A stretch of DNA of 55,238 bases from Bryobacterales bacterium (GTDB taxonomy: Bacteria; Acidobacteriota; Terriglobia; Bryobacterales; Bryobacteraceae). The notes under the pieces were generated by a model. The model searched no databases, had not been told where the DNA came from, and saw nothing but the letters and a program-made list of their open reading frames with translations. Positions 1 through 55,238 of this stretch are shown here, piece by piece. A program made the translations under genes and the position numbers. Numbering within the stretch: the stretch's first letter is position 1; each line of letters begins with the position of its first letter. Where the stretch lies: assembly GCA_003169195.1 (NCBI GenBank), contig PMQB01000436.1:1-55238 (forward strand), written 5' to 3'.

Positions 1-394
1 TCCACTCCACCAGATGACGGTCGGGGTCGAAGAAATAGACTTGAGGATAACCAGTGGGTGGGTGTGCTTTGATCACCATCTTCAGAGGATGATCATCGGG
101 CAGATCTTCGTGAAAGCCAGCAGCGTGCAGTTTGTCGAGCGCCGCGCGAAAACTGGGGACGCGGAGAGCGATGTGGGTTTCGAAGATCTCCATGGCGGCG
201 GGCGGACGCCACAGCGGTTCGGGTACGCGAACAATATGCAGTTCCTGACCGTGCGCGAGTTGGAACCACGCGCCCGGGAATGGGAACTCCGGCCGCGTCA
301 TTTCGGGGAGACCAAGGAAGCCACCGTAGAAGGCGCGCGATTTCTCAATATCGCTCACCGTGACTTGCATGTGGTGGAACGCGGTTTCAGACAT
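1..394 (-). CDS. VOC/glyoxalase-family protein, C-terminus cut by the window edge
   Basis: Reverse-strand translation from the ATG at 394..392 reads MSETAFHHMQVTVSDIEKSRAFYGGFLGLPEM...THIALRVPSF...YFFDPDRHLVEW, a typical VOC fold pattern. The frame stays open to position 1. The listed + ORF 14..403 is its antisense shadow. Confidence 0.7.
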   Translation of the reverse strand, partial: MSETAFHHMQVTVSDIEKSRAFYGGFLGLPEMTRPEFPFPGAWFQLAHGQELHIVRVPEPLWRPPAAMEIFETHIALRVPSFRAALDKLHAAGFHEDLPDDHPLKMVIKAHPPTGYPQVYFFDPDRHLVEW

Positions 395-399
395 GGGCG

Positions 400-828
400 T
401 TAAGCGGAGAAGCCTTTCGCTATCCATTTGGACCAATAGAAAGTCATGGGGACTTTGCCGGTGTTGATGATGCCGTGCAAGGTGTTGCCCGCGCAGTACA
501 TCATGGCGCCGGGTCCAACTTTGGTGACCTTGCCATCGCATTCAATTTCACCGGTACCTTCGCCGATGATGAGAAACTCCTCCTCGGGATGGCGATGAGG
601 CGGGTGTGGACTCGCACCGGGATCGAGGATGCAGGCGCCTGCGGAGATGCCGCTGAGTTGATCGGTGGGCCCGTTGTAATAGACGAAGACCTTTTGACCT
701 TCGAGCACGGTGGGTGCGGTGGTGGTCATATCTAAAACACCTTCGGGAAGTTTTTGAGCGGAGAATTCGGTGGAGACTGCGCCGTCTGTTTGAGCCATAG
801 ATTCAATATATAGCGGCGGAGAACTCAA
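400..828 (-). CDS. Cupin-domain protein
   Basis: HPPHRHPEEEFLIIGEGTGEIECDG...GAMMYCAGNTLHGIIN matches cupin motifs 1 and 2. The start is uncertain: TTG 828, ATG 798, or ATG 729 preceded by GAAGG. Confidence 0.8.
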   Translation of the reverse strand: MSSPPLYIESMAQTDGAVSTEFSAQKLPEGVLDMTTTAPTVLEGQKVFVYYNGPTDQLSGISAGACILDPGASPHPPHRHPEEEFLIIGEGTGEIECDGKVTKVGPGAMMYCAGNTLHGIINTGKVPMTFYWSKWIAKGFSA

Positions 829-906
829 GGCGGTCCGAAAAGAACCCGGCAGAAGGTTCTGGTGTTTCAGAACCGCCTGCCGGGCTTAGACAGCCTTTCG
901 GGGTTA

Positions 907-2193
907 TTACCACTTGCCTCCGAACGGCGCAAGACCACCGGGCGGGCACACATTGGCGGCCTGAAAACCGTGTTGCCCCATTGTGTACGTCCCATCCTTG
1001 TAGATGTAGTAACTCGCGCCTACCGAAGGGTCGGTTGGACTATTGAAGAAAAAGCTAAAGTAGGCCAACTCCTGCAAGTGATAGGGATACTTAAGAGGAT
1101 CTGTGGGCACAATATAGGTCGTTGGCATCAGATAGCCTGTCATCGGATCGCCTGATTCCCAAAGGTTGGAGCAACTCGTTGGGAATTCACCCAGGTAACC
1201 CCAGGCAGGAGCTAAATTCGTCCCCAGCGGATCGTCCATCCACTCGGCGATCTCATGGCTCGCCACTGTGGCGTCGGGAGCGCCAATCAAGGATGTCGTG
1301 TCCCAGTCCACAACCGCATAGGTCTGGACCGGTTTGCCGACGGCACCGTGATAGCCGGCTGTAACTAGCGTCAGCGGCAAAGTAGGCGGCGCCTGTACCA
1401 CGTTGTGGAACAGGAAAATGACGAACTCTTTAGGACCGATTACTCCCTCACTCTGAAGGGACGGTATGACGGCGCTCTCCAGGAACGCTTGCAGTTGACC
1501 GGGAGGAAGAGTGCCCAAATCTCTGTACAGAGTCGTCCCTGGGATTGGCAAATGGAAGACAGTAAGTGGGGCTCCTGTTATAGTCAACTTCGGCGCATAC
1601 GTGAAATTGATCGGGTTCTGGTAGGCTGAACTTTGGCCTATCGTGTTCCAGAACTCAGCTCTCCGGAAAGCGTTGATGAACTGAGTGTTCCCCATAGGTT
1701 GGTTAAATACAGTCTGGTTCATATTGTTAGTAATCGGGGAGTTCTGAAACCTGGTCAACGCAGAAACGTTGCTATCGTTTGGATCGCCGACAGTCGGATC
1801 AAAGGTGAAGGCCCCGGTCGTGAAGACAACCGGCACTACGACGGCGTTGATCGGCGGACTGCTGCTCCAGCTACCCGAACTTAGCGGATTCAGGCCGCTA
1901 GGATCAAACGGATTCGTTCCGACGATCGTGCTCGTGTATGTTTTGCCGTCCTTCGTAGCCACGTGGCTGAAGGTTGACGTGGGAATCGTGACCGACAGGG
2001 CCTGAGGATCTTTAACACTGCCCCCGGCCGAGCCCACCACAGCCCGGTGTTCCTGCAACGGCGGCGTGGTCCACTCCATCTGTTGTGCGACAGCCATGGG
2101 TGACATGGCTAACAGGCATGTCACGACGAGAGCCAGCGGAGACGCCTTTAGCGCAGCGCCGACGAGTTTTTGAGAGAGAGTCATAAGTTTCAT
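907..2193 (-). CDS. Secreted hypothetical protein (428 aa)
   Basis: Long ORF with AAGGAAA 8-9 nt upstream of the ATG. The N-terminal signal peptide reads ...LALVVTCLLAMSPMAVAQQ. I do not recognise a family. Confidence 0.75.
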   Translation of the reverse strand: MKLMTLSQKLVGAALKASPLALVVTCLLAMSPMAVAQQMEWTTPPLQEHRAVVGSAGGSVKDPQALSVTIPTSTFSHVATKDGKTYTSTIVGTNPFDPSGLNPLSSGSWSSSPPINAVVVPVVFTTGAFTFDPTVGDPNDSNVSALTRFQNSPITNNMNQTVFNQPMGNTQFINAFRRAEFWNTIGQSSAYQNPINFTYAPKLTITGAPLTVFHLPIPGTTLYRDLGTLPPGQLQAFLESAVIPSLQSEGVIGPKEFVIFLFHNVVQAPPTLPLTLVTAGYHGAVGKPVQTYAVVDWDTTSLIGAPDATVASHEIAEWMDDPLGTNLAPAWGYLGEFPTSCSNLWESGDPMTGYLMPTTYIVPTDPLKYPYHLQELAYFSFFFNSPTDPSVGASYYIYKDGTYTMGQHGFQAANVCPPGGLAPFGGKW

Positions 2194-2535
2194 TTGAGAG
2201 TTTTCCTTTTCTGTTTTTCAGAGTCCGACAAGCTTTCCGCATGGCGGCTTCACCCTCGAATGCGGAACTGTCGAAAAAACGGGATCAAGAAAATTCACAC
2301 CACGCTGCAATTCCCAATCGCCTAAGGTTTGCAGCCAGGTCTGGCAGAAGTAACCCACTGCACCCCGAGCGCCTCGGTAACAAGGCAGTTATCCAATCAG
2401 TTCACCTGCATTTGTTCCGATAAGATAATCCCCGAGCTAATACTCCGTCAAAACCAGGAAAAATCAGCCTCCGCTCGTTTGGCCAAACTCGTGCTCCTAG
2501 TTGACCCGTAGCTTCATCTCAAAAACCGACGAAAA

Positions 2536-3285
2536 GTGAGAAAAAACACGTCGACCAACCCTCTGCCACCACCTTCTTCCGATGCTGCTGGCTCACCCGC
2601 CGATCGAAATGTCGGTGGCTCTAGTAATTGCTATGCGGATAGCGCGAGTATGTACAACGCACTGGGCTGGGAGACGGTCGCCACTAAGCTGGAGCAAACC
2701 CGGCAAGGTCCGGGAGAAGTAACCCGACTGCTCAGGAAACTGCCTGAGCGGAAGAGCGACGATTCCGCGCGCCTGATCGAACTCATCTATCAGGAACTGC
2801 GCGCTATGGCGGGCCGCTGCATGCGACGCGAACGGCCAAACCACACTTTGCAAGCCACCGTGTTGGTTCACGAAGCGTATCTGCGGTTGGCTGGCGAAGA
2901 CATCGTCTGGCAGGGGCGCGCTCACTTTTTCGGCACCGCGGCGCGCGTGATGCGCCGCATCCTCCTCGATTACGCTCGCGAGCACAACTCTTTGAAACGC
3001 GGCAGCGGCGCCTTCCCGGTGACTCTGGAAGACAAACTGCTGTTGACCGAAGACAACCTCGATACAGTGTTGATCCTGGATGAAAGTCTGCACAGGCTAG
3101 CGGCCGTCGACGCCGAACAATGCCGCCTGGTGGAGTTACGTTTCTTCGCCGGTCTGAATGTGGAAGAAACTTCGGAACTCATGGGTATTTCCACGGCCAC
3201 CGTGAAGCGCGAGTGGAGCCACGCCAAGGCTTGGCTGGCCAGAGACATGAGATCGCAGGGGACCACCCATGCAACCGGGCATTAG
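2536..3285 (+). CDS. ECF-type RNA polymerase sigma factor (Sigma70_ECF / PF07638-like, kinase-associated type)
   Basis: GEVTRLLRKL...LIELIYQELRAMAGRCMRRERPNHTLQATVLVHEAYLRL plus a C-terminal region-4 HTH (VEETSELMGISTATVKREW). The true start may be the ATG at 2650 (MYNALGW...). Confidence 0.85.
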   Translation: MRKNTSTNPLPPPSSDAAGSPADRNVGGSSNCYADSASMYNALGWETVATKLEQTRQGPGEVTRLLRKLPERKSDDSARLIELIYQELRAMAGRCMRRERPNHTLQATVLVHEAYLRLAGEDIVWQGRAHFFGTAARVMRRILLDYAREHNSLKRGSGAFPVTLEDKLLLTEDNLDTVLILDESLHRLAAVDAEQCRLVELRFFAGLNVEETSELMGISTATVKREWSHAKAWLARDMRSQGTTHATGH

Positions 3286-5845
3286 CCAAGAACGCTCGGC
3301 CAGGGACGAGGCGAAACGAATCTTCGCGCTGGTTCTCGAACGCGAGCCGCCCCATCGCGAGCAGTACTTGCGCGAGCTCTGCGGCACTCGGCTCTCCGTG
3401 TATGAAGAAGTCAGTTCTCTGCTGGCCAGCACGGGCCTCGACAGCTTCCTCGAGCACCCGCCCGCCGGAGCCATCACAGTCGGTATGACTGGTCCAGCCG
3501 ATCCCCTGATCGGCCGCCGCATAGGATCGTACAAAGTCCTGCGTCGGATTGGCTCTGGGGGAATGGGCGCGGTCTATCTGGCGCAGCGAGACGACGACCA
3601 GTTTCGCAAGCGTGTTGCACTTAAAGCCATACGAGCGGGGCTGATCGAAGAGCACGTATTGCGTCGATTTCAAAACGAGCGGCAGTTGCTGGCAGTGCTC
3701 AATCACCCGAACATCGTCAATCTGCTCGACGGCGGGAACACGGAAGATGGCGTTCCCTGGCTGGCGATGGAGTATATCGAGGGTCAGCCGATCGACAAGT
3801 TTTGCGCCGCCCGCAAAATGCAGTTGCGGGAAAAGCTAGAGCTATTGAGAACAGTCCTCGGAGCGGTGCATTACGCACACCAGAACCTGATCGTGCATCG
3901 GGATTTGAAGCCCGGCAATATTCTGGTCACCGCAGAGGGGATTCCAAAACTCTTGGATTTTGGCATCGCCAAACTGTTGCGACCGGAGTTCTTGGCGAAT
4001 TCGATCGGGCTGACGCGCACGGAAATGCAGCCCATGACCCCCGAATACGCGAGCCCCGAGCAGGTGCGCGGCCAGCCAGTCACGACCGCCAGCGACATCT
4101 ACTCCTTGGGCGTGATTCTTTACCGGCTGCTGACAGGGTGCCACCCTTACGAATCAAAAACAAACAACGCTTTTGAGTTGGAGCAGGCCATTTGTGAAAG
4201 CGAGCCCGAACGGCCAAGCCAGTGCGCGGTTCATGCGCACGCGCTGCCGCCCGCGGAAGCGCGCCTGCTGCGTGGCGATGTCGACACCATCGCTTTGAAA
4301 GCGATGAGCAAGGACCCTAGGCGGCGCTATGCTTCCGCCGAACACTTTGCCGAGGACATTCGGCGATTTTTGGAAGGCCGGCCCATTCTGGCCCGCAAGG
4401 CTAGCGTCAGGTACCGGGCTTCAAAGTTTGTCGAACGGCACAGAGCCAGTACCGCTGCAGGCGTCCTGTTGCTGGCACTGCTAGTCTTTCTTAGCTGGAC
4501 TTCCATTCAGGAAAAGCGGGCAGCCGAGCGCAGGTTCGACGATCTGCGGACATTCGCAAACTGGACTCTAACGGAACTCGACAACAAGCTGCGTGACGGC
4601 CCAACACCGGCGCGCATGGAACTCACTCGACAGGGCCTTCAATATCTGGACAGCTTGGAGCGCGAGAAAAGTGATCCAGCGCTGCGCCGCGAGTTGTTCA
4701 ACGGCTATATGAAGACGGGTGAGGTGCAAGGGAGTCTTTACCGCGCCAGCTTGGGCGAAACGGGCCAGGCCGAAGTGAGTTATGGCAAAGCGCTGGCGAT
4801 CGCCGAGGATCTGCTGCGCGGCGCTCCGCACGATATTGAAAACCAGCGGGGTGTGGTGCAAGCTAACGTCGCACTGGGCCAGGTGCTAGCCGCCACCGGA
4901 AATAAGTTGGAAGCGATGAAGCACCTGGACGAAGCGTTCCGCGTAAACATCGCCGTCCAGGCGGTTCAACCCTACGATCAGAAAACGCTGCTGGATACGA
5001 GAAGGGTCTGGCTGAGCATTGGAAACACTCGCGCGCTATCGTCCGACCCGGAGGGTGCGCTGGAGAGTTATCGCGAGGCTCTTGCCACTGTAGAAAGGCT
5101 GCCCGCTTCCTACCAGAAAAAGAATTACCAGATCGCCTTCGCGAGCGAACTGGTGGCTGAGTTTAGCGCATTGTGCGGTGATCCCGCGGACTCGGAACAA
5201 ACGATCCGCAAGTCGATTGCCACTTACCAGGAGTTCTTCAACGCTCATCCTACTGCCGACGTGCAGCGCAATTTGGCGAAGGCCTGGAAGAGCCTGGCGG
5301 AAGTGCAAAGCGCTTCAGGGAAAACAGCCGAAGCGCTGAGGTCTGTGCAGCAAAGCCAGCAAATCACCGAGGACATGATCAAGGTAGATCCGCAGAACCA
5401 AGCGCTTCAGATCGACCGTGAGCAATCGCTATTTCGCGAGATCCGCCTTTTGGAGGTCAGCGGCAACATTACCAAGCAACGGATTGAGACCCGGCGCGCA
5501 CTGGCGATGATGAAACAGCAAGCGGACCGCAAAGATGCGACCTATCAGCCCGCTAGCGACTACGCCGAACTACTAGCCACCACTCCATTCCCGGAGTTGC
5601 GCGACAATCCCGGTGCTTTGCAATATGCTCACCAAGCCGCAAGCATGACTCACCAAACGGATCCCAACGTCCTACATGTGCTGGCCATCGCCTATGAGAA
5701 GAACGGTGATCTCGCGAGAGCGCTCGACACGGAGCGTAAAGCCTTGGCTCAATTGCCTCCTGCGAAGGCGGGACGCCCGTCTTATGGACTCCGCAAGACC
5801 TTGGAAGACGAGTTAGCCAACCTTTCGGTTCCGCGAAATCCGTAG
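3269..5845 (+). CDS. Ser/Thr protein kinase with one TM segment and a TPR-like extracytoplasmic tail
   Basis: Hanks kinase motifs GSGGMGAVY, VALK, HRDLKPGNILV, DFGIAK and SPEQ. A TM segment (AAGVLLLALLVFLSWTSI) is followed by about 450 aa of helical-repeat sequence. The gene overlaps the upstream sigma gene by 17 nt. Confidence 0.9.
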   Translation: MQPGISQERSARDEAKRIFALVLEREPPHREQYLRELCGTRLSVYEEVSSLLASTGLDSFLEHPPAGAITVGMTGPADPLIGRRIGSYKVLRRIGSGGMGAVYLAQRDDDQFRKRVALKAIRAGLIEEHVLRRFQNERQLLAVLNHPNIVNLLDGGNTEDGVPWLAMEYIEGQPIDKFCAARKMQLREKLELLRTVLGAVHYAHQNLIVHRDLKPGNILVTAEGIPKLLDFGIAKLLRPEFLANSIGLTRTEMQPMTPEYASPEQVRGQPVTTASDIYSLGVILYRLLTGCHPYESKTNNAFELEQAICESEPERPSQCAVHAHALPPAEARLLRGDVDTIALKAMSKDPRRRYASAEHFAEDIRRFLEGRPILARKASVRYRASKFVERHRASTAAGVLLLALLVFLSWTSIQEKRAAERRFDDLRTFANWTLTELDNKLRDGPTPARMELTRQGLQYLDSLEREKSDPALRRELFNGYMKTGEVQGSLYRASLGETGQAEVSYGKALAIAEDLLRGAPHDIENQRGVVQANVALGQVLAATGNKLEAMKHLDEAFRVNIAVQAVQPYDQKTLLDTRRVWLSIGNTRALSSDPEGALESYREALATVERLPASYQKKNYQIAFASELVAEFSALCGDPADSEQTIRKSIATYQEFFNAHPTADVQRNLAKAWKSLAEVQSASGKTAEALRSVQQSQQITEDMIKVDPQNQALQIDREQSLFREIRLLEVSGNITKQRIETRRALAMMKQQADRKDATYQPASDYAELLATTPFPELRDNPGALQYAHQAASMTHQTDPNVLHVLAIAYEKNGDLARALDTERKALAQLPPAKAGRPSYGLRKTLEDELANLSVPRNP

Positions 5846-6538
5846 GCCGTAAAGCAGGATCGCCGCCAGTCCACATAGAACGAGCCGTGCATCGGCGGGC
5901 TCTAGGGTCTCGCTGAGCGTCACCACATCGTTCTCGATGCCAAAATTGGTGGTATCGAAGGCTGCGTTCAGAATAATGTTGTTTTGTATGCCCCATGTTG
6001 TGGAAGACACCGAGCCAAAAAGATTGGAAATGGGCGCGCCTTCAGATACGCTCTCGCTCGTCGCCCCGGTAGAACAGGCGCCGTTGACGAACGCCGACCC
6101 CACGCAGAGACCGGTAGTGATGTTAACCGGCCCGGGATCGAGTATGTCGCGCAGATCACCGCTAGGGTCGTCGAAGGTAAATCCAATCTGATAATCCACG
6201 AGGCCGACTCCACTGGCAGCTTGATTGTTGAACACGAACTCAACGCCATCCGTAACTCCTATTCCATTGCCCGCCGATAGACCTTCAGGCAATGTGCCCC
6301 CAGACGTCAGGTTTGGGAAGAGCAGCACGCTGATATTCGCCGCGCGAATCGGCACGGTCGTGCCATCGGGCGCTATAACACTGAACGAAAAATCCGAGAG
6401 CATAACGCCCGCCAGATCCGTGCAGGTGCCAGCATTGATATAGTCCTGCAACGTGGTCCCGGAACTTCCGCATGGGCTTGCGAGAGCGCAGCAACTACAA
6501 GTCAGGAAAAGAAATGCTATCCCGAATGAGCGTTTCAT
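5813..6538 (-). CDS. Secreted protein with a PEP-CTERM-like C-terminal sorting tail
   Basis: Signal peptide MKRSFGIAFLFLTCSCCALA. The C-terminus reads ...TLEPADARLVLCGLAAILLYGLRISRNRKVG (EP motif, hydrophobic helix, basic cluster). The ORF extends to 6598, but the Met at 6538 gives a canonical signal peptide. Confidence 0.6.
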   Translation of the reverse strand: MKRSFGIAFLFLTCSCCALASPCGSSGTTLQDYINAGTCTDLAGVMLSDFSFSVIAPDGTTVPIRAANISVLLFPNLTSGGTLPEGLSAGNGIGVTDGVEFVFNNQAASGVGLVDYQIGFTFDDPSGDLRDILDPGPVNITTGLCVGSAFVNGACSTGATSESVSEGAPISNLFGSVSSTTWGIQNNIILNAAFDTTNFGIENDVVTLSETLEPADARLVLCGLAAILLYGLRISRNRKVG

Positions 6539-6699
6539 TGCTAGAAATGGAACATCTTGAGCAGGTAACACTAGCCCCTTGAATACTCTAAACCGCATAG
6601 GCTCCTCCGTTCGATATAACTATATATCCAAATTGCCACCTCATGTTGCCGCCGAGCGGGCCAAAGTAGAATAAGCTTTGTAGAAAAAACAATTACCTT

Positions 6700-8061
6700 A
6701 TGCCGCCCCGCCATTTCTACTTTGCCGCCCTCCTCCTATCTCTCTCCGCCTTTGACCTATCGGCCGAAATCACGTACTCTCGCGACATCGCTCCTATCCT
6801 CTATCAACACTGCACTGCCTGCCACCATCCCAACGACATTGCTCCTATGTCCTTGATGGATTACAAATCCGCCCGCCCCTGGGCCCAAGCAATTCGCCAA
6901 GCCATACTTCTCAAGAAAATGCCGCCCTGGTTTGCAGACCGCTCCATCGGCCACTTCGCCAACGACCCTACGCTCAGTGAGGCCGAACGCCAATCCATCG
7001 TCGCTTGGGTCGAACAAGGAGCCAAAGAAGGCGAGCCGAAAGACTTACCGCCCGCACCTGCTTATACAGAGGGCTGGCGCATCGGCAAACCTGACGCCAT
7101 CTTCGATATCGGCGAAGACCACTTAGTCAAAGAAACGGCCGTCGACGAGTACGTCTATTTCACCGTGCCCACTCATTTCACGGAAGGTCACTGGGTCCAA
7201 GCGGTCGAACTTCGCCCGGGTAATCGCGAAGTAGTTCATCACGCACACGTCAGCGTGGTGGAACCAAGCGCTCCCAAAGCTGCTATCCACACAACCACAG
7301 CGAATAAAAGCTTCGCCGACTACCTGCTACGCACCAGCGACGGTTTGCGCCACATGCGCCCCGAGTCGCCGGTGGTGAATGACGCCTGCGGTTACACGGG
7401 CCCCGATATCGACAGGCTGCGCATCGCCGGCGAAGGGGCGCTCGGTTCTTACCTGCCTGGCATGCCGCCCGACACGTACCGCAGCGACACCGCTAAGTGG
7501 ATTCCGGCCGGCGCTCAATTGCGTTTCCAGATCCACTATCACCGCGAAGCATCGAACGCCAAGGAATTCGTCACCGACCGAACCCGTGTCGGACTGATCT
7601 TTGCAGCCGCCCCGCCGCGCTATCCGCTACGCCGCATGGATGTGGATAACGATTTCTTCTCCATCCCTGCCGGTGTGGCTGAGCAAGCGGTCACTCAATG
7701 CGCTACCTTCAACGCGGATTCGCTGCTGCTGTCCATCACGCCGCACATGCATTTTCGCGGCAAAGATGCGCGCTTCGAAATCCAGCGTCCAGGACAAACC
7801 ACCACCGAAACGCTCTTGCTTGTACCCCAGTACGATTTCAACTGGCAGCTCAAATATCTGCTGCAATCGCCCGTCTTCATCCCAAAAGGCACACGCCTGA
7901 TCATGACCTTTCATTACGACAACAGCGCCAACAACAAGTTCAATCCAGACCCCGCGCGCACCATCCGCTGGGGCGAGCCAAGCGAAGAAGAAATGATGAG
8001 CGGCTGGATCGATTACATCGAAGCACCCGCGTGCGGCTTCACCTGCGGCGCATCCAACTGA
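6700..8061 (+). CDS. Copper type II ascorbate-dependent monooxygenase-like (PHM/DBH-fold) protein with an N-terminal CxxCH heme-c-type motif
   Basis: A signal peptide is followed by IAPILYQHCTACHHPNDIAPMSL (planctomycete cytochrome-c-like). The candidate copper ligands are VVHHAHV and QIHYH (CuH-like), then PHMHFRGKD and EEEMMSGW (CuM-like H-x-H ... M). Confidence 0.8.
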   Translation: MPPRHFYFAALLLSLSAFDLSAEITYSRDIAPILYQHCTACHHPNDIAPMSLMDYKSARPWAQAIRQAILLKKMPPWFADRSIGHFANDPTLSEAERQSIVAWVEQGAKEGEPKDLPPAPAYTEGWRIGKPDAIFDIGEDHLVKETAVDEYVYFTVPTHFTEGHWVQAVELRPGNREVVHHAHVSVVEPSAPKAAIHTTTANKSFADYLLRTSDGLRHMRPESPVVNDACGYTGPDIDRLRIAGEGALGSYLPGMPPDTYRSDTAKWIPAGAQLRFQIHYHREASNAKEFVTDRTRVGLIFAAAPPRYPLRRMDVDNDFFSIPAGVAEQAVTQCATFNADSLLLSITPHMHFRGKDARFEIQRPGQTTTETLLLVPQYDFNWQLKYLLQSPVFIPKGTRLIMTFHYDNSANNKFNPDPARTIRWGEPSEEEMMSGWIDYIEAPACGFTCGASN

Positions 8062-8115
8062 TTTCCGTCTATAGGCATTCGTCAGCGAATTCTTTGCGTA
8101 ACACCAAACCCGCCG

Positions 8116-8508
8116 CTAGTAACGCGCCAACTGGGTGAGTTGAATGAGGTTGCCGCAGGTGTCGTTTAACTTCGCAATGGTGGCGAACTTCACGTCGGTA
8201 GGCGGCATGGCGAACTCAGTGCCGTGAGCCTTGATCCGCTCGTAGTCGGCCTTCACGTCGTCGGTGAAGAAGTTGGCTGCGGGTTGGCCCTGCTGAAAAA
8301 TCGCTTGCTGATACGCTTTGGCCGCCGGGTTGTCGTTCAGCACCAGTTGCAGTTCAGTGCCGTCTAGATCCTCGGGCGACGCCACAGTCAGCCAGCGAAA
8401 TGGACCCTGACTGAAATCGGCCTTCTTGGCAAAGCCGAGCACCTCAGTATAGAAGCGCAGGGCCTTGTCCTGGTCATCCACATATACGCTCGTCAGTTTG
8501 ATTTGCAT
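8116..8508 (-). CDS. VOC/glyoxalase-bleomycin resistance family protein
   Basis: MQIKLTSVYVDDQDKALRFYTEVLGFAKK... AAGGAG lies upstream of the ATG at 8508. The ORF track extends to 8544, but that start has no RBS. Confidence 0.85.
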   Translation of the reverse strand: MQIKLTSVYVDDQDKALRFYTEVLGFAKKADFSQGPFRWLTVASPEDLDGTELQLVLNDNPAAKAYQQAIFQQGQPAANFFTDDVKADYERIKAHGTEFAMPPTDVKFATIAKLNDTCGNLIQLTQLARY

Positions 8509-8834
8509 TTCGTTCTCCTTTGTCAAATTTGCGCTGTGCGCCACGGCGTTGTCTGCCTCTGGTTGATTCTACGAAACCGAAACCCGGGACAGGTCACATC
8601 AGGTCTGCTGGTTTTCTTGCCAACGAAACCCGCAAACACCCGGGCTACCCCCGCCGCTTTTATTCACTACGGTTGAATCTAAAGAACTTAGCCACTAGCA
8701 ATAATCATCCTCGCCAAACGCGCCTTCAGCCCCACGAAAACTTCCCCTCACCCTCCCTGTTTTCAATCATTTACCCGCAAAATCCTTTGAACTTCCGGCC
8801 CCCCGCTTGCGTTTAACCAAATGACGTTTTGAAT

Positions 8835-9521
8835 ATGGCGACCGCAGCGACGTTTCCAATTTCGGTAGACTCGAAGATTCTGGCAGGAGCGAAAGCCTTG
8901 GCCCCCTGGAGCTGGGCCAACGCCTCCGCTGCCGGGGTGAGGGTAAGACGGCCGTTGGACGCTGAAACCAGTCTGATCGAGCGCTGCTTGAGTGGGGAGC
9001 AGGGCGCTTGGGACGAACTCGTCAAAACGTACACCAAACGTGTCTACGGCATTTGCTACCGCTTTACCGGCCGCGACAACGAAGCGCAAGACCTGACGCA
9101 GGATGTTTTCCTGCGTGTCTTCAAAACCCTGGGCAGCTTCCGCGCCGGCGAAGGCTCGTTCGTGGTCTGGCTCACCCGCCTCACCCGTAACCTTTTGGTC
9201 GATCATTATCGTCGCACCAAGCATGATCGCGTCACCGACGCGCTTGAGGACAAACTCGCCACGCTGGAAGAACGCACCGCCCAATCGTCGCGGACCGATG
9301 GCATGCTGGCCGGCCGCGAAGCCGGCGAACTTCTGCAAGCCGCCTTGCAAAAGCTGTCGCCCGAGTTGCGCGAAGCCGTCATCTTGCGAGATCTGCAGGA
9401 GATGGAATATCGCGAAATCGCCAAAGTTTTAGATGTACCCGAAGGAACCGTAAAATCGCGGCTGAACCGTGGCCGCGCCGAATTAGGAAAAGTTTTGAAG
9501 CGCAACAAGGTAACCGTTTAA
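8835..9521 (+). CDS. ECF sigma factor (sigma-24/SigE-like)
   Basis: Region 2 reads LIERCLSGEQGAWDELVKTYTKRVYGICYRFTGRDNEAQDLTQDVFLRVF...WLTRLTRNLLVDHYRR. Region 4 reads EYREIAKVLDVPEGTVKSRLNRGR. Confidence 0.9.
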   Translation: MATAATFPISVDSKILAGAKALAPWSWANASAAGVRVRRPLDAETSLIERCLSGEQGAWDELVKTYTKRVYGICYRFTGRDNEAQDLTQDVFLRVFKTLGSFRAGEGSFVVWLTRLTRNLLVDHYRRTKHDRVTDALEDKLATLEERTAQSSRTDGMLAGREAGELLQAALQKLSPELREAVILRDLQEMEYREIAKVLDVPEGTVKSRLNRGRAELGKVLKRNKVTV

Positions 9522-9530
9522 AGAGCCCTT

Positions 9531-10136
9531 ATGAAGTGCCCGGAGTTTGAAAGCATCCTCGCCGACTACTTAGACGGCACGCTCAGCAACACTGAGCGCG
9601 CGGCCGTCGAGTTGCATGCGGCGGAGTGTGCGCCTTGCGGGTTACTCCTGGCCGAAGTCACCAACGGTGTCGCTCTCCTCCAAACCTTAGACCCGATTGA
9701 GCCACCGCCCGAGTTGATTACTCGGATCGCCTTTCAAGCTCCGCTGGGCCGCGTGCGCCATGCTTACGAACGGCAAACACTCTGGGGCCGATTCGTGATG
9801 AAGTGGCTGCAGCCGGTGCTGCAACCGCGGCTCGTGATGGGTGCCGCCATGGCAGTGCTCTCGTTTACTATGCTGGAACGCTGCACGGGCACCCGCGTAG
9901 AGCGTGTGCAGGCGGCCGATTTGAACCCAGTCCGCGTGTTAGGCGGCGTAGAAATGAAAACCGTGCGGTTTAAAGATCGCATGCTCAAGTACTACGAAAA
10001 CCTGCGCGTTGTCTATGAGGTGGAAGCGCGCGTGCACGAATTGCAGCGGCAGCAGGACGAAAGCGATAAAGCCGCACGCACGCCAGCCGCCAAGAAAAAC
10101 GAGGCGCCCAAGGACAAACCCAAGGACAAACAATGA
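9531..10136 (+). CDS. Anti-sigma factor, zf-HC2 type, single-pass membrane
   Basis: MKCPEFESILADYLDGTLSNTERAAVELHAAECAPCG carries the H-x3-C-x2-C signature. There is a central TM segment. The gene lies 9 nt after the sigma gene. Confidence 0.8.
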   Translation: MKCPEFESILADYLDGTLSNTERAAVELHAAECAPCGLLLAEVTNGVALLQTLDPIEPPPELITRIAFQAPLGRVRHAYERQTLWGRFVMKWLQPVLQPRLVMGAAMAVLSFTMLERCTGTRVERVQAADLNPVRVLGGVEMKTVRFKDRMLKYYENLRVVYEVEARVHELQRQQDESDKAARTPAAKKNEAPKDKPKDKQ

Positions 10137-10843
10137 CCTGTTACCTGCACCCCGAAACACCCGCCACCGCGTTCTGTCGAGATTGTGGGCGCGCCCTTTG
10201 CGCCGCCTGCCAGCATCCGTCAAACGGCACAATTTTTTGTCAGGAGCACGCCCCTATTATGAGCACCGCCTATACCGCACCCGTCAATCCATCCGCCACC
10301 CCTTCCAATCCTTATCAGCAAGCCGTCACGCCTGTGCACACTTCCCCTGCACTCGCATTCGTGCTCGGTCTCATTCCCGGTGTTGGCGCCATTTATAACG
10401 GCCAATACGTAAAGGGTTTGGTGCATGCGGTCGTCGCCGGTCTGCTGCTCAGTTTGGCGAACGCTACCGAAGAAAGTGCGGGCGAGCCCTTCATCATCAT
10501 GGTGCTTGTCAGTTTTTGGGGCTATATGGCATTCGAAGCCTTCCACACCGCCAAGAAACGCCAAGCTGGTCTACCCGTCGACGAATGGTCGAGCCTCGTC
10601 ACTCCCAATCGCTATATGTCGCGCGCTCCCATCGGACCCGTATTACTCATCTTGCTTGGCGTTTTATTCTTGCTCGATACGCTGCATCTTATCGCCTTCC
10701 GCGAACTCGCGCGTTTCTGGCCCGTCCTGTTAATCGTTGCCGGCAGCATCATGCTCTACTACCGCATTGCCGGCGCCCGCAACGCCCCACACGTTCTTGA
10801 TCAGCCGCTAAATCCAACGCGCATGGAGTCAACCCATGAATAG
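10133..10843 (+). CDS. B-box-type zinc-finger membrane protein
   Basis: The N-terminus CYLHPETPATAFCRDCGRALCAACQH...CQEH is followed by 4-5 TM segments. It has an ATGA overlap with the anti-sigma gene. The C-terminal hairpin is RAPIGPVLLILLGVLFLLD...FWPVLLIVAGSIMLY. Confidence 0.75.
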   Translation: MTCYLHPETPATAFCRDCGRALCAACQHPSNGTIFCQEHAPIMSTAYTAPVNPSATPSNPYQQAVTPVHTSPALAFVLGLIPGVGAIYNGQYVKGLVHAVVAGLLLSLANATEESAGEPFIIMVLVSFWGYMAFEAFHTAKKRQAGLPVDEWSSLVTPNRYMSRAPIGPVLLILLGVLFLLDTLHLIAFRELARFWPVLLIVAGSIMLYYRIAGARNAPHVLDQPLNPTRMESTHE

Positions 10844-11054
10844 TAGAGCGGCCCTGTTTGCGCAAGCCATTCGCGGACCCATCCTGCTCATCACTGTGGG
10901 CGTGCTGTTCGCCATGCACCAAGCGGGTGTTCTGGCGTTCTACCGCTCCTGGCCGTTGATCCTTATCGTCGTCGGTGTGATGAAACTCGTTGAACGCATG
11001 TACGTGCCGCAGGTTCCTCCACCACCGCCACCCTTCGGAGAACGACCGCAATGA
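10836..11054 (+). CDS. Small two-TM membrane protein (72 aa), LiaF-N-terminal-like hairpin
   Basis: AIRGPILLITVGVLFAMHQAG...SWPLILIVVGVMKLVE. It overlaps the upstream gene by 8 nt and has an ATGA overlap with the downstream gene. Confidence 0.65.
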   Translation: MNSRAALFAQAIRGPILLITVGVLFAMHQAGVLAFYRSWPLILIVVGVMKLVERMYVPQVPPPPPPFGERPQ

Positions 11055-12460
11055 GACCTCGCAGCGGATCTATCACGGGCCCTCTCGTCCTCATTCTTAT
11101 CGGCGTTGTCTTTCTTATACGCTCCATCTCGCCGGAATTCCGCATTGCCGATCTTGTGGCCCGCTACTGGCCCTATGGCTTGATTCTGTGGGGCACCGTT
11201 GCACTCATCGAAGTCTTCATTCGCTTTCGCAGCAACGGTCCCATTCCCCGTAACGGCATCTCCGGCGGCGGCTGGGCGATCGTCATCTTCGTGGCTCTCT
11301 TCGGCTCCTCCGTCTTCCAGTTCGAACGGCCCGATAATTGGTTTCGCCAAGTCGGCTTTCAAAGCGGAATCGAAGCCTTTGGCGAAGAACATCAATATCC
11401 CGTCAACACCATCACCCGCAGCGTCGGCCTGGCCCCACGCATTATCATCGAAGACTTTCGCGGCGATGCCAAAATCAGCGGCACTAACGCGAACACGATT
11501 TCCGTCACCGGTCAAAAAAACATTGGCGCGTTTGATATCCACGACGCCGACAAGGCCAATTCGCAATCGCCCGTCGAAGTTCTCACCGATGGCAATACCA
11601 TCACCATTCGCTGCCATCAGGATCGCCTCGATACCCGCACCTCCGTCAGCACCAACCTCGATGTGAGCGTTCCCAAAGGAGCCAGCATCGAAGCCAGCGC
11701 CGCCCGCGGCAGTATTGATGTCTCTTCTCTCACTGGCGATATCCAACTCAACGGCGGCAACATTGAGGACGTTCGCCTAGACGATATCGGCGGCAATGTC
11801 AAAGTGGATGCGCGCGGCACCCGCTCCATTCATTGCAGCAACGTCCAGGGCACCATCGAATTGCACGGCCGTGGCGCCGACGTTGATTTAGAAACGGTGG
11901 CAGGCCAAGTCACCGTCGCCGGCGATTACACCGGCACCATTTCCTTGCGCGCTCTCGCCAAACCCGTTCGTCTGGAAAGCATGCACACCCAATTAGACGC
12001 CCGCCAAGTCACCGGCTACATTCGTCTCGATCGCGGTAGCTTAGACGCCAAAGATTTAGTCGGCCCCGTCAAACTTTCAACCAAAGCCACCGACGTGACT
12101 TTAGCCGGCTTCACCGAAGGCCTGGATCTCGACGTGGATCGTGGCGATATCGAACTCCGCCCCGAACATTCCGCCATGGGCCGCATTGTCGTCCACGCCC
12201 GCTCCGGCAATATTGAACTGGCCGTCCCCGCCGCCGCGCACTTCGCGCTCAACGCCAACACCGAAAACGGCGATATCGATAATCAGTTCGGCGACGCCTT
12301 AAAGGAAACTGCCGATGGCCGTGGCGCCAAGCTCGAAGGCTCCATCGGCAATGGTCCCGACGTCAATTTGGTCACCCAGCACGGCAGCATTACCGTCCGC
12401 AAAGCTACCGCCGAAGACGCCGCCGAGACCAAAGCCGCCGCACTGAACTTAGATCGCTAA
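11051..12460 (+). CDS. LiaF-like membrane protein with a DUF4097 (toastrack) beta-helical domain
   Basis: N-terminal hairpin SITGPLVLILIGVVFLIRS...YWPYGLILWGTVALIEVF. This is followed by repetitive G(D/N)I.L / V.V turns (GSIDVSSLTGDIQLNGGNIEDVRLDDIGGNVKVDARG...SGNIELAVP...NGDIDN). Confidence 0.85.
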   Translation: MRPRSGSITGPLVLILIGVVFLIRSISPEFRIADLVARYWPYGLILWGTVALIEVFIRFRSNGPIPRNGISGGGWAIVIFVALFGSSVFQFERPDNWFRQVGFQSGIEAFGEEHQYPVNTITRSVGLAPRIIIEDFRGDAKISGTNANTISVTGQKNIGAFDIHDADKANSQSPVEVLTDGNTITIRCHQDRLDTRTSVSTNLDVSVPKGASIEASAARGSIDVSSLTGDIQLNGGNIEDVRLDDIGGNVKVDARGTRSIHCSNVQGTIELHGRGADVDLETVAGQVTVAGDYTGTISLRALAKPVRLESMHTQLDARQVTGYIRLDRGSLDAKDLVGPVKLSTKATDVTLAGFTEGLDLDVDRGDIELRPEHSAMGRIVVHARSGNIELAVPAAAHFALNANTENGDIDNQFGDALKETADGRGAKLEGSIGNGPDVNLVTQHGSITVRKATAEDAAETKAAALNLDR

Positions 12461-12496
12461 CGCTTTTGCGCCCTAAATGGGCTATAGTTAAGTCAG

Positions 12497-12748
12497 ATGA
12501 AAAAGAAGCCCATCAACGAGCCCATCATCTCTCCGCAGATTCTCGCTATGGCGAAGAAGTCGTTGGAAGCAGAACGCCCCGCGCCTCCCGCCAAGCCGTG
12601 TGCGGTGTGTGGCGCCTCCTGCACTCCGTTGACTGGCCCTAGCACCGCAGCTGCCAGTGGCGAAGAAGAAAATCTCTGTTGGGTCTGCCGCCGTTTGAAG
12701 ATCAGCGCCTGGCGCGATTCCGATCATCAAATGTCCGCCCAAGAATAA
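12497..12748 (+). CDS. Possible small zinc-ribbon protein (83 aa)
   Basis: CAVCG...(29 aa)...CWVCRR pairs of CxxC. Third-position GC bias looks coding-like, and the antisense alternative looks like junk. It starts 36 nt after the toastrack gene and has no clear RBS. Confidence 0.45.
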   Translation: MKKKPINEPIISPQILAMAKKSLEAERPAPPAKPCAVCGASCTPLTGPSTAAASGEEENLCWVCRRLKISAWRDSDHQMSAQE

Positions 12749-13765
12749 TCACGTCCGCCGCTCCCACTGCCATCCGTAAAACACCACCGAGGCACCCCAC
12801 GCTACTAAGCAAAGGCTAGCCAACGGTAGCCCTTCCGTTCGCACCACACTCCCCACCGCAAACAAAGCTATGGTCTGCAGTACTCCCTGAAAAAACAACG
12901 CCCCCGACGTAAAGCGCCAGCGCACCTGCGGCATCGGCTTGAAGGTTGAATTATGATGCCCCACCGTGAGCGCCGCCACTCCTGCAAACAACCCGCTCAC
13001 AAAATCCAACGGCCACACTAATAACCCAACCAAACACAGAAACGCCAAATCTTTCGCCAACAAAATCTGCCATCCGCGAATCGGCATCAACTTGTAGCGC
13101 TCCGCTCCTTTGCCATCAATCCCAAACAGCACCTGCGCCTCCGTACTCAGCGCCAACACCACCAGCAGAGACATAATCCGCACCGCTGCCGGATCAAGCG
13201 GCTGGCCCGAGATTCTGTAAATCGCCGTCACGGCCATCAACACGAACGCCAGGTAAGGATCAAGGGTCCGCAACATCTCGCGCCACTGCAGCCGCATGAT
13301 CGCGCCCATCGTACCGGGAGGAGCAGGGATTTCGTATGACCACGTTTCGCCCCAACGCTCTCCACCCCACTGCACCAACGCCTTTAATAGATAGAACACA
13401 ACGCCCGTGCCAAACACCAGCACGGCCAGGCGCCAGCCCGCTCTAAGCAACACCACAATGGCCAACCACGAGATCGGGCTCAATAACACCGAACCCACTC
13501 GAACCACGCCCCATTCTTTGTTCCCAATCGGCCAAGTCCCGCGCCGCTCCATAGGAATCTTCTCCATCGGATCGCTCGCCAGCGGAAACAATAAAACGAT
13601 CGCCAGCAGAAACACAAAGAACTCCGCGCTCTGCGGCTGCAGTGCCACGAACCAGATGAACAAGAGAAAGTTCTGCCCGGCAATCGAACCCACCGATCGC
13701 ACGTCGCGCCACGAAAGCAGCGCCAGCACTCGCAGAAGACTAACTACGCGGGCCAGCCCAACCAC
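12749..13765 (-). CDS. Polytopic membrane protein, putative ABC exporter permease partner
   Basis: About 8 hydrophobic segments. It overlaps the 3' end of the upstream ABC ATPase gene by 22 nt. Confidence 0.75.
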   Translation of the reverse strand: MVGLARVVSLLRVLALLSWRDVRSVGSIAGQNFLLFIWFVALQPQSAEFFVFLLAIVLLFPLASDPMEKIPMERRGTWPIGNKEWGVVRVGSVLLSPISWLAIVVLLRAGWRLAVLVFGTGVVFYLLKALVQWGGERWGETWSYEIPAPPGTMGAIMRLQWREMLRTLDPYLAFVLMAVTAIYRISGQPLDPAAVRIMSLLVVLALSTEAQVLFGIDGKGAERYKLMPIRGWQILLAKDLAFLCLVGLLVWPLDFVSGLFAGVAALTVGHHNSTFKPMPQVRWRFTSGALFFQGVLQTIALFAVGSVVRTEGLPLASLCLVAWGASVVFYGWQWERRT

Positions 13766-14478
13766 CCCAAATCTTCCGCCGGCGCGCGCTCAATCAAATC
13801 GAAATAGAGATTCTCCAGAGTATTCGGCAACTCCGAGGTCTTCTTATCTAGAACTACCTGCCCGTGATTCATCATCACCACTTTGTCGGCCACCCGATCC
13901 ACCAGCGACAAAATGTGCGACGTCAGCAAAACCGTAATCCCGCGTTCGGCACTCGCGCGCAGGATCAAGCGAATCGTCTCCGCCGTCACTGGGTCCACTC
14001 CTTCAAACGGCTCATCCAAAAACAGCGCTCGCGGATTCGGCAACAGCGCCATCGCCAGAGCCGTCTTCTTTTTCATGCCGTAGGAGCATTCATGAATCAG
14101 CGTCTTGCGCCCATGCTCCAAATGCAACACACGCAGTAACTGATCCGCGCGCCGGTACACTTCGTCCCTCGGTAAGCCGTAAACCGCACCGGTTAGTTCC
14201 AAATGTTCGCCAACGGTTAACTCATTGAACAACGCCAAGCTCTCCGGCAGTATGCCGACAATGCGCTTGAGCCCCACGTCCGAGATCGCCAATCCACAAA
14301 CGTTCCCGAACCCTTTCGAAGGCGCAAGCAGCCCAGTCAGAATCTTCACCAAAGTCGACTTGCCTGCCCCGTTTGGCCCCAGAATCGCGCAGACCGTCCC
14401 GGTGGCCACCTCCAAGGTGACCTCCGAAACCGCGGCCAGTCTTCCGTAGCTCTTACTAACCCCATCACACCGAATCAT
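13744..14478 (-). CDS. ABC transporter ATP-binding protein
   Basis: Walker A GPNGAGKST, signature-like CSYGMKKK, Walker B LFLDEPFEGVD, H-loop TSH. Confidence 0.92.
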   Translation of the reverse strand: MIRCDGVSKSYGRLAAVSEVTLEVATGTVCAILGPNGAGKSTLVKILTGLLAPSKGFGNVCGLAISDVGLKRIVGILPESLALFNELTVGEHLELTGAVYGLPRDEVYRRADQLLRVLHLEHGRKTLIHECSYGMKKKTALAMALLPNPRALFLDEPFEGVDPVTAETIRLILRASAERGITVLLTSHILSLVDRVADKVVMMNHGQVVLDKKTSELPNTLENLYFDLIERAPAEDLGWLGWPA

Positions 14479-14511
14479 TCTTTTCCCTACCCCTCAGCCT
14501 CCCCCGGTCAC

Positions 14512-14541
14512 AAAACTTCCGTCAGCCTGATCTGGCACCTC
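14512..14541. repeat. Left copy of a direct repeat flanking the RAYT-like gene
   Basis: aaaacttccgtcagcctgatctggcacctc. It matches 15333..15362 at 27 of 30 positions (hand count), in the same orientation, 821 nt apart. Confidence 0.85.
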
Positions 14542-14570
14542 TTTCGGCTATTTATCCGTATTCCTCAAAA

Positions 14571-15254
14571 TCATCCAGGGGTAGCCTTCTTGGCAACTCG
14601 CGGTGGACGCCCTTGATGCCAATTTCTGCCAAACTGCATCTCCATTTTCTGCACAAACAAGCTGTCCCCAAACGGCCTACCAGCATGAGTGCATCTGCGC
14701 AATTCACGATATTCTTCTAAGTGCGCGCCACTCTCCTGGAGCTCCACCTTCCACGAGTCCCCCAATCCAAGCGCCCGCCATCCGTCCATATCCAACAGTC
14801 CCGCATCATCCGCACCGCGAACATGCGCCTCCGCGCTCGACCATCGATATCCCTCCGCACTCCCCAGCAAATTCGCCCGAACCGGATTCAGATCCACATA
14901 CCGCAGCGCGCACACCAGATGCCCCGGCCCAAGGATGCAAGCAAAATACCGACTCTGCCAGAGATGCCCCATCCGTCCTGCCACCGCATTGTAATACTGC
15001 GCGTACCGCCCATGCAGCCGTCGAAACAAAACCGCCAGCGAATCTTCCTGATTCGGAACGGCAATCAGATGCACGTGGTTAGGCATCAAACACCAGCCCA
15101 ACAGCCGCACTCCCGCTTCCGGTAAAAGATAGAAAAGCAGCTTCAAGTAAGTAGTCCGATCAACATCGCTCGAAAACGTCTCCCGCCGGTCGACACCCCG
15201 CTGCGTGATGTGATAAGGCAGACCCGGTGCAATACAACGCAAGTTTCTGGGCAT
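14571..15254 (-). CDS. IS200/IS605-family Y1 HUH transposase-like protein (REP-associated tyrosine transposase-like)
   Basis: PYHITQRG...LLGWCLMPNHVHLIAVP (HUH motif) ...GHLWQSRYFACIL (Tyr region), 227 aa. There is no TnpB partner and I saw no terminal hairpins. Confidence 0.85.
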   Translation of the reverse strand: MPRNLRCIAPGLPYHITQRGVDRRETFSSDVDRTTYLKLLFYLLPEAGVRLLGWCLMPNHVHLIAVPNQEDSLAVLFRRLHGRYAQYYNAVAGRMGHLWQSRYFACILGPGHLVCALRYVDLNPVRANLLGSAEGYRWSSAEAHVRGADDAGLLDMDGWRALGLGDSWKVELQESGAHLEEYRELRRCTHAGRPFGDSLFVQKMEMQFGRNWHQGRPPRVAKKATPG

Positions 15255-15332
15255 ACCTTCTGTATGTCGCTCCTCCTCGCCGCTTCGCTCTCCCCAATTT
15301 ACGCTCTCTCACCCCCAGAACGCCCCGAGGAT

Positions 15333-15362
15333 AAAACTTGCGTCAGCCTGATCTGCCTCCTC
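15333..15362. repeat. Right copy of a direct repeat flanking the RAYT-like gene
   Basis: aaaacttgcgtcagcctgatctgcctcctc. See 14512..14541. Confidence 0.85.
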
Positions 15363-15410
15363 TTACCAGTACTTCTCTGATGCCCACCATTTCCTACAGC
15401 CTAAGCCACT

Positions 15411-15520
15411 CGCTGATATACTAACTGACACGGCAATCTCCTGCCTTCCGACTGAGGCGTTTTGTGCTTCGCACTCGCAATTCATCTCGCCACCTCCTGC
15501 CAACGCCCCTAGCGCGCCTC
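15411..15520 (+). repeat. Decayed copy of the upstream region plus signal-peptide coding start of the S33 hydrolase gene (non-coding relic)
   Basis: Ungapped alignment to 20023..20132 gives 86 of 110 identities (hand count). GGC replaces the ATG, and there are in-frame stops: TGA at 15453..15455 and a later TAG. Confidence 0.8.
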
Positions 15521-15761
15521 GCCCTCGTCCACAAGTTCGCTTGCTGTGCCGATTCGTAAAATCTCAAATCACGATTCCTGCGGGCGAAACAGTAGAGGAC
15601 TACAGCCTGAACATAGATGCGACAAAGGCTTCGCCTTCTGGCGACGCGCCCACAATCGCCAGCTTGGTCGAGCGTTGGCGCTAACTAGCGCTTGTGAAGT
15701 TTCTGCTCGACTCGCAATTTCGCTTTCTCCCGGCCCACTGAGTTGACCCTAATGACCGGAC

Positions 15762-16439
15762 TCAACAACGCGTTGCGTCCACAACGTAGATGGAACCAGC
15801 AAGCTTGTGATTCAGCCTTAATGCTCGATTGTCATTCGCCGTTCTGACCAGGAGTGCCGCCCCTCGATTACCTGCTTCCACCACAAGTTCAATCCCGGGC
15901 CGCAGACCGAGACGTTCCATCTCTCTGAGTGCCGATGGGTCACGATCAGACACGCTGCTGATCACCGCCTGCACTCCGCAGCCCCAGGACGGAAGCGGCA
16001 CTTCGGGGCGCGTTCGGATGGTCCCATTGCGCTCCGGGATCGAATGACCATGGGGGTCGGTTTGAGGATCTCCCAACTTGGCTGCGATTCTGTCTTCCAG
16101 TCTTTCGGAGATAAAGTGCTCCAGTTTTTCAGCCTCTTCGTGCACTTCATCCCATGGGAAGTCGAGCACGTCATGAAGAAAGCGTTCCAGCAGCCTGTGG
16201 TGCCGCAAGACTTCCAATGCGCGATGTTTTCCCGCCTCTGTCAACACCGCGCCATGATGCTTTTCATAGCGGACAAGAGCCGGCTTCAGCGCCGCTAGCC
16301 GTTGCAGCATTCCCGTGACAGACGCGGCTCTCACCGCGAGCCGTCCCGCCAAAGCATTGCTCGAAACCCGTTGTTGCTCAGGGCCGCTGAGCTCCAAAAT
16401 TGCTTTGAGGTAATCGTCGACTGACTCAGTGTTTACCAA
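15762..16439 (-). CDS. DtxR/MntR-family metal-dependent transcriptional repressor with a C-terminal FeoA/SH3-like domain
   Basis: VDDYLKAILELSG...VSSNALAGRLAVRAASVTGMLQRLA (wHTH), LTEAGKHRALEVLRHHRLLERFL, and metal-site region WDEVHEEAEKLEH. TTG start. Confidence 0.9.
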   Translation of the reverse strand: MVNTESVDDYLKAILELSGPEQQRVSSNALAGRLAVRAASVTGMLQRLAALKPALVRYEKHHGAVLTEAGKHRALEVLRHHRLLERFLHDVLDFPWDEVHEEAEKLEHFISERLEDRIAAKLGDPQTDPHGHSIPERNGTIRTRPEVPLPSWGCGVQAVISSVSDRDPSALREMERLGLRPGIELVVEAGNRGAALLVRTANDNRALRLNHKLAGSIYVVDATRC

Positions 16440-16502
16440 TGTTTAGGACCCGCTAAAAGATATGATCCCACGCTCTGGTTCGCATTCCAAGCACTTTTAC
16501 GA

Positions 16503-16549
16503 TTGACTTGGCTCCCTTGACCGAGGTATTTTTAGGTTTGCCTAAATTT
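16503..16549. promoter_or_regulatory. Putative sigma-70-type promoter (TTGACT, 18 nt spacer, TATTTT) overlapped by a palindromic operator TTTAGG-N4-CCTAAA
   Basis: TTGACT at 16503..16508 and TATTTT at 16527..16532. The inverted repeat tttagg(tttg)cctaaa lies at 16531..16546, between the divergent DtxR-family gene and the receptor gene. Its half-sites resemble the TTAGG/CCTAA ends of DtxR/IdeR boxes, but the spacing is shorter. Confidence 0.4.
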
Positions 16550-19500
16550 CTAGACCCGTTGATTCTGATAGCGATTCTGCTCGCGGCAGGGTTGCTAGCC
16601 CGCGCCCAGGGAGAAACGACAAGTGCCATCGTGGGTACGGTTGTTGATCCTACAGGTGCGGCCCTGGTGGGCGCAACGGTGACGGTGACCAGCGCCGACA
16701 ATGGCGTGATGCGATCGGCAACCACCGATAGCGCCGGGCGGTTCAGCTTCCCTCAGCTCAAGCCAGGTCCCTACATTGTGAAAGCCTCCGCTGAACGTTT
16801 CGAGCCGCAAGAGAACAAGTCTGTTGCTGCGGGCCTTGGCAAAAAGCAAACGGTCGATTTCGTGCTTGCCATCGCAAAGGCGAATGAGAGCGTAACCGTG
16901 ACGGAGCAGACGCCGATGATCAATCCGGAGAATCCGAACACCTCGACGACGCTGACCGCCCGGGCTTTGGAGGACTTGCCTAATCCAGGCGGCGACATGA
17001 CTTACCCCCTACAATTTTCGGCCGGTGCACTCATTAATACGGCCGGCAGTGGAAACGATTTTGTGGGCGGCAGCAATGGTTACGGCAATGTTCAGTTCAA
17101 CGGATTGCCGGCGCTTTCCAACGGCTTCATCGTGGACGGCCTGGAGACGAACGACCCGTTGACCAACCTGAATAGCGGGCTTTCCACGAATCTGGTCTTG
17201 GGCCTGAATTCGATTTCGGAAGTGACAGTCAATACCCTTTCGTACGCCGTCGACGAAGGACGCTATGGCGCTTCGCAGGTTAACTACGTGACTAAATCCG
17301 GAACAAATCGCTTTCACGGGAATCTGTACGAGCTTTGGAATGGATCAAGATTCAATGCGGCCGACTTCTTTACGAACTCCACGGCAGGCAGCCATAAGCC
17401 GAGGTCGACGGTGAATCATTTTGGCGGTAGCCTCGGCGGCCCCCTCTTGAAAGACAAGCTGTTTTTCTTTGTAGACAGTGAATGGGTGAAGATTGCGTTG
17501 CCCATTGTGTCTGCAACCACGGTGCCGACTACGGCGTTCGAGAATTATGTCCTGGCGCAACTGCCAAAAGGGGGAACAGATACCGTTACCGGGTCCGTGT
17601 ATCAGCCGCAGCCGCAACTGATCCCTTTTTATAAAAAGCTATTTTCACTTTATTCCGACACTCAGGGGACGCCGCTGGCCGTTCTCGGTTGTCCGCTCAA
17701 TGCCGGTGTTCGCGCTGCGGTGGGGAACCCGCCAAACGGGAACGGTTGTGCAAACCGGCAGTCTGTCTCTCACTCCAGCGACGATCATGAGCAAGTACAG
17801 ACCGCGCGCATCGATTACAACATCAACCAGCAGAACATCACATGGTTCCGCTTTCAGGCAGACACGGGGCTGCAGGCGGCTTTCACAGATCCCATTAATC
17901 CAATCTTCGATGCTTATTCACCGCAGCCCCTCTATTCGTTCGCTTCCGGCTATACGCATGTCTTTTCCCAGAACCTGGTGAACTATTTCAATCCCGCATT
18001 TTCGTGGTATCAAAGTCTGTTTGGAACCGAGAACTTGCAGGCAACTCTCAATGCGTTTCCCATTGTTCTCCAAGGCAGCGGCGCCAACGCACCTTTCACC
18101 ACGTTGGGTGGTCTCGACAATACTTGGGTGCAAGGCAGACGCGCCTCGCGCTTCTTCATCAATGACAATCTGGCATGGAGTTTGGGACCACATGAGTGGC
18201 GGTTCGGAACAAACACGCGCATCTTCCGGCTGAACGACTACGACTTCGGTGAAGGAACAGTTCCCCTCGTCACTTACACCAACTTGGATCAATTTATTTA
18301 TGGCGTGGCTTCGACCTCTTCCGAGACGTTTCCGCTGGCGAATTCGCAGCCGTTCAATTTCCTCAACGTGGATTTGTATGCGCAGGACACCTGGAAAATC
18401 ACGAAAGCACTGACCTGGACGTTCGGCGTTCGCGCGACGCATAACTCGAATCCGAGTAATCCGCACAATGCGCTCGCGCGGCTGGATGGATCGTTTGGAG
18501 CAATCAACCATGATCTGAACCAACCGCTGGATAACGTGATTCAGACAAACATTAGCACCGTTTTCGCTGGCTCGGCCCTGGCTTTCTTGCAGCCAAGAAC
18601 AGCGATCGCCTGGAAACTCAGTCCGACAACCGTGCTGCGAACCGGATTTGGCCTGTTCAGTGACATCCTCCCAGGCAGCGTGGCGGATTTGGTGGGCACC
18701 AATCCGCCATATTCAAAAACCTTTCAAGGTGGTTTGTTGGGCACGGTGGGTGGGGCGGCGATTGCGCCAGGAGTTCCCAATAGTGCCATTGATACCGCCG
18801 TTAACGCGAACCAGGCATTCAATATTGGATTCGCGAAAGGTGAGTTGTCGTGTGCATCTCCGTTAGCGAATCCATCCAGTTGTTTGCAGCCTATCTCCAT
18901 CACCGCCGTGCCCGACGGAAAGCTGCGGGCGCCTTACTTCATGCAATGGAGCTTTGCGCTCGAACAGGAACTAGGGAAGGACATCAATCTGCGCGCGCAA
19001 TACGTTGGAACCAGAGCGGTAAATCAACCTTATTTGACACAAGCGAATGGCTATCAAACTGTGTGCCAGGGATGCTTCGCGCCCTTTCCCTATGGGCAAC
19101 CTGCCGACGCCAGGTTCGGAGCGGTCACGCAACTCAACACAGGCGCCAACAGCCACTACAACGGCCTGCAACTCACGGCGGAGAAGCGGCTCTCCCATGG
19201 CTTACAGGTGCAAGCAAACTATACGTGGAGCCGCTGCATGGATACGGTCTCCAACGGAGGGTTTCTCTCGTTTTCTTCGGCAGGAATTCTATCGCCGCTG
19301 CCCGGTGATCTCGGACGCAATTATGGACCGTGCGACTACGATGTACGGCAGAACTTTAACGCTCAATACGTTTATCAATTGCCGGTGAAGGTTCATGGGC
19401 GCTTGCTAGGAGCAGGGTTCAACGGCTGGCAAGTTTCCGGTACAGCGTTCTTCCACACGGGGCTGCCGTTCTCCGTTCTTAGCGCGCCTTTCACAGCGAA

Positions 19501-20008
19501 CGGAAACGGCATCATTCAGGGCAGCGGACCTCAATATGCGAGTCTCGTTCCCGGCGTTCCTGCATACGAGCACAACCCCATTCCAGGAGTTACTCAGCCC
19601 GGCACAATTCAATGGCTGAACCCTGATGCGTTTATTTCAAGTGTCGATCCCAGCACGGGGGTCTGTGTCGCTGGTGATTCAGTGAAGAATTGCCAGTTTG
19701 GAAATCTGGGCCGCAACTCTTTAAGAGGGCCAGACTTCCTATGGAGCGACTTCTATCTGACTAAGTGGTTCCAACTCAGCGAGCACCTGAAGCTTCGGAT
19801 GGAGGTACAGGCATTCAACGTCTTCAATCATGCAAATTTTGCGCTGCCCTCGATTGTATATGCCGGCATTCCAGGTGACAGGGCTACTCAAACTGGTTTT
19901 GGAGCACTGACATCAACCACCGCTCCGCCCACTGGATTATTGGGCGTGGGCTTAGGCGGAGATAGCTCGCCTCGAATGCTAGCTTTCGAGGCGCGGCTAC
20001 AGTTTTGA
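16508..20008 (+). CDS. TonB-dependent receptor with a carboxypeptidase-regulatory-like N-terminal domain
   Basis: Signal peptide LILIAILLAAGLLARAQG, then IVGTVVDPTGAALVGATVTVTSADNGVMRSATTDSAGRFSFPQLKPGPY. The long beta-barrel ends in ...EARLQF. The start is probably downstream of 16508 (in-frame TTG at 16538 or 16559) if the promoter/operator call is right. Confidence 0.9.
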   Translation: MAPLTEVFLGLPKFLDPLILIAILLAAGLLARAQGETTSAIVGTVVDPTGAALVGATVTVTSADNGVMRSATTDSAGRFSFPQLKPGPYIVKASAERFEPQENKSVAAGLGKKQTVDFVLAIAKANESVTVTEQTPMINPENPNTSTTLTARALEDLPNPGGDMTYPLQFSAGALINTAGSGNDFVGGSNGYGNVQFNGLPALSNGFIVDGLETNDPLTNLNSGLSTNLVLGLNSISEVTVNTLSYAVDEGRYGASQVNYVTKSGTNRFHGNLYELWNGSRFNAADFFTNSTAGSHKPRSTVNHFGGSLGGPLLKDKLFFFVDSEWVKIALPIVSATTVPTTAFENYVLAQLPKGGTDTVTGSVYQPQPQLIPFYKKLFSLYSDTQGTPLAVLGCPLNAGVRAAVGNPPNGNGCANRQSVSHSSDDHEQVQTARIDYNINQQNITWFRFQADTGLQAAFTDPINPIFDAYSPQPLYSFASGYTHVFSQNLVNYFNPAFSWYQSLFGTENLQATLNAFPIVLQGSGANAPFTTLGGLDNTWVQGRRASRFFINDNLAWSLGPHEWRFGTNTRIFRLNDYDFGEGTVPLVTYTNLDQFIYGVASTSSETFPLANSQPFNFLNVDLYAQDTWKITKALTWTFGVRATHNSNPSNPHNALARLDGSFGAINHDLNQPLDNVIQTNISTVFAGSALAFLQPRTAIAWKLSPTTVLRTGFGLFSDILPGSVADLVGTNPPYSKTFQGGLLGTVGGAAIAPGVPNSAIDTAVNANQAFNIGFAKGELSCASPLANPSSCLQPISITAVPDGKLRAPYFMQWSFALEQELGKDINLRAQYVGTRAVNQPYLTQANGYQTVCQGCFAPFPYGQPADARFGAVTQLNTGANSHYNGLQLTAEKRLSHGLQVQANYTWSRCMDTVSNGGFLSFSSAGILSPLPGDLGRNYGPCDYDVRQNFNAQYVYQLPVKVHGRLLGAGFNGWQVSGTAFFHTGLPFSVLSAPFTANGNGIIQGSGPQYASLVPGVPAYEHNPIPGVTQPGTIQWLNPDAFISSVDPSTGVCVAGDSVKNCQFGNLGRNSLRGPDFLWSDFYLTKWFQLSEHLKLRMEVQAFNVFNHANFALPSIVYAGIPGDRATQTGFGALTSTTAPPTGLLGVGLGGDSSPRMLAFEARLQF

Positions 20009-20022
20009 ATCCCAAGCTACCC

Positions 20023-20132
20023 CGCTGATATACTAGCCTTCACATGAATCTCCTGCGTTCCGACAAGGGCGTTTTGTGCCTCGCACTCGCATTTCTTCTG
20101 ACCACCTCTTGTCAGAGCCTTCACCGCGCCTC
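20023..20132 (+). repeat. Functional copy of the 110-nt repeat (5' UTR, start codon and signal peptide of the hydrolase gene)
   Basis: See 15411..15520. It contains the ATG at 20044. Confidence 0.8.
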
Positions 20133-21549
20133 CGCTTTAGATCATCTCCAGCCCTGCAAATCCACCGACGGCCCCTCCGACGCCTACTGCGGCAAACTCG
20201 ACGTCTTCGAAAATCGCGACACCAACACCGGTCGCAAGATCTCTCTCAACATCGTCCTGCTGCCCGCGCTTAAACAAGACTACGCCCCCGACCCCATTTT
20301 CTTCTTCGCCGGCGGTCCCGGCCAAGGCGCTGCCTCACTCGCCGAATATCTCCACGACACCTTTCGCACTCTCCAATCCAGCCGCGACATCGTCCTCGTC
20401 GATCAACGCGGCACCGGCAAATCCAATCCTTTGGAGTGCAAGCCTGAAAAAGAAGAAGACGATCAGAATCTCACCAAGCAGCAGGAGTTAGCCGAAGCCG
20501 CTCGCCAAGAACACAACTGCCTCGATTCCTACAAAAACAAAGCCGACGTCCGTCTCTACACCACCAACATCGGCATGGATGACATAGATGACGTCCGCCA
20601 GTTCCTCGGCTATTCCAAAATCAACGTCTACGGCGTCTCCTACGGTACCCGCGCCGCCATGGTCTATGCCCGCCGCCACACCGCCAACACTCGCACCGTC
20701 ATCCTCGATAGCGTCGCTCCTCCCGACATGCGCCTCCCTCTCTACACCGCGCGCGATGGCCAACGGGCAATCGACTTGCTCTTCAAAGACTGCGAGAAAG
20801 ACGCCGGCTGCGCGCAGCGTTTCCCTCATCTCCGCGACACATTCAACGAACTCATCGGCCGCCTTACCACGCATCCCGAACACATTCACTACATCCAACC
20901 CCGCACTGGCCAAGCTAAGGAATTGGATGCTAAGCGCGTGATCATAACCGGCACGGTGTTTCGAATTCTCTACGACCCGATAGCCTCTTCCCTGCTTCCC
21001 TTGCTCATCGAACAGGCCAGCAAAGGCAACTACAGCGGCTTCCTGGCCGTGGGCGGCGATTACGATCCCAAAGAGGAAAGCGCGCTCGCGCGCGGCATGC
21101 AGATCTCTGTCGTTTGCAGCGAAGACTTCACCCGCATCCACCCGGGCGAGGTTGCCAAAGAAGCCGCCGGCACATTTCTAAGCACCGACTTTGCCGACGT
21201 ATTTCTAGAACCCTGCAACTTCTGGCCGCGCGGCACTGTTGAACCCGCCTACTTCGACAACACACCCTCCGACCTCCCAGCCCTCATCCTCTCCGGCGAG
21301 CTAGACCCCATCACGCCTCCCGTGTGGGGTCAGAGTGTCGCCGCCCAATGGAAAAACTCCAAAGCAGTCACTGTCCCCGGCAGCGGCCACGGCACTTACA
21401 GTCACGGCTGTGTCATCAAACTCATGGATCAATTCCTTACTGACGGCAGTTCCGCCAAACTGGATACCAGTTGCGTCAACCACGTGGAACGCCCACCCTT
21501 CTTCCTAGGTCCCGCCGGACCCAACCCGCTCGGAGGTGCCTCCAAATGA
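20044..21549 (+). CDS. Secreted alpha/beta hydrolase, S33 (tripeptidyl-aminopeptidase/TAP-like) family
   Basis: Signal/lipobox-like LLTTSC, oxyanion region FFFAGGPGQGA, DQRGTGKSNPL, nucleophile elbow GVSYGT. The TAP-like C-terminus reads ALILSGELDPITPP...GSGHG. Confidence 0.88.
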   Translation: MNLLRSDKGVLCLALAFLLTTSCQSLHRASALDHLQPCKSTDGPSDAYCGKLDVFENRDTNTGRKISLNIVLLPALKQDYAPDPIFFFAGGPGQGAASLAEYLHDTFRTLQSSRDIVLVDQRGTGKSNPLECKPEKEEDDQNLTKQQELAEAARQEHNCLDSYKNKADVRLYTTNIGMDDIDDVRQFLGYSKINVYGVSYGTRAAMVYARRHTANTRTVILDSVAPPDMRLPLYTARDGQRAIDLLFKDCEKDAGCAQRFPHLRDTFNELIGRLTTHPEHIHYIQPRTGQAKELDAKRVIITGTVFRILYDPIASSLLPLLIEQASKGNYSGFLAVGGDYDPKEESALARGMQISVVCSEDFTRIHPGEVAKEAAGTFLSTDFADVFLEPCNFWPRGTVEPAYFDNTPSDLPALILSGELDPITPPVWGQSVAAQWKNSKAVTVPGSGHGTYSHGCVIKLMDQFLTDGSSAKLDTSCVNHVERPPFFLGPAGPNPLGGASK

Positions 21550-22277
21550 TCCGCGTAACCAACCTCCGAAAAGTATTCGGGCCAGTTACTGCAGTAGAGG
21601 ACGTTTCCTTCTCCGCCGCCGACGGCACCGTCACTGGCCTCCTCGGCCCCAACGGCGCGGGGAAAACCACCTCGCTGCGCATGATCTACGGCCTCGTCAA
21701 ACCCGACAGCGGCACCATCAACATCGACGGTCACGACGTAGTCACAGATAAACTCGCCGCCCAAGCCTGTCTCGGCGTCCTCCCTGACCAATCCGGCCTC
21801 TACCCGCGACTCACCCCGCGCGAACACATTCGCTACTTCGGCGAACTCCAGGGCGTTCCTCGCCATGACTTAGAAAGCCGCATGGAGAACTGGCTCGCAC
21901 AACTCGATCTCAAAGCTGTAGCCGACCGCCGCGTCGGAGGTTTCTCCCACGGCGAACGCTCGAAGGTCGCCATGGCCCGCGCTCTCGTTCACAATCCACA
22001 AAACGTCCTTCTCGATGAACCCACCAACGGCCTCGATGTCAGCAGCACGCGCGCCGTCCGCGAAGCCATCCGTCGTTTGAAATCGGAGAACCGCTGCGTC
22101 ATCTTTTCGAGTCACGTCATGCAGGAAGTATCCGCCCTGTGTGACCGCATCGTCGTCATCGCCCGCGGCCGCGTCGTGGCCGAAGGAACTGCCGACGAAC
22201 TCTTAGCACTCACCGGCAACACTAACTTGGAAGACGCCTTAGTGAAATTAGCCGGACCCCACGGAGAAGCAGCATGA
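21546..22277 (+). CDS. ABC transporter ATP-binding protein (NatA-like)
   Basis: MIRVTNLRKVFGPVTAVEDVSF, Walker A GPNGAGKTT, FSHGERSKVAMARAL, Walker B VLLDEPTNGLD. ATGA overlap with the hydrolase stop. The ORF-track start at 21471 lies inside the hydrolase gene. Confidence 0.9.
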   Translation: MIRVTNLRKVFGPVTAVEDVSFSAADGTVTGLLGPNGAGKTTSLRMIYGLVKPDSGTINIDGHDVVTDKLAAQACLGVLPDQSGLYPRLTPREHIRYFGELQGVPRHDLESRMENWLAQLDLKAVADRRVGGFSHGERSKVAMARALVHNPQNVLLDEPTNGLDVSSTRAVREAIRRLKSENRCVIFSSHVMQEVSALCDRIVVIARGRVVAEGTADELLALTGNTNLEDALVKLAGPHGEAA

Positions 22278-23449
22278 ATCTGCAGCGAGTCATCGTAGTC
22301 GCCCGCAAAGAACTCACCGATAACTTGCGCGACAAGCGCGCCCTCTATGGCATCGTTCTTGCCTCTCTCTTCGGCCCGCTCTTCATTGGCTTCATGCTCA
22401 CCCAGCAAGCCAAGCAGGAACGCGCCGCCCAGGAAATCAAGATCCCCATCGTGGGGCAGGAAAACAGTCCCATGTTGGTCCACTGGCTCCAGCAGCAAGC
22501 GGGCGTCGAAGTCATCAAAGGACCGGCCGACCCCGAGCAGGCTGTGCGCGACACCACCGAAGATCTCGTTCTCGTCATCAAAAAAGACTTCGCCGAAAAG
22601 TTCAACGCCGTCAGGCCCGCACCCGTTCAATTGGTGTCCGATTCAAATCGCATGTCCGCCTTCGCCAAAGTGAAACGTGTGCGGACTCTGCTGCTTCGTT
22701 TCGGCTCTGAGATCGGCAGCTTGCGCCTTGTCGCTCGCGGCGTCTCTCCGTCCATCGCCTCCGCACTTAAAGTCGACGAAGTGGAAATCTCCAGCGCCAA
22801 ACAACGCATCGCGAAACTCTTCAACTTCATCCCGCTCTTCGTCATCATGGCAGCCTTCGCAGCCGGCATGCAAATTGCCACAGACTCCACTGCCGGCGAG
22901 CGCGAACGTCTCTCACTCGAACCGCTGCTTATCAATCCGCTGCCACGCTGGCAAATCGTCGGCGGTAAGTGGCTCGCCTCCGCCATCGCCGCTCTCGTGG
23001 GCATGGCCGCCACTCTCGCCATCACGGCCTACATCATGTCGCGCTTGTCATTGGAGGACTTGGGCGTGCGCTTCCAACTCGGCTGGCCCGAATGCCTGCT
23101 CGTCTTCGCCGCCGTCGCACCTATGGGCTTACTCGCGCCGGCAATGCAGGTCTATCTCGCTTGCTTCGCCAAAACATTCAAAGAAGCACAGACCTACATG
23201 TCTTTCTTGATCATCGCGGCCATCATACCCAGCATGCTGTCTCTCTTCTACCCCATCGCTGACAAGCCTTGGATGAAACCCATTCCGTTCCTGGGTCAGT
23301 CTCTTCTGGCAAACGACATTCTGGGAGGAGTTATCCCACCCGTCTGGATGTTCGTTGCCGCCGCCGCTGCAGTCTTAGTTGTAACCGCGGTGTTCCTCTG
23401 GCTCGCCACGCGCCTCTTCGACTCCGAAAACATCATCGTCGGCCGGTGA
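22274..23449 (+). CDS. ABC-2 type permease (NatB-like)
   Basis: An N-terminal TM segment and a large loop are followed by five C-terminal TM segments. ATGA overlap with the ATPase gene. Confidence 0.85.
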   Translation: MNLQRVIVVARKELTDNLRDKRALYGIVLASLFGPLFIGFMLTQQAKQERAAQEIKIPIVGQENSPMLVHWLQQQAGVEVIKGPADPEQAVRDTTEDLVLVIKKDFAEKFNAVRPAPVQLVSDSNRMSAFAKVKRVRTLLLRFGSEIGSLRLVARGVSPSIASALKVDEVEISSAKQRIAKLFNFIPLFVIMAAFAAGMQIATDSTAGERERLSLEPLLINPLPRWQIVGGKWLASAIAALVGMAATLAITAYIMSRLSLEDLGVRFQLGWPECLLVFAAVAPMGLLAPAMQVYLACFAKTFKEAQTYMSFLIIAAIIPSMLSLFYPIADKPWMKPIPFLGQSLLANDILGGVIPPVWMFVAAAAAVLVVTAVFLWLATRLFDSENIIVGR

Positions 23450-23454
23450 CAGCT

Positions 23455-24177
23455 TCACCCAATCAACAGCGCCTTACCGGCCAAGGCGGCCGCCCCGTCG
23501 GTGCTCTCGATAAATCTCCGTCCTAACTCCGATTCAACCTCCAACGCCGCCAGCACCTCCGCATGCACCCAGGCCGACTCCCGCGCCGCCTCCACACTCC
23601 AAGAGGCAACCACTTGCTCCACCGTATCCACCGCCGCCAACGAATCGCCTGGCAAACTCACCATCAGCTCGGTCTTCGCCTGCTCCACCAACGAATCCAG
23701 CGTCGTATTCACTTCCGTATACGCCGTGTATTCAACCGTCCCATGCCGCGGCTGCGATCAAGTATTCACCACCGCCACCGCCAAGTCTCGATTGATATGC
23801 GCATTCACCCCCGCCAACGCAAACTGAATCCGCGCCAGCGCAGCATTTCCCCGCTGCTCAAGCAGCACGCGCCAACTCTCCGGCAATGCGCCACCACCCA
23901 ACCAACCTCGCAACGCCGCAAAATACAAATTGGCGAAAGCAAAGTCAAGGGTCGCGATGTACGCCGACCCCGCTGCCCCACTGCTAAAATCATTCCGCGC
24001 CACCCGGTCTTTCACTGCCAACGTAACTTCCAGATAGAGTGTGTTAAACCACTTCAGCCCGTCGCGCGTCCCATCCAACAGCGCATCAACCCCCCGTAGC
24101 TTCGCCACTACGTCATCAATCGACGCCGCATCCTTCGCCACCAGCGCCGCTACTTGATCGTCATAAGCAAACTTCAT
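23455..24177 (-). pseudogene. DUF5995-like ORF interrupted by a single in-frame TGA (23758..23760)
   Basis: From the ATG at 24177: MKFAYDDQVAALV...WFNTLYLEVTLAVKDRV...FANLYFAAL...FALAGVNAHINRDLAVAVVNT-TGA-SQPRHGTVEYTAYTEVNTTLDSLVEQ...EAARESAWVHAEVL. The two ORF-track pieces (23758..24426 and 23455..23712) are in the same frame. Confidence 0.5.
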
Positions 24178-24216
24178 TCGTTCCCCACGCCATCGACTAT
24201 ATAATGCCTCTTCGAC

Positions 24217-24786
24217 ATGAGCGTCGATCGATTCATACTTACCGGACCGCCCGGCGGAGGCAAAACTACCCTTCTTCGTGATCTCGCGGGCGCAGCCTTT
24301 CGTACCGTAGACGAAGCGGCAACCGATGTAATCACCGATTGGCAGCAAAGAGGAATCGAAACCCCTTGGACTGACCCGTCTTTCATCGACGCAGTGGTCA
24401 CGACACAGAGAGACCGGCAAATACACCTTGGGTCGACCACGGCCACGCAGTTCTACGACCGCTCGCCCCTATGCACGCTCGCCCTCGCGCAATGGCTCGG
24501 CTACCCGATCTCGGAGGTCTTGCAGTGTGAGATTGACCGCATTCTCCGCGACAGCATTTACCGGCGCGAGGTCTTTTTTCTCCGCAGCCTGGGATTCGTC
24601 ACTCCGACCGAGGTCCGGCGAATCAGCCTCGCCGACTCAATCCACTTCGGTAACTTGCACGAAAAAATATATCGCTCTCACGGATTCGAGCTGACCTACG
24701 TCGAGCCGGGACCCATCCAACAGAGAGTCAACTTCATTCAACAGTGCATCGGCCGCGCTCGTGAAACTTCCATAATTAAAAAGTGA
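24217..24786 (+). CDS. Small P-loop NTPase (AAA_28/NadR-C-like kinase fold)
   Basis: FILTGPPGGGKTTLLRDLA Walker A, 189 aa. It is divergent from the DUF5995-like ORF with a 39-nt spacer. Confidence 0.8.
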   Translation: MSVDRFILTGPPGGGKTTLLRDLAGAAFRTVDEAATDVITDWQQRGIETPWTDPSFIDAVVTTQRDRQIHLGSTTATQFYDRSPLCTLALAQWLGYPISEVLQCEIDRILRDSIYRREVFFLRSLGFVTPTEVRRISLADSIHFGNLHEKIYRSHGFELTYVEPGPIQQRVNFIQQCIGRARETSIIKK

Positions 24787-24914
24787 AATGACTTGAAACG
24801 CTTTGCCGCTGGAACGCACATAAAAGAGCGCCTCAAATGCGTAGTTCGCAGCGCGTCGTCCCGCGACCGAACACAACAAAATCAATTGCAAAGGAATAAG
24901 GAGAACACACCTAT

Positions 24915-26600
24915 ATGCCCAACGTAACGCCGCCATCCAGTGGCCTCGGAAGCAATTCCAATTACTTCCTAAACAACAGCTGCAACAACCTCAAAGGGGT
25001 TTCAACCACTATCGCTGTTTCAACCGACATCGTGGCAAACGCCGGTTTTGGATTTCAGTTGAACGCCTATTCGCCGAAGAACGAGACCTGCGCCATTCAG
25101 CAATACGTCATCTCTGTCGACACCAGCGGCCAAATGACGTGCATCGTCAACAACTGGCAGAACGCGTCCAAGGCGCTCATCAACAATTGGGTATCGCTCT
25201 ACAAGCTCCCAAGCGCTACCCTGCCGGCAGGCTACCAATGCCGCATCAATTTGCAGAACGATAATTCCGGCAACATCACCGCCGCCAATTTCTCCGTCGT
25301 CTCGTTCGGGGTCGCGCCCGCACAAGGCAGTGCTCTCGACGCCTATTGGGGATCCGATAGCAGCCAACATGTGAACTTCATCGGTACCGATGGACACATT
25401 CACGAACTCTACATTCACCCTGGCGCCGGCTGGGTTGACAACAATCTAACGAACTTCGCCCGGGCAGTTCCGCCCGCGGCCGGCACCGCGCTACACGCCT
25501 ATTGGGGTTCCGATAGCAGTCAACACGTCAACTACGTGGGCACAGACGGCCACATACACGAGATATACATTCACCCCGGCGCCAGCTGGGTCGACAACGA
25601 TTTGACAAAATTAACAAATGGTGTCCAGCCCGACGGAGGCACCGCCCTCACTGGCTACTGGGGTTCCGATAACAGTCAACACATCAATTACATTGGCACC
25701 GACGGCCACGTCCACGAACTCTACATTCACCCCGGCGCCAACTGGGTCGACAATAATCTCACTAACTTTGCACGAGCCGTGCTGCCCGTGGCGGGCACCG
25801 CAATCGATGGCTATTGGGGAAGCGACAGCAGCCAGCACGTCAACTACATCGGGACCGATGGCCACGTACACGAACTCTACATCCATCCAGGCGCAAACTG
25901 GGTCGATAACAACTTAACCAACATGGCCCGCGCCGTCTCACCCGCCGCTGGCTCCCACCTCGATGCCTATTGGGGCACAGATAGCAGCCAGCATATCAAC
26001 TACCTCGGCACCGATGGCGAAGTTCACGAACTATACATTCACCCCGGCGCGAATTGGGTCGACAACAATCTCTCCAACTTTGCTCCAGGCGTCCGCCCGG
26101 CACCCGGCACCAAACTCGATGGTTACTGGGGCAGCGATAGCAGCCAACACGTCAACTTCATAGGAACGGATGGCCATATCCACGAACTGTACATTCATCC
26201 CGGCGCCAGTTGGATCAATAACGATCTAACAGAGCTTGTCCTCGCAAACGTCACACAAACCCTCACGTCCATCTCTGGCGTTTCCACGTCTGACCTCGCC
26301 CCCATCGTCGCTTTCGAACTCGACTTCGTCGGCTACGATAACGGGCAAAGCACCACGCTGTCCTCCGGAGCAGGCACCATCACCTATGTGGCCTCCGCCC
26401 CGATGACTGTCGTGAACGCCGAGCCATCCTGTTGCGAGTTCGACGGCGGCACTCTCGAAACGGCCAACACTTCCTATGGCCAGCTACCTACCGGCTCCAG
26501 CACAAGCTTCGTCCAGACATTCTCCAAAGCCGCCACGATCATCAAAGCACCGAAACGAAATGGCTTGCGAAAAGCGCGCGCCTTAGCCGCCGTGCGCTAA
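24915..26600 (+). CDS. Six-blade beta-propeller lectin-like repeat protein with unknown N- and C-terminal segments
   Basis: AAGGAG RBS and no signal peptide. It has six tandem 52-aa units of consensus GTALdaYWGSDSSQHVNYIGTDGHIHELYIHPGAnWVDNNLTNfaraV.PaA. Confidence 0.85.
   Translation: MPNVTPPSSGLGSNSNYFLNNSCNNLKGVSTTIAVSTDIVANAGFGFQLNAYSPKNETCAIQQYVISVDTSGQMTCIVNNWQNASKALINNWVSLYKLPSATLPAGYQCRINLQNDNSGNITAANFSVVSFGVAPAQGSALDAYWGSDSSQHVNFIGTDGHIHELYIHPGAGWVDNNLTNFARAVPPAAGTALHAYWGSDSSQHVNYVGTDGHIHEIYIHPGASWVDNDLTKLTNGVQPDGGTALTGYWGSDNSQHINYIGTDGHVHELYIHPGANWVDNNLTNFARAVLPVAGTAIDGYWGSDSSQHVNYIGTDGHVHELYIHPGANWVDNNLTNMARAVSPAAGSHLDAYWGTDSSQHINYLGTDGEVHELYIHPGANWVDNNLSNFAPGVRPAPGTKLDGYWGSDSSQHVNFIGTDGHIHELYIHPGASWINNDLTELVLANVTQTLTSISGVSTSDLAPIVAFELDFVGYDNGQSTTLSSGAGTITYVASAPMTVVNAEPSCCEFDGGTLETANTSYGQLPTGSSTSFVQTFSKAATIIKAPKRNGLRKARALAAVR
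25326..26240 (+). repeat. In-frame 156-nt tandem coding repeat, 6 units (the last is 135 nt)
   Basis: Unit starts at 25326, 25482, 25638, 25794, 25950 and 26106. The units differ mostly at synonymous sites. Confidence 0.9.
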
Positions 26601-26733
26601 CTCGTTTTGGCATCGTGCCTCCGCGAAGGGCGGACGTAAGTGCGCGCGGGTCTTCACGAGCTTTCGCGCCCACCAGCCGCCCTTCAAGTCGACCGTGCTG
26701 TATTCTCGTGAAGAGAAACCGCCGTGACTCAGC

Positions 26734-28761
26734 ATGACTATTCCTAACCGCGCTCGGAGGCTCCGCATGAGACCAAGACTCATCGCAATCGCCGCACTCC
26801 TCCTCCCATTCCTCGCAACCGCAGCCGACGCGCGTCTCGTCAAGTTCCACATCGAACGTCGTGAAAACATTCTCAACGGCAAATCGTTCGGCCTCGCCGG
26901 CGTCTACGAAAAGTTAATCGGCAAAGCCGAGTTCGCCCTCGATCCTTCCCTACCCATCAACAAAAACATCGTCGATCTCAACCTCGCGCCGCGCAACGCA
27001 CAAGGCGAAGTCGAATTCACTGCCGATTTTTACATGCTCAAACCGCTAGACTCCACGCGTGGCAATGGCCGCCTCTTCTATGAAGTGGGCAATCGCGGCG
27101 GCAAGAGCATGCTGCGCACTTTTCAGAAAGCCAAGAACAGCGCCGACCCAGAAGCCGAAGCCGATTTTGGCGACGGCGCGCTGATGAACCAAGGCTACAC
27201 ACTGCTATGGATGGGCTGGCAGTGGGACGTGCCCGACGGTCAGATGCGCATGGACATGCCTATCGTCTCCAATCACGGCAAACCAATCACCGGCCTGGTG
27301 CGCGGAAATTTCATTCCGAACAACAACGCCCCCACGCAGCCGCTGGCCGATCGCAATCACCGCGCCTACCCGATTGATGATCCCGCCAGTGCCGAGAACG
27401 TCATGACCGTCCGCAACCGTCCCACCGACACACCGCAAATCATTCCGCATTCCAAGTGGCACTTCGTCGGCGATGCCAGCGTCGCGGTAGACGGCGGCTT
27501 CGAACTCGGCCGCATCTACGATGTCGTCTATCGTGCCCGCGATCCACGCGTCGTCGGCACCGGCTTGGCAGGAACCCGCGACCTCATCAGCTTTCTCAAG
27601 TACGATCAGTCCGACGCCAATCCCACACGCGGCCTTCGCATCGCCTACGGCTGGGGCGTCTCGCAAAGCGGCCGTCTGCTCCGCCACTTCCTCTACGAAG
27701 GTTTCAACGAAGATGAGCACGGCCGCAAGGTCTTTGATGGCGTCATCGACGAAGTGGGGGGCGCCGGCCGCGGTTCGTTCAACCACCGCTTCGCCCAGGC
27801 TTCTCGCGATGCCGAACAATTCTTCAACGTCTTCTACCCCGCCGACATGTTTCCCTTCACCGACGGACCCGAGACCGATCCCGAAACCGGCCAAACCGAT
27901 TCACTGCTCGCGCAGGCCCAAGCGCGCCACGTTGCGCCCAAGGTCATTCATATCTTCAGCAATTCCGAATATTTCAATCGCGCCGGCTCGTTGATCCATA
28001 CTGATCCCACCGGCACGCGCGACATCGAACCACCCGCCGATTCCCGCATTTATTTCGTCTCATCCGGACCGCATGGAGCCGGCCCGTTTCCGCCCGTACA
28101 ACCCGTCGGCGCAGCTGCATTGAACAATCCAATTGATCGCCGACCCATTGTGAGAGCGCTGCTGAAAGATCTCGATGCGTGGGTGGTGGATGGAACCCCG
28201 GCACCGCCCAGCCGCATTCCCCACATCGCCGATGGGACACTCATGCCCACCGAAAAAGCCGGTTGGCCGGTCATCCCTGGAGTGCACTTCCCAGTGCCTT
28301 ATCTGAAAACTTATCGCCTCGATTTCGGCCCGCAGTGGAACAAAGGGATCGGCAGCAACGAGCCTCCGAAGATTGGGAAACCCTTCGTGGGCCTCGTGCC
28401 CGCAGTCGATGAAAATGGGAACAGCCGCACCGGAATCCGCATGCCCGCCATCGAGCTGCCCGTCGGCACTTACGGCGGCTGGAACTTTCGCAGTCCTTCC
28501 ATCGGTTCCGCCGATCAGCTTTTTGGCGAGATCGGCTCCTTTCACCCCTTTGCCCGAACGAAGAGCGAGCGCATCGCAACGGGCGACTCGCGCCTTTCGA
28601 TCAGTGAACGCTACGCCGGCCGCGAAGAGTATTTATCAAAGGTGGCGGTGGTGGCGAAACGGATGATCGAGGATAGGTTCCTGCTTCCTGAAGACTTGTC
28701 GGATGTCGTCGATCAGGCAGCGGCACTGTACGACTGGGCTAGCCAACTGAATCGCAAGTGA
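26734..28761 (+). CDS. Secreted hypothetical protein (675 aa), possibly alpha/beta-hydrolase-fold
   Basis: Signal peptide MRPRLIAIAALLLPFLATAADA (alternative start 26767). The ORF is long and unbroken. The family assignment is a weak recollection only. Confidence 0.75.
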   Translation: MTIPNRARRLRMRPRLIAIAALLLPFLATAADARLVKFHIERRENILNGKSFGLAGVYEKLIGKAEFALDPSLPINKNIVDLNLAPRNAQGEVEFTADFYMLKPLDSTRGNGRLFYEVGNRGGKSMLRTFQKAKNSADPEAEADFGDGALMNQGYTLLWMGWQWDVPDGQMRMDMPIVSNHGKPITGLVRGNFIPNNNAPTQPLADRNHRAYPIDDPASAENVMTVRNRPTDTPQIIPHSKWHFVGDASVAVDGGFELGRIYDVVYRARDPRVVGTGLAGTRDLISFLKYDQSDANPTRGLRIAYGWGVSQSGRLLRHFLYEGFNEDEHGRKVFDGVIDEVGGAGRGSFNHRFAQASRDAEQFFNVFYPADMFPFTDGPETDPETGQTDSLLAQAQARHVAPKVIHIFSNSEYFNRAGSLIHTDPTGTRDIEPPADSRIYFVSSGPHGAGPFPPVQPVGAAALNNPIDRRPIVRALLKDLDAWVVDGTPAPPSRIPHIADGTLMPTEKAGWPVIPGVHFPVPYLKTYRLDFGPQWNKGIGSNEPPKIGKPFVGLVPAVDENGNSRTGIRMPAIELPVGTYGGWNFRSPSIGSADQLFGEIGSFHPFARTKSERIATGDSRLSISERYAGREEYLSKVAVVAKRMIEDRFLLPEDLSDVVDQAAALYDWASQLNRK

Positions 28762-28848
28762 CAGAACAGCGGAACAACGGATTCCCGAACTTCTCGTTAA
28801 GAATCTCGGCTTTCTCTAGCAATAGAAAGCGCGTGTTATGATTCGCCC

Positions 28849-31800
28849 ATGCGTTCCGGAGGCCCCTCGTTCGTTCTTCCTATTCTCTGCGTGTTCTTTG
28901 CCATCACCCTCGTCGGCTGCGGCGGCGGATCAGCGCAATCATCAGCCAATCCCATCCCACAAACCGGTGATTTCTCGCTTTCCGTCACGCCGAACAGCGT
29001 CACCGTTTTTCCAGCCGCGCCGGTTACACTCACTATCTCAGTCACGGCTACCGGCTCATTTAATTCCACTGTCACCGTCAGCATTTCCGCTCTGCCATCC
29101 GCCATTACCGCGGCGCCCGTATCCATCTCTGTCACACCAGGAACTCCGCAAAGCATCACCCTCACAGCCGCGTCAAGTGCCACCGCCACAACTGCCACGG
29201 TAAATTTCAACGCAACCTCTGGGTCGCTCAGTCACTCCGCATCTGTAGCTCTAAGCCTACAAATTCCCCCGCAAACACTCACAACTCGCATCCGCTATTT
29301 CAATACAGGAACCGGGATTTCGAACACGGAATACATAGCGCCCGTCGCGCTCTACAACGGTCCGTCCGGGCATTTCTTCTTCGTCGACGGATCACAAAAT
29401 CAGGTATTCGCGTTTGACGGCAAGACCGAAAAACAACTCAGCTCCGTTTATATTCCGAACGCTTTGTCCTTAGATCAGGCACCCGATGGCAGCGCTGTCT
29501 ACGTCGCCACCAGCGTGGGTGACATCTACACTTTCGATCCCGCCACTCTGGCCATTACCGAGTTGATCAAGTCTTCGCAAATTGGCCCATCTGGCTATCC
29601 AACGTTCGCAATATTCCCTCTAGCCAGCGGCAACTTTGTGTTGATGGGCGATCCGTCTTCTCTAGGCGCCACTCAAACCTATAACTCCATTGCTGTTTGG
29701 AACAAAACTAGCAATACCTTAACGAAATATATTACTGCCGGCGGCGCGCAAACGTCCCTGACTGGCCAAAGCTTCTGCGGATCGCTAGTAGGCGTTGGAA
29801 ACATAGCAGTCAACACTACACGAACCAAAGTTTTCCTTGGCGGTTATTTCTCCGACCCTACCATTTGTCAATTCGATCCCGCGACTGGCCAGTCCGCAAC
29901 CGCCAATGCGCCAAACCTTCCTTACAATGGCGGAGGAACTCAAGCGCTGCCCACACCCGACGGGAACTTCCTCACTTTTGGCGATGGCAACCTCTACATC
30001 TGGAACGGTGCCGGTATGACCATTTCCAAGCAGTTCACTTTTCCGGCCTATCTATCCGCAGGATCGGGCGTCCTAAGTCCCGACGGCAACACACTTTATT
30101 ACTCTCCTTACAGTGCTGGATTGGTCCTGGCTTACGACTGGCGTACCTTCACACAGAAAGGCTGGGCTAGCGAGCCGATAGCAAATCTCAACGGTGGGTT
30201 GGTGCCGCTGGTCATCGATAACACCGGCCTCATCGGAGGTACCGTCGGCAGCATTATTAACGGCGGCTTTGGGTTCGCCGACGTCGCTAATCTTCAAACA
30301 AGCGGCTCCGTCTACGGCACTTGGATGGAGGGCCCATACGACGCCGATGTGAATGTAGGCCCTACCAGCGGCGGAACGCCAGTGCGATTCGCTTACGTGC
30401 CGAACAGTCAAAGTGCTACCGCTTTCTATTTCGATGATCAGGCCGTCGCTAATTTCACTGTTGCCAGTGACACCTCAACCACCGCCGTTTCTCCCCCTCA
30501 CGCTACGGGCACTGTCGATTTAGCCCTTACCACATCTGGGGGTGCCGTCCTCGTGGGCTTTAACGCCTTTAGCTACGGGCCGTCCGTGACTCAAGTAATC
30601 GGCTTCCTGTCCATCGCCGAAGGCGGAGGCACCGCGACCGTTCTTGGCTATGGCTTCTCACTGCAAACTGTGAGCGACGCGCCGCAAGTGCAGGTTGGAA
30701 CCCAAACTGTGCCGATCACTTCTTACTCCGCCAACGTGAACGGTGAGAATAGCATCCCCTATCAAACTTTTCAGTTCACGATCCCGCCTGGCCAACCGGG
30801 AACAACCCTGCCCATCACCATTTCCAACCAGTACGGTTCCACCAAAGCGCCCACGTCAATCAAATATCTTCCGGCCATTCAAACTTTCCCCTTGCCCGGA
30901 TCGAATCTTGCCCAAGGCGTTTATGACGCCAAGCGCCAGCTCTACTACTTCACCGACCTAACCAAAATACAGGTTTTCTCACGGAACAGCATGAGCTGGC
31001 AGTCGCCCATCTCCTTACCAAATCCAACTAAAGGCACGCAAGACTTGGTTGGCATCACGCTCTCTCCGGACGGTACTAAAATGGCGATTTCAGACGACGG
31101 CACTGCGTCAATATACGTCCTAGATACGGCCACTCTGTCAGTCCTCAATACGTTCTCCGTCGCTTCCGGCGACTCCTATCCTTGCGGAATTGCAATCTCC
31201 GACTCCGGCATCGTTTACTTCGCCTCTTACGAGACAACAACCGGCGGTGCGTCCACGTTTCACCGATTGGACACCACCACCGGAATCGTTACCTCCTATG
31301 CGGCCGAGCCAGCCTTCAACCAGACTGACCAGTTCGACTCGCACGTTCTGATCACTCACGATAACGCCAGCGTCTTCTTCATCGCCGGGGACACCAACTT
31401 CCTCTACAAGGTAGACACCGCAACCAACGACGGCGGCTATGTTCCGGATCTTGCCGTCGGTTTAAATAACCTAGTGGGGCCTACCAGCTTGGCCCTTTCT
31501 CCAGACGGCACAACCTTACAGGCGGCCGGCGCGCTTACTGACAGCAGTGGCAATCCACTCGCCTCCATCGGTCAAACGTATTCCTTTAGCTTGGCGCGCA
31601 GACCTCCAGCCGAGGGAATCAGGTTTAGCGCAGACGGGAAACTCTTGTTCCAGGCTGACGAGCAAGCTATTACCGTTATTGATACGGCCACCGCCTTGCC
31701 GATTCAATTAATAGGCCTGCCCACAACCCCAGCGAATTCTTTTGATCCGCTTGTCTCCGACAACACCGATAACACCCTAGTGGCAATTCTATTGCCTGGC

Positions 31801-32121
31801 AGTGGCATTGCCCTTATTGACCTATCGCAGGTGCCCGAGCCCGCTGATCGCTCCGGCCGACCCATCGGTCTCCGCACATCCACTATCGCAATCAGGCCGC
31901 CGACACTGCTCGCAACACTGCAGGCAGTAAACATGCCCAAATCTAGGCCCCTCCGCCGATCCTCGCTCGCGAGCCGCCGCGGCGGATTTGACCTCTCGCA
32001 GCAAAACAAAACTATCTTGCAGAACCCAGAAACGAGGCGAACAAACGCCGAATTCGGGGACGTGCTACCCGTTACACCGAATGCAAAAATCGCCCCCCGA
32101 AAATCTCAGTCACAGCACTAG
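28849..32121 (+). CDS. Large surface lipoprotein with Ig-like, IPT/TIG-like and beta-propeller repeats
   Basis: Lipobox FFAITLVGCGGGS. An Ig-like segment (FSLSVTPNSVTV...VTVSISALPSAITA) is followed by propeller-type repeats (DGSAVYVAT..., DGNTLYYS...) and two IPT-like segments (GPTSGGTPVRF..., GGGTATVLGYGF...). Confidence 0.85.
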   Translation: MRSGGPSFVLPILCVFFAITLVGCGGGSAQSSANPIPQTGDFSLSVTPNSVTVFPAAPVTLTISVTATGSFNSTVTVSISALPSAITAAPVSISVTPGTPQSITLTAASSATATTATVNFNATSGSLSHSASVALSLQIPPQTLTTRIRYFNTGTGISNTEYIAPVALYNGPSGHFFFVDGSQNQVFAFDGKTEKQLSSVYIPNALSLDQAPDGSAVYVATSVGDIYTFDPATLAITELIKSSQIGPSGYPTFAIFPLASGNFVLMGDPSSLGATQTYNSIAVWNKTSNTLTKYITAGGAQTSLTGQSFCGSLVGVGNIAVNTTRTKVFLGGYFSDPTICQFDPATGQSATANAPNLPYNGGGTQALPTPDGNFLTFGDGNLYIWNGAGMTISKQFTFPAYLSAGSGVLSPDGNTLYYSPYSAGLVLAYDWRTFTQKGWASEPIANLNGGLVPLVIDNTGLIGGTVGSIINGGFGFADVANLQTSGSVYGTWMEGPYDADVNVGPTSGGTPVRFAYVPNSQSATAFYFDDQAVANFTVASDTSTTAVSPPHATGTVDLALTTSGGAVLVGFNAFSYGPSVTQVIGFLSIAEGGGTATVLGYGFSLQTVSDAPQVQVGTQTVPITSYSANVNGENSIPYQTFQFTIPPGQPGTTLPITISNQYGSTKAPTSIKYLPAIQTFPLPGSNLAQGVYDAKRQLYYFTDLTKIQVFSRNSMSWQSPISLPNPTKGTQDLVGITLSPDGTKMAISDDGTASIYVLDTATLSVLNTFSVASGDSYPCGIAISDSGIVYFASYETTTGGASTFHRLDTTTGIVTSYAAEPAFNQTDQFDSHVLITHDNASVFFIAGDTNFLYKVDTATNDGGYVPDLAVGLNNLVGPTSLALSPDGTTLQAAGALTDSSGNPLASIGQTYSFSLARRPPAEGIRFSADGKLLFQADEQAITVIDTATALPIQLIGLPTTPANSFDPLVSDNTDNTLVAILLPGSGIALIDLSQVPEPADRSGRPIGLRTSTIAIRPPTLLATLQAVNMPKSRPLRRSSLASRRGGFDLSQQNKTILQNPETRRTNAEFGDVLPVTPNAKIAPRKSQSQH

Positions 32122-32307
32122 CAAAATATTTTCAACTTTTTTATCTCCCACCCTGTCAATCACTTACCGCCCAAAAATCATCGCGTATCTATTTACGATG
32201 GTTCGTTTTAGGGGGGGGCCCGTGCTACTTTTTACCCAGAACAAAGCTCGTCCGAGAGTCCTCCTCTCGCGGCGGGCTTTTTCATTTTCAAAGGAGTTTT
32301 CAACACT

Positions 32308-33033
32308 ATGTCCAACCGTGCCCAACGCCGCGCCGCCGAGCGCGCTTCCCGTCCTCAATCTTCCCCAGCCGCCGCCGCGCCGAACACATCTAACATCTCT
32401 GAAGCTCAGCTCAACGCCAACCGTGCCAACGCCCAAATGAGCTCGGGGCCCACTACCCCCGCTGGCAAAGCCATCTCCCGTTTCAACGCCGTCAAAACCG
32501 GACTCACGGGCCGCACCATTCTCCTCACCGCGGAAGATGCCCCCCTCTATGAACAACACCGCGACCGCCTCTTCGACCAATACGCCCCCGCCACCAATCA
32601 AGAAAAACAACTCGTCCAATCCATTCTCGATGCCGAATGGCGTATCCTTCGCATCGCCCCACTCGAAGCCGCCATCTACATACTCGGGCAAAGCGAACTC
32701 GTCGGCCTCTATCCCAACGAACGCAATCCCGAAACGCGCAACGCACTCATCCAACTCGAGATCTTCCGCACCTATCGCAAAGAACTCAATAACCTCGCCC
32801 TTCAGGAACGCCGCCTCCGCAACATGCGTACAGCCGACATGGCCGAACTCCAAGCCCTCCAACAAACCCGCTTTGAAAAGGAAGCGAAGGAACAGGAAAA
32901 AGAAGCCGCCAAGAAAAAAGCCACCGCCGCTGCCGCCACCCCCGAAACCCCTTCCCCCGAAAATGGGTTCGTTTTTTCAGCTGACATTTCCTCCGACCCC
33001 GAACCCGAAATCGCAGCTGCCACCATCGCCTAA
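32308..33033 (+). CDS. Hypothetical protein (241 aa) with a basic N-terminus and a Lys/Glu-rich tail
   Basis: AAGGAG RBS. MSNRAQRRAAERA...SEAQLNANRANAQMSSGPTTPAGKAISRFNAVKTGLTGRTILL... I have seen this N-terminal motif in many uncharacterised proteins but know no function for it. Confidence 0.7.
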   Translation: MSNRAQRRAAERASRPQSSPAAAAPNTSNISEAQLNANRANAQMSSGPTTPAGKAISRFNAVKTGLTGRTILLTAEDAPLYEQHRDRLFDQYAPATNQEKQLVQSILDAEWRILRIAPLEAAIYILGQSELVGLYPNERNPETRNALIQLEIFRTYRKELNNLALQERRLRNMRTADMAELQALQQTRFEKEAKEQEKEAAKKKATAAAATPETPSPENGFVFSADISSDPEPEIAAATIA

Positions 33034-33255
33034 ACCTCGAATCCAAGTGCTAATCTCTCCTCGCCGCAAGGTGTTCGAAGCGTTGGCCCCCAGTTATTTG
33101 ACAACCTAAAATCGCAGGCCGCTTGTCAAGCCGGAGGTGTCTCCCGAGTCACCCGCTCGACTCAACGCCTATCCCCCGGTGCGGCACCTCCTGTCTCCCG
33201 TTCGTTCCTATATAATCCCCAAGTGGTCTTTTCATCCCAAGTCAGGAGAGTCTCT

Positions 33256-36200
33256 ATGCACTATCTGCCAATAGCAAGGCGCACACTTTTACTTGTTTTC
33301 TTAGTAAGTGCCCTTCTCCAGTTCCGCACTGCCCATGCCCAGGTTCTCTACGGCTCCTTAACCGGTTCCGTCACCGACCCCGCCGGTGCCCTCGTAGCTG
33401 GTGCCAAAGTTGAAGCTCTCAACGTCGACACCGGCATCGCCAAAGATGCAACCACCGACGAACACGGCGGCTATCTCTTTACCGATCTACAACCTGGGAC
33501 TTACAAAGTCACCATCAAGGCCGCATCGTTCGGGGCTTTTGTCCAGCAAGGCCTCCGCATCGAAGCGAACAGCGAAAAGCGTGCCGACGCCCAACTCCAA
33601 CTCGCCGGAGTCACCCAAAGCGTCACCGTAGACGCATCCGTCGTCGGCCTCCAAACCGATCGCGCCGACGTCAACGTGCAAATCCAAACCTCCCAAATCA
33701 CTGAACTCCCCGAACCCGCCACCCGCAACTTCCAAAGCATCTTCATCATCGTTCCCGGTTTCAGTCCACCCGCCTCTTCGCACTCCGAAGCCGGCAACCC
33801 CCAAGGCGCGCTGGCTACCGATGTCAACGGCGCCTCCTATAACAACAACGCCACCCGCATTGATGGCTCACTCGATCTTTACCCATGGCTCCCTGAAATC
33901 GTCGCGTATGTACCCTCTACCGAAGCCATTCAGACCGTCAGCGTCGTCACCGCCAGCTTTGATGCCGAACAAGGAATGGCCGGCGGTTCCGCTGTCAATA
34001 TCAGCGTCAAGTCCGGCACCAACGCCTTCCATGGTGCAGCTTGGGAGTTCAATCAGATCAGCGCTCTCAAAGCACGCAACTACTTTTATTACGGCGCTAA
34101 CAATCCCAAGAACATCGTCAATCAGTTCGGCGGAAATCTAGGTGGTCCCATCATCAAGAACAAGCTCTTCTTCTTTGGCAATTGGGAAGTCACTGACAAA
34201 CGCGCCAACGTATCCGCCCTTGAGACTGTTGCTACCGATCCGTTACGCCAAGGCCTCTTCGCCGGAACCGGTACCAACATCTATGACCCAAACACCGGAT
34301 TGGCCAACGGCAAAGGCCGCACCGTTTTCGCCGGCGATCAAATTCCCACCACCCGCTTCGCCTCCGCCTCCGTCAAGATGATTCAATTGATGCCTGAACC
34401 CAACCAAGCCTCCGCCTCCGCTACCCCCACCAATGACTACTTCGGCAGCGCCGATTACTCCTCCACACACCACAACATCGATACCAAGGTCAACTACAAC
34501 CCCAACGACAAAAGCGCCATCTTTGGCCGCTACAGTATCTCGCCTAGTCACATCTTTGATCCTCCAGGTTTAGGCGCGGCCGAAGGCAACACCCTTGATG
34601 GCGGCCAACCCGGTACCGCCACTGGCCGCGTGCAGAGCGTCGGCCTCGGCGGCAACTATTCGCTCTCCCCGACACTTCTTCTCGATGGCAACCTCGGTTA
34701 CACACGCATCCGCCTCCAAGCCGAAAACGTCGACATCGGCAAGAACTATGGGACCGACGTTTTGAATATTCCCGGCACCAACGGCTCCTATGCACTCGAT
34801 GGCGGCTATCCGAACTTCGGTGTCACTGGTTTCTCGTCCTTTGGCAACTCGAATGTCTCCAACCCATTTCTGTTCCGTGATAACGAATACGTCGGCGCAG
34901 TCAATCTCAGTTGGACCAAAGGCTCTCACTCGTTCCGCTTCGGTGGCGAGTATCAACACTTCGCCATCAACCACTTCCAACCCCAAACATCATTCGGCCC
35001 GCGTGGCGGATTCACTTTCTCGGGCGGCATCACGTCTTTGAGCGGCGGAACCGCTACCAATCTTTATAACGCGTGGGGAGATTTCCTCCTCGGGGCGCCG
35101 CAGTCCATGGGTATCTCCACTGAATACATCAACCCCGCCACTGTCCGCGAAGCCAATTATGGCTTCTATGCTCGAGATCAATGGCAGGTCAACCGCAAGT
35201 TAACGTTCAACTACGGCATCCGCTACGAAGCCTATCCGCTAGCCACTCGCGACCACTACGGCGCAGATATCTATAACCCGCAAACCGGTTTGGTTTGTTT
35301 GGGTGGCGTCGCCGGTCAACCCCACAACTGCGGAGTCAGTGTCGGCAACGGCGAGTTCGTCCCCCGCCTGGGCATCGCTTATCGCCTCACAGAGAAAACG
35401 GTGTTTCGTCTTGGCTACGGCCTTAGCGCCGATCCTAACAGTTACCGTGCCATGCGCGATGCCTATCCGGCCACTATCGCTCTCGCACTCAGCGGTACAA
35501 ACTCTTATCAGGCCGCAGGCTCACTCGCAACCGGACTTCCTCCCATCGTCGGTCCAGCTCTCGGTCTCGGTCCCATTCAACTGCCCACTACCATCACCAC
35601 CACTACCTATCCGCTCAACTACCATCGCGGCTACATCCAATCTCTCAACGTCACCCTGCAACACGAAATCGCTAAAGACTTCAACGTTCAGGCCGCCTTC
35701 GTACAAACGCATGCTATTCGTCATACCGATGACATCAACATCAACGCCGCCGGTCCCGGTGGTGGCAACACCGGTCGCGCCTATTACGCCATCACCGGGC
35801 AAACCACCGACATCACCGAAAGCACACCTTTCAATACCTCTAACTACAACGCTCTGCAAACTCAGCTGACTAAACGTGTGGGTGCCGGCCTGGTGGGCGC
35901 TACCTATACTTATTCCAAAGCCTTCGATTACGGCGACAATGATGATTCCGGCCTCACCTGGGCATGGATTCCCATGTGGGCCCGCAACTACGCGCTGGCA
36001 GGTTTTGATCGCACTCACAATTTCCAAGCCTATGGTAACTATGAATTGCCTGTCGGTCGCGGCAAACGCTGGCTTTCGCAAGGTCTGACAGCCAAGATTG
36101 TCGGAGGCTGGCAGTTGAACGGTATTCTCAGCCGTGAAAGCGGAACACCCTTCACCGTCGCTTCATCCGGCAGTTCAGTAAATGCTCCCGGCAATACGCA

Positions 36201-36591
36201 AACCGCCAATCAAATCCTTCCCACGGTATCTATCATCGGTGGACATGGCATCGGCGCAAACGGCGGATCATATTTCAATCCCCTCGCCTTTGCTCCGGTT
36301 ACTACCGTAAGCTTCGGCAACAGCGGACGCGATATTCTCCGCGGACCCGGCGTCTTCAACGTTAACGCCAGCATCTTCCGCAACTTCCTGGTCACTGAAC
36401 GCTTCAAACTGCAATTCCGCATGGAAACTTTCAATCTCACCAACACCGCTCAATTCGGTAATCCCGGAGCCACCGTTTCCTCCGCCACTTTCAATGCCGA
36501 TGGCAGCGTCAAGTCGCTCAATGGCTATACTCAAATAACATCGGCCAGCAACGAAAGGCAGTTGCGTTTTGCATTGAAGCTTTCGTTCTAG
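33256..36591 (+). CDS. TonB-dependent receptor with a carboxypeptidase-regulatory-like N-terminal domain
   Basis: AGGAG lies before the ATG at 33256. Signal peptide ...LLQFRTAHAQ, then GSLTGSVTDPAGALVAGAKVEALNVDTGIAKDATTDEHGGYLFTDLQPGTYKV. The barrel ends ...FALKLSF. Confidence 0.9.
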   Translation: MHYLPIARRTLLLVFLVSALLQFRTAHAQVLYGSLTGSVTDPAGALVAGAKVEALNVDTGIAKDATTDEHGGYLFTDLQPGTYKVTIKAASFGAFVQQGLRIEANSEKRADAQLQLAGVTQSVTVDASVVGLQTDRADVNVQIQTSQITELPEPATRNFQSIFIIVPGFSPPASSHSEAGNPQGALATDVNGASYNNNATRIDGSLDLYPWLPEIVAYVPSTEAIQTVSVVTASFDAEQGMAGGSAVNISVKSGTNAFHGAAWEFNQISALKARNYFYYGANNPKNIVNQFGGNLGGPIIKNKLFFFGNWEVTDKRANVSALETVATDPLRQGLFAGTGTNIYDPNTGLANGKGRTVFAGDQIPTTRFASASVKMIQLMPEPNQASASATPTNDYFGSADYSSTHHNIDTKVNYNPNDKSAIFGRYSISPSHIFDPPGLGAAEGNTLDGGQPGTATGRVQSVGLGGNYSLSPTLLLDGNLGYTRIRLQAENVDIGKNYGTDVLNIPGTNGSYALDGGYPNFGVTGFSSFGNSNVSNPFLFRDNEYVGAVNLSWTKGSHSFRFGGEYQHFAINHFQPQTSFGPRGGFTFSGGITSLSGGTATNLYNAWGDFLLGAPQSMGISTEYINPATVREANYGFYARDQWQVNRKLTFNYGIRYEAYPLATRDHYGADIYNPQTGLVCLGGVAGQPHNCGVSVGNGEFVPRLGIAYRLTEKTVFRLGYGLSADPNSYRAMRDAYPATIALALSGTNSYQAAGSLATGLPPIVGPALGLGPIQLPTTITTTTYPLNYHRGYIQSLNVTLQHEIAKDFNVQAAFVQTHAIRHTDDININAAGPGGGNTGRAYYAITGQTTDITESTPFNTSNYNALQTQLTKRVGAGLVGATYTYSKAFDYGDNDDSGLTWAWIPMWARNYALAGFDRTHNFQAYGNYELPVGRGKRWLSQGLTAKIVGGWQLNGILSRESGTPFTVASSGSSVNAPGNTQTANQILPTVSIIGGHGIGANGGSYFNPLAFAPVTTVSFGNSGRDILRGPGVFNVNASIFRNFLVTERFKLQFRMETFNLTNTAQFGNPGATVSSATFNADGSVKSLNGYTQITSASNERQLRFALKLSF

Positions 36592-36604
36592 CCATCACTC
36601 TTAT

Positions 36605-37642
36605 ATGCAACCCTTTTACCTCTCCGGCATTATCTTCTTTGCGCTTTTTAGCATCTCGGGCTTCTCTCAGCAGACGCCCAGCGATGGTCCCTATCACGTT
36701 TTGAAAACAGCCAAGGTTGGCGGTGAAGGCGGTTTCGATTACGTCTATGCCGATTCCGTAGGGCGGCGCTTATACGTCGCCCGCACCGGCCCTACTAAAC
36801 GCATCTCCGTCTTCGATCTCGACTCGTTGCAATCAGTCGGCGAGATGCCCGATATCAGCGCACACGGCGCTGCTGTCGATGCTAAGTCTCATCATGGCTT
36901 CGCCACCAGCAAGCCCGTCACCATGTTCGATAGCAAGACTCTCAAGATCATCAAGCCGATTGAAGTCCAAGGCAATCCCGATGGCATGCTCTATGATCCC
37001 TTCAATCGCCGCATCTACATCTTGAGCCACGCCGCTCCCAACGCCACCGTCATCGATGCCAAAACCGGTTCGGTTCTCGGCACCATCGATTTAGGCGGTG
37101 CTCCCGAACAAGCTGCTACCGATGGCAAGGGCCACATCTACGTCGATATCGAAGACAAAGACAATATCGCCGTAGTCGACGCCAAAGAGATGAAAGTTAC
37201 CGCACACTATGATCTGGGCGGCAGCAAGACTCCTGCCGGCTTAGCCTTCGACGCGAAGAGCCATGTTCTCTTTATCGAGTGCCGGAACCCGGCCGTCAGC
37301 GTCGTCATGAACGCCACCGACGGCAAAATCATCACCACTCTCCCCATCGGCACCGGCGTCGATGGTGCCGGCTTCATGCCCTCCACCAAAGAAGCCTTCA
37401 GCTCGCAAGGTGACGGCACCCTCACTGTCATCAAAGAAAGCAGCCCGACTGAATTCGCTGTTGAACAAACCGTCAAGACAATGGTTTCGGCTAAGACCAT
37501 GACCATCGACAGCAAAACTGGTCATATTCTCTTAATTGCCGCTGAGTTTGGACCCACCCCCGAAGCCCTGCCCGGTCAACAACGTCCGCGTCGCGGCCCA
37601 CTCGTCCCCGGTTCCTTCACCATCCTGGAAGTTGGAAAGTAG
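36605..37642 (+). CDS. Secreted YVTN-type beta-propeller repeat protein
   Basis: A signal peptide is followed by repeated motifs: RLYVARTG, RIYILSH..ATVIDAKTG, HIYVDIEDKDNIAVVDAKE, VLFIECRNPAVSVVMNATDG. Confidence 0.8.
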   Translation: MQPFYLSGIIFFALFSISGFSQQTPSDGPYHVLKTAKVGGEGGFDYVYADSVGRRLYVARTGPTKRISVFDLDSLQSVGEMPDISAHGAAVDAKSHHGFATSKPVTMFDSKTLKIIKPIEVQGNPDGMLYDPFNRRIYILSHAAPNATVIDAKTGSVLGTIDLGGAPEQAATDGKGHIYVDIEDKDNIAVVDAKEMKVTAHYDLGGSKTPAGLAFDAKSHVLFIECRNPAVSVVMNATDGKIITTLPIGTGVDGAGFMPSTKEAFSSQGDGTLTVIKESSPTEFAVEQTVKTMVSAKTMTIDSKTGHILLIAAEFGPTPEALPGQQRPRRGPLVPGSFTILEVGK

Positions 37643-37717
37643 TAATTTCCCCCTTATTTGGTACTTTTTCGTACCTACTGATACACTTGGCGTGGCTCCT
37701 CCACCTATATACAAATA

Positions 37718-39262
37718 ATGAATGTTCATCTTGTCAATCCAATTGATACCGCTTTTGGGACTGCGGTTATCACTCCACGCTGGCTTTTTGTCCTGGCGGC
37801 CGCCACAGGTGATGCATTTGGCGATCCGGAAATATGCGATGAAACGCTAGAGCATTTGAATCTGGATCGTATCCAAAAAGGCGACGTGGTGGGAATAGGC
37901 ATTCACACTGGCAATGCTTTAAGAGGTTATGAGATCGGCCGCGCTTGCCGCGAACGTGGCGCTTGGGTTGTATTTGGAGGAATCCACCCCACGCTCTACG
38001 AAGAAGAACCCTTCGAACGGGGTGGAGCGCACGTTGTCGTTAAAGGCGATGGCGATGTTATCTGGAGCCAAGTGCTTCGCGATTGTGTGAGCGGTTCCCC
38101 CGAACGCATTTATAACGGCGGCAAAGTTGAGCCACAGGATTTCAAGCAAGCGCGCTGGGATTTGTTGCCCGCCAATAGTTATATGTGGGCTTCGGTACAA
38201 ACCGTTCGTGGCTGTGCCAAGCATTGCTCTTTCTGCTCGGTTTGGCGTACCGATGGACAACGTCCCCGGCAACGTGGCACCGATAGCGTCATTGAAGAGA
38301 TCGTGGAATTACGCCGCCGCGGCTTCCGCTTCATCGCCCTGGCCGACGATAACTTCTACCCGGTCACCTTCACCGATATTGAACTCGCCAAGAAGCAGAA
38401 GAACCAGGCACGTGTCGATACCTTGCAAGCCATGCGAGCGGAACGTTTCGAACTTATGGATCGCCTCTCTGAACTGCCAAAGGACATGACGTTCTTCACG
38501 CAGATCACCATGGAAGCCGCCGAAGACACCGAATTCCTCGATGCCATGAAGAAGGCTCATATCCGTGGTGCTTTGGTTGGCGTAGAAGCCGTCACTCCTG
38601 AAGGCCTCAAAGCCGTCTTCAAAGACTTCAACCTCTCGGGCGACAACCTCGTGAATCGTCTGAAAACTTTTTCCGAACACGGCGTTCATATTCTGGGCTC
38701 CTTCATCTTCGGTCTGCCCAGCGACCGTGCCGATACTTTCGATGCCACCCGTGAGCTGGCCCAGAAGGCCGGCGTCACTTTCGCGCAGTTCGTCATGCTC
38801 ACGCCGTTCCCCGGCACTGTCGATTTTGAAAAGTGGGAAAAAGCCCAAGACGTCACTGTCGGCGCAGTCGATGGCGTTCCCCTCACCCGGTACTGGCTCA
38901 TTCCTGCTCATAAGCGGCCCAAGATGTTCATGCCACATCCCACCATGGGATCGGCGGAAATGCGCGAACGAACGCAAGGCGTTTGGGATAGCTTCTATAG
39001 CTTCTCGCAAGTTTGGAAGCGCTCGCGTTGCACACCGAACCTGCGCGCCCGCTTGGCCTTCGTCTTCGTTTCAAAGCTCTATCGCCAGATGTATGCCAGC
39101 ACCGGCATCTCCACCGATAGCGCCCGTGTCACCCGCGCTAGCAATTGGGCGCGTTGGCTCGCCGTCCCGTGTCGCAAGTTGTTCCAAGCAGCACCCATGC
39201 CGGAACTCGAAATGCCGCGCGCCAAACTCGCCACGCAAAATCCGTTTCGCGTCGTGAGCTAA
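37718..39262 (+). CDS. B12-binding-domain radical SAM protein
   Basis: The N-terminal Rossmann-like B12 domain (VVGIGIHTGNALRGYEIG...VVFGGIHPT) is followed by CAKHCSFCSVW, the CxxxCxxC radical SAM cluster motif. Confidence 0.9.
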   Translation: MNVHLVNPIDTAFGTAVITPRWLFVLAAATGDAFGDPEICDETLEHLNLDRIQKGDVVGIGIHTGNALRGYEIGRACRERGAWVVFGGIHPTLYEEEPFERGGAHVVVKGDGDVIWSQVLRDCVSGSPERIYNGGKVEPQDFKQARWDLLPANSYMWASVQTVRGCAKHCSFCSVWRTDGQRPRQRGTDSVIEEIVELRRRGFRFIALADDNFYPVTFTDIELAKKQKNQARVDTLQAMRAERFELMDRLSELPKDMTFFTQITMEAAEDTEFLDAMKKAHIRGALVGVEAVTPEGLKAVFKDFNLSGDNLVNRLKTFSEHGVHILGSFIFGLPSDRADTFDATRELAQKAGVTFAQFVMLTPFPGTVDFEKWEKAQDVTVGAVDGVPLTRYWLIPAHKRPKMFMPHPTMGSAEMRERTQGVWDSFYSFSQVWKRSRCTPNLRARLAFVFVSKLYRQMYASTGISTDSARVTRASNWARWLAVPCRKLFQAAPMPELEMPRAKLATQNPFRVVS

Positions 39263-40842
39263 CCCTCGCCGCCAGTCAGTCGGGATTCGCTCAGGTCGAG
39301 TTCGCGCTCGATCCGCCGCAGCACGTTATCGCTGATTGTCCCTTCGTTGCGCAGGCGGATGGCTGTTTCGCGCTCAATTCCCAGCGCTTGCAGCTTCAAT
39401 TCGATATGCCGGTCATGCGCTTCGGCATCTGGCTGAGTACCGGCCAGGCGCTCGTTATAGTGCTTGACCAGATCGTCGTAAAGCTCAAAGGTATCTTCAC
39501 TGTCCTTTGCCTTGGCCTCGCCTAGATACGTCAGCGCAGCTTGCAGCACCACGCGCCGCGCTTTCAGTTCTTCTTCATCCGGTTCCCCTGTTGCGGCCAG
39601 ACCAAGCCAACGAATCAGCGGCGGAAGCGTCAGGCCTTGCAGTACGAGTGTCACCACAATGACGCAAAAGGTTAGAAAGACAATGATGTTTCGCTGTGGA
39701 AACGCCGTCCCATCCGCCAGCGTCGCCGGTAGAGAAATGGCCGCTGCCAGCGAAACCACGCCCCGCATGCCAGTCCAGCCCACCACGAAGATCTGCCGCA
39801 CCGGTGGTCTCTTTTCTTTTTGATGCGCAACCCGTTTCCTTAGAAAGTAAGAGAACCACGCTCCCGGAAAAACCCAAATCAACCGCAGCAAGATCAGCAG
39901 CACGCTAAAGATGACTCCGTCCAAGATCAACTCGCGGAGACTGTAACCACGAATCGAAGCGCGAATACCAGGCAACTGCAAGCCGATCAATACAAACACC
40001 AGTCCATTCAGGACGAACGTCAACGACTTCCAAACAGACGATGTTTGAAGACGCACCGTGGGCGAAAAAAACGTCGCGCTTCTCCGGCTCAAATACAATC
40101 CGCAAACTACCACCGCCAGCACACCAGATGCCTTGACAGCGTCGGCGGCAAGATAAACCGCATAGGGCACCAGAATGCTCAACGTGATCTCAATATCGCC
40201 ATCGTCTAAACGCTTCTCGATTTGATCGGTAATCCAACCAACCAGTAAGCCCAGCCCAATGCCGCCGACAATCAGCCAAACAAAAGTGAGCGACGCTTCA
40301 GCGAAAGTAGGCACCCGCCTTTGCACTACGATGGCAATGGCAAACTGCAACGCGAGCAGTCCACTCGCGTCGTTGATCATGCTTTCGCCTTCTAACGTAT
40401 CCACAATGCGCCCGGGCAATCCCACACGCCGCGCAATCGAAGTGGCCGCAATCGCATCGGTAGGCGCTACCACTGCTCCCAGCGCGAGACCCAGACGCCA
40501 ATCAAATCCCTCAAAAACTTTCGGCGCAATAACGGCCACCCCGAACACGGTGAAGATCACCAATCCAAAAGCCAACGATAGGATGCTGATCAAGTTGTAA
40601 CGGAACTCGCGCCAGGATGTGGTCCACGCTGAAGAGTAAAGCAGCGGCGGCAGAACGATCAAAAAGATAAGTTCAGGATCAAGCGAAATCGTTGGGATGC
40701 CCGGCACGAATCCCAGCACCAACCCGCCGATCACCATCACAATCGGGTACGGCGTTTTTAGCTTTCCGGCAAGTATCCCGAAAGCAATAACAAACAACAA
40801 CAGCAGTAGGAAAACGAATTCAATCGTCCCTATCTCACTCAC
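39259..40842 (-). CDS. Na+/H+ antiporter (CPA1, NhaP-type) with a cytoplasmic C-terminal tail
   Basis: About 12 TM segments, with ATDAIAA and PGRI..LEGESM.NDA motifs. GTG start preceded by GGAG. Confidence 0.9.
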   Translation of the reverse strand: MSEIGTIEFVFLLLLLFVIAFGILAGKLKTPYPIVMVIGGLVLGFVPGIPTISLDPELIFLIVLPPLLYSSAWTTSWREFRYNLISILSLAFGLVIFTVFGVAVIAPKVFEGFDWRLGLALGAVVAPTDAIAATSIARRVGLPGRIVDTLEGESMINDASGLLALQFAIAIVVQRRVPTFAEASLTFVWLIVGGIGLGLLVGWITDQIEKRLDDGDIEITLSILVPYAVYLAADAVKASGVLAVVVCGLYLSRRSATFFSPTVRLQTSSVWKSLTFVLNGLVFVLIGLQLPGIRASIRGYSLRELILDGVIFSVLLILLRLIWVFPGAWFSYFLRKRVAHQKEKRPPVRQIFVVGWTGMRGVVSLAAAISLPATLADGTAFPQRNIIVFLTFCVIVVTLVLQGLTLPPLIRWLGLAATGEPDEEELKARRVVLQAALTYLGEAKAKDSEDTFELYDDLVKHYNERLAGTQPDAEAHDRHIELKLQALGIERETAIRLRNEGTISDNVLRRIERELDLSESRLTGGEG

Positions 40843-40852
40843 GTACTACGCT

Positions 40853-40889
40853 CCAAATAAATAGGGCCAGCGTGCTTCCACGCTGGCCC
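40853..40889 (-). terminator. Rho-independent terminator after the TonB-dependent receptor gene
   Basis: Perfect 11-bp stem gggccagcgtg / cacgctggccc with a 4-nt loop (40864..40889). On the minus strand it is followed by tatttattt. Confidence 0.7.
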
Positions 40890-40912
40890 ATTTCAACGTC
40901 GAACTTAAAACT

Positions 40913-43900
40913 CTACCATTTAAATTTCAAGGCGAGCTGTGTGTTACGCGGCTCGCCATTACCAATACCGGGCGAATTGTAAGCCTGCACCGTTCCGCTA
41001 ATTTGGCCGAAGGTGCTGCCTGTATCGTCGATGCTGGTGTCCGGACCGCTCAGGTTTAAGCGGTTGAACAGATTGAAGATCTCAACGCGGAATTCGGCTG
41101 AAACTTTCTCAGTGATGTGGGTCGACTTAATGATCGAGAAATCCAAAGCATTGAATCCGGGCCCGTAAAACTGATTGCGTGCCGTTGTGCCATAGGTGCC
41201 GGCCGGTTGCAGCGTGAAAGCCGCCGGATTGAAATACTGATAGCCGTTCGCATAGTTGCCCGGCGCGTTGGTAACCGTCGGAATGTTGTTGAACGGAGTA
41301 CCTCCGGGAACCAGATCCACGCGGTCGCCGCCGCCAAAACTGTTGCTCACATTTGTCCCGGTCGTGACGCTGAACGGCGTACCCGTGTGCACAACGAAGA
41401 TGGCGTTTAACTGCCAGCCGCCGCCAATGCGTGGTTTCGATTTCAAGAAGTTCGGCACATCATAAATCGCGTAGGCGCTGGTATTGCTGCGCATGTCGAA
41501 ATCCGAATTACCGTAGTCACACTTCAAGCAATAGCTGTTTTCGGGTTCGGCATAACGCGCATAAGACATGTCATCGCGGGCATGCGCCAGCGTTGTCGAA
41601 ATTTGTCCCTGCAGACCATGGAATCCGGTAGAGCGAAGCGACGTCTGAAACGAATTGTACTGAGAGTTCGCCGCTGTTTCCAACCATGTAATGCTGCCAA
41701 GGTTCGGAAAGCGCGTATTATAAGGACGCCGCTGCTGTTCCGATAACAGACCTGTCGGGTCGGGCAACGGTTGATTGATGTCCCGTTTGTCGGCCAGCTT
41801 ACGAGACTGGCTGCCGACGTAACCCACTTGCAGCAGCATGTTGTGCGAAAGCTGACGCTGCACGTTGACATTGAAATTCTCGGTGTACGGAGAACTCAAA
41901 CTCGGGCTGATGCCGAAGGCGCCGAACGGAGGAGTCGGAGTCGAGCCAAAGATGTAAACACCGTTTTGCACAACCGTAGCCGGACTTGTTCCTGCTGTGA
42001 CGCCATAAACAGGGGTGCCTCCTACCGGATTGCGCGACACACCAGCAGCGCCGCTGCCCGCCGCGCCGTCGATGAAGAAGTTACCGTTAATCACGTCGTA
42101 AAAGAAGCCGTATCCTGCACGAATGACGGTCTTTCCACCGCGCACGGGCGTATAGGCAAAACCCAGACGCGGAGCAAAATTAGTCTTCTGCGCTTGATAA
42201 AGCTGCTTGACGTTTACACCTTCAATCGCAAAGCCCGAAGCGAAAGCCGGGTCAAAAGATGAAATTCCACGGTCGGACTCTTCGTGCAACGGTTGATTAT
42301 ATTCGTAGCGAACACCGTAATCGAAGGTGAGTTTATCGGTGACCTTCCAGGCATCGCTCGCCCACCAGGAAATCGAATTCTCTTGGTAGACACGCTGCGG
42401 CTGTCCAGTTGAGATCGAAGCTTGGCTCGCTTGCGGTCCAAGGTAACCGGCTAAGAAGTCGGCCAACGCATCCACGGGCGCGCCATTGTTCCAAGGTCCG
42501 GCGGTACCGTTGAATGTAAAGCTGCCGCGAACGTTGCGTTGATAGTAAACATCAAGCCGTGACACACGGAACTCACCGCCGAGTTTAATTTGGTGGGTGC
42601 CATGGGTGTAGGAAAGATTGTCTGTCAAGTGCCCGGTCGTATCTGTTCTTCCCAGATCAGGTGTTTCACCCACACCACCGTTGGTAAAGCCGGCAATGTT
42701 AATGTTGGGCGCTCCAAAGTCACCCGGGTTTGTAACGCCGGTGTTGAAGCCGACGGCGGGAAGATTTTGACCGTGATTGGCGTCGTCAAACGTTTGTTGA
42801 AAGAAGTTGACGCCGGCCAGCAACTGGTTCACCAGCCGGGCATTAATGATGGAATCCAATTGCGCCGCATAGTTCGGTTGGCGGCTCGGTACGCTCTGGA
42901 AATATTCGCCGTAAACCGATCCAGCAAATGCCGTGGCTTCACCCGTACCTAAGAACGCACGCGCCGAGATCTTCTCATTGTCGGTGAAGGAATGGTCCAA
43001 GCGGATAACGCCGTTATCGCTCTTATACCTTGATGGATCGTTGCTGAAGTAGTTGTCAGCAGTTCCGGCTGCACTGGCAATGCTGGACGGCCAAAGCAAG
43101 TTGTACACACGCAGCATGACCGGATTTACCGCGACGCCATATTTCGCCATCAGTGTTTCCGCCTGCGATACCCAAGCTAGCGACGGTACCGTGGCTTCAG
43201 CTGTATTGCCTGCTGTAAACTTTTGTTTTTCGTAGGTCAAGAAGAAGAATGTTTTGTTCTTCCAAATCGGGCCGCCCAAAGAGAAGCCGTAGTTTTCATT
43301 GCGCAGCAATGGATTCTTGGAGCCTTGAGGTGCAAAGGGATTGTGGGCTGCCAGCGCTTCGTTGCGGTTGAAATAGTAGGCAGTGCCATGGATCTGGTTG
43401 GTGCCGGATTTGATGACCACGTTTACGCTCGAACCGGGATTGCGTCCTGAATCCGCGCCGCCCGAAGCCTGTTGATTAAATTGATCGATTGCATCAATCG
43501 GCAGCAAAACGCCGGCTACGCCGGAAATACTTCCCTGATTGATGGCGTTCGAGTTATGCCAGAAATCGTTATTGTCGGCGCCATCAATCTGCCAGTTGTT
43601 TTGATTGACACGAGCGCCGTTGGTAGAGCCCGTATCGTTATAGCCGGGGGTGAGACGGAGCAACTGAGTGAAGTCGCGTCCATTGAGTGGAATGTCATTC
43701 ACCGCGCGCGTATCAACAACAGCGTTCAATACCGCATCGTTTGTTTCCAATGTTGCCGCGGCGGCTTGCACTTCCACGGTTTGCGTTTGCGAGTTAATGC
43801 CAAGTGTGATGGGCAAGCTGGCTACTTTACCGGCCGCCACTTCGAGGTCTTGCGTAAAGGCCTGAAAGCCAGTTTTGCTGGTGGAGACTGTATACACACC

Positions 43901-44119
43901 AGGATCTAAATCGGGGAACGTAAATTCACCGGCGTTTGAAGTCTGAACGCTACGGGTCAGGCCCGTTCCTTTGTTGACGATTTTTACTTCGGTGCCGGGA
44001 ACGGCGCCGCCGGTTGCGTCAGCAACACTTCCCGAAATCGATCCGCGAAATGCCTGGCCGAAGCTCAACGCCTGTAAAGCGAAGAATAAAAGAACAACGA
44101 AAACGACGTTGCGTCGCAT
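40913..44119 (-). CDS. TonB-dependent receptor with a carboxypeptidase-regulatory-like N-terminal domain
   Basis: GGGAGGG lies 8 nt before the ATG at 44119 (MRRNVVFVVLLFFALQALSFGQA). GSISGSVADATGGAVPGTEVKIVNKGTGLTRSVQTSNAGEFTFPDLDPGVYTV. The barrel ends ...LALKFKW. Confidence 0.9.
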   Translation of the reverse strand: MRRNVVFVVLLFFALQALSFGQAFRGSISGSVADATGGAVPGTEVKIVNKGTGLTRSVQTSNAGEFTFPDLDPGVYTVSTSKTGFQAFTQDLEVAAGKVASLPITLGINSQTQTVEVQAAAATLETNDAVLNAVVDTRAVNDIPLNGRDFTQLLRLTPGYNDTGSTNGARVNQNNWQIDGADNNDFWHNSNAINQGSISGVAGVLLPIDAIDQFNQQASGGADSGRNPGSSVNVVIKSGTNQIHGTAYYFNRNEALAAHNPFAPQGSKNPLLRNENYGFSLGGPIWKNKTFFFLTYEKQKFTAGNTAEATVPSLAWVSQAETLMAKYGVAVNPVMLRVYNLLWPSSIASAAGTADNYFSNDPSRYKSDNGVIRLDHSFTDNEKISARAFLGTGEATAFAGSVYGEYFQSVPSRQPNYAAQLDSIINARLVNQLLAGVNFFQQTFDDANHGQNLPAVGFNTGVTNPGDFGAPNINIAGFTNGGVGETPDLGRTDTTGHLTDNLSYTHGTHQIKLGGEFRVSRLDVYYQRNVRGSFTFNGTAGPWNNGAPVDALADFLAGYLGPQASQASISTGQPQRVYQENSISWWASDAWKVTDKLTFDYGVRYEYNQPLHEESDRGISSFDPAFASGFAIEGVNVKQLYQAQKTNFAPRLGFAYTPVRGGKTVIRAGYGFFYDVINGNFFIDGAAGSGAAGVSRNPVGGTPVYGVTAGTSPATVVQNGVYIFGSTPTPPFGAFGISPSLSSPYTENFNVNVQRQLSHNMLLQVGYVGSQSRKLADKRDINQPLPDPTGLLSEQQRRPYNTRFPNLGSITWLETAANSQYNSFQTSLRSTGFHGLQGQISTTLAHARDDMSYARYAEPENSYCLKCDYGNSDFDMRSNTSAYAIYDVPNFLKSKPRIGGGWQLNAIFVVHTGTPFSVTTGTNVSNSFGGGDRVDLVPGGTPFNNIPTVTNAPGNYANGYQYFNPAAFTLQPAGTYGTTARNQFYGPGFNALDFSIIKSTHITEKVSAEFRVEIFNLFNRLNLSGPDTSIDDTGSTFGQISGTVQAYNSPGIGNGEPRNTQLALKFKW

Positions 44120-44209
44120 CTGTACTACCCTCCCTGAAGTGATTTTTTTGACTCTTGCCGGCAACTTGGCGGGACTAAACCATAACGGTAGTGTATTACA
44201 CCTTACGCT

Positions 44210-44998
44210 TTAGTGCGCAACCGGCACGTAGGCAAAGTCCCAAACCAGCAGATCGATTTCGGAAGGGTCATCGCCGTTGCCAAATTGGACGATTGCATAT
44301 TCACCGGCATCGAGCGGTTTTTCAGGCCAAACTTTGAACAATCCGCCACCCATGTCCTGTTGAAACACTGGAATCTCTTTGCGTGTTTCCGAGGCTTGAT
44401 TTACGATCGGCGCGATGGAGAGGCTTTCGACAATGCGCGTTTCTTTCTTTGTCGGCGTGACCTTGACAATTGTGAAGCGTTCCTCTTTGTCGCGGCGGAA
44501 ATAGAATTCCGGACGTTCGTCTCCCACGGTAAACTTTGAGCGATCGCCTTTGATGATCACAACAGCTTTGCCGGGAACGAGCGGAACCGGTGACAGAAGT
44601 TTGAGCGCCTGCCGCTTCTTGTTGGTGATGACCTGGTAATCGGCGAGCAACAATTTGTCGACTGTCTTGCCGCGCATGAAATACGCGCCGGGGTCCATGG
44701 GAATAGACGCCAGCTCTTTTTTCAACTCGCGTTCAGCCTTTTCTTCTTCATCTTCGGCGCGCGCTACCTGGGCTTCGGCGGCGGTTTTGGCTTTCCGTTC
44801 GGCTTCCGTTTTTTCGAGATCAACAAGTTCCACGGGAATTTCTTCCCACTCACCGCGCTCGGTACTGAAGTACGAGATGCGGTCGCCGTCGCGTTTGTAT
44901 TCGCGCGTCATGTGGAAGCCGCCGTCTTTTAAATAGAGCTTGAACGTCTCACCAAAAAGCAAGAAGGCGGACAGGAGGAGTAGCGTTAGAACTCTCAC
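44210..44998 (-). CDS. Secreted hypothetical protein (262 aa)
   Basis: Signal peptide MRVLTLLLLSAFLLFG and a central charged coiled segment. It sits between the S53 peptidase and receptor genes on the same strand. Confidence 0.7.
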   Translation of the reverse strand: MRVLTLLLLSAFLLFGETFKLYLKDGGFHMTREYKRDGDRISYFSTERGEWEEIPVELVDLEKTEAERKAKTAAEAQVARAEDEEEKAERELKKELASIPMDPGAYFMRGKTVDKLLLADYQVITNKKRQALKLLSPVPLVPGKAVVIIKGDRSKFTVGDERPEFYFRRDKEERFTIVKVTPTKKETRIVESLSIAPIVNQASETRKEIPVFQQDMGGGLFKVWPEKPLDAGEYAIVQFGNGDDPSEIDLLVWDFAYVPVAH

Positions 44999-45033
44999 TG
45001 TCCGCCATTTTAGCGGTTTACAAGCGAGATGGT

Positions 45034-48000
45034 TTACTGGATCACCAAGGTCAGCGGAGTGGTGCCGACCGTGCCGCCTGCCGATGTTCGAAGGTTAATC
45101 GTGAAGCTCCCGGTGGTGGAGCCCGCCGTTACAGCTAGCGTTAGCTTCGTAAAGCCTGAACCGGTAACGGCGTTGGGCGCAAACGTAGTGCTCACTCCGT
45201 TTGGCAGGGTTCCCGGAGTAAAGATTACCGAACCAGCGAAGTTGGTGGCGGTATCGGTAACGGTGATGGTTGCCGACGCGCCGCGCTTGATGGTGATGGT
45301 GGAAACGCTCAAGGCAGTTTGCACTGAACCAACGCTGATCTGAATGGTGGCGGTTTGACTGGGAAGCGCAGTAGTGATGAGCGGTGAAGTTCCCTTGAGT
45401 GTGACGGTGTATGTGCCGGGCGCCACGGCCGCGGTCGTCATGATGTTCATCGTCGCGGTGCCAGTGACGCCGCTAATTGTGTTCGATGAAAAAGAGACGG
45501 TAAAGCCGGCGGGCAATGTTCCCGGTGCCAGCGTTACCGGTGAATTAAAGCTATTTTGTCCCACTATGCTGGCGGTTGTACTGAACATCGCACCCGCGGT
45601 GATGGCGAGCGAAGTTACGTCCGTTTTGAGAGTGAAACCGGGTACGCCTAAGACGGTAAGCAAGATGTTTACCGTTTGGGTAATGGTGCCGCCCGTAGCG
45701 GTGACACTGATCAGGTGCTGGCCGGGTGTGACTGTGCTGGGAGCGGTGATGCTGAGTGTACTGGTTCCTGATCCGGGTGCTGCAAGAGAAGGAGCACTGA
45801 AGGCGGAAGTGACGCCCGTGGGCAATCCGCTGACCGAGAACGATACCGGTGCACTAAAGTTGCCCGTTAAGTTACCTATCGTGAGCAAGACGGTACCAGC
45901 GGATTGAGAGGCCTGCGCGGTTAACGCATTCGCGCTGGCCGTCATCGTAAAGGCCGGCGCGGCTGTTACGGTCACCACGAGAGCAACACTCTTGACCAGA
46001 CCGCCGCCAGATCCAATAACGTTTACCGTGTACTTGCCAGGCGGAGTGCTGAGTGCCGGCGTTAGGGTGAGCGTGCTGGTGCCCGCACCGGGCGCTGCGA
46101 AAGACGAAGTCGTAAAGGAGCCGGTCATACCGGTGGGAAGACCGCTCAAAGAAAGCGAAGTGGGGTAGCTAAAAGTGCCGACGTCAGTCACGGTCGTGAC
46201 CAGGGTTGCGTTAGACGCCTGAACGGCTGATAAAGAAGAGCCAGCCAACGTAACGGCAAAGCTTGGTGGAACGGCCAGTATGAGCGGAACATCGATAGTT
46301 TGGCTGAACGTCCCTCCGCTGGCGGTGACCGCTAACGAGTAGCTGCCCGCAGTGGCAGTGGCCGCGGTTGTGACCGTCAACGTGGCGGTGGCAGTTCCGG
46401 GCACGAGAGTGGCTGGCGAAAAGGCGGTGGTGACGCCGGCGGGTTGACCGCTGACCGAAAGGGCGACTGTCTTGGCAAGGTTGCCTTGCGGTGCGGTACA
46501 AGAGAGCCGAAGGTTAGTGGCTTGCCCCAAGGTGAGCGAAAGTGTGGCTGGAGTTGCTGTTAACGTGCATTTTGGAACGATGGCGGTGACAGTCAAGGGA
46601 ACGGTTGCCGTTTGCGTGATCCCTCCGCCGCTGGCAGTGACAATCACGGCATAGCTGCCGGCGACTGCCACATTCGACGCCGCCAACTGCAGGGAACTGG
46701 TGCCCGATCCCGGGGAACTGAAAGTAGCTTGGCTGAATGTCGCGGCGATGCCAGCCGGCACGCCGCTTACGCTCAACGACACCGGCCAATTGAAACCATT
46801 GCTGAGGGCGACTACGTTGCTGATGGTTACATTCTGGCCGGCTTGGACGCTGACAGATGTTGGTGCGGCAGTGAGCGTAAAGGTTCCGTTCACCGACACG
46901 TCGCCCCAGTGATTCACCAGTTGCAAGCCATCAATCGAACCGAGTCCCGACGCCAAGTCATATCCGACGCCCGCCGCATAACCTGAAACTCCAGGAACAG
47001 TATTGTTGCCGGAAGTGATATCGTGAAACACCACTGCCCCGCCCTGTGACTGCTTGATCGCCAAGCCGTAAAAAACGGGGTTGAGGTTGCCGTGGCTGCT
47101 GTTGTATTTCTGATTAATGATGCTGAAGAAACTGGCCAACGATGGGGAGGAGGCAGAGGTGCCACCCACCACATTTAGAGCGCCGTTGTAGAAGATCAGA
47201 TAACCGTCGTGTCCAGCGGCCGATGCGGAAATGTCAGGCACGTCACGGTGACCGTCTGCCGGTACACCGTTACCGCTTTGCCAAATCGGTTTGGTCCATT
47301 GAATACTGGCGCCGCCCCCTCCGGCAGCCAAGCCAGAACCACCGTTGGTGCCACTCTCATTCCAGATCGTTTCGGGAATATAGCTTTGCGCTGTGCCAAG
47401 AACGGAGTTGTTGCCGCCTAACCAGTACAAACCGGCGTTGCTGCCCTCTTTAAATTCGGTGCCACCCACACAAGTGGCGTATGGCGAACTGCACATGCCG
47501 TTGATGGCGCGCTGCGAACCTGTGCTGGCGCCGGAACTGTCGCAACCGGCCGCGCCGCTATCGCCAGCGGAAACAAAAACGGACATACCCTGGGCCACAG
47601 CTTGTTGCCATAGTGTGTTGTAAAACGCTAGTTCTGTACCACCGCTGGGGCTGCCAGAAGCGCCCATGTCGACTTCGCACGAACCAAAGCTGACACTGAG
47701 AATAGGCGCGACATTGTGATTGACCGCATACATAGCCGCCAAGTCGACACCGTCTGCGGTGGCGGTGCTTTCAGAAATAACAAATTTCACTTGCGCCCCC
47801 GGGGCAATCGCACCGGCCCATTCCACATCCAAGGTTGCCTCTGTGGCGTCGCCATTGTTGGTGAAGCCGGGATCAGCACCCTGCGCCACGATGATGGTGG
47901 GATTGTTGACGGGCAAACCGAATTGCGAACGGAAGGATTGGATGTCGCTCATCTTTACGTTCGATCGACCGACGACCGCGATGCTTTGGCCAGTACCCGT

Positions 48001-48798
48001 AAGGTTAGACGCATAAAGCGGGCGAACGTCGTAGATCATAGCCCAGTCGGCGGGGGCTAGATAATGCGTGGTAGGGCTTGCGGTGTAAAGCGGCTTCGAT
48101 AAATCGCCGACAGGCCGCAAGCCCTGGGAAAAGGAACGAGTATGAAAATCGTGGAGTTTGACCACGCCTTTCACAACGTCCGCGAGCGCCGCCGGTATTT
48201 GCGGGTCGCTCGAATTGGCGTGATGCATTTGACCATTTACGCTATATTGTTTGACCTCCGTTTTGAACGCGTCCTGCACAGCATAAGCGTCACCGCTAAA
48301 AACGATGGATAGATGATTAGCTGTTACCTCCTCCACCTGGAAGCCATGTTGGCGAAGCCACCCGGTGATCCTGTCGATGTCATTCTGCGAAACGCCGAAG
48401 CGCGCCGCATACTGCTCCGGAGTCAGGAACTTGTGGAATTGAGAAGACTGCGGATCATGCTGCTGCGCTACCAGTTGATCAAGCGCCGCTTGCTGCGCCG
48501 GTTCCGGCTGCAGCAGAAGGATCATATGCTCCATCGGGAAGCTCCCATCCACCGCGGCTTCACTCACGGCGCGAGCCAGTGCAGGGTGCACATTGCCTGG
48601 CAAACGAACCATGTCGCTCTCGGTGATATCTCCCCGTAATCGATCGCGCGGTTGGATTGTGCTTTGAGACCAGCCTAAAACCCCGGCCATTAGCACCGCA
48701 ATCGCTACACTCCGCGAAATCATCCGCACGTTGTCTTGCCTCTTCCTTCCCAATGAACCGTTTCCTGTTCTGGTTATGCTCATCGGCGAGAGGCGCAC
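45034..48798 (-). CDS. S53 (sedolisin/kumamolisin-type) serine peptidase with six C-terminal Ig-like repeats
   Basis: The pro-kumamolisin activation domain reads FHKFLTPEQYAARFGVSQNDIDRITGWLRQHGFQVEEV. Catalytic region ATLDVEWAG ... GGTSASSP. The start is more likely the ATG at 48783 or 48723 (MISRSVAIAVLMAGVLG) than the GTG at 48798. Confidence 0.9.
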   Translation of the reverse strand: MRLSPMSITRTGNGSLGRKRQDNVRMISRSVAIAVLMAGVLGWSQSTIQPRDRLRGDITESDMVRLPGNVHPALARAVSEAAVDGSFPMEHMILLLQPEPAQQAALDQLVAQQHDPQSSQFHKFLTPEQYAARFGVSQNDIDRITGWLRQHGFQVEEVTANHLSIVFSGDAYAVQDAFKTEVKQYSVNGQMHHANSSDPQIPAALADVVKGVVKLHDFHTRSFSQGLRPVGDLSKPLYTASPTTHYLAPADWAMIYDVRPLYASNLTGTGQSIAVVGRSNVKMSDIQSFRSQFGLPVNNPTIIVAQGADPGFTNNGDATEATLDVEWAGAIAPGAQVKFVISESTATADGVDLAAMYAVNHNVAPILSVSFGSCEVDMGASGSPSGGTELAFYNTLWQQAVAQGMSVFVSAGDSGAAGCDSSGASTGSQRAINGMCSSPYATCVGGTEFKEGSNAGLYWLGGNNSVLGTAQSYIPETIWNESGTNGGSGLAAGGGGASIQWTKPIWQSGNGVPADGHRDVPDISASAAGHDGYLIFYNGALNVVGGTSASSPSLASFFSIINQKYNSSHGNLNPVFYGLAIKQSQGGAVVFHDITSGNNTVPGVSGYAAGVGYDLASGLGSIDGLQLVNHWGDVSVNGTFTLTAAPTSVSVQAGQNVTISNVVALSNGFNWPVSLSVSGVPAGIAATFSQATFSSPGSGTSSLQLAASNVAVAGSYAVIVTASGGGITQTATVPLTVTAIVPKCTLTATPATLSLTLGQATNLRLSCTAPQGNLAKTVALSVSGQPAGVTTAFSPATLVPGTATATLTVTTAATATAGSYSLAVTASGGTFSQTIDVPLILAVPPSFAVTLAGSSLSAVQASNATLVTTVTDVGTFSYPTSLSLSGLPTGMTGSFTTSSFAAPGAGTSTLTLTPALSTPPGKYTVNVIGSGGGLVKSVALVVTVTAAPAFTMTASANALTAQASQSAGTVLLTIGNLTGNFSAPVSFSVSGLPTGVTSAFSAPSLAAPGSGTSTLSITAPSTVTPGQHLISVTATGGTITQTVNILLTVLGVPGFTLKTDVTSLAITAGAMFSTTASIVGQNSFNSPVTLAPGTLPAGFTVSFSSNTISGVTGTATMNIMTTAAVAPGTYTVTLKGTSPLITTALPSQTATIQISVGSVQTALSVSTITIKRGASATITVTDTATNFAGSVIFTPGTLPNGVSTTFAPNAVTGSGFTKLTLAVTAGSTTGSFTINLRTSAGGTVGTTPLTLVIQ
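45037..46900 (-). repeat. Six divergent coding repeats of about 100 aa (Ig-like / bacterial surface-domain type)
   Basis: Recurring pattern ...V.LSVSG(L/V)P.G(V/I)T..FS...(pG.GTS.L.(L/I)t......G.Y...VTA.GG...Q...(V/I).LTV. Confidence 0.7.
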
Positions 48799-48803
48799 GA
48801 GTT

Positions 48804-48832
48804 AGAGAAAACACGCCCGTATTCCATACGGG
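48804..48832 (-). terminator. Possible terminator after the hydrogenase cluster
   Basis: On the minus strand: cccgta-tggaa-tacggg followed by cgtgttttctct. The stem is only 6 bp. Confidence 0.35.
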
Positions 48833-48879
48833 GTGGTTCGTACCAAGGGCGAGAAAAGTGTGGGAGGCGTGATGCGCTA

Positions 48880-48987
48880 TTACATGCTGCTGATGCGTAT
48901 ATATCGCTTAATATCGGGGAGAGCAGAAACAACAGCGGCGATCGCCAGCACGAGGGCGATACCGCCGATTACATTTTTCATTTTCAT
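48880..48987 (-). CDS. 35-aa single-TM micro-protein, last gene of the hydrogenase cluster
   Basis: Hand translation gives MKMKNVIGGIALVLAIAAVVSALPDIKRYIRISSM-TAA. Its ATG overlaps the protease stop as ATGA. It falls below the ORF-track length cutoff. The PD(I/L)xRY(L/I)(R/K)I motif matches my memory of small proteins next to actinobacterial hydrogenase maturation genes. Confidence 0.6.
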   Translation of the reverse strand: MKMKNVIGGIALVLAIAAVVSALPDIKRYIRISSM

Positions 48988-49472
48988 ACGGGTACCTGTA
49001 CCTTTAATCCTTCCTTTGCAATCAGTGTTTGGACAATGTCTGCGGCTCGTTCAACGGCCGCGGCGACGGCGGGACTCAATCCCATCAGGCCTTGATCTCC
49101 CCCTAGTTCCGCTGGTTCACAAGCAACTAAGAGGATGCGGCCCAGTTTTCCACCGAGGGATTTCACGGCGCGCAAAACTTGCACGGGGTCCATGGCGTGT
49201 GCTTCCAATGGATAGGCGCTCAGATCTTCCAGATCCGGTTCGATGGTATAGAGCGTGCCGGGCGTCGCACCGCGCATGGCAGTGTCGACAAGAATGGTCA
49301 GTTCGGGTGCATCGAGCAAAGCGAAAGTGAGATCGAGACCGCGGATTCCGAAATCGACGAGGCGGATATCGTCGGACGGGGGTAGGCGCTTAGTAAGAGA
49401 TCTGGCGACTTCGCAACCAAATGCATCGTCTCCTTGGAATATATTGCCAATGCAGGCGACGAGAATTTTCAT
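48984..49472 (-). CDS. hupD: [NiFe]-hydrogenase maturation endopeptidase
   Basis: MKILVACIGNIFQGDDAFGCEVARSL matches the GxGNxxxxDDxxG signature of HyaD/HycI-type proteases. ATGA overlap with the upstream ORF. Confidence 0.9.
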   Translation of the reverse strand: MKILVACIGNIFQGDDAFGCEVARSLTKRLPPSDDIRLVDFGIRGLDLTFALLDAPELTILVDTAMRGATPGTLYTIEPDLEDLSAYPLEAHAMDPVQVLRAVKSLGGKLGRILLVACEPAELGGDQGLMGLSPAVAAAVERAADIVQTLIAKEGLKVQVPV

Positions 49473-50488
49473 AGCAGTTCCACTTCGTCGGGGCCGAAAA
49501 AGAAGCGGTGGCCAATCTGACGGGCTTGGCCGAAGTCGCGGCCGGGGTCATCTTCCACAGTGACGGCAAGATGTACGTTGTTTTCGAAATCGCTTTCGAC
49601 TGATTCAACGATGGCGATTTTTCCGTCGAGAGCGATATCGAATATATCGGCTTTCTTGCGAGGATGTAAGCGCACCCTATCCCCCTCGCGAAAGTTTAGT
49701 TTGGAGGCGCTGCGCAGTCCCCGGATTGCACCGTGCAGTTTGGCGAGTGCTTGAGGTGGAAGAGACTCGGTGCGCTCCAGGATACGGCGGACGCGGTCAT
49801 CGCCGGAAGATAATTCCTTCTTTTCATCGTCGCTGAGTGTCAATACCCTGAGTGTCAGAATCTCGTCGATTTCGGTGCTGTCAAACAAATCGCCAGCGCT
49901 TTCAGGGGCGATTTGAGGATAGTCGTAGAGAATGATGGGCGATGACAACATGAGATGGCGGTCGCCTTCCCTGCCCGCCAGGACCGGCCAAGTGCCGATG
50001 TTGCGGCAAGCGGCGGTGGCAATTTTATATTCTTCAGGCGGATCCAGCAGTGAAAGAAATTGTCCTCGCTCAATGCCTAAGAGTGTGTGCACTGATAACA
50101 TCGAGCGGTCTTCGAGGTCCTCGCTGAGATTTCCGATGCGTATGGTGAGACGAAAAACGGAATCACTCACGGCGACGGATGAAACCGATAATTCTCCTTT
50201 GATTGGAGGAAATGCAAAGAGGCGGCTTTCCATCAGGGAGCCGGGGCGGAAACCGGAAACCTTTACTTCGCGTTCGATTTCCTGTTGCAGAAAACGAATT
50301 CTCACTTCGATGCTGGTCTGATTATCTCCTTCTAAGAGACATTCGGTCTGCATTGAACCCGCCGGCGCAATCGTTCCGAAGTGCCAGCGTTTCTGATTTT
50401 TCACCGACGATTTACGATACGGATATAAAAAGAAGCCTTCGTAGAGAACGGCGTTGGCGATTTTTTCGAGCGGTTCAAAATTCAGCAC
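49469..50488 (-). CDS. Conserved hypothetical hydrogenase-cluster ORF (339 aa from GTG)
   Basis: GGAGG lies 4 nt before the GTG at 50488 (VLNFEPLEKIANAVLYEGFFLYPYR...). The GTGCTGA overlap with the upstream stop argues against the longer 50536 start. Confidence 0.8.
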   Translation of the reverse strand: MLNFEPLEKIANAVLYEGFFLYPYRKSSVKNQKRWHFGTIAPAGSMQTECLLEGDNQTSIEVRIRFLQQEIEREVKVSGFRPGSLMESRLFAFPPIKGELSVSSVAVSDSVFRLTIRIGNLSEDLEDRSMLSVHTLLGIERGQFLSLLDPPEEYKIATAACRNIGTWPVLAGREGDRHLMLSSPIILYDYPQIAPESAGDLFDSTEIDEILTLRVLTLSDDEKKELSSGDDRVRRILERTESLPPQALAKLHGAIRGLRSASKLNFREGDRVRLHPRKKADIFDIALDGKIAIVESVESDFENNVHLAVTVEDDPGRDFGQARQIGHRFFFGPDEVELL

Positions 50489-51144
50489 GGCGCCTCCACT
50501 TGTGTTTGCAAGAGAAGTTCGAGGGCTTCTTCCCAAGTTGCCAAGCCCTGCGTCCGCTTGTACTCATAGAGACGTTCGAAAGTGTCACGACGTAACCGCA
50601 GCCAAGCGCTATTTGGATAATAATGATCCATCATTTCGCGCCAGACTCTGGCAGGGAGTGGGAAACGCGCCTCTTTGTCCCAACCGATCTGTTCGATTTG
50701 CAGTGCACCTTCCGGCGAGCGGTAAAAAATGGTTCCGCTGAATTGAAAGCAAAGGGGGATGTCGCCGTTCTGAATAGCGTAGAAATATTTGGCGGCGCCG
50801 ACGTTGAAATCGAAGGTGCAAGGCACGGGCAAATCAACGGTTGTGGACTCGGTAAACGATTGAACATTGACGGAGGCGTGCGTCCAAAGCAGGGATTGCA
50901 GGGTTTTGCTCCAACGATCGGGTTCGCCAAACAAATCACGCAAACTTTCTTGCTCTTCGGAGGCGTAACGGCGGCGAGACGCTTCGAGCATGATTTGAGC
51001 GCGGAGAGTGATGCTCTGAATGTTTTTTGATGGATCGGAGTTTACGATTTGCAGGCTGAAGGCGATGGTGGGAACGGCCGCAAAAGGAACTGCTTGCGCG
51101 CTTTCGATGGTGAATGTCAGGCCATGGCGCTTTAAATCAGGCAT
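50482..51144 (-). CDS. Conserved hypothetical hydrogenase-cluster ORF (220 aa)
   Basis: Unbroken ORF with a 13-nt overlap with the upstream gene. Its position matches the unnamed accessory ORFs of group 1h/5 clusters. Confidence 0.8.
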   Translation of the reverse strand: MPDLKRHGLTFTIESAQAVPFAAVPTIAFSLQIVNSDPSKNIQSITLRAQIMLEASRRRYASEEQESLRDLFGEPDRWSKTLQSLLWTHASVNVQSFTESTTVDLPVPCTFDFNVGAAKYFYAIQNGDIPLCFQFSGTIFYRSPEGALQIEQIGWDKEARFPLPARVWREMMDHYYPNSAWLRLRRDTFERLYEYKRTQGLATWEEALELLLQTQVEAPC

Positions 51145-51719
51145 GGATTGCCTTTCCGCCTCAGTTCGTCAAAGAAGCGTGCGATTTCACCCCAGACGAG
51201 TGCGCCACCGGATAAACCGCGCCAATAGACGCGGATCAAGCCTACGAGTTTGTAACATTCGTCGATCGGGGTGATGAAGTACTCGCGCGAGGCACCTACC
51301 CTATTCACCAGCAGAGCCTCTACATCGGGTTTAAGAAAACGGAGTTCCGGGTTGTTGGCCACTAGATTTGGCCATGAGTCGAGTGGTAACAAAGATTCGG
51401 CAGCACCGGCTGCCCCTGGATAGAGAGCGACCATCTTTTGCAGCGGAGTGCTGAAGGTGAAGAAGGCGAGGGAAATGGGAATCATGAGGTCGTCCCATTG
51501 CGAGTCAGTGATTGTGAAGTTGGGGAGGGGCTGAACAATGGTGGGAATGGGAAGGTACCGAGTGGCACAGGAAACGCAAGCGCAGCGGATGCGGCGAGAG
51601 GAAGGCTCGTAGGTGTGAGCGTGGTCGCGGCCAAGGCCAGCACCGCAGGTATCGCAACGCTCTTCCGGTTCGCGCGGGCGAACGAAGCTGCGCAGCGAAG
51701 CTATGGCCGCTTCAGGCAT
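51132..51719 (-). CDS. Conserved hypothetical hydrogenase-cluster ORF with a Cys-rich N-terminus (195 aa)
   Basis: MPEAAIASLRSFVRPREPEERCDTCGAGL...RIRCACVSCATRY has two CxxC pairs. The ATG at 51719 gives an 8-nt overlap with the upstream stop. The ORF-track start at 51857 would overlap by 146 nt. Confidence 0.8.
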   Translation of the reverse strand: MPEAAIASLRSFVRPREPEERCDTCGAGLGRDHAHTYEPSSRRIRCACVSCATRYLPIPTIVQPLPNFTITDSQWDDLMIPISLAFFTFSTPLQKMVALYPGAAGAAESLLPLDSWPNLVANNPELRFLKPDVEALLVNRVGASREYFITPIDECYKLVGLIRVYWRGLSGGALVWGEIARFFDELRRKGNPCLI

Positions 51720-52227
51720 GTTCCTCCGCTGGCGCAACAATGCAGCCGAGCGCGGCGAGGGGAACGAAATTATTGGGGACAGCGACGGCGTCGTCTTCGA
51801 TGATGATTTCAACGGCGTCTGGCGCTTCCTCGCGGAGGGCGGCTTCGACGGATTCACGCACCCCGCGGGAGGTGGTGTTCAGACGGAGGTGAACGCTGCC
51901 GTCGAAAACGCTGACAATGTCGGCAGCACCATGGACTTTACCCAAGGCTCGGCGTACGCGGGTCTCCAAATCGTCTGGATGCAGATCATGCAGGATGAGA
52001 AGGCTGGAGATCAAAGGGTCGGCGGCGAACTGGCGAATGGAAGCTTTGCCGGGATCGCCGGAATCGAACAAAGTCTCGAGCATTCGGTGGATGCCGGCGC
52101 CGTGAAGCGCCAGGACAGCTTCGATCAAAGAGCGCGCGGTGTTGCGGCTCTCCGGGTCTGGGAGATCGTTCAGACGCGCTACCAAGTCGGAGATTTGGGC
52201 AACACTCGGTTCATTTGCTGTCGGCAT
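51712..52227 (-). CDS. NifU-C-terminal-like hydrogenase accessory ORF lacking the CxxC pair
   Basis: ...ARSLIEAVLALHGAGIHRMLETL...DPLISSLLILHDLHPDDLETRVRRALGKV...GSVHLRLNTTSRGVRESV. The layout matches NifU-family ORFs that follow group 1h large subunits. It has a 17-nt overlap with hhyL. Confidence 0.7.
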   Translation of the reverse strand: MPTANEPSVAQISDLVARLNDLPDPESRNTARSLIEAVLALHGAGIHRMLETLFDSGDPGKASIRQFAADPLISSLLILHDLHPDDLETRVRRALGKVHGAADIVSVFDGSVHLRLNTTSRGVRESVEAALREEAPDAVEIIIEDDAVAVPNNFVPLAALGCIVAPAEEHA

Positions 52228-54022
52228 GTCCCCCCACTCCGAACATGGGAGAGTGATGCACTTCTAACGTTTTGCCGTTGCCGACGTACATGTGGACGCC
52301 GCAAGGCAGACAGGGATCGAAGCTGCGAACGGCGCGCATAATGTCGATGCCCTTGAAGTTCTCCGGGCCGTTCTCTTCGAAGATGGGTGTATTCTGCACG
52401 GCGTCTTCATAGGGACCGGGCGTGCCGTAGATGTCACGCGGATTGGCGTTCCACGGAGTGGGCGGATAGGGGTGATAGTTGGCGATCTTGCCATCGCGGA
52501 TGACGACGTGGTGAGAGAGCACGCCGCGGACTGCCTCGTGGAACCCGCAACCGATGGCTTGGTCAGGCACTTTGAATTCGCGGAATGTTTGGGTGTTGCC
52601 TTTGTGGAGTTCGCGCATGGCTTGCTCGGCAAAGTAGAGAGCGGCGGCAGCGGAGTAGGCCTGAAAGTAAGTGCGGGCGCGATCACGCTCGATGGCGTTA
52701 CTCCATTTCGGAATCTTCCATTCGAATTCTACTTCAGGTTTACCGGCGGTCTTTGGCAAATAAATCTTGACACTGTGGCCGGTGGCTTTGATATAGCCGA
52801 TGTCTACCAAGCCGGCGAGCGCAGTTGCCCAAAAGCGAGCGATGGGTCCACCGCCGGTGTCGAGTGCCAGATAGTCGCCGGTGCGTTTGTCGAACCAGCG
52901 TGGCGACATGACCCAGGAATAGTTGCCTTTGAAATCGCGCTTCTGTGGACGTGGAGTGGTGGTTTGGTTCCAGGGATGGTAACGATCGACAGGGTTGCCG
53001 AGGGGATCGTTCTTGACGAACATTTCGCCGCGCTCCCAACCTTCGTAATAGGAGCTACCGAGAAGGATGCGAATGCCGAGGTTGATGTCGACCAGGTTAT
53101 TTGTGACGAGCTCGCCATCTACTACGACGCCCGGCGTTACGTACATGGCTTTGCCCCATTTGTCCATGTTCTTGTATTGGTAGTCGCAGACATCAGGATC
53201 CTGGAACGATCCCCAACAGCCGAGGAGAATGCGGCGTTGGCCAACCTTTTCGTAACCGGGAAGCGCTTCGTAGAAGAAATCGAACAGGTCGTCATGTAAG
53301 GGAACGACCTTCTTCATGAATTCGACGTACTTCATGAGGCGAACGAGGTAGTCGGTGAAGAGCTGAACGGAGGGAACAGTGCCGACGCCGCCTGGATAGA
53401 GAGTAGAAGGGTGAACGTGGCGGCCTTCCATGAGGCAGAACATCTCGCGCGTCATGCGGCTCATCTGGAGGGTTTCCAGATAGAAGCCGCCGGTGAAGGG
53501 ATTCAGGGCGCGCATGATGTCGGCAATGGTTCGGTAACCATGCTGTTCGGCGTGAGGCGCGGAGGTCTGTTCGGCTTTGGCTAAGACGCCGGGATTGGTT
53601 TCGCGCACCATCTGTTCGCAGAAGTCGACGCCGACCAAGTTGTCCTGGTAGAGGTTGTGGTCGAACATGTATTCGGCGGCTTCACCGAGGTTGGTGATCC
53701 ATTCGGCCATGTTGGGAGGCCGCACGCCGAACGCCATATTTTGGGCATAGCAGGCGCAGGTGGCGTGATTATCGCCACAAATGCCGCAGATGCGACTGGT
53801 GATGAAGTGCGCGTCGCGCGGATCTTTGCCTTTCATGAAGATGCTGTAGCCGCGGAAGATGGAGGAGGTGCTGTGACATTCGGCGACCTGGCGATTGGCG
53901 AAATCGATCTTGGTGTAGATGCCTAGGCTGCCGACGATCCTGGTGATGGGATCCCAGTTCATTTCGACGAGGCGGCGCTGGGAGACGTCTTGCGAGACTG
54001 CAGGGTCTGTAACTGTGGCCAT
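52211..54022 (-). CDS. hhyL: [NiFe]-hydrogenase large subunit, group 1h (group 5, high-affinity type)
   Basis: N-terminal nickel-site motif HFITSRICGICGDNHATC and C-terminal motif SFDPCLPCGVHMY, followed by a cleavable extension. Confidence 0.95.
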   Translation of the reverse strand: MATVTDPAVSQDVSQRRLVEMNWDPITRIVGSLGIYTKIDFANRQVAECHSTSSIFRGYSIFMKGKDPRDAHFITSRICGICGDNHATCACYAQNMAFGVRPPNMAEWITNLGEAAEYMFDHNLYQDNLVGVDFCEQMVRETNPGVLAKAEQTSAPHAEQHGYRTIADIMRALNPFTGGFYLETLQMSRMTREMFCLMEGRHVHPSTLYPGGVGTVPSVQLFTDYLVRLMKYVEFMKKVVPLHDDLFDFFYEALPGYEKVGQRRILLGCWGSFQDPDVCDYQYKNMDKWGKAMYVTPGVVVDGELVTNNLVDINLGIRILLGSSYYEGWERGEMFVKNDPLGNPVDRYHPWNQTTTPRPQKRDFKGNYSWVMSPRWFDKRTGDYLALDTGGGPIARFWATALAGLVDIGYIKATGHSVKIYLPKTAGKPEVEFEWKIPKWSNAIERDRARTYFQAYSAAAALYFAEQAMRELHKGNTQTFREFKVPDQAIGCGFHEAVRGVLSHHVVIRDGKIANYHPYPPTPWNANPRDIYGTPGPYEDAVQNTPIFEENGPENFKGIDIMRAVRSFDPCLPCGVHMYVGNGKTLEVHHSPMFGVGGHADSK

Positions 54023-54031
54023 GGTTGACTC

Positions 54032-55096
54032 CTAGGAAGCGTGGGGGCGATAGCCGGTGGTGAGGTAGCGACCGGGATGACGCCACCTGGGTTCTTTGTT
54101 GACGGTGGCATGAGTGATGCTGCGGAGCGACCGGACAGCCGCACCGTAAACGCCAATCACGGAGGCGGAGAGTCTGGCCCCGGGAGGCTCATCCATGAAG
54201 GGCATAAACTTGTCGGGGAAGCCCGGCATGGTACAGCCGATGCAAATACCGCCGACGTTGGGGCAGCCGCCGATGCCGTTCATCCAGCCGCGCTTGGGTA
54301 CATTGCAATCGACGACGGGACCCCAGCAGCCCACTTTCACGAGGCACTTGGGCGAGTTGTAGTCTTGGGCGAAGTCGCCTTGTTCGTAGTAGGCGGCGCG
54401 GTCGCAGCCTTCATGAACAGTTGCGCCGAAGAGCCATTTGGGACGGAGTTGGGCGTCGAGCGGAATCATCGGGGCGAGGCCAGCGAGTTGATAGAGGAGA
54501 TAGAGCAGAGTCTCCATGAAGTTGTCGGGCTGGACGGGACAGCCGGGCACGTTGACGATGGGCAGACCTGCTTTGGACTTCCAATTCCAACCGAGGTAAT
54601 CGGCGAGACCCATGCAACCGGTGGGGTTGCCTTGCATGGCATGGATGCCGCCATAGGTGGCGCAGGTGCCACAACCGATGATGCCGGTGGCTTTGGGGGC
54701 GAGCCGGTCAATCCACTCGCAGGTGGTAATGGGTTGGCCGGTGTCGGGATCGTTACCGAGTGCAGCCCAATAGCCTTCCTTCTTTATCTTCTCGTTTGGG
54801 ATGGAGCCTTCGACGACTAGTACGAAGGGATCGAGTTTTCCTTCCCAGGCCTGGTACCAGTATTTGAGGAAGTCATCCCCCACTTCGTAGGCGAGAACAG
54901 GATTGTGGAGGTGGACTTTAGGGAGGCCGGGAATGGCTCCCAGGAGAACATCTTCCACGCTGGGTTGGGTGGCGGCGGTGATGGAGATAGTGTCGCCATC
55001 GCAGCCTAATCCGGCGGTTATCCAGAGGACGTGAATTTCAGGGACGTCGGGAGGCCGCTGGGTGGATCGGCCGTAAGGTTCGAGATCTGCCGGCAT
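54032..55096 (-). CDS. hhyS: [NiFe]-hydrogenase small subunit, group 1h, no Tat signal
   Basis: FeS-ligand regions GLGCDGDT, GCGTCATYGG, VPGCPVQPDN, HEGCD and KVGCWGPVVDCNVP...GGCPNVGGICIGC. There is no RRxF twin-arginine motif in the N-terminus. GAGG RBS. Confidence 0.93.
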   Translation of the reverse strand: MPADLEPYGRSTQRPPDVPEIHVLWITAGLGCDGDTISITAATQPSVEDVLLGAIPGLPKVHLHNPVLAYEVGDDFLKYWYQAWEGKLDPFVLVVEGSIPNEKIKKEGYWAALGNDPDTGQPITTCEWIDRLAPKATGIIGCGTCATYGGIHAMQGNPTGCMGLADYLGWNWKSKAGLPIVNVPGCPVQPDNFMETLLYLLYQLAGLAPMIPLDAQLRPKWLFGATVHEGCDRAAYYEQGDFAQDYNSPKCLVKVGCWGPVVDCNVPKRGWMNGIGGCPNVGGICIGCTMPGFPDKFMPFMDEPPGARLSASVIGVYGAAVRSLRSITHATVNKEPRWRHPGRYLTTGYRPHAS

Positions 55097-55238
55097 GGGA
55101 GATACCTCGATTTCGAATGTAGGTCTTTCGGAGAGGCGAGTAAACGAGAAAAGATACAGACGCGGAAATCATTGGCAAGAAGTTGCTATAAGCACGTAGT
55201 CAGGAGCCAGCCCCACCTTAGGAGGGGCTGCAAGAAGT

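What the first reader, a model, noticed from the sequence alone, without database searches (positions are those of the whole stretch)
24915..26600. Six nearly identical 52-aa blades: a His-rich propeller lectin-like protein with no signal peptide, inserted between two unknown half-domains
Residues 138-442 are six tandem units: GTAL.aYWGSDSSQHVNYIGTDGHIHELYIHPGAnWVDNNLTNfaraV.PaA. The blade logic (aromatic, ..QHV.Y.G.DG.I.EL, ..GW, ..LT) resembles the repeats of fucose-binding propeller lectins. From memory these are the AAL/RSL type and the Photorhabdus PLL type.

Four things are unusual:
- The blades are far more alike than in those lectins. The 36-aa core is almost invariant.
- The DNA copies differ mainly at synonymous sites. 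For example, the GTDGHIHE stretch in units 1 and 2 differs in 6 of its 8 codons with no amino-acid change within it. So the similarity reflects strong purifying selection on each blade, not recent amplification or assembly collapse.
- Each blade contributes four conserved His residues (QH, GH, IH, IH), hinting at metal- or pH-dependent chemistry.
- The propeller sits between an N-terminal segment of about 135 aa (GFGFQLNAYSP...QQYVISVD...) and a C-terminal segment of about 120 aa (IVAFELDFVGYDNG...) that I cannot assign. These may be two halves of one domain.

There is no secretion signal. The neighbours are a small P-loop NTPase and the broken DUF5995-like gene.
Basis: partly seen in the sequence, partly recalled or inferred. 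Interest (0 to 1): 0.7.

Follow-up and report, generated by a model that had tools for sequence, protein, structure and literature searches.

The report
Sugar-binding propeller nested inside unknown domain
A soil-bacterium gene encodes a histidine-rich, ring-shaped sugar-binding module, a distant relative of known fucose lectins, inserted into a loop of a widespread but unstudied domain that in other bacteria carries many different lectin modules.

Summary
ORF 24915-26600 (+), 561 aa, carries six in-register 52-aa units (aa 137-448). They are 54-85% identical in protein and 66-76% in DNA, with dN/dS 0.03-0.28 and saturated synonymous sites.

The lectin reading is supported:
- Pfam Fungal_lectin (AAL) scores above its gathering cut-off.
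- NCBIfam beta_propeller_lectin gives E 1.5e-11.
- An AlphaFold model (pLDDT 90) matches Photorhabdus PLL/PHL and the six-bladed AAL lectins.

The two flanks are two halves of one domain of about 250 aa. This domain is contiguous in hundreds of other proteins (at least 1,304 clusters at 50% identity) and has no Pfam or NCBIfam model. It has no signal peptide and is usually fused to ricin-B, FG-GAP, hemopexin, tectonin or tachylectin modules. Its predicted fold is a ConA-like beta-sandwich, closest to G1 glutamic peptidases, but profile comparisons find no sequence homology.

Caveats:
- Seven blades is the family norm.
- Five independent assemblies of near-identical strains carry a seven-unit allele. 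The window's six-unit form is a one-unit in-frame deletion seen nowhere else.
- Only three of the four His are conserved across the family.

Verdict: a new subfamily and nested architecture of a known lectin kind, joined to an uncharacterised domain.

The parts
24898..24903 (+). Shine-Dalgarno-like AAGGAG, 11 nt before the ATG
   Evidence: Read directly from the sequence.
24915..26600 (+). Whole gene: 561-aa nested two-domain protein with no signal peptide (stop codon included)
   Evidence: ORF list. The start is conserved in homologues. AlphaFold model has mean pLDDT 90.4 and pTM 0.75.
24915..25322 (+). N-terminal half (aa 1-136) of the ~250-aa beta-sandwich domain. Carries invariant N16, G44, Q48 and Q63, and Cys23.
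   Evidence: Aligns colinearly with the first half of contiguous homologues. Conservation over 112 sequences. Eight beta-strands at pLDDT 90-96.
25323..26258 (+). Six tandem 156-nt / 52-aa blades (aa 137-448). Units: 25323-25478, 25479-25634, 25635-25790, 25791-25946, 25947-26102, 26103-26258. Predicted six-bladed beta-propeller of the PLL/AAL lectin kind.
   Evidence: repeats and dN/dS. (Pfam PF07938 above cut-off). (NCBIfam beta_propeller_lectin, E 1.5e-11). (four strands per blade; Foldseek hits to PLL/PHL/AAL).
25395..25417 (+). 23-nt stretch identical in units 1 and 2 of the seven-unit allele. This is the crossover zone of the one-unit deletion that makes window unit 1 a chimera.
   Evidence: Base-by-base comparison with L003. 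Every diagnostic base 5' of the stretch comes from unit 1 and every one 3' of it from unit 2.
25544..25633 (+). Cluster of 11 substitutions in unit 2, causing 5 amino-acid changes relative to the seven-unit allele. The other ~1,600 nt of the gene have none.
   Evidence: No other unit of the gene is the donor.
26259..26537 (+). C-terminal half (aa 449-541) of the beta-sandwich. Carries invariant P463, E515 and Q534, the E/Q468 and N/D470 positions, and Cys506.
   Evidence: pLDDT 85-97.
26538..26597 (+). Basic, probably disordered C-terminal tail (IIKAPKRNGLRKARALAAVR). A related I[IRH]K.GK.RP tail recurs in homologues.
   Evidence: pLDDT 34-61. Homologue sequences.
24981..24983 (+). Cys23 codon, partner of Cys506 (26430-26432). 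Probable disulfide stapling the two halves of the sandwich.
   Evidence: Perfect covariation over 110 sequences that have a residue at position 23: C/C in 104, and both Cys lost together in the other 6.

Best explanation
The gene encodes a two-module 'chimerolectin' with no signal peptide.

Module 1 is a beta-propeller of the PLL/AAL lectin superfamily. It belongs to a distinct His-rich subfamily with the blade motif Y-x6-QHVNF-x3-DGHVHEL-x8-W-x2-NDLT. It has six blades here and seven in almost all relatives. It replaces the tight turn of one beta-hairpin of module 2 ('VVDNxGNxxANVT' in contiguous relatives).

Module 2 is a conserved ~250-aa ConA-like beta-sandwich of an uncharacterised family. 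Its two halves are probably stapled by a Cys23-Cys506 disulfide.

Inferred mechanism:
- The propeller binds glycans multivalently in pockets between blades. The pockets would be built from the conserved aromatic residues (Y/W on strand A, W on strand D), a His at the position of the fucose-binding Arg of AAL, and the conserved Glu.
- Because His stands in for Arg, binding may depend on protonation. That would fit the acidic peat and soil bacteria that carry the family.
- The propeller thereby anchors or orients the sandwich domain. A conserved polar surface on the sandwich (Q48, N50, Q62/Q63, E/Q468, N/D470, E515, N518, Q534, Y491, Y521) binds or acts on a second ligand.
- The protein would act outside the cytoplasm after non-classical release, as the PLL lectins do.

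Shown here: repeat anatomy, selection pattern, fold predictions, remote homology to lectins, domain nesting, family size and partner domains.
Inferred, not shown: sugar binding, the role of the His residues, the disulfide, the location, and the activity of the sandwich.
For: Repeats and selection.

Lectin kinship:
- Pfam PF07938 scores 30.3 bits against a cut-off of 25.3.
- NCBIfam beta_propeller_lectin gives E 1.5e-11 over residues 152-452.
- Foldseek hits PLL2/PHL at E 4e-15. AAL-family propellers superpose with TM 0.74-0.79 on a pLDDT-90 model.

One split domain:
- The fused flanks align end to end with contiguous domains.
- phmmer with a contiguous copy hits the query in three colinear pieces, E 1.2e-15.
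- A profile of the flanks finds contiguous homologues at 45-55% identity and 93-100% coverage, including stand-alone proteins of 254-267 aa.
- Cys23 and Cys506 co-vary perfectly.

A constant module with swappable lectins:
- At least 1,304 clusters at 50% identity carry the sandwich domain.
- Its partners are FG-GAP, ricin-B, tectonin, DUF346, hemopexin, tachylectin, BNR and CBM_4_9.

The same His-propeller serves as an appendage of secreted peptidases of families G1, G3 (neprosin), S53 and C70/C39.

Blade conservation over 779 blades: H16 98%, H25 91%, H27 88%, E28 94%, W37 96%.

Register against AAL blades: QH aligns with R24, E with E36 and W with W (statistically weak, but the same register as the Pfam hit).

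PLL lectins also lack signal peptides yet are found extracellularly (PMC12203525).
Against: - No binding data exist for any member of this subfamily.
- HMMER finds no solved structure by sequence. NCBIfam scores are far below the family cut-offs, so ligand specificity cannot be transferred.
- The canonical Arg of the AAL triad is absent: no blade position has Arg as majority.
- The sandwich has no Pfam, NCBIfam or PADLOC match, and its activity is unknown.
- There is no conserved gene neighbourhood to lean on.
- The disulfide and extracellular location are inferred for a protein with no leader.
- I could not inspect model coordinates. Blade closure and the packing of the halves rest on TM-scores, pTM 0.75 and covariation, not on measured contacts.
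Confidence: 0.6

Rival explanations
1. Lectin-targeted acid peptidase. The beta-sandwich would be a very divergent glutamic (G1/eqolisin-like) peptidase. Its Gln/Glu pair (Q63 with E468 or E515) would hydrolyse proteins, and the propeller would deliver it to glycosylated targets. This would parallel the bona fide G1, G3 and S53 acid peptidases that carry the same propeller.
For: - Foldseek of the sandwich model ranks scytalidoglutamic peptidase first (2ifr, E 1.4e-5, prob 1.0, TM 0.43/0.54). YncM and the B. subtilis protease CPAVM1 follow.
- The family's invariant polar residues are Gln (Q48, Q63, Q534) and one Glu (E515). There is no invariant His, Lys, Arg, Asp, Ser or Cys nucleophile. This is the composition of a Gln/Glu dyad.
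- Read by eye, 'AIQQ63YV' lines up with 'AILQ53TG' and 'PIVAFE468' with 'AEFIIE136'. The SGP sequence was verified against 1s2b.
- The same propeller is fused to true Peptidase_A4, neprosin and sedolisin domains.
Against: - Profile-profile comparison of the family with G1 peptidases gives probability 0.1-1%.
- No member hits PF01828 even at E 10.
- None of the G1 hallmark motifs (SNWaG, AWVGIDG, WYEWyP, AEWIVEDF) is present.
- Position 468 is Gln in 38 of 112 members, which a catalytic Glu would not tolerate.
- TM about 0.5 is only fold-level. Legume lectins and PL7/PL14 lyases appear in the same list.
- There is no signal peptide or propeptide, unlike known G1 enzymes.
- The sandwich model used was a homologue's (pLDDT 77), not the window's own.
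Confidence: 0.15
2. Metal-binding propeller rather than a lectin. Each blade would present a three-His cluster: H16 on strand B, and H25 and H27 as an H-x-H pair at the start of strand C. This resembles beta-sheet Zn/Cu/Ni sites such as that of carbonic anhydrase. The ring would then carry six or seven metal ions for catalysis, metal storage or redox chemistry.
For: - Three His are 88-98% conserved over 779 blades, more than is needed for fold alone.
- All 25 His of the protein sit in the propeller.
- The H-x-H-E motif, with a further His on the neighbouring strand, is a classical metal-site geometry (general knowledge, not tested here).
Against: - Every detectable relative by sequence or fold is a metal-independent lectin.
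- In other proteins the module sits where carbohydrate-binding modules sit.
- H27 is replaced by Arg or Tyr in 11% of blades, and H25 by Asp or other residues in 9%.
- Whether the three side chains face one pocket could not be checked without coordinates.
Confidence: 0.1
3. The six-blade count is an assembly or strain artefact. The functional gene in this population has seven blades, like PLL. The window's copy would come from an assembler jumping through a 23-nt repeat-internal identity, or from a rare deletion allele.
For: - Five independent assemblies (L001-L004, L083) carry an ungapped seven-unit gene. It is identical or 99.8% identical outside the deletion.
- 87 of 121 family proteins have seven blades.
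- The six-unit junction is absent from JGI contigs, while the seven-unit junction is present.
- The breakpoint lies exactly in the longest in-register identity between units 1 and 2.
- The same contig also has a nonsense codon in the neighbouring DUF5995 gene.
Against: - The deletion is exactly in frame and in register.
- AlphaFold closes a six-bladed ring with pLDDT about 90, and AAL-type six-blade lectins are functional.
- Units differ by about 25% in DNA, so collapse by ordinary k-mers is unlikely.
- Close relatives show 1-7 units.
- Propeller fragments can assemble as oligomers (PMC6805158), so real copy-number polymorphism by unequal crossing-over is plausible.
Confidence: 0.35
4. Lectin-like bacteriocin or anti-eukaryote toxin. 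The family would be a set of leaderless killing proteins. Swappable lectin modules would choose the target cell surface and the sandwich would be the toxic part. Models are the LlpA-type lectin-like bacteriocins and the fungal chimerolectins MOA and LSL.
For: - The architecture is one constant domain plus many alternative lectin modules.
- All members seen lack a leader.
- The genes stand alone with no fixed neighbours.
- Copy-number and sequence variation is concentrated in the recognition module.
- The resemblance to LlpA, MOA and LSL rests on my own knowledge and was not tested.
Against: - No immunity gene, secretion system or toxin-family match was found.
- There is no pore-forming or nuclease fold.
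- The reading is purely analogical.
Confidence: 0.15

Closest known systems
Photorhabdus PLL family lectins (PLL, PLL2-5, PHL) and relatives CV39L/BP39L
   Same: - Best structural matches (Foldseek E 4e-15 to 1e-12).
- Detectable by sequence through NCBIfam beta_propeller_lectin, E 1.5e-11.
- Four-stranded 'W-motif' blades of about 50 aa with binding sites between blades.
- Seven blades in nearly all relatives of the window protein.
- No signal peptide, yet found extracellularly (PMC12203525).
   Different: - Only 13-15% identity.
- Scores are far below NCBI's family cut-offs (44 against 200 bits).
- HMMER finds no PDB hit.
- The window copy has six blades.
- Blades are His-rich (QH...GHxHE) and far more alike.
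- PLLs are single-domain proteins, whereas this propeller is nested in another domain.
AAL family of six-bladed fucose lectins (AAL, AFL/FleA, AOL, SapL1; RSL/BambL as two-blade trimers), Pfam PF07938
   Same: - The Pfam model scores above its gathering cut-off.
- The whole six-blade ring superposes with TM 0.74-0.79 and rmsd about 4 A.
- Same blade logic and register: aromatic on strand A, a polar residue at the second position of strand B, Glu on strand C, Trp on strand D.
   Different: - The fucose-binding Arg is replaced by a 98%-conserved His, and no Arg is conserved anywhere in the blade.
- 13-18% identity.
- AAL blades are much more divergent from one another.
- AAL lectins are stand-alone proteins.
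G1 glutamic peptidases (scytalidoglutamic peptidase, aspergilloglutamic peptidase), Pfam PF01828
   Same: - Nearest solved fold to the flanking beta-sandwich.
- A Gln/Glu-dominated set of invariant residues.
- True G1 domains occur fused to the same His-propeller.
   Different: - No sequence or profile similarity.
- G1 motifs are absent.
- There is no signal peptide or propeptide.
- The position that would match E136 varies between E and Q.
Chimerolectins and lectin-like toxins (fungal MOA and LSL; Pseudomonas LlpA bacteriocins). Comparison from general knowledge.
   Same: Leaderless proteins that join a lectin module to a second, non-lectin module. The lectin module decides the target.
   Different: - Different folds: ricin-B with a papain-like or aerolysin-like domain, or MMBL tandems.
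- No toxicity or second activity is known here.
- The lectin is inserted into its partner domain rather than attached end to end.
Highly repetitive, recently or independently amplified beta-propellers (PMC9218822, PMC6805158)
   Same: - Blades more than 60% identical.
- Copy number varies among close relatives.
- Units within one protein are more alike than units across orthologues.
   Different: Synonymous sites between units are saturated here. The amplification is therefore old and maintained by selection, with only occasional unequal crossing-over.

Membership tests
AAL-type fucose lectins (Pfam PF07938 Fungal_lectin) | Sequence matches the family HMM above the curated gathering score | tested here: met
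   30.3 bits against a cut-off of 25.3, E 3.7e-7. Residues 135-230 align in register with profile positions 148-243. The margin is small. Several homologues also pass (P0118 49 bits; P0047 25.1, just below).
AAL-type fucose lectins (Pfam PF07938 Fungal_lectin) | Six-bladed beta-propeller of four-stranded blades | tested here: met
   The AlphaFold model (pLDDT 90.4) has 6 x 4 strands. Foldseek gives TM 0.74-0.79 (target-normalised) and rmsd 3.4-4.3 A against AOL, AFL, AAL and SapL1. This is a prediction, not an experiment, and relatives have seven blades.
AAL-type fucose lectins (Pfam PF07938 Fungal_lectin) | Arg-Glu-Trp/Tyr fucose-binding triad in most inter-blade sites | tested here: not met
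   Glu (94%) and Trp (96%) are conserved. No blade position has Arg as majority. The position aligned to AAL R24 is His in 98% of 779 blades.
AAL-type fucose lectins (Pfam PF07938 Fungal_lectin) | Binds L-fucose | not testable with these tools
   Needs a glycan array, ITC or SPR.
PLL family of seven-bladed lectins (NCBIfam NF052348 / NF052350) | Sequence reaches the curated family score | tested here: not met
   NF052348 scores 44 bits against a cut-off of 200 (E 1.5e-11). NF052350 (CV39L) scores 19.9 against 350. phmmer and hmmsearch against PDB sequences give 0 hits.
PLL family of seven-bladed lectins (NCBIfam NF052348 / NF052350) | Seven W-motif blades | tested here: not met
   The window has six units. 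The near-identical allele P0001 and 87 of 121 family proteins have seven.
PLL family of seven-bladed lectins (NCBIfam NF052348 / NF052350) | Same blade fold and topology as solved PLL/PHL structures | tested here: met
   The top 22 Foldseek hits are PLL-family chains, E 4e-15 to 2e-12, probability 1.0.
PLL family of seven-bladed lectins (NCBIfam NF052348 / NF052350) | Two-Trp hydrophobic pocket and polar Arg/Glu/Gln pocket between blades | tested here: inconclusive
   Two aromatic positions per blade are conserved (Y8 91% / W9 64%; W37 96%), as is one Glu. No residue-level structural alignment to PLL was available.
G1 glutamic peptidases (Pfam PF01828 Peptidase_A4), considered for the flanking domain | Sequence or profile homology to the family | tested here: not met
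   No PF01828 hit for 22 members at E up to 10. hhalign probability is 0.1-1% against profiles of 4 and of 51 G1 sequences.
G1 glutamic peptidases (Pfam PF01828 Peptidase_A4), considered for the flanking domain | Two-sheet beta-sandwich fold of scytalidoglutamic peptidase | tested here: inconclusive
   2ifr is the best PDB match (E 1.4e-5, TM 0.43 by query and 0.54 by target, rmsd 6.8 A). The model was a homologue's domain at pLDDT 77. Other ConA-like proteins follow closely.
G1 glutamic peptidases (Pfam PF01828 Peptidase_A4), considered for the flanking domain | Catalytic Gln53/Glu136 dyad | tested here: inconclusive
   Q63 and E515 are invariant in 112 sequences. The residue that lines up by eye with E136 (E468) is Gln in 38 of 112. 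No coordinates were available to measure distances.
G1 glutamic peptidases (Pfam PF01828 Peptidase_A4), considered for the flanking domain | Secreted pre-pro-enzyme (signal peptide and propeptide) | tested here: not met
   The conserved domain starts at residue 4-10 of the protein. There is no leader in any architecture examined.
Unnamed ~250-aa beta-sandwich family (the 'GLGSNSNY...GFGFQLNAYS...QQY...APIxAFELNLVG...SSGAGTITY...ETAN.YG' domain) | Colinear match over the full domain, with the invariant residues N16, G44, Q48, Q63, P463, E515 and Q534 | tested here: met
   The fused flanks match contiguous members at 45-55% identity and 93-100% coverage, E down to 1e-96. All seven invariant residues are present in the window protein.

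The most novel reading that the evidence does not exclude
The flanking beta-sandwich would be the catalytic or toxic core of a large, undescribed family of leaderless bacterial chimerolectins. One candidate is a new class of Gln/Glu (glutamic-type) hydrolase that has converged on, or diverged beyond recognition from, the G1 peptidase fold. Its target would be chosen by interchangeable lectin modules. The His-rich propeller would be an acid-switched (protonation-gated) or metal-assisted glycan receptor adapted to acidic soils. The nesting of the propeller inside the core domain would couple glycan binding sterically to the active cleft.
Probability: 0.15. Interest if true: 0.8.

Novelty: new variant of a known kind. 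Interest (0 to 1): 0.5.

Why it matters
- It defines a His-rich branch of the PLL/AAL propeller lectins with no solved structure and no known ligand. This branch is widespread in Acidobacteriota, Actinomycetota (including Mycobacterium) and acidophilic Alphaproteobacteria, and is repeatedly attached to acid peptidases.
- Replacement of the canonical sugar-binding Arg by His suggests lectins whose binding is tuned by pH. That would be useful as switchable glycan probes.
- It exposes a domain family of at least 1,304 clusters that has no database model. This family is always leaderless and always partnered with lectin modules, which makes it a clear target for finding a new activity.
- The six- and seven-blade alleles differ by one clean crossover. 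They offer a natural experiment on how propellers change blade number.

Tried and rejected
Searches that found nothing:
- Sequence searches of the PDB with the protein, the full alignment, the flank profile and a single-blade profile: no meaningful hit.
- Pfam on the flanks of 22 members at E up to 10: nothing.
- NCBIfam and PADLOC on the flank domain and the neighbours: nothing informative.
- BFVD viral fold search of the sandwich: only generic jelly-roll or tail-fibre hits with E above 1e-3.
- Plasmid tblastn: only distant hypothetical proteins.
- Literature on CPAVM1 and YncM: nothing usable on function.

The G1 peptidase idea:
- It was tested three ways by hhalign and rejected as demonstrable homology.
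- My by-eye motif register is therefore offered only as a low-probability rival.

I modelled a contiguous homologue (P0071 residues 1-270) instead.
- Single-blade hhalign against AAL/RSL blades gives the expected register but no significance.

Context:
- Gene neighbourhoods of four homologues show no conserved partner, so an operon-based function was rejected.
- Promoter and terminator scans were at chance level.
- P0101, a G1 N-half followed by the propeller, was checked as a possible parallel nesting. It lacks the C-half and ends at a stop.

Other readings rejected:
- Gene conversion from another unit as the source of the 11 clustered substitutions: no donor unit exists.
- Reverse-strand ORFs inside the repeats (for example 25020-25418 and 25611-25886): treated as shadows of the repeat, with no support.


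Full report
1. THE OBSERVATION

ORF and start
- An ORF runs from 24915 to 26600 on the + strand and encodes 561 aa. Its ATG is the first possible start after the upstream stop.
- AAGGAG lies 11 nt upstream.

Repeats
- The motif YWG recurs six times at exactly 52-residue spacing, which defines units at aa 137-448, i.e. nt 25323-26258.
- Tandem Repeats Finder independently reports a 156-nt period, 5.7 copies, 75% matches and score 732.
- Units are 54-85% identical as protein and 66-76% as DNA.
- A Nei-Gojobori calculation between all unit pairs gives a proportion of synonymous differences of 0.43-0.86, mostly at or beyond saturation. Non-synonymous differences are 0.05-0.25. dN/dS is 0.03-0.28 wherever dS is finite.

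Histidines
- All 25 histidines of the protein lie in the repeat region and none in the 249 flanking residues.

2. WHAT THE REPEATS ARE

Sequence evidence
- Pfam's Fungal_lectin model (PF07938, the Aleuria aurantia lectin family) matches at 30.3 bits, above its gathering score of 25.3.
- NCBIfam's 'beta propeller lectin' domain model matches residues 152-452 at E 1.5e-11. The CV39L-family model matches at E 3e-4. Both are far below NCBI's membership cut-offs.
- HMMER finds no solved structure by sequence, whether with the protein, a 41-sequence profile or a single-blade profile.

Structure evidence
- An AlphaFold2 model built on 41 homologues has mean pLDDT 90.4 and pTM 0.75, and shows six blades of four strands each.
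- Foldseek against the PDB puts 22 chains of the Photorhabdus PLL/PHL lectins first (E 4e-15 to 2e-12).
- Next come the six-bladed AAL-family lectins AOL, AFL/FleA, AAL and SapL1. These superpose over their full length with TM 0.74-0.79 and rmsd 3.4-4.3 A.

Conclusion
- The repeat region is a remote relative of the PLL/AAL propeller lectins.
- It passes the Pfam test narrowly, fails NCBI's stricter family tests, and has the fold.

3. THE BLADE MOTIF AND THE HISTIDINES

- I aligned 779 blades from 120 family proteins to the unit HMM.
- Conserved positions, in unit numbering: L5 92%, Y8 91%, H16 98%, V17 90%, H25 91%, H27 88% (otherwise Arg or Tyr), E28 94%, L29 92%, W37 96%, D41 91%, L42 96%.
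- No position has Arg as its majority residue.
- Against AAL and RSL blades (sequences verified against 1iub), the alignment register is: QH16VNF with QR24VYF, HE28L with RE36A, and W37 with the strand-D Trp.
  - This blade-level alignment is not statistically significant.
  - It is the same register as the in-frame Pfam match.
- The Glu and Trp of the AAL fucose site are therefore kept, and the Arg is replaced by a nearly invariant His.
- Inference: the His takes over hydrogen bonding to the ligand and makes binding sensitive to protonation.
- A three-His metal site (H16, H25, H27) cannot be excluded without coordinates.

4. SIX OR SEVEN BLADES

- The closest homologue, P0001 (91% identity), has 613 aa and seven units.
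- It is encoded on four syntenic metagenome contigs from four samples. They are 97-99.5% identical to the window in DNA and identical to one another across the gene.
- A fifth contig, L083, carries the same ungapped seven-unit gene at 99.8% identity.
- Relative to these, the window has:
  - an exact 156-nt in-frame deletion;
  - 11 substitutions, all within nt 630-719 of the gene.
- Window unit 1 is a perfect chimera. Every diagnostic base 5' of a 23-nt stretch shared by units 1 and 2 comes from unit 1, and every one 3' of it from unit 2.
- A 35-nt probe for this junction finds nothing in the JGI metagenome collection.
- Across 121 family proteins, 87 have seven blades.
- The split-domain proteins closest to the window show 2-7 blades, and one protein (P0134) has a single blade.
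- I cannot tell a real unequal-crossover allele from an assembly jump. Both fit.
- AlphaFold closes the six-unit version confidently, six-bladed relatives (AAL) are functional, and fragments of identical blades are known to form oligomeric propellers (PMC6805158).

5. HOW THE REPEATS EVOLVE

- It is not the whole story.
  - Units within one protein are 71-79% identical (window, P0004, P0007, P0052).
  - Units compared across orthologues are 55-70% identical.
  - No diagonal of positional orthology appears, except weakly for the last unit.
- Together with the chimeric unit and the copy-number series, this points to slow concerted evolution or lineage-specific re-amplification acting with selection.
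- High blade identity and independent amplification are documented as general features of propellers (PMC9218822).

6. THE FLANKS ARE ONE DOMAIN

Evidence that the flanks form one domain
- Joining aa 1-136 to aa 441-561 gives a sequence that aligns end to end with contiguous segments of proteins such as P0034, P0053, P0071 and P0078.
- phmmer with the contiguous segment of P0071 hits the window protein in three colinear pieces, full-sequence E 1.2e-15.
- A profile of the joined flanks retrieves hundreds of proteins in which the domain is uninterrupted, at 45-55% identity and 93-100% coverage. Some are stand-alone proteins of 254-267 aa.
- In those proteins a tight hairpin (for example YSVVDNHGNSLANVT) occupies the place where the window has FSVVSFGVAPAQ-[propeller]-LVLANVT. 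The propeller replaces a beta-turn.
- Cys23 in the N-half and Cys506 in the C-half co-vary perfectly over 110 sequences that have a residue at position 23. Both are present in 104, and both are lost together in the other six.
  - This supports direct contact, probably a disulfide.
  - It therefore suggests an oxidising location.

Size and partners of the family
- An exhaustive profile search of 1.84 billion representative proteins finds 1,304 clusters at E up to 1e-3, and 646 at E up to 1e-30.
- The domain usually sits at the C-terminus.
- The N-terminal partners in 90 representatives are FG-GAP (14), ricin-B (8), tectonin, DUF5648, DUF346, hemopexin, tachylectin, BNR and CBM_4_9.
- None of the members examined has a signal peptide.
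- The domain has no Pfam, NCBIfam or PADLOC model.

7. WHAT THE SANDWICH MIGHT BE

Fold
- That model has pLDDT 77 and pTM 0.81 and is an all-beta sandwich.
- Foldseek's only hits below E 1e-3 are scytalidoglutamic peptidase (2ifr and 2ifw, E 1.4e-5 and 5.9e-5, TM 0.43/0.54) and B. subtilis YncM.
- The protease CPAVM1 follows, then PL7/PL14 alginate lyases and legume lectins.
- The viral library gives nothing significant.

Why the G1 link is suggestive
- The same His-propeller is fused to true G1 (Peptidase_A4) domains, to a neprosin-type domain, to a sedolisin and to a C70/C39-like peptidase. Several of these have signal peptides.
- The sandwich's invariant polar residues are three Gln and one Glu.

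Why it is not established
- Profile-profile comparison with G1 peptidases, using profiles of 4 and then 51 sequences, gives probabilities of 0.1-1%.
- The G1 hallmark motifs are absent.
- The residue that would match the catalytic Glu136 by eye is Gln in a third of the members.
- I therefore file the domain as a ConA-like sandwich of unknown activity, with 'divergent glutamic-type hydrolase' as a low-probability rival.
- Two positions vary only as E/Q (468) and N/D (470). Together with the abundance of invariant Gln, Asn and Tyr, this looks more like a hydrogen-bonding ligand site than an acid-base catalytic centre. This is inference.

8. CONTEXT AND DISTRIBUTION

- The gene stands alone between a 128-nt and a 133-nt spacer.
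- Its neighbours are an AAA_28 NTPase, a DUF5995 gene with a nonsense codon, an Abhydrolase_10 protein and a large lipoprotein. They are conserved only among near-identical strains.
- Homologues in a long Acidobacteriaceae MAG contig, in Tunturibacter empetritectus and in another long contig have unrelated neighbours.
- In species-representative genomes, the full split architecture occurs in Acidobacteriota (Bryobacteraceae, Terriglobia, Acidobacteriaceae, Tunturibacter), in a Verrucomicrobia MAG and in a proteobacterial MAG.
- Propeller-only or differently fused forms occur in Actinomycetota (including Mycobacterium), Acetobacteraceae, Methylocella and Roseiarcus.
- The window most likely comes from an acidobacterium. 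This rests on the best flank matches (Bryobacteraceae, 77% identity) and on the typical CarboxypepD_reg TonB-type neighbours.

9. MECHANISM I COMMIT TO (confidence about 0.6)

- The protein is a leaderless chimerolectin.
- The propeller binds glycans multivalently between blades, using the conserved aromatics, the Glu, and His in place of Arg.
- The nested geometry holds the propeller next to the conserved polar face of the sandwich, which binds or acts on a second ligand.
- The protein works outside the cell after non-classical release, as reported for PLL2 and PLL3 (PMC12203525).
- Shown: anatomy, selection, folds, remote homology, nesting, family size and partner repertoire.
- Inferred: ligand binding, pH dependence, the disulfide, the location and the function of the sandwich.

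10. NOVELTY AND SCORE

- The propeller is a new, structurally uncharacterised subfamily of a known lectin kind.
- Nesting it in a hairpin of a large unannotated domain family is a new architectural variant.
- Nothing here is categorically new, and the most striking number (six blades) may not be real.
- The partner domain is the more interesting unknown.
- Interest: 0.5.

Noticed in passing
window 23455-24177 (- strand); stop at 23758-23760: The DUF5995 gene is interrupted by an in-frame stop (Cys140 to stop, with Ala141 to Ser next to it). Contig L001 (compared base by base) has an intact 240-aa ORF, and L002-L004 carry a 240-aa gene call at the same place. The flanking AAA_28 gene is 100% identical in protein.
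   Followed up: yes
window 25544-25633 (unit 2 of the repeat): Eleven substitutions (five amino-acid changes) relative to the seven-unit allele are packed into 90 nt. The rest of the 1,686-nt gene has none. No other unit of the gene matches the variant stretch, so intragenic conversion is not the source.
   Followed up: partly
P0017, P0012, P0015, P0016, P0057 (relatives; L008 in Bryobacteraceae): Proteins with flanks 76-80% identical to the window's (76-80% over the N-terminal flank) carry a different blade type (GYETSFNSQQHVNYIGSDGHVRELVYTDHWSHTDLT, five copies) in the same insertion site. The inserted propeller is diverging, or has been swapped, faster than its host domain.
   Followed up: partly
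P0034, P0036, P0053, P0037 (relatives, 923-979 aa): Three-module proteins. An N-terminal propeller has the canonical RSL/AAL Arg-Glu-Trp motif (VSRIPNSMELW..GSIED.FWY.G.NWQ). The uninterrupted sandwich domain follows, then a C-terminal seven-blade His-propeller. Two different lectin propellers sit on one effector domain.
   Followed up: partly
L082 267-1976 and 2036-3277: P0101 has the N-terminal half of a true G1 peptidase domain running straight into a seven-blade His-propeller, and then stops without the catalytic C-half. The next gene encodes yet another repeat protein (IIQSDFRSGSHGNFEVVVP..ELWHYWHDNSD..PWQQGQ).
   Followed up: partly
window 26538-26597 (aa 542-561) and the C-termini of homologues: A basic, low-confidence C-terminal tail (IIKAPKRNGLRKARALAAVR here; MIRKxGKxRP in many relatives) is conserved in character across the sandwich family. 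It might be a sorting or membrane-binding signal in these leaderless proteins.
   Followed up: no
window 28849-32121 (+): A 1,090-aa protein with a lipoprotein-like N-terminus and weak YVTN/PQQ-type beta-propeller repeat matches lies two genes downstream. No link to the lectin gene was found.
   Followed up: partly
P0045 (relative, 639 aa): A signal-peptide-bearing C70/C39-like cysteine peptidase carries seven His-propeller blades that are up to 100% identical to each other (mean 89%). This is a recently amplified or homogenised copy of the same module, in contrast to the old repeats of the window.
   Followed up: partly
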